Positions 1-9,428 of a DNA stretch of 9,428 bases are shown piece by piece. The translations under genes were made by a program, and so were the position numbers. The notes beneath the pieces are model-generated. The model saw nothing but the letters and a program-made list of their open reading frames with translations, had not been told where the DNA came from and ran no database searches. The stretch is taken from assembly GCF_006345805.1 (NCBI RefSeq), contig NW_021827939.1, positions 1 to 9,428 on the forward strand, in the 5' to 3' direction. How positions within the stretch are numbered: the first letter of the stretch is position 1; every line of letters begins with the position of its first letter. This DNA is from Octopus sinensis (lineage: Eukaryota).

Positions 1-546
1 CTTCTGTCTGTCCCTACAAAACACATAGCTATACTGTATGTGTGTGTGTTTATATACACAATATATATACACGCGCATACGTATATACATATATACACTT
101 TATAAAAGCTTGCGTGAACAAACGAAATACCAGTAGCATTAACATATTTAGTTACATGTATTTAATGTGGGACTGTGTCAGTTATATACACATACGTACA
201 TACATACAAACATATATACACACACATATATATGTATATGGGTATACATAGTTTGGAGGCTAAATGCTTGTGAATGCGCTCTTAAAAGCTCCTATGCTTC
301 GCCCAATCGGCCACCACTTGTCACTCTCATATCTCCCAGTGAAATCCGATGGAATGGTCCTTATGCCGATGGAACTCGGAGCTTAGGAGAAAATATAACA
401 GCGATAATAACCTGCTCACGGAAATTCAAAAGTTTTATGAATGCATCACGAAATATGTTTCTGCATCCTATATTTTCATTGGTTAAAAAGCAGCCAAACT
501 CATTAACTCATTGGCGAGAGTGGACCTATTAAATACACATATTAGC

Positions 547-716
547 ATTTAATGACAATTTGATTTGGGTCCATGAACCTTAAGGCTTCGTTGGTTCATC
601 ACACATATTTTCTACTCAGGTTTGAAAATGGGTCTCCCATGCCTGACGAGTTAGGATCATCTGACGAACCGACGAAGATTTAAGCTGCATGGGACCGAAT
701 CAAACTGTTATTAAAT
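547..716. mobile_element. Fold-back/MITE-like element with ~56-bp imperfect terminal inverted repeats
   Basis: 547-602 (ATTTAATGACAATTTGATTTGGGTCCATGAACCTTAAGGCTTCGTTGGTTCATCAC) aligns without gaps to the reverse complement of 661-716 (44/56 identical by hand count). TAGCA occurs directly repeated at 543-547 and 716-720. Central hairpin ATGGG-TCT-CCCAT at 628-640. Confidence 0.7.
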
Positions 717-721
717 AGCAA

Positions 722-728
722 TGTGTGT

Positions 729-768
<40 letters not shown>

Positions 769-801
769 GCGTGTGTGTGTGTGTATGTGTGTGCATGTGT
801 G
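722..801. repeat. (GT)n microsatellite
   Basis: Direct reading; imperfect (GT)n with GC/AT interruptions. Confidence 0.95.
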
Positions 802-1004
802 TAAAAACAGAGTGAATGATGACACATTATCAATGATTTCATAAGCTACAAGTGTTTCAAATAAACTGACGCAATTAATTGATGTACATTGCAAATAGCA
901 ATATGCATATACGATCAATTACTCTTTTGATCGGCAGAAATCTTGTAGAATTTGCCAGTACATCTCCGTAATATTCATGCATATATAGAGACCACTGGTA
1001 TTTA

Positions 1005-1237
1005 AAAGGCGGCGAGCTGGCAGAATCGTTAGCACGCCGGGCGAAATGCTAAGCGGTATTTCGTCTGCCGTTACGTTGTGAGTTCAAATTCCGCCGAGGT
1101 CACTTTGCCTTTCATCCTTTCGGGGTCGATAAATTAAGTACCAGTTGCGCACTGGGGTAGATATAATCGACTTAATCCGTTTGTCTGTCCTTGTTTGTCC
1201 CCTCTATGTTTAGCCCCTTGTGGGTAATAAAGAAATA
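1005..1237 (+). mobile_element. tRNA-derived SINE family A, copy 1 (Nin/Deu-domain-like core), head + one body
   Basis: A-box-like TGGCAGAATCGTT in the head and B-box-like GAGTTCAAATTCC at 1080-1092. Core GCCTTTCATCCTTTCGGGGTCGATAAATTAAGTACC resembles the Nin-DC domain (from memory). Four homologous copies in the window. Flanked by direct repeat GGTATTTA (997-1004, 1238-1245). Confidence 0.9.
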
Positions 1238-1355
1238 GGTATTTATAGAGTGTTAAACACTTTCAGTATGCATATTAGGGATTCCTTCATAGAGTAACTG
1301 CTGCATTTGTCAAGTATATAAGCAGTTTGGTTGATTGTTTCTTTGGAGAACGTTA

Positions 1356-1416
1356 GAATGGTGTAGACGCCTCTGATGAGGACCCAATAAGGTTCGAAAA
1401 TCAATTAAGGCCATTC
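1356..1416 (+). ncRNA. Minimal type I hammerhead ribozyme (Penelope pLTR-type)
   Basis: Helix I GCCT(1369-72)/AGGC(1408-11) plus distal GAATG(1356-60)/CATTC(1412-16). Core CTGATGA 1373-79. Helix II GGACC/GGTTC with loop CAATAA. GAAA 1396-99. Vestigial helix III. NUH triplet TTA with predicted cleavage after 1407. TATATAA at 1316-1322 upstream. Confidence 0.8.
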
Positions 1417-1470
1417 ATCCTTTTTTTCGGTCTGCAGAGAAATGGCTAAAATTTGCCCTGTTTATAATTA

Positions 1471-1998
1471 TCTCTCTCTATATAAACGGCAGTTTGTCTG
1501 TCTGTGTGTCTGTGTGTCTGTCAGGTTATACCCTCACCCTGACCACGGCTTTCAACCGATTCTGATGAAACTTGACACACGCATAGCCCAATGTCATAAT
1601 TCAAAACTAACGCATCGAAAATTTTGAAAAGTTCCCCCAGTTCTGAAAAAAATCGATAAATTGGACATGGGGTCGAGAATCTAAGCTTTTTATATGCAAC
1701 ACATTTTCTGTTGAAGTTTTCGCAACTTGCAATCGATTTTCACCAAACTCATGGTGAAGCTTAATGCTACCCTAAGAAACTTAATTTTGACGTTAGTTTT
1801 CCATGCAATACCTTACCATCAGAAAAAATCGATAAAATCATGCCATTTTGGGAAATCGCGTTCAAATTCAAGATGACATATTTTCGACAATATCTTTCAC
1901 AAATTGGCAGGAAATTAGAGGGAAAGGACTAGATTGGGATTAGTCGTTGCCTACTAGGGGCTCTTACATACCCGGGCAGCGCCGGGATATGCTGCTAG
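1471..1998 (+). mobile_element. Non-autonomous Helitron (HINE/Lep1-like)
   Basis: Starts TC after host A1470 and ends CTAG (1995-98) before host T1999. 3' GC hairpin CCCGG-GCAGCG-CCGGG (1971-1986) lies 8 nt before CTAG. 5' (GTCT)n-type microsatellite and CCGATTCTGATGAAACTT motif typical of such elements. No TSD. Confidence 0.85.
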
Positions 1999-2418
1999 TA
2001 CTATATATTACGCATAAAGATATATAAAGACAATGCTTATTATTGTATTAGGAGATTAAACATACATTTTAACCCTTTGCGGTATACTTACATACATACA
2101 TAATTCCAAAGATGGATCTAAAACAATGGGATTACTAAAGGAAGTCCGGAATTTAAGAGGAGAGGAAACCAAAAGGACTCGTGATATTCATTGAAGGATT
2201 TTATTTTAGATATTCTCATTTTGAAAGTCATCTCCGGTTAATCGTTGAGAGGACATTGGTGTTGCGTTGGCGGAAAATTGCGCTCTCCGAGTGCTCTTGT
2301 TCTCATTCTTTCACGAATGTTTCAATTTATGATGCTACAACTGTTGGTGACGACTGGGGAAAAAAGGGCCTTTATGGCAAGTATTTTATTCCCTCAGTTG
2401 ACCTCTCCATTGAAGATA

Positions 2419-2466
2419 GCGATGCTCCAACATGACCAGAGTCCAATGCCTGAAACAAGTAAAAGA
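2419..2466 (+). mobile_element. Isolated 3' tail of SINE family B (5'-truncated copy or partner-LINE 3' end)
   Basis: GCGATGCTCCAACATGACCAGAGTCCAATGCCTGAAACAAGTAA matches 3875-3918 at 37/44 positions. Confidence 0.75.
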
Positions 2467-2627
2467 TTCACACAGAAGCCCTCTGTGTGTGTGTATGTGT
2501 GTGTGTATAATAAAAATGTAAACATGATGCATAGAATCCCACCCATCAGGGACAGGATGGGTCGAAACGATCGTCGTACAGAATAAACACTAATTACCAA
2601 ATCCATCTTCTGGTTACTTAATCAAAT

Positions 2628-2663
2628 ATTATTATTATTATTATTGTTGTTGTTGTTGTTAGT

Positions 2664-2697
<34 letters not shown>

Positions 2698-2714
2698 GTA
2701 GTAGTAGTAATAGT
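2628..2714. repeat. Compound trinucleotide repeat (TAT)n(TGT)n(CAT)n(AGT)n
   Basis: Direct reading. Confidence 0.95.
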
Positions 2715-2999
2715 AAGGCGGTTAGCTGTCAGAATCGTTAGTGCGCCGAGCGAAATGCTTAGCGGTATTTCGTCTGCCGTTACGTTCTGAGTTCAAATTC
2801 TACCAAGGTGTCGACTTTGCCTTTCATCCTTTCGGGGGTCGATAAATTAATTAAGTACCAGTTACGCACTGGGGTCGATGTAATCGACTTAATCCCTTTG
2901 TCCCCCTCTATGTTTAGCCCCTTGTGAGCAATAAAGAAATAGGTATTTCGTCCATCCTTATGTTCCCAAATTCCGCCGGGGTCAACTTTGCCTTTCATC
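2715..2999 (+). mobile_element. SINE family A, copy 2: head + body (2764-2941) + partial second body (2942-2999)
   Basis: Homologous to 1005-1237. After the tail AAAGAAATA the sequence restarts at GGTATTTCGTC and runs to GCCTTTCATC. Confidence 0.9.
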
Positions 3000-3067
3000 T
3001 ATAAGATGGAGTGCTGTTTTAATTGAGTTGTATTTTACACAAATTAATTTCGAATATATATATATAT

Positions 3068-3260
3068 ATGTGACCTCGTATGTACTGTTGGCGATTTTTT
3101 TCCCTTTGTCTTCCCTTCTCTGGATCTTTCCTTCTCCTATGTTTCCGACGAAGAGCTCTGCTCGAAACGTTAAACCCTCCTTCTTTCCTGAGCGTCTCCA
3201 ATAATACTATATTTGTTCCACATCCTCGCGTTGTTGTGTTTTCCGTTTTGGATTAACTTT
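3068..3260 (+). mobile_element. Penelope-like pLTR-derived repeat, family P1 copy 1, with hammerhead variant at 3141-3175
   Basis: Near-identical copy at 6600-6773. GTTT-CCGACGA-A-GAGC-TCT-GCTC-GAAA-CG-TT-AAAC has hammerhead topology with palindromic ACGT helix III. Embedded in (TA)n. Confidence 0.75.
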
Positions 3261-3266
3261 ATATAG

Positions 3267-3332
<66 letters not shown>
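3261..3332. repeat. (TA)n microsatellite
   Basis: Direct reading. Confidence 0.95.
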
Positions 3333-3335
<3 letters not shown>

Positions 3336-3485
3336 ATAATTACAATAATCCTTGGGTTAATGCACTGCTACGCGCGTTTCCACAGATTACATGTCTATTA
3401 AGATCATAATGGACTAAGAGCTTTATTTGTATATTCAAAACGTTTCCCATAAATAAATTTTAAAGATATGTTTTTATGTATGCAG

Positions 3486-3550
3486 TACATACATACATAC
3501 ATACATACATACATACATACATACATACATACACATATATATGTATACAT
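3486..3550. repeat. (TACA)n microsatellite
   Basis: Direct reading. Confidence 0.95.
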
Positions 3551-3551
3551 A

Positions 3552-3934
3552 GGCGCATGAGTGGCTGTGTGGTAAGTAGCTTGCTAACCAACCACATGGT
3601 TTCAGGTTCAGTCCCATTGCGTGGCATCTTGGGCAAGTATCTTCTGCTATAGTCCCGGGCCGACCAATGCCTTGTGAGTGGATTTGGTAGACGGAAACTG
3701 AAAGAAGCCTGTCGTATATATATATATATGCGCGTGTGTGTTTGTCCCCCTAGCATTGCTTGACAACCGATGCTGGTGTGTTTACGTACCCGTAACTTAG
3801 CGGTTCGGCAAAGAGACCGATGGAATAAGTACTGGGCAAAGAATAAGTCCCGGGGTCGATTTGCTCGACTAAAGGCGGTGCTCCAGCATGGCCGCAGTCA
3901 AATGACTGAAACAAGTAATAGTGTAAAAGAGTAA
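3552..3934 (+). mobile_element. tRNA-derived CORE-like SINE family B (octopus OK/OR-type), full length
   Basis: A-box TGGCTGTGTGG, B-box GGTTCAGTCCC, CORE-like CTTGGGCAAGT, internal (TA)(GT) tract, and tail GCTCCAGCATGGCCGCAGTCAAATGACTGAAACAAGTAA with short repeats. Family name is from memory only. Confidence 0.85.
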
Positions 3935-4453
3935 TATATATATACATATTTTTAAAAAATACTGTTTAGTGCCCTACGAATGAATAATCCCACGTGTTAT
4001 GCAAATTAGACATTGCAGGTTTAAGTGGGTCATTGTATAATGCTATAAATGGCAGTAACTCCCCAGTGGAGGGAGGGCAGGTATTTATGCCAAGAAGGAA
4101 CTGCGACTCTTTTGTCTTTTGCGTTTGCCGACGGGAAATCATAAGCGTTGTGTTTGCACTTTATAGCCTTTCTCACAAAGGGACGAAACGGTTTGTTTAT
4201 TCATCAAGCTATGCATTTCAAATATGTGTTCAATTAAGTGTGTGTGAATATGCACATATAAATATATATGTATATAGTTGGAATTCGTATTTGTTTGTGT
4301 GTGTGTGTAAATACAAGGAACAATAAAAAAACGACAATCCAGGATGAACAACTATTTTAACAAACTCCATATTAAGCTTAACGCTTATAGGAACAGAAAG
4401 TAATCTAACGATTCGGTCGTTCGTCCTTTGTCAGAAAAACATGTGTGTGTGTG

Positions 4454-4483
<30 letters not shown>

Positions 4484-4497
<14 letters not shown>

Positions 4498-4873
4498 GTT
4501 ATTGTTGTTGTTGGCATCCTTTTTGTCTTGGGAGACAATGGAGTTGCGCATAAAGTAGTCTAGTCCGGCTTTTACATTTCATGTCCTGATACATTTCCTG
4601 CTGTGGCTGTGTAGTCCTATCCTAGACAAACACTCCCTCTGGCAGGTACCGCAGATGTAGCGAAGACTGTTCCTGGCTGGTTGTAATGTCAAAGTATATT
4701 GTTGACGTCTTTTCTTGTCTTTTCATTTCTCCTCTCTCTCTCTCTGTCACTCCTTTGTATTCCCTCTTTTACGGTATGTCGCCAATCTCCACGGTTGCCG
4801 GCAACTGCCTCCCAACCGCTAACATTGATGTTGCAGGCCTTCATGTCCCTTTTGCAAACATCCTTGTAACGTA
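4484..4873 (-). mobile_element. 5'-truncated RTE-clade LINE (C-terminal ORF fragment, 3' UTR, (CAA)n tail)
   Basis: Minus translation from 4871 gives RYKDVCKRDMKACNINVSGWEAVAGNRGDWRHTVKEGIQRSDR, then a frameshift in the (GA)n tract near 4740, then EREEK*KDKKRR...RYICGTCQRECLSRIGLHSHSRKCIRT* (stop 4579-4581). This is a typical RTE C-terminus with zinc finger. UTR has a GTCT/AGAC stem-loop followed by (CAA)n. Inserted in (TA)n. Confidence 0.9.
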
Positions 4874-4893
4874 TATATATATATATATATATA

Positions 4894-5150
4894 GGGAGAG
4901 TTTATGAAAAAAACAAAAGACGAAGACAGGCGGTGTACAAAACAAGCAGATGTATTAGTATAACGCTCAGGAATAGAAAAAGGCTTTTACGTTTCGAGCC
5001 TACGCTCTTCTACAGAAAGGGACACAGAAAAAAACAAGGAGAGAAAAATGTATGTAGTGGCTAACGATCTATCATGGCGACTGACTCGGACAGAAGGGTC
5101 ACACACGAGAGGGTAAGTAGGGGAGATAACAAAGTAAAGATGAAAATGTT
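4894..5150 (-). mobile_element. Penelope-like pLTR-derived repeat, family P2, with hammerhead variant at 4984-5019
   Basis: Minus strand reads CTTT-CTGTAGA-A-GAGC-GTAG-GCTC-GAAA-CG-TA-AAAG, followed by TTCCTGAGCGT...AATAC, which is shared with family P1. Right boundary approximate. Confidence 0.65.
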
Positions 5151-5530
5151 TTTGTACAAGTAAAGAGTAAAATGGTTTGCTGAAATAATGTTAACCTTGT
5201 AGTCTTATAATTGAAGATGTTTTCGCCAAAAACCATGCGTTTTATTTTTCAATTTTAATTTCTATTCTGAGAGTGTACATACCACGTGTCCTGTTATCCT
5301 TATCCCATTGCCTGTTCGTTGTATCATGTGATACACTGGACACATTTCCCTTTTGTCTGTGCATCATATATATTACACATTCCCTATATTTATTTCAACC
5401 ACCAGAATATCTTGGGGCTTCAGAAAAGAAAGCTTTGATATTAACTCAGAACGTATGAAAGAAGGGTTAACTGAAAGTCTGAAAACAAGGACGGACGTTT
5501 AGGGGTCACCTACGAAAATGCTTCGGGAGG

Positions 5531-5542
5531 GCAAAGGGTTAA
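5531..5542 (-). mobile_element. piggyBac-like terminus (…AAAGGG|TTAA), probably the end of a non-autonomous element spanning ~5190-5542
   Basis: GCAAAGGG followed by TTAA (5539-42); a second AAGGGTTAA at 5462-5470. The partner end is not securely identified. Confidence 0.4.
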
Positions 5543-5667
5543 AATCTAGGAAGTACATTCGAGGGGAAAAACTCATTGCTCATCGTCGAATCAGACGGAT
5601 GATTCATAGATTCCACTTGAAGTTCGTCTCTGGGACTTAAAATTTTTAACACACCTTTGCCTTGGTT

Positions 5668-5771
5668 GCTGTAGTAGGTGGTGGTGGTGGTGGTGATGGT
5701 GATGGTGGTAGTGGTGGTTGCAGTAGTAGTAGTAGTAATAGTAGTAGTAGAGTAGTAGTAGTAGTAGTAGC
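5668..5771. repeat. Compound (GTG)n/(GTA)n trinucleotide repeat
   Basis: Direct reading; source of the poly-His/Tyr/Leu spurious ORF. Confidence 0.95.
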
Positions 5772-5824
5772 TGAATCGAGTACTTGATAAGGTTATCGTG
5801 TGATGTACTTAACCTCTGCTCAAA

Positions 5825-6253
5825 TATGTGTGTGTGTGTATACATGTGTACACACACATACACATAAATATATATATATATATACCCACAATCAAATACC
5901 TATAAATATATAGACAGATATACATACATATATACATATTTGTGTGTGTGTATATGTATATATATATATATATATATGTGTGTGTGGAGTGTGTGTGTGT
6001 ATGTATATGTATGCACGTATATATGTGTATATATATATATACTAATATATATATATATCCCAGTAGACTTTGGACTTGGTTGAACGCTTACAGATACACC
6101 ATATATAAATATACATATATTCAAACACACTCATATAAATATGTGTGTGTGTGTGTATGTGTATGTATATATCTATCAGAGTATCTATATGAATGTATGT
6201 ATATATATATAAATATATATGTGTGTCTGTGTGTGTATGTATATGTATATATA
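5825..6253. repeat. Mosaic (TA)/(TG)/(CA) low-complexity tract
   Basis: Direct reading, with a short unique island near 6059-6100. Confidence 0.9.
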
Positions 6254-6488
6254 TATTTCTTCATTACCCACAAGGGGCTAAGCATAGAGGGGACAAACAA
6301 GGACAGACAAAGGGACTAAATCGATTACATCGACTCCAGTGCATAACTGGAACTTAATTTATCGACCCCGAAAGGATGAAAGGCAAAGTTGATCTCGGCG
6401 GAATTTGAACTCAGAACGTAACGGCAGACGAAATACCGCTAAGCATTTCGCCCGGCACACTAACGTGTCTGCCAGCTCGCCGCCTTTT
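6254..6488 (-). mobile_element. SINE family A, copy 3 (head + one body)
   Basis: Reverse complement reads AAAAGGCGGCGAGCTGGCAGACACGTTAG...GGTAATGAAGAAATA and ends in a TA tract. Confidence 0.9.
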
Positions 6489-6527
6489 ATATGTATATGT
6501 ATATAAATATACGCATTTATGCATATA

Positions 6528-6570
<43 letters not shown>

Positions 6571-6599
6571 TGTGTATGTATGTATATATATATTTCAAA

Positions 6600-6773
6600 A
6601 TGTGACCTCGTATATACAGTTGGCGATTTTTTTCCCTCTGTCGTCCCTTCTCTGGATCTTTCCTTCTCCTATGTTTCCGACGAAGAGCTCAGCTCGAAAC
6701 GTTAAACCCTCCTTCTTTCCTGAGCGTCCAACAATACTTTATTTGTTCCACGTCCTCGCGTTGTTGTGTTTTT
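6600..6773 (+). mobile_element. Penelope-like pLTR-derived repeat, family P1 copy 2, with hammerhead variant at 6673-6707
   Basis: Aligns with 3068-3242; same CCGACGA core and GAAACGTTAAAC. Confidence 0.75.
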
Positions 6774-7364
6774 ATATATATATACATACATACATACATA
6801 TACAGATATATATACATACATAGATGCATACACACACATACACACACACACAACACACACACACATTCTTATACATGCTACGTACATACTGCAGTATCTA
6901 CGTCAGTAGCAGAAATATTGCATTCCGGGATACGTAATTCTCTCTCTGCCAGGTTCTTTTTGAACGATCAAAGTCTGTGAAAGAGGTTCTGATTTGTTCC
7001 TCGCTACCTAAGAATGGTGTTGAGATATGGCCGGCAGCTTCGGCCGGAAGAGAGTTGGGCGCTACCTGTTTGTCACGTGATTTCACTTGTCTAAGCTGTG
7101 CGGGAGAAGAGGTGCTATTTCTGGAGACGATTGAGCTGCCGTCACGTCACCTCCTGTGTTATCTGTTGTTTGTGTACTGGGATGTGTTGTATCGCATTTA
7201 AATGTTATCTGTTTAGGATATGTTGAATGCACTGGAAGCCGGGGCCGATAAGGTGGTTAGGGAGTGTGTTGAACTATTGAAGACGAAATGTGTAAGGTGA
7301 GAGGATAGTTATCTTTGTTTGCTTTGTACTTATGCAACAGCAGCGGAAGTAGTAGTAGTAGCAG

Positions 7365-7406
<42 letters not shown>

Positions 7407-7410
<4 letters not shown>

Positions 7411-7685
7411 CTTGACCGACCAGATGTTGCTACACATCGCTGGTCACAATGCGCTTCGCATTGTTTTAGCCTTCAAGTGACGCCACCCCTAGCTAAGCGA
7501 GCAGGCCAAGAAAAAAAAGTGAAGAAAGTTGTGGCGAAAGAGTACAGCAGGTCGCCTCCATCCCCTTCCGGAGCCTGGAGCTTAGGTGTTTTTGCTCAAT
7601 AAACACTCACAACGCCCGGTCTGGGATCGAAACCGCGATCCTACGACCGCGAGTCCGCTGCCTAACCACTGGGCCATTGGCGGCT

Positions 7686-7688
<3 letters not shown>
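7407..7688 (-). mobile_element. tRNA-derived SINE family C
   Basis: Minus strand has A-box TGGCCCAGTGG, B-box-like GGTTTCGATCCC, CORE/V-like TTGAGCAAAAACACCTAAGCTCC and a structured 3' tail. Flanked by (TA)n on both sides. Confidence 0.8.
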
Positions 7689-7725
<37 letters not shown>

Positions 7726-7729
7726 TATA

Positions 7730-7798
<69 letters not shown>

Positions 7799-7957
7799 TA
7801 TATATTATATATAGATATATATATATATATATATATATAGATATATATATATATATAATAATATATATATATAATATATATATATATATATTATATATAT
7901 ATATATATATACATTATATATATGTATCTATATATATGTATGTATATCTATAATATA
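7689..7957. repeat. Long imperfect (TA)n microsatellite
   Basis: Direct reading. Confidence 0.95.
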
Positions 7958-8147
7958 CAGGGGTTGGACAAAATACTGAAATACCTAGCATCATAGCATC
8001 ATACTTTTGAAATGTCTATAAACCGTCAAAAGTTTGTTTATTTTAAAGTTTTTTTTTATATTACTATTAGTGTTGCTTAATATGTTTTGCTAAAATTGCT
8101 GTTTCTTTTCAAATATCATAAAAAAAAGGTAATTAAGATTCATTAAG

Positions 8148-9074
8148 ATGACAGATCGAACTTTGAAAGAAGTCAAATTGTTGGTGCTCGTATGGCAGGC
8201 GCTAGCATAACGAAAACAGTCGAAATGTTTGGTGTATGAAAAAGTACTGTATCGAAAGTAATGACAGCCTTTGAGAAGAAGGGAAAAGCCTCCTCGTCGA
8301 AACAAAACTCCGGAAGGAAACCAAAACTTTCAGATTGGGGCCGTCGGACTCTTACGCCAATTGTTAGAAAATATCACAAAAGTACAGCTCCCAAAATTAC
8401 TGCAGAGCTTAAGGACCACCTCGAGAACCCAGTTTCCACAAAAATTGTTCAGCTGGAGCTGCACAAAGCCAGCTTTTACGAAAGGGCTGCAAAAAAAAAA
8501 AAACCACTACTTTCAAAAATAAACGTTGCAAAGCGTTTAGAGTGGAGTAAAAACCTACAGAATTGGTCCCTAGAGAAGTGGAAGGATGTTATTTTCTCGG
8601 ACGAGTCATCCTTTACCTTATTTCTGACCATCGGTCGAGAATACCCATTTCTTTATTACCCACAAGGGGCTAAACACAGAGGGGACAAATAAAGACAGAC
8701 GTAGGTATTAAGTCAATTATATCGACCCCAGTGCGTAACTGGTACTTAATTTATCGACCCCGAAAGGATGAAAGGTAAAGTCGACCTCGGCGGAATTTGA
8801 ACTCAGAACGTAACGGCAAACGAAATACCTATTTCTTTATTACCCACAAGGGGCTAAACACAGAGGGGACAAACAAGGACAGACATAGGTATTAAGTCGA
8901 TTACATCGACCCCAATGCGTAACTAGTACTTAATTTATCGACCCCGAAAGGATGAAAGGCAAAGTCGACCTCAGCGGAATTTGAACTCAGAACGTAACGG
9001 CAGACGAAATACCGCTAAGCATTTCGCCCGACGTGCTAACGTTTCTGCCAGCTCGCCGAGAATACGTGTGGAGA
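8148..9074 (+). pseudogene. Tc1 transposase pseudogene (paired-like HTH, GRKPKL, HTH2, first catalytic D)
   Basis: ATG at 8148, frameshift near 8157, then NFERSQIVGARMAGASITKTVEMFGV*KSTVSKVMTAF (stop 8237-39) ...SGRKPKLS...KKPLLSKINVAKRLEW...WKDVIFSDESSF...GREY. After removing the SINE and one TSD copy it continues VWR (9066-9074). Confidence 0.9.
8645..9056 (-). mobile_element. SINE family A, copy 4: head + two complete 184-bp bodies
   Basis: Head 9056-9014, body 1 9013-8830, body 2 8829-8646. 9-bp TSD CGAGAATAC at 8636-8644 and 9057-9065. Confidence 0.93.
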
Positions 9075-9428
9075 AATATGTAGTTACTGTACTGCAAAGT
9101 AAAGTATATTTGCTAACGTAAAATGGCAGTCTTGCTTAGGACGATGTTACTACTGTTTAGCTCCAGGAAAGCATCTTTTCCAGTTGGCTGTCGACACATC
9201 AGCTGTGTCATACTACACCGACACGTCTGTGTGTGTATGTGTGTGTGTGTACTAGTGCTGGCGTCTATGTTCGAATGTGTGCGATGGGTGCTGATGAAAC
9301 CTGGCTGACGTCACAGCATTTGTTCCGTTCCAAATGTTGACTGCTCTGTTACGACAATGTCGACGAACTGTGACCTACACAGACAGAAAAATTACACTAG
9401 CACAACCACTTATATATATATTATATAT

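Follow-up and report, generated by a model that had tools for sequence, protein, structure and literature searches.

Joined units in an octopus SINE: homology-guided insertion into resident copies as the probable origin

The 9,428 nucleotides analyzed here, hereafter the window, are positions 1 to 9,428 of contig NW_021827939.1 of Octopus sinensis (assembly GCF_006345805.1, forward strand). They carry copies of a repeat in which a second, headless unit follows the first, and starts at one exact base inside the first unit's head, at the 3' edge of a hairpin loop. How is such a join made? An earlier note on this DNA, made from its letters, proposed that the hairpin loop is cleaved and the RNA ligated into a circle. 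We examined the join in the window and across the genome.

The repeat family and its joins

The family has four copies in the window, at 1008-1237 (+), 2717-3000 (+), 6254-6484 (-), and 8646-9058 (-). Copy 1 (1008..1237, +) is a single unit composed of a tRNA-like head (model positions 1-49), a body (50-168), and tail A (169-233); position 50 of the SINE model corresponds to window 1055. Motifs resembling an A box (1018..1029, +), which contains model position 17, and a B box (1080..1092, +) were recognized by consensus. Copy 2 has a headed first unit whose tail carries the C allele (2717..2941, +) and a diverged second unit that begins at model 50 and ends early, near model 112 (2942..3000, +). 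Copy 3 (6254..6484, -) is a single unit with an AT microsatellite at its end. Copy 4 has a headed first unit (8830..9058, -) followed by a 184-nt second unit spanning model 50-233 (8646..8829, -).

Copy 1 is bounded by target-site duplications (TSDs), a 5' one at 997..1004 (+; GGTATTTA) and a 3' one at 1238..1245 (+), which resembles the start of another unit but is target DNA. The TSD of copy 4 lies at 8636..8644 (+) and again at 9057-9065, reading GTATTCTCG on the element strand. In both copies 1 and 4, the GGTATT that follows the final unit is a target-site duplication, which the earlier note overlooked. We ruled out a truncated second unit as the source of GGTATT after single copies, since the same letters are duplicated upstream. 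Copy 4 sits within a broken reading frame (8159-8644 and from 9066 on, +) that, by motif likeness, we take to be a Tc1/mariner-like transposase.

By its sequence, the element appears to be a tRNA-headed SINE, with its boxes assigned by consensus. A cloverleaf-like fold and box-like motifs are visible in the head; ARAGORN made 0 calls and Rfam gave no tRNA match. Relaxed ARAGORN runs allowing introns on the element returned noise only, and Rfam, searched with E up to 1, gave 55 matches that were all under the gathering score, those that were read being microsatellite-rich stretches. The head would be transcribed by Pol III. TSDs are clear, at 11-23 bp, for many sampled tail-A elements, and also for window copies 1 and 4. 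Tail A (1184..1237, +, in copy 1) can be aligned for about 55 nt with the 3' ends of three L1/Tx1-like LINE copies (L153:5001-7800, L178:6900-9270, and L139:1700-4365), which are 67-82% alike among themselves. Reading frames of these LINEs contain RVT_1 and zf-RVT domains, and their best solved match is human L1 ORF2p (E 4e-48). On the basis of about 55 nt of similarity, such a LINE is a candidate partner for mobilizing tail A; Tx1 is a tentative label for it, and by sequence it is L1-like (best solved match, zf-RVT).

We sampled the genome in 160 evenly spaced 10-kb stretches of large contigs (1.6 Mb), parsed with profiles built from natural copies. The sample contained 317 elements, each with head (1-49), body (50-168), and then either tail A or one of an older group of B tails. 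With this number in 1.6 Mb and more than 30,000 exact joins, the family is a short interspersed repeat with at least 100 copies. Tail A was present in 79 elements, having one unit in 50, two in 19, three in 7, four in 2, and five in 1; among the 50 single-unit elements, three belong to one local triplication and about five are fragments of the tail only. Over all arrays examined, the maximum was 11 units. The earlier note had called for a genome-wide tally of unit number and junction precision; the examined arrays have 1-11 units, and exact joins occur in tens of thousands of instances genome-wide.

Exact joins of tail A to position 50 number 31,465 genome-wide (29,479 with the T-allele tail and 1,986 with the C-allele tail), and reversed-pattern controls gave 0 matches, which puts the join far above chance. 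A second fixed join, of the tail into the A box at position 17, has 2,979 exact instances genome-wide, and carries the C allele in 88 among 100 matches listed; this join type was unnoticed in the earlier note. Joins of tail B3 to position 50 were absent genome-wide (0). We rejected a join at tail|43, which would rely on GAAAT matching the 5' arm, as it has just 4 instances genome-wide. Over all examined loci, which were partly selected by join, the unit after tail A begins at position 50 in 142 cases and at 17 in 51, and that after tail B at 17 in 4. The two join types come in any order within arrays. At L059 (-), ~8512-8648, a 67-nt deletion unit, in which the join start is fused to tail A, occurs twice within an array.

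The head hairpin and the circular-RNA reading

The head hairpin (1040..1065, +) has 11 bp, with arms 1040-1050 and 1055-1065 pairing around a 4-nt loop (1051-1054), and its 3' arm starts with GGTATTT, the preferred insertion site. Its computed energy of -12.0 kcal/mol (z -4.75) was reached by 0/200 shuffled sequences. The earlier observation that the head folds between the A and B boxes thus holds, the boxes being assigned by consensus, and from box spacing the hairpin would occupy the place of a tRNA anticodon arm. Across 90 heads, 90.6% of stem cells are paired (87.1% shuffled), with two-sided changes in 30 cells (9.7 shuffled). Stem pairs with a two-sided change number 5 against 3.9 shuffled (154/500), which is not above shuffles, and the heads are related sequences. 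The loop-closing pair switches from T-G to G-C in 49/57 heads carrying G45, probably as one subfamily event. This G-C subfamily (head positions 45 and 50) keeps the hairpin and has lost the perfect GGTATTT target, possibly as an escape from self-insertion.

The earlier note placed the starts of repeated units at the first base of the 3' arm, which is correct; the positions that it gave (1055, 2764, and 9013) are arm starts within headed first units, and the repeated units start at 2942 and 8829. The join 14-mer GAAATAGGTATTTC is present at 2936-2949 (+) and 8835-8822 (-), as had been noted. Its letters are complementary, so that part of the description as a perfect fold-back stands, but the isolated 14-mer does not fold (0.0 kcal/mol), and with flanks it gives -1.4 kcal/mol (z -0.84) and -5.4 kcal/mol (z -2.26). 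Invasion of the hairpin by the RNA 3' end, also proposed, is not supported by energy: the 6-nt duplex of tail end and arm is worth -2.0 kcal/mol, against -12.7 kcal/mol for the arm to be displaced. Conserved as it is in the head, the hairpin is not required to account for the join.

What would a circle leave behind? Cleavage of the loop and RtcB-type ligation would give a 184-nt circle (or trans-ligated RNA) that is reverse-transcribed into arrays, which predicts arrays that have no head, repeat one template, and have joins beginning with that template's own base 50. For U6/L1, retrotransposing chimeras made by RtcB are known (PMC6789731). In line with a circle, the exact join sits at the loop's 3' edge, and a minority of arrays have near-identical neighbors, with 3/55 pairs showing no diagnostic difference and a within-array distance of 0.099 (0.110 shuffled, p 0.0002); these near-identical units are true local duplicates. 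Arrays are headed, however: in 25/26 random arrays the first base lies no further in than model 27, the flank of the remaining 1/26 contains an internally deleted head, and 76/83 targeted arrays carry a head. Adjacent units are also unlike. Nine diagnostic sites disagree in 40.9% of cases between units 1 and 2 (43.9% shuffled, n=55) and in 39.5% between units 2 and 3 (43.1% shuffled, n=15), with differences of 7.9% at non-diagnostic columns. Position 50 is C in 44/204 tail-A heads (22%), but C joins occur in 0/19 arrays with a C50 head, and only 349/31,814 exact joins (1.1%) begin with C at 50, the other 31,465 beginning with G. Headed arrays, units from different source copies, and scarce C joins together argue against a circle.

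Several further features point the same way. The start points of 5'-truncated copies do not cluster at 50 (4 and 5 in bins 41-50 and 51-60; 138 copies begin at model 1-10), and tail B3|50 joins are missing genome-wide. The T-run is equally fixed in joins (111 T3, 3 T4) and in heads (102, 7, and 1), and tail|57 joins and doubled joins were seen in none of the examined loci, which argues against blunt ligation in trans too. From box spacing, a tRNA-intron (TSEN/RtcB) register would put the 3' cut near 56-58 and not at 49|50. The natural dimer has no hammerhead CTGANGA core on either strand, and no ribozyme family is among the Rfam matches. A tRNA-intron circle was ruled out by the features tested (no tail|57 joins, fixed T-run, 0 ARAGORN calls), as was a non-LTR retrozyme by headed arrays, unlinked units, and the lack of a CTGANGA core in the natural dimer. 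The genomic tests thus largely refute loop cleavage and ligation to a 184-nt circle, which we now regard as highly improbable: arrays are headed, adjacent units are unlinked, and joins lack the head's position-50 allele. That units meet exactly at a hairpin loop does not by itself speak for circular RNA.

Template change, target choice, and nested insertion

If the units of an array were inherited together, variants should be linked across the join. In 59 arrays, 0/99 site pairs were linked across the join at p<0.01, against 8/55 and 6/36 pairs within the units of those arrays, and 22/55 pairs within a unit at n=184. Similarity between arrays in unit 1 does not carry over to unit 2 (Mantel r 0.02, p 0.10, n 92). 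Adjacent units derive from different source copies, and the join is the point where templates change. These data bear on the reading in which one ancestral duplication produced a composite master, and copying with unequal crossing-over did the rest. An invariant join tied to one tail allele would suit it, as would the slight tendency of tail-B dimers to inherit their units together (Mantel r 0.10, p 0.038, n 28). Against it stand the two join types in any order with 0 linkage across the join, old and young B tails among downstream units, and the re-making of the join in place at two nested loci with TSDs, L278 and L280 (see below). We consider it very unlikely. The earlier note had named descent of all multimers from a single duplication, with never more than two units, together with an absence of RNase R-resistant junction reads, as the findings that would speak against a circle; what we observed is up to 11 units, recurrently re-paired.

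Most of the clear TSDs of tail-A elements begin where the tail stops. In the random sample, GGT (background frequency 1%) follows the tail in 16/34 T-allele versus 1/20 C-allele elements (p 0.0018), and an A start in 1/34 versus 11/20 (p 1.7e-5). Over all examined loci, the respective values are 49/90 and 3/38 for GGT and 4/90 and 23/38 for A. Some flank rows are decayed units, 8 among T rows and 3 among the random C rows, and removal of the latter leaves GGT at 0/17 for the C allele. The match between flank and hairpin arm is 0.60-0.89 at positions 1-7 and drops to 0.21 (background) at position 8, with true flanks having T, A, or G next after GGTATTT, and seldom C. The alleles sort joins likewise, the 50-join having mostly T tails and the 17-join mostly C tails. 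This allele-dependent flank match indicates that each allele inserts, for 7 nt, at DNA like its multimer downstream. We infer a GGUAUUU terminus on the RNA, which would pair with the nicked target strand. Such pairing at the RNA end during target-primed reverse transcription (TPRT) is shown for human L1 (PMC3649969) and proposed for SART1Bm and R1Bm (PMC7265360).

Alternatively, the LINE endonuclease could itself prefer GGTA(T), like target-specific Tx1 elements, making RNA pairing superfluous. The candidate partner is L1/Tx1-like, and in many Tx1 elements target preference is set mainly by the endonuclease (PMC4494074). Yet the target switches with a tail allele that is linked to what follows the tail, and other letters follow the three LINE ends seen. 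Two different partner enzymes, one per allele, may act here; overall we judge this explanation improbable.

Nested copies reveal joins in the making. A search for head position 50 followed by a fresh head within 11 nt gave 67 matches, or 45 candidate loci once tandem head arrays were collapsed. Nested counts relative to target 13-mers in the sample were 45/26 for position 50, 71/63 for an antisense-strand GGTACTT site, and 23/59 for position 17, versus 19/113 and 3/105 for two body control sites, which are about 4x as common as the position-50 target. The GGTACTT site lies outside the hairpin and is hit about as often as position 50 (71 matches). We inspected 4 of the 45 candidate loci: two are clean (L278 and L280), L281 is nested with repeated heads, and L279 is not nested. 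At L278, a young guest 97% like the model lies within an old B copy (host head 76%, body 85%); at L280, a young copy lies within a trimer, with a private TSD variant at both sides. New copies thus insert at position 50 of older copies, re-creating the join, and insertion at position 17 of resident copies is likely. As to the hairpin being a special hot spot, we found no visible boost over a generic GGTATTT site and rejected the idea: generic sites were hit in 5/390 cases in the sample (two perhaps decayed units), and the estimate per head site is at most 0.006 (45 loci / 0.18 exact heads / ~44,000 targets), not above the generic GGTATTT value.

Long arrays have a separate history. Those of 7-11 units have one head each and, where readable (L260, L271), a single outer TSD. 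At L271, inner units differ from one another at 0-9 positions in a period-4 pattern, and each edge unit is 16-20 differences away from them; L251 and L260 have shared variants in blocks or period-3 patterns. These variant patterns show that long arrays grew by DNA-level duplication of inner units after insertion, as is described for SINE satellites (PMC10702118, PMC11481361). Head-only tandem arrays with a 65-67 nt unit (G000 C3430:1375-2204, C1:195358959-195359248, C7:15322788-15323082, and C18:40399007-40399166) cannot arise from a 184-nt unit and hence also point to DNA-level expansion; they likely grew from nested insertions at position 50.

From these results we propose, with a probability of about 60%, that the SINE inserts at position 50 of older copies through pairing of an RNA-end GGUAUUU, and that the multimers then grow at the DNA level. 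Pol III would transcribe head, body, and tail, stopping at the first run of at least four T. Because the family model has no internal T4, source RNAs likely extend 7 nt past the tail. An L1/Tx1-like LINE enzyme would recognize tail A and prime at a nick by pairing of RNA end and target; the observed part of this step is that target starts match GGTATTT at seven positions, depending on the tail allele. Insertion at position 50 of a resident copy, as seen at nested loci, yields head-body-tail|50-body-tail plus a TSD. The new head would then transcribe this composite, which would be copied elsewhere as a headed multimer, and a jump of the reverse transcriptase to a second RNA by the same homology likely makes some joins. 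Duplication of inner units at the DNA level, evident from the variant patterns, lengthens arrays later. About 7/80 true T-allele target sites have a fourth T after GGTATTT, which would provide the next terminator and sustain the cycle. Any matching target would likely serve, the SINE's own head being the commonest.

How far nested insertion accounts for ordinary multimers is less certain, and template jumping, the second idea of the earlier note, which would follow the same 7-nt homology rule, is its closest competitor. Most joins would then be made within one insertion, with nested insertion as a side route: the reverse transcriptase copies one RNA as far as position 50, the cDNA end is released as the hairpin folds again, and the enzyme jumps to a second RNA's GGUAUUU, following the 7-nt homology in trans and not the fold-back. 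Unlinked joins and near-geometric unit numbers (50/19/7/2/1) fit jumping per insertion at least as well as our proposal. Random arrays have a single outer TSD without a remnant head (a nested remnant at position 50 is found in 0/26), the hairpin is conserved, and an extra 5' head piece in L279 suggests that the reverse transcriptase jumps between SINE templates. We roughly estimate a ratio of about 1 founder locus to 44 arrays, and re-copying would thus require many rounds of source turnover. Of the candidate nested loci behind the proposal, 4/45 were read and 2 of these are clean. Template jumping, for its part, requires a jump in ~1 of 3 passes. C-allele tails, mainly joined at 17 without this hairpin, are joined similarly (8/28 vs 22/56 tail ends), and no direct trace of a jump was found, in contrast to nested insertion, which is directly seen. 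Jumping may make many joins, and as the main route we hold it to be possible though doubtful. A bolder version, in which the SINE assembles itself, its terminator end serving as a 7-nt target guide and renewing the terminator while the hairpin aids chaining by the reverse transcriptase in ~1/3 of insertions, is similarly tentative.

Known systems and neighboring repeats

The family works like a complex SINE with homology-guided priming. Complex SINEs in SINEBase (PMC3531059) have in common with it a Pol III-type head, a body, a LINE-like tail, TSDs, and dimers or trimers; here there are 1-11 units, two exact entry points within the head, and recurrent re-pairing of units in place of one inherited dimer. 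The TSD-(SINE)n-TSD arrays of the blood clam (PMC11481361) and squamate SINE satellites (PMC10702118) likewise begin with a headed unit and continue with head-truncated repeats inside one outer TSD, and their expansion is attributed to unequal recombination. The accessible text of those two papers puts such arrays at ~3% of copies and does not say how the first join arose, whereas here arrays make up ~1/3 of tail-A copies and the join is traced to homology-guided insertion at one site.

In human L1 (PMC3649969) and SART1Bm/R1Bm (PMC7265360), a few RNA-end bases likewise set the priming site, and downstream target sequence in the RNA improves insertion accuracy. The difference is that here a non-autonomous SINE has the matched site in its own promoter head, building multimers. 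SINEU, with its Tx1-Mar partner (PMC4494074), is alike in its Tx1-type partner, target preference, and successive insertions at one site, but its target is a DNA transposon, its tandem copies sandwich a TSD, and its preference is ascribed to the endonuclease. Animal non-LTR retrozymes (PMC7761336; bioRxiv 10.64898/2026.07.22.740005) also form tandem units of a few hundred nt; they have hammerhead ribozymes, seemingly no promoter, and circles, in contrast to the promoter head, missing hammerhead core, and unlike units seen here.

Our literature search, with repeat databases and subscription papers outside its scope, returned no account of these joins or of homology-guided self-insertion into a SINE head. 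How dimeric SINEs and SINE satellites originated is usually deduced from one-time events of the distant past; in this family such an event repeats itself and can be counted, with a built-in control in the form of two tail alleles with two different targets. The data provide genome-scale evidence that the insertion site is chosen by the RNA's last bases as well as by the endonuclease, and they offer a traceable route from dispersed SINE to multimer to satellite. The octopus SINE families OK, OR1, and OR2 were reportedly described by Ohshima and Okada in 1994; we take them as a possible lead for this family, given an octopus-like repeat landscape and a head-A-B dimer of ~400 nt.

We note several other repeats around the copies studied. 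L017 has another copy at the same GGTATTT site of a host repeat related to window 997-1300, with a different TSD length; the two copies may reflect independent insertion or an old duplication. A second SINE-like repeat at ~3552-3925 (+), with a tRNA-like head and an internal microsatellite, has a short GGGGTCGAT stem motif in common with the studied family, and a third, at ~7408-7689 (-), has a tRNA-like head and is flanked by AT microsatellites. Another repeat occurs at 3054-3196 and 6586-6728, in two copies 94% identical that extend to ~3240 and ~6770.

What the first reader, a model, noticed from the sequence alone, without database searches (positions are those of the whole stretch)
8636..9074. 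Head+2-body SINE inserted as a single event into a Tc1 transposase
Seen: one 9-bp TSD brackets the whole dimer, and excising it restores GREY|VWR, matching the Tc1 motif after the DES aspartate. Both bodies are exactly 184 bp and share a variant (CACAGAGGGGAC; TAGGTATTAAGTC) not seen in copies 1-3. A third unit begins (GGTATT) at the TSD. Inference: the multimer most likely existed in the template. Units sharing copy-private variants means the duplication postdates subfamily divergence yet reuses the junction seen in copy 2, favouring recurrent, mechanism-driven multimerisation.
Basis: partly seen in the sequence, partly recalled or inferred. Interest (0 to 1): 0.7.

Follow-up and report, generated by a model that had tools for sequence, protein, structure and literature searches.

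The report
Octopus SINE stacking inside itself
This two-unit repeat is one of tens of thousands of stacked copies of a very common short jumping element in a likely octopus genome, and the stacks likely grow when new copies land at a fixed spot inside older copies, so a single pair of flanking repeats does not prove a single insertion.

Summary
The anatomy is real: a 9-bp TSD, two 184-bp units, and an empty Tc1 site in 545 other copies. The inferences mostly fail. The 'private' variant is a young subfamily allele (P), with 1,539 P-P neighbour pairs genome-wide. The 'third unit' is one extra G plus target sequence. Multimers are common: 27 of 82 long-tailed copies in 1.2 Mb, and 35 of 43 junctions restart at the same base. 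They are polar: P precedes Q 1,545 times and follows it 341 times, and last units are older (54 vs 22 of 83). There are 151 exact hits where a full new head sits inside an old copy with that site duplicated. At locus L310 a nearly unmutated P unit occupies a site whose ends are already filled in a relative that almost lacks P. Best reading: self-targeted insertion with seamless 5' joining, later local duplication, and some re-mobilisation. For this window's dimer, one versus two events is unresolved. Recurrent, mechanism-driven origin is supported; 'TSD proves a multimeric template' is not.

The parts
8636..8644 (.). TSD copy at the SINE 3' end; its first letters (SINE sense) match the start of the repeated unit
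   Evidence: empty sites (this host carries a minor Tc1 allele, seen in 2 of 100 listed sites, that improves the match)
8645..8645 (-). single non-target G, likely templated by RNA that ran on into the unit-start motif
   Evidence: RNA origin is inferred
8646..8829 (-). 3' unit, 184 bp, P subfamily, 4.1% from consensus at unmasked sites; last 42 nt match a LINE 3' end at 37 of 42
8830..9013 (-). 5' unit, 184 bp, P subfamily, 1.8% from consensus; carries a degenerate B-box-like motif
9014..9056 (-). head (5' half of the tRNA-like region, A-box-like motif), lacking its first few bases
   Evidence: no ARAGORN or Rfam hit
9057..9065 (.). TSD copy at the SINE 5' end
7958..8644 (+). host Tc1-family DNA transposon, 5' part, decayed (stop codon, 50 of 683 sites from family majority)
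9066..9074 (+). last 9 bp of the host Tc1; downstream sequence departs from 10 of 10 empty copies printed
1006..1237 (+). monomer of the same SINE (Q type) with an 8-bp TSD beginning with the unit-start motif
2715..3000 (+). head + Q unit + same junction + decayed partial second unit that looks older
6251..6486 (-). monomer of the same SINE inserted in a TA microsatellite

Best explanation
The element is one of many head-plus-n-unit stacks of an abundant tRNA-like SINE, and the stacks are likely built mainly by new copies inserting at a fixed site inside older copies, then extended by local duplication and some re-copying of whole stacks. Shown: each sub-lineage has a preferred target start, and two of these starts occur inside the SINE itself (unit start; head position 17). 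Sub-lineages form the junction that matches their genomic target. Full nested insertions with that site duplicated exist. 5' units are younger than 3' units. Inferred: a LINE of the L1 group sharing the 3' tail (likely Tx1 clade) nicks the site, and a few RNA bases past the tail pair with the target. The new DNA strand then usually anneals to the homologous old head or duplicated overhang instead of making a fresh 5' joint. That yields head-new unit-old unit inside the old TSD. Whether specificity comes from the endonuclease or from the RNA tag is not resolved. For this window's dimer I put two-step insertion at about 0.45, one insertion of a dimer RNA at 0.4, and early local duplication at 0.15.
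For: Fixed restart: 35 of 43 junctions at unit start, 3 at head 17. Target class follows sub-lineage: the GGTA-like start follows 28 of 35 terminal P units vs 4 of 62 Q172C units. Head-17 junctions follow 8 of 22 internal Q172C units vs 1 of 255 others. Intermediates: 151 exact hits. The 30 loci read were 24 distinct sites, 21 with a SINE head or unit end upstream; at 11 the duplicated letters recur after the new unit. Polarity 1,545 vs 341. Last unit more diverged in 54 vs 22 of 83 (p=1e-6), and in 10 vs 2 of 15 P..P. The C1 unit is more diverged than the P unit in 56 of 60. Old TSDs: 4 of 43 perfect vs 11 of 30. L310: the P unit is 1 of 184 from consensus; contigs of organism C (3 runs, 3 studies, flanks about 6% different) end inside the tail and inside the head; the P allele is at most 4% of depth there vs about 35% in organisms B and E. 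Tail shared with an RT-coding element. Precedent for annealing-primed 5' joints and tandem insertion: PMC2718515, passages.
Against: Only one orthologous locus was tested. Its contigs reach 25-30 nt into the element, under the tool's 31-letter bridging standard. The interior in organism C was not seen, so the P unit may have replaced an older first unit rather than been added. The window's own locus was not resolved, and its 3 vs 8 differences are not significant (p=0.23). P..Q TSDs are not measurably older than P-ended ones (7 of 26 vs 11 of 30, p=0.57). The mismatch rate for P..C1 TSDs (42/448) vs mono P + P..P (13/235) gives p=0.10. C1 monomer TSDs (5/82, 5 elements) were not more decayed than P..C1. 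Heads follow the first unit overall and are only intermediate in P..C1 (7.0% vs 11.8% for C1 monomers), which needs head replacement, an inferred step. Intermediates keeping both heads are few next to junctions. Like-with-like neighbours are strongly enriched (odds ratio 31), which self-insertion alone does not explain.
Confidence: 0.65

Rival explanations
1. Most stacks, including this one, were copied whole from multimeric master RNAs.
For: One TSD around many stacks (72 of 131 scored). Heads track the first unit. The extra G at 8645 implies RNA running past the tail. P last units share 2 or more variants across loci in 2.0% of pairs vs 0.2% for first units. P-P excess.
Against: Unit number varies from 1 to 11 or more. 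The age gradient holds within P..P and Q..Q. TSDs are old in P..C1. L310 is occupied in a relative nearly lacking P.
Confidence: 0.15
2. Reverse transcriptase jumps between RNAs at the junction, where a hairpin may pause it, joining an old-copy RNA to a young one in one insertion.
For: The junction lies in the 3' arm of a predicted hairpin (z -1.68, 10 of 200 shuffles as stable). Heads are young. Some last units are mosaic.
Against: Predicts young TSDs and empty orthologous sites. Does not produce loci with two heads and a duplicated site.
Confidence: 0.1
3. DNA-level unequal exchange or gene conversion alone makes the stacks (satellite-seed model).
For: Neighbours share 2 or more rare variants in 46% of 72 pairs from arrays of 4 or more units vs 0.7% of control pairs. 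An array of 11 or more units shares a private variant. Head-plus-TSD repeats are also locally amplified. Alu replacement by conversion is known (PMC554112, passages).
Against: Only 7 of 49 dimers share 2 or more rare variants, and the window's units share none. It gives no reason for polarity or for the link between target class and junction type. It clearly acts as a second step on long arrays.
Confidence: 0.1

Closest known systems
SINEU-3 with Tx1-Mar LINEs, crocodilians (PMC4494074; passages read)
   Same: Target-preferring SINE moved by a Tx1 LINE; tandem copies explained by sequential insertion, not by a dimeric subfamily.
   Different: Target is an unrelated Mariner and tandems are full-length copies separated by a TSD. 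Here the target is inside the SINE itself, and added units usually lack a head and a separating TSD.
R1/R2 of Drosophila (PMC2718515; passages read)
   Same: Tandem arrays by re-insertion into a duplicated site; precise 5' joints by annealing to upstream target sequence.
   Different: Autonomous elements in 28S rDNA; here a non-autonomous SINE whose homologous upstream sequence is its own older copy.
SINE-derived satellites of squamates (PMC10702118; first fifth, passages and Discussion read)
   Same: Tandem units shorter than the SINE with an extended terminal unit; longer arrays more uniform.
   Different: There the boundaries vary in short loci and origin is ascribed mainly to unequal recombination; here one fixed boundary dominates, with an age gradient and nested intermediates.
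Multimeric B2 and Dip SINEs of rodents (PMC8466645; passages read)
   Same: Up to half of copies in multimers; authors leave open head-to-tail insertion versus dimeric template.
   Different: Units are described as full-length; here they are headless 184-bp units and the question could be tested.
Alu gene-conversion replacement (PMC554112; passages read)
   Same: Young sequence inside an old TSD at an orthologous site.
   Different: About 2% of loci and no gain of units; here it seems to affect a large share of copies.

Membership tests
tRNA-derived SINE | Pol III A and B boxes in a tRNA-related head | tested here: inconclusive
   A-box-like motif at 13-24; B-box pattern not matched exactly (one extra base) (box consensus recalled); no ARAGORN or Rfam hit
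tRNA-derived SINE | short, non-coding, interspersed, high copy, variable-length TSD | tested here: met
   82 long-tailed copies in 1.2 Mb; TSD mean 14-16 bp, null 2 of 300
tRNA-derived SINE | 3' tail shared with a LINE | tested here: met
   37 of 42 nt match the 3' end of an RT-coding element in L040
Octopus tRNA-Deu SINE (DeuSINE superfamily) or OK/OR1/OR2 | central domain or family consensus match | not testable with these tools
   no consensus library; the 1994 paper is not held; PMC8967140 passages name tRNA-Core and tRNA-Deu as the main octopus SINEs; Deu likeness is recalled only
Complex (true dimeric) SINE | fixed number of units | tested here: not met
   1, 2, 3, 4 and 8 units in 55, 18, 5, 3 and 1 of 82
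Complex (true dimeric) SINE | units of equal age with position-specific consensus | tested here: not met
   last unit older in 54 vs 22 of 83; all four P/Q orders occur
SINE-derived satellite (sSat) | four or more internal units, locally homogenised | tested here: not met
   not met by the window's dimer; met by a few other loci, e.g. G000:C1:30020738-30022601
Tx1-clade partner LINE | RT phylogeny in Tx1 clade | not tested
   RVT_1 E 1.8e-20; best solved-structure hits are LINE-1 ORF2, R2 close behind; Tx1 label from recalled motifs and earlier scan notes; no tree built
Tc1/mariner host | Tc3-type HTH and first catalytic Asp | tested here: met
   PF01498 E 8e-11; DES in frame
Tc1/mariner host | complete DDE triad and both terminal repeats | tested here: not met
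   this copy ends at 9074; it is a decayed fragment of a family with 545 or more copies

The most novel reading that the evidence does not exclude
A self-feeding loop: each SINE lineage inherits its landing site as a few RNA bases read past its tail, lineages whose tag matches a site inside the SINE insert into their own old copies, overwrite the old promoter half and add a unit without leaving a new TSD, and so rejuvenate old loci and seed satellites at tens of thousands of sites.
Probability: 0.35. Interest if true: 0.75.

Novelty: new variant of a known kind. Interest (0 to 1): 0.5.

Why it matters
If true, TSDs and consensus ages mis-date a large share of one of the commonest repeats in this genome (roughly 60,000 stacks, extrapolated from 27 in 1.2 Mb). 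It would also give a testable route from interspersed SINEs to satellites and an answer, for one family, to a question left open for rodent multimers (PMC8466645). I found no description of it for cephalopods in paper searches, or in passages of PMC13282606 and PMC8967140. Repbase/Dfam entries, subscription papers (including the 1994 octopus SINE paper) and supplements were not seen and could already record dimeric consensus forms. This particular copy is an ordinary member.

Tried and rejected
DNA search of the genome with a unit fragment returned nothing because common words are skipped. Rfam and ARAGORN gave no hit, so a ribozyme/retrozyme reading has no support. The 3' tail does not fold better than shuffles (z -0.63). 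A motif search in papers returned only primers. Contigs laid on the window's locus showed no locus-specific joint among listed rows, so occupancy in relatives is unknown. 'Old head always kept' was rejected: heads track the first unit; in P..C1, head divergence correlated with neither unit. Cross-locus sharing lists were inflated by shared deletions, so substitutions only were used. A dedicated P-monomer control set was not obtained, so that group has only 6 elements. Of 20 C1 stretches fetched, 11 were simple monomers and 7 were scorable for TSD. Of 70 P..C1 loci, 62 had a head and 43 were scorable after dropping simple-repeat or tail-less cases. Two papers were not held. Look-ups of earlier findings by sequence and by words were empty.

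Full report
Observation. The window (G000:C4410) holds four copies of one SINE. The flagged copy lies on the minus strand: TSD 9057-9065, head 9014-9056, units 8830-9013 and 8646-8829 (11 of 184 differences), one extra G at 8645, TSD 8636-8644. The host is a decayed Tc1 copy (Pfam PF01498) with 545 uninterrupted sites elsewhere; it is 50 of 683 sites from its family majority. The host carries a minor allele, seen in 2 of 100 listed sites, that makes the target resemble the SINE's own unit start. The supposed third unit is therefore a target microhomology plus one base. The genome is likely an octopus, judged from repeat content and from earlier scan notes.

How common. An exact 30-bp unit-to-unit junction occurs 2,811 times (control 0). 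I took 120 stretches of 10 kb at round coordinates, the later ones skewed toward chromosome ends, so extrapolation is rough. In them, 27 of 82 long-tailed copies had two or more units, and 35 of 43 junctions restarted at the same base, 3 at head position 17. That scales to about 60,000 stacks. Arrays of 11 or more units exist. An older short-tailed sister type (C) shares head and core and can end a stack.

The 'private' variants. One is the majority allele (66% of 461 units). The other defines a young subfamily P (2.5% from consensus vs 4.2% for Q). Genome-wide neighbour counts are P-P 1,539, P-Q 1,545, Q-P 341 and Q-Q 10,674. There is both like-with-like enrichment (odds ratio 31) and strong polarity. 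The window's two units share no rare variant.

Age gradient. The last unit is more diverged than the first in 54 vs 22 of 83 stacks, with 7 ties (p=1e-6; includes pattern-selected loci, diagnostic sites masked). In the unselected sample, first units are 3.75% (n=28) and last units 5.2% (n=18). The trend holds within P..P (10 vs 2 of 15) and Q..Q (17 vs 8 of 28), and rises stepwise in trimers. In P..C1 elements the C unit is older in 56 of 60. For the window alone, 3 vs 8 differences is not significant.

Why that junction. TSDs start right after the tail with one of three motifs, and the motif follows the sub-lineage. The GGTA-like start follows 28 of 35 terminal P units and 4 of 62 Q172C units. 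Head-17 junctions follow 8 of 22 internal Q172C units and 1 of 255 others. Two of these motifs occur inside the SINE at exactly the two restart points. Direct intermediates exist: 151 exact hits of unit-start sequence followed by a new full head. The 30 loci read were 24 distinct sites; 21 had a SINE head or unit end upstream, and at 11 the duplicated letters recur after the new unit. The tail matches the 3' end of an RT-coding element at 37 of 42 nt. Its Tx1 assignment is recalled and not tree-tested.

Does one TSD mean one event? Not in this family. Perfect TSDs flank 4 of 43 P..C1 elements and 11 of 30 P-ended elements (p=0.007). At L310 the P unit is 1 of 184 from the P consensus and the C unit 6% from its own. 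Contigs of organism C from three studies, about 6% different in the flanks, end 25-30 nt inside the tail on one side and 26 nt inside the head on the other. At a P-diagnostic site the P base is at most 4% of depth in C against about 35% in organisms B and E. So the site was filled before P spread, and the P unit was added or substituted in place. Limits: one locus, overlaps under the tool's 31-letter standard, interior unseen. Against: P..Q TSDs are not measurably older (7 of 26 perfect, p=0.57), the few C1 monomer TSDs were not more decayed (5/82), and the mismatch-rate test gave p=0.10. Heads track the first unit overall and are intermediate and widely spread in P..C1, consistent with frequent but not universal replacement.

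Second step. Neighbours share two or more rare variants in 7 of 49 dimer pairs, 30% of 54 trimer pairs and 46% of 72 pairs in longer arrays, against 0.7% of controls. Local duplication therefore lengthens arrays. Re-copying of whole stacks likely also occurs; the run-on G and a small excess of cross-locus sharing in last units fit it.

Mechanism. Shown: fixed site, lineage-linked target class, nested intermediates, polarity, old TSDs in one class, and prior occupancy at one locus. Inferred: LINE-made nick, RNA-target pairing past the tail, and 5' joining by annealing to the old head, as proposed for R1/R2 (PMC2718515, passages). Earlier scan notes report LINE-like elements at the same SINE sites. 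I did not test that; it would favour enzyme specificity over an RNA tag.

Comparison and verdict. The closest cases are SINEU-3/Tx1-Mar tandems, R1 tandem arrays, squamate SINE satellites, rodent multimers and Alu replacement. All were read as passages or named sections, none whole. Searches showed no account of this for cephalopods; repeat databases and supplements were not seen. The copy is an ordinary member of a family with an unusual, testable way of growing: new variant of a known kind, interest 0.5.

Noticed in passing
window 3550-3935: A second abundant tRNA-like SINE with an internal TA/TG microsatellite; in L012/L013 and L016 stacks of the studied SINE end next to a motif of this element's head, as if inserted there.
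   Followed up: no
window 3054-3250, 6586-6770, and 4880-5050 (minus): Three copies of a short repeat between TA runs (94% identity over 143 nt for two); by eye it holds a hammerhead-ribozyme-like motif, untested.
   Followed up: no
window 1370-1400: By eye, a minimal hammerhead-like motif of the kind recalled from Penelope-like elements; untested.
   Followed up: no
window 1475-2020: About 540-bp repeat ending in a GC-rich hairpin and CTAG, Helitron-like by eye.
   Followed up: no
window 7408-7690 (minus): Another tRNA-like short element between two TA microsatellites.
   Followed up: no
L335-L339 (G000:C1:195358956-195359246); also C7:15322785-15323080 and C18:40399009-40399169: Head-plus-TSD units of 65-66 bp amplified into arrays of 3-6 copies after a nested insertion.
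   Followed up: partly
L062, L084, L106, L122, L035: Full-length copies separated by a TSD-length spacer, which in L062 recurs at the far end: re-use of an older copy's TSD as target.
   Followed up: partly
L044:670-1691 (minus), L183:1949-3380, L229:2245-2572: Other elements sharing the same 3' tail, one with a zinc-knuckle ORF and no RT seen before the tail.
   Followed up: partly
window 8820-8834 vs 8882-8894: The P allele makes a 9-nt stretch complementary to the tail end and junction motif; meaning unknown, fold not significant.
   Followed up: partly
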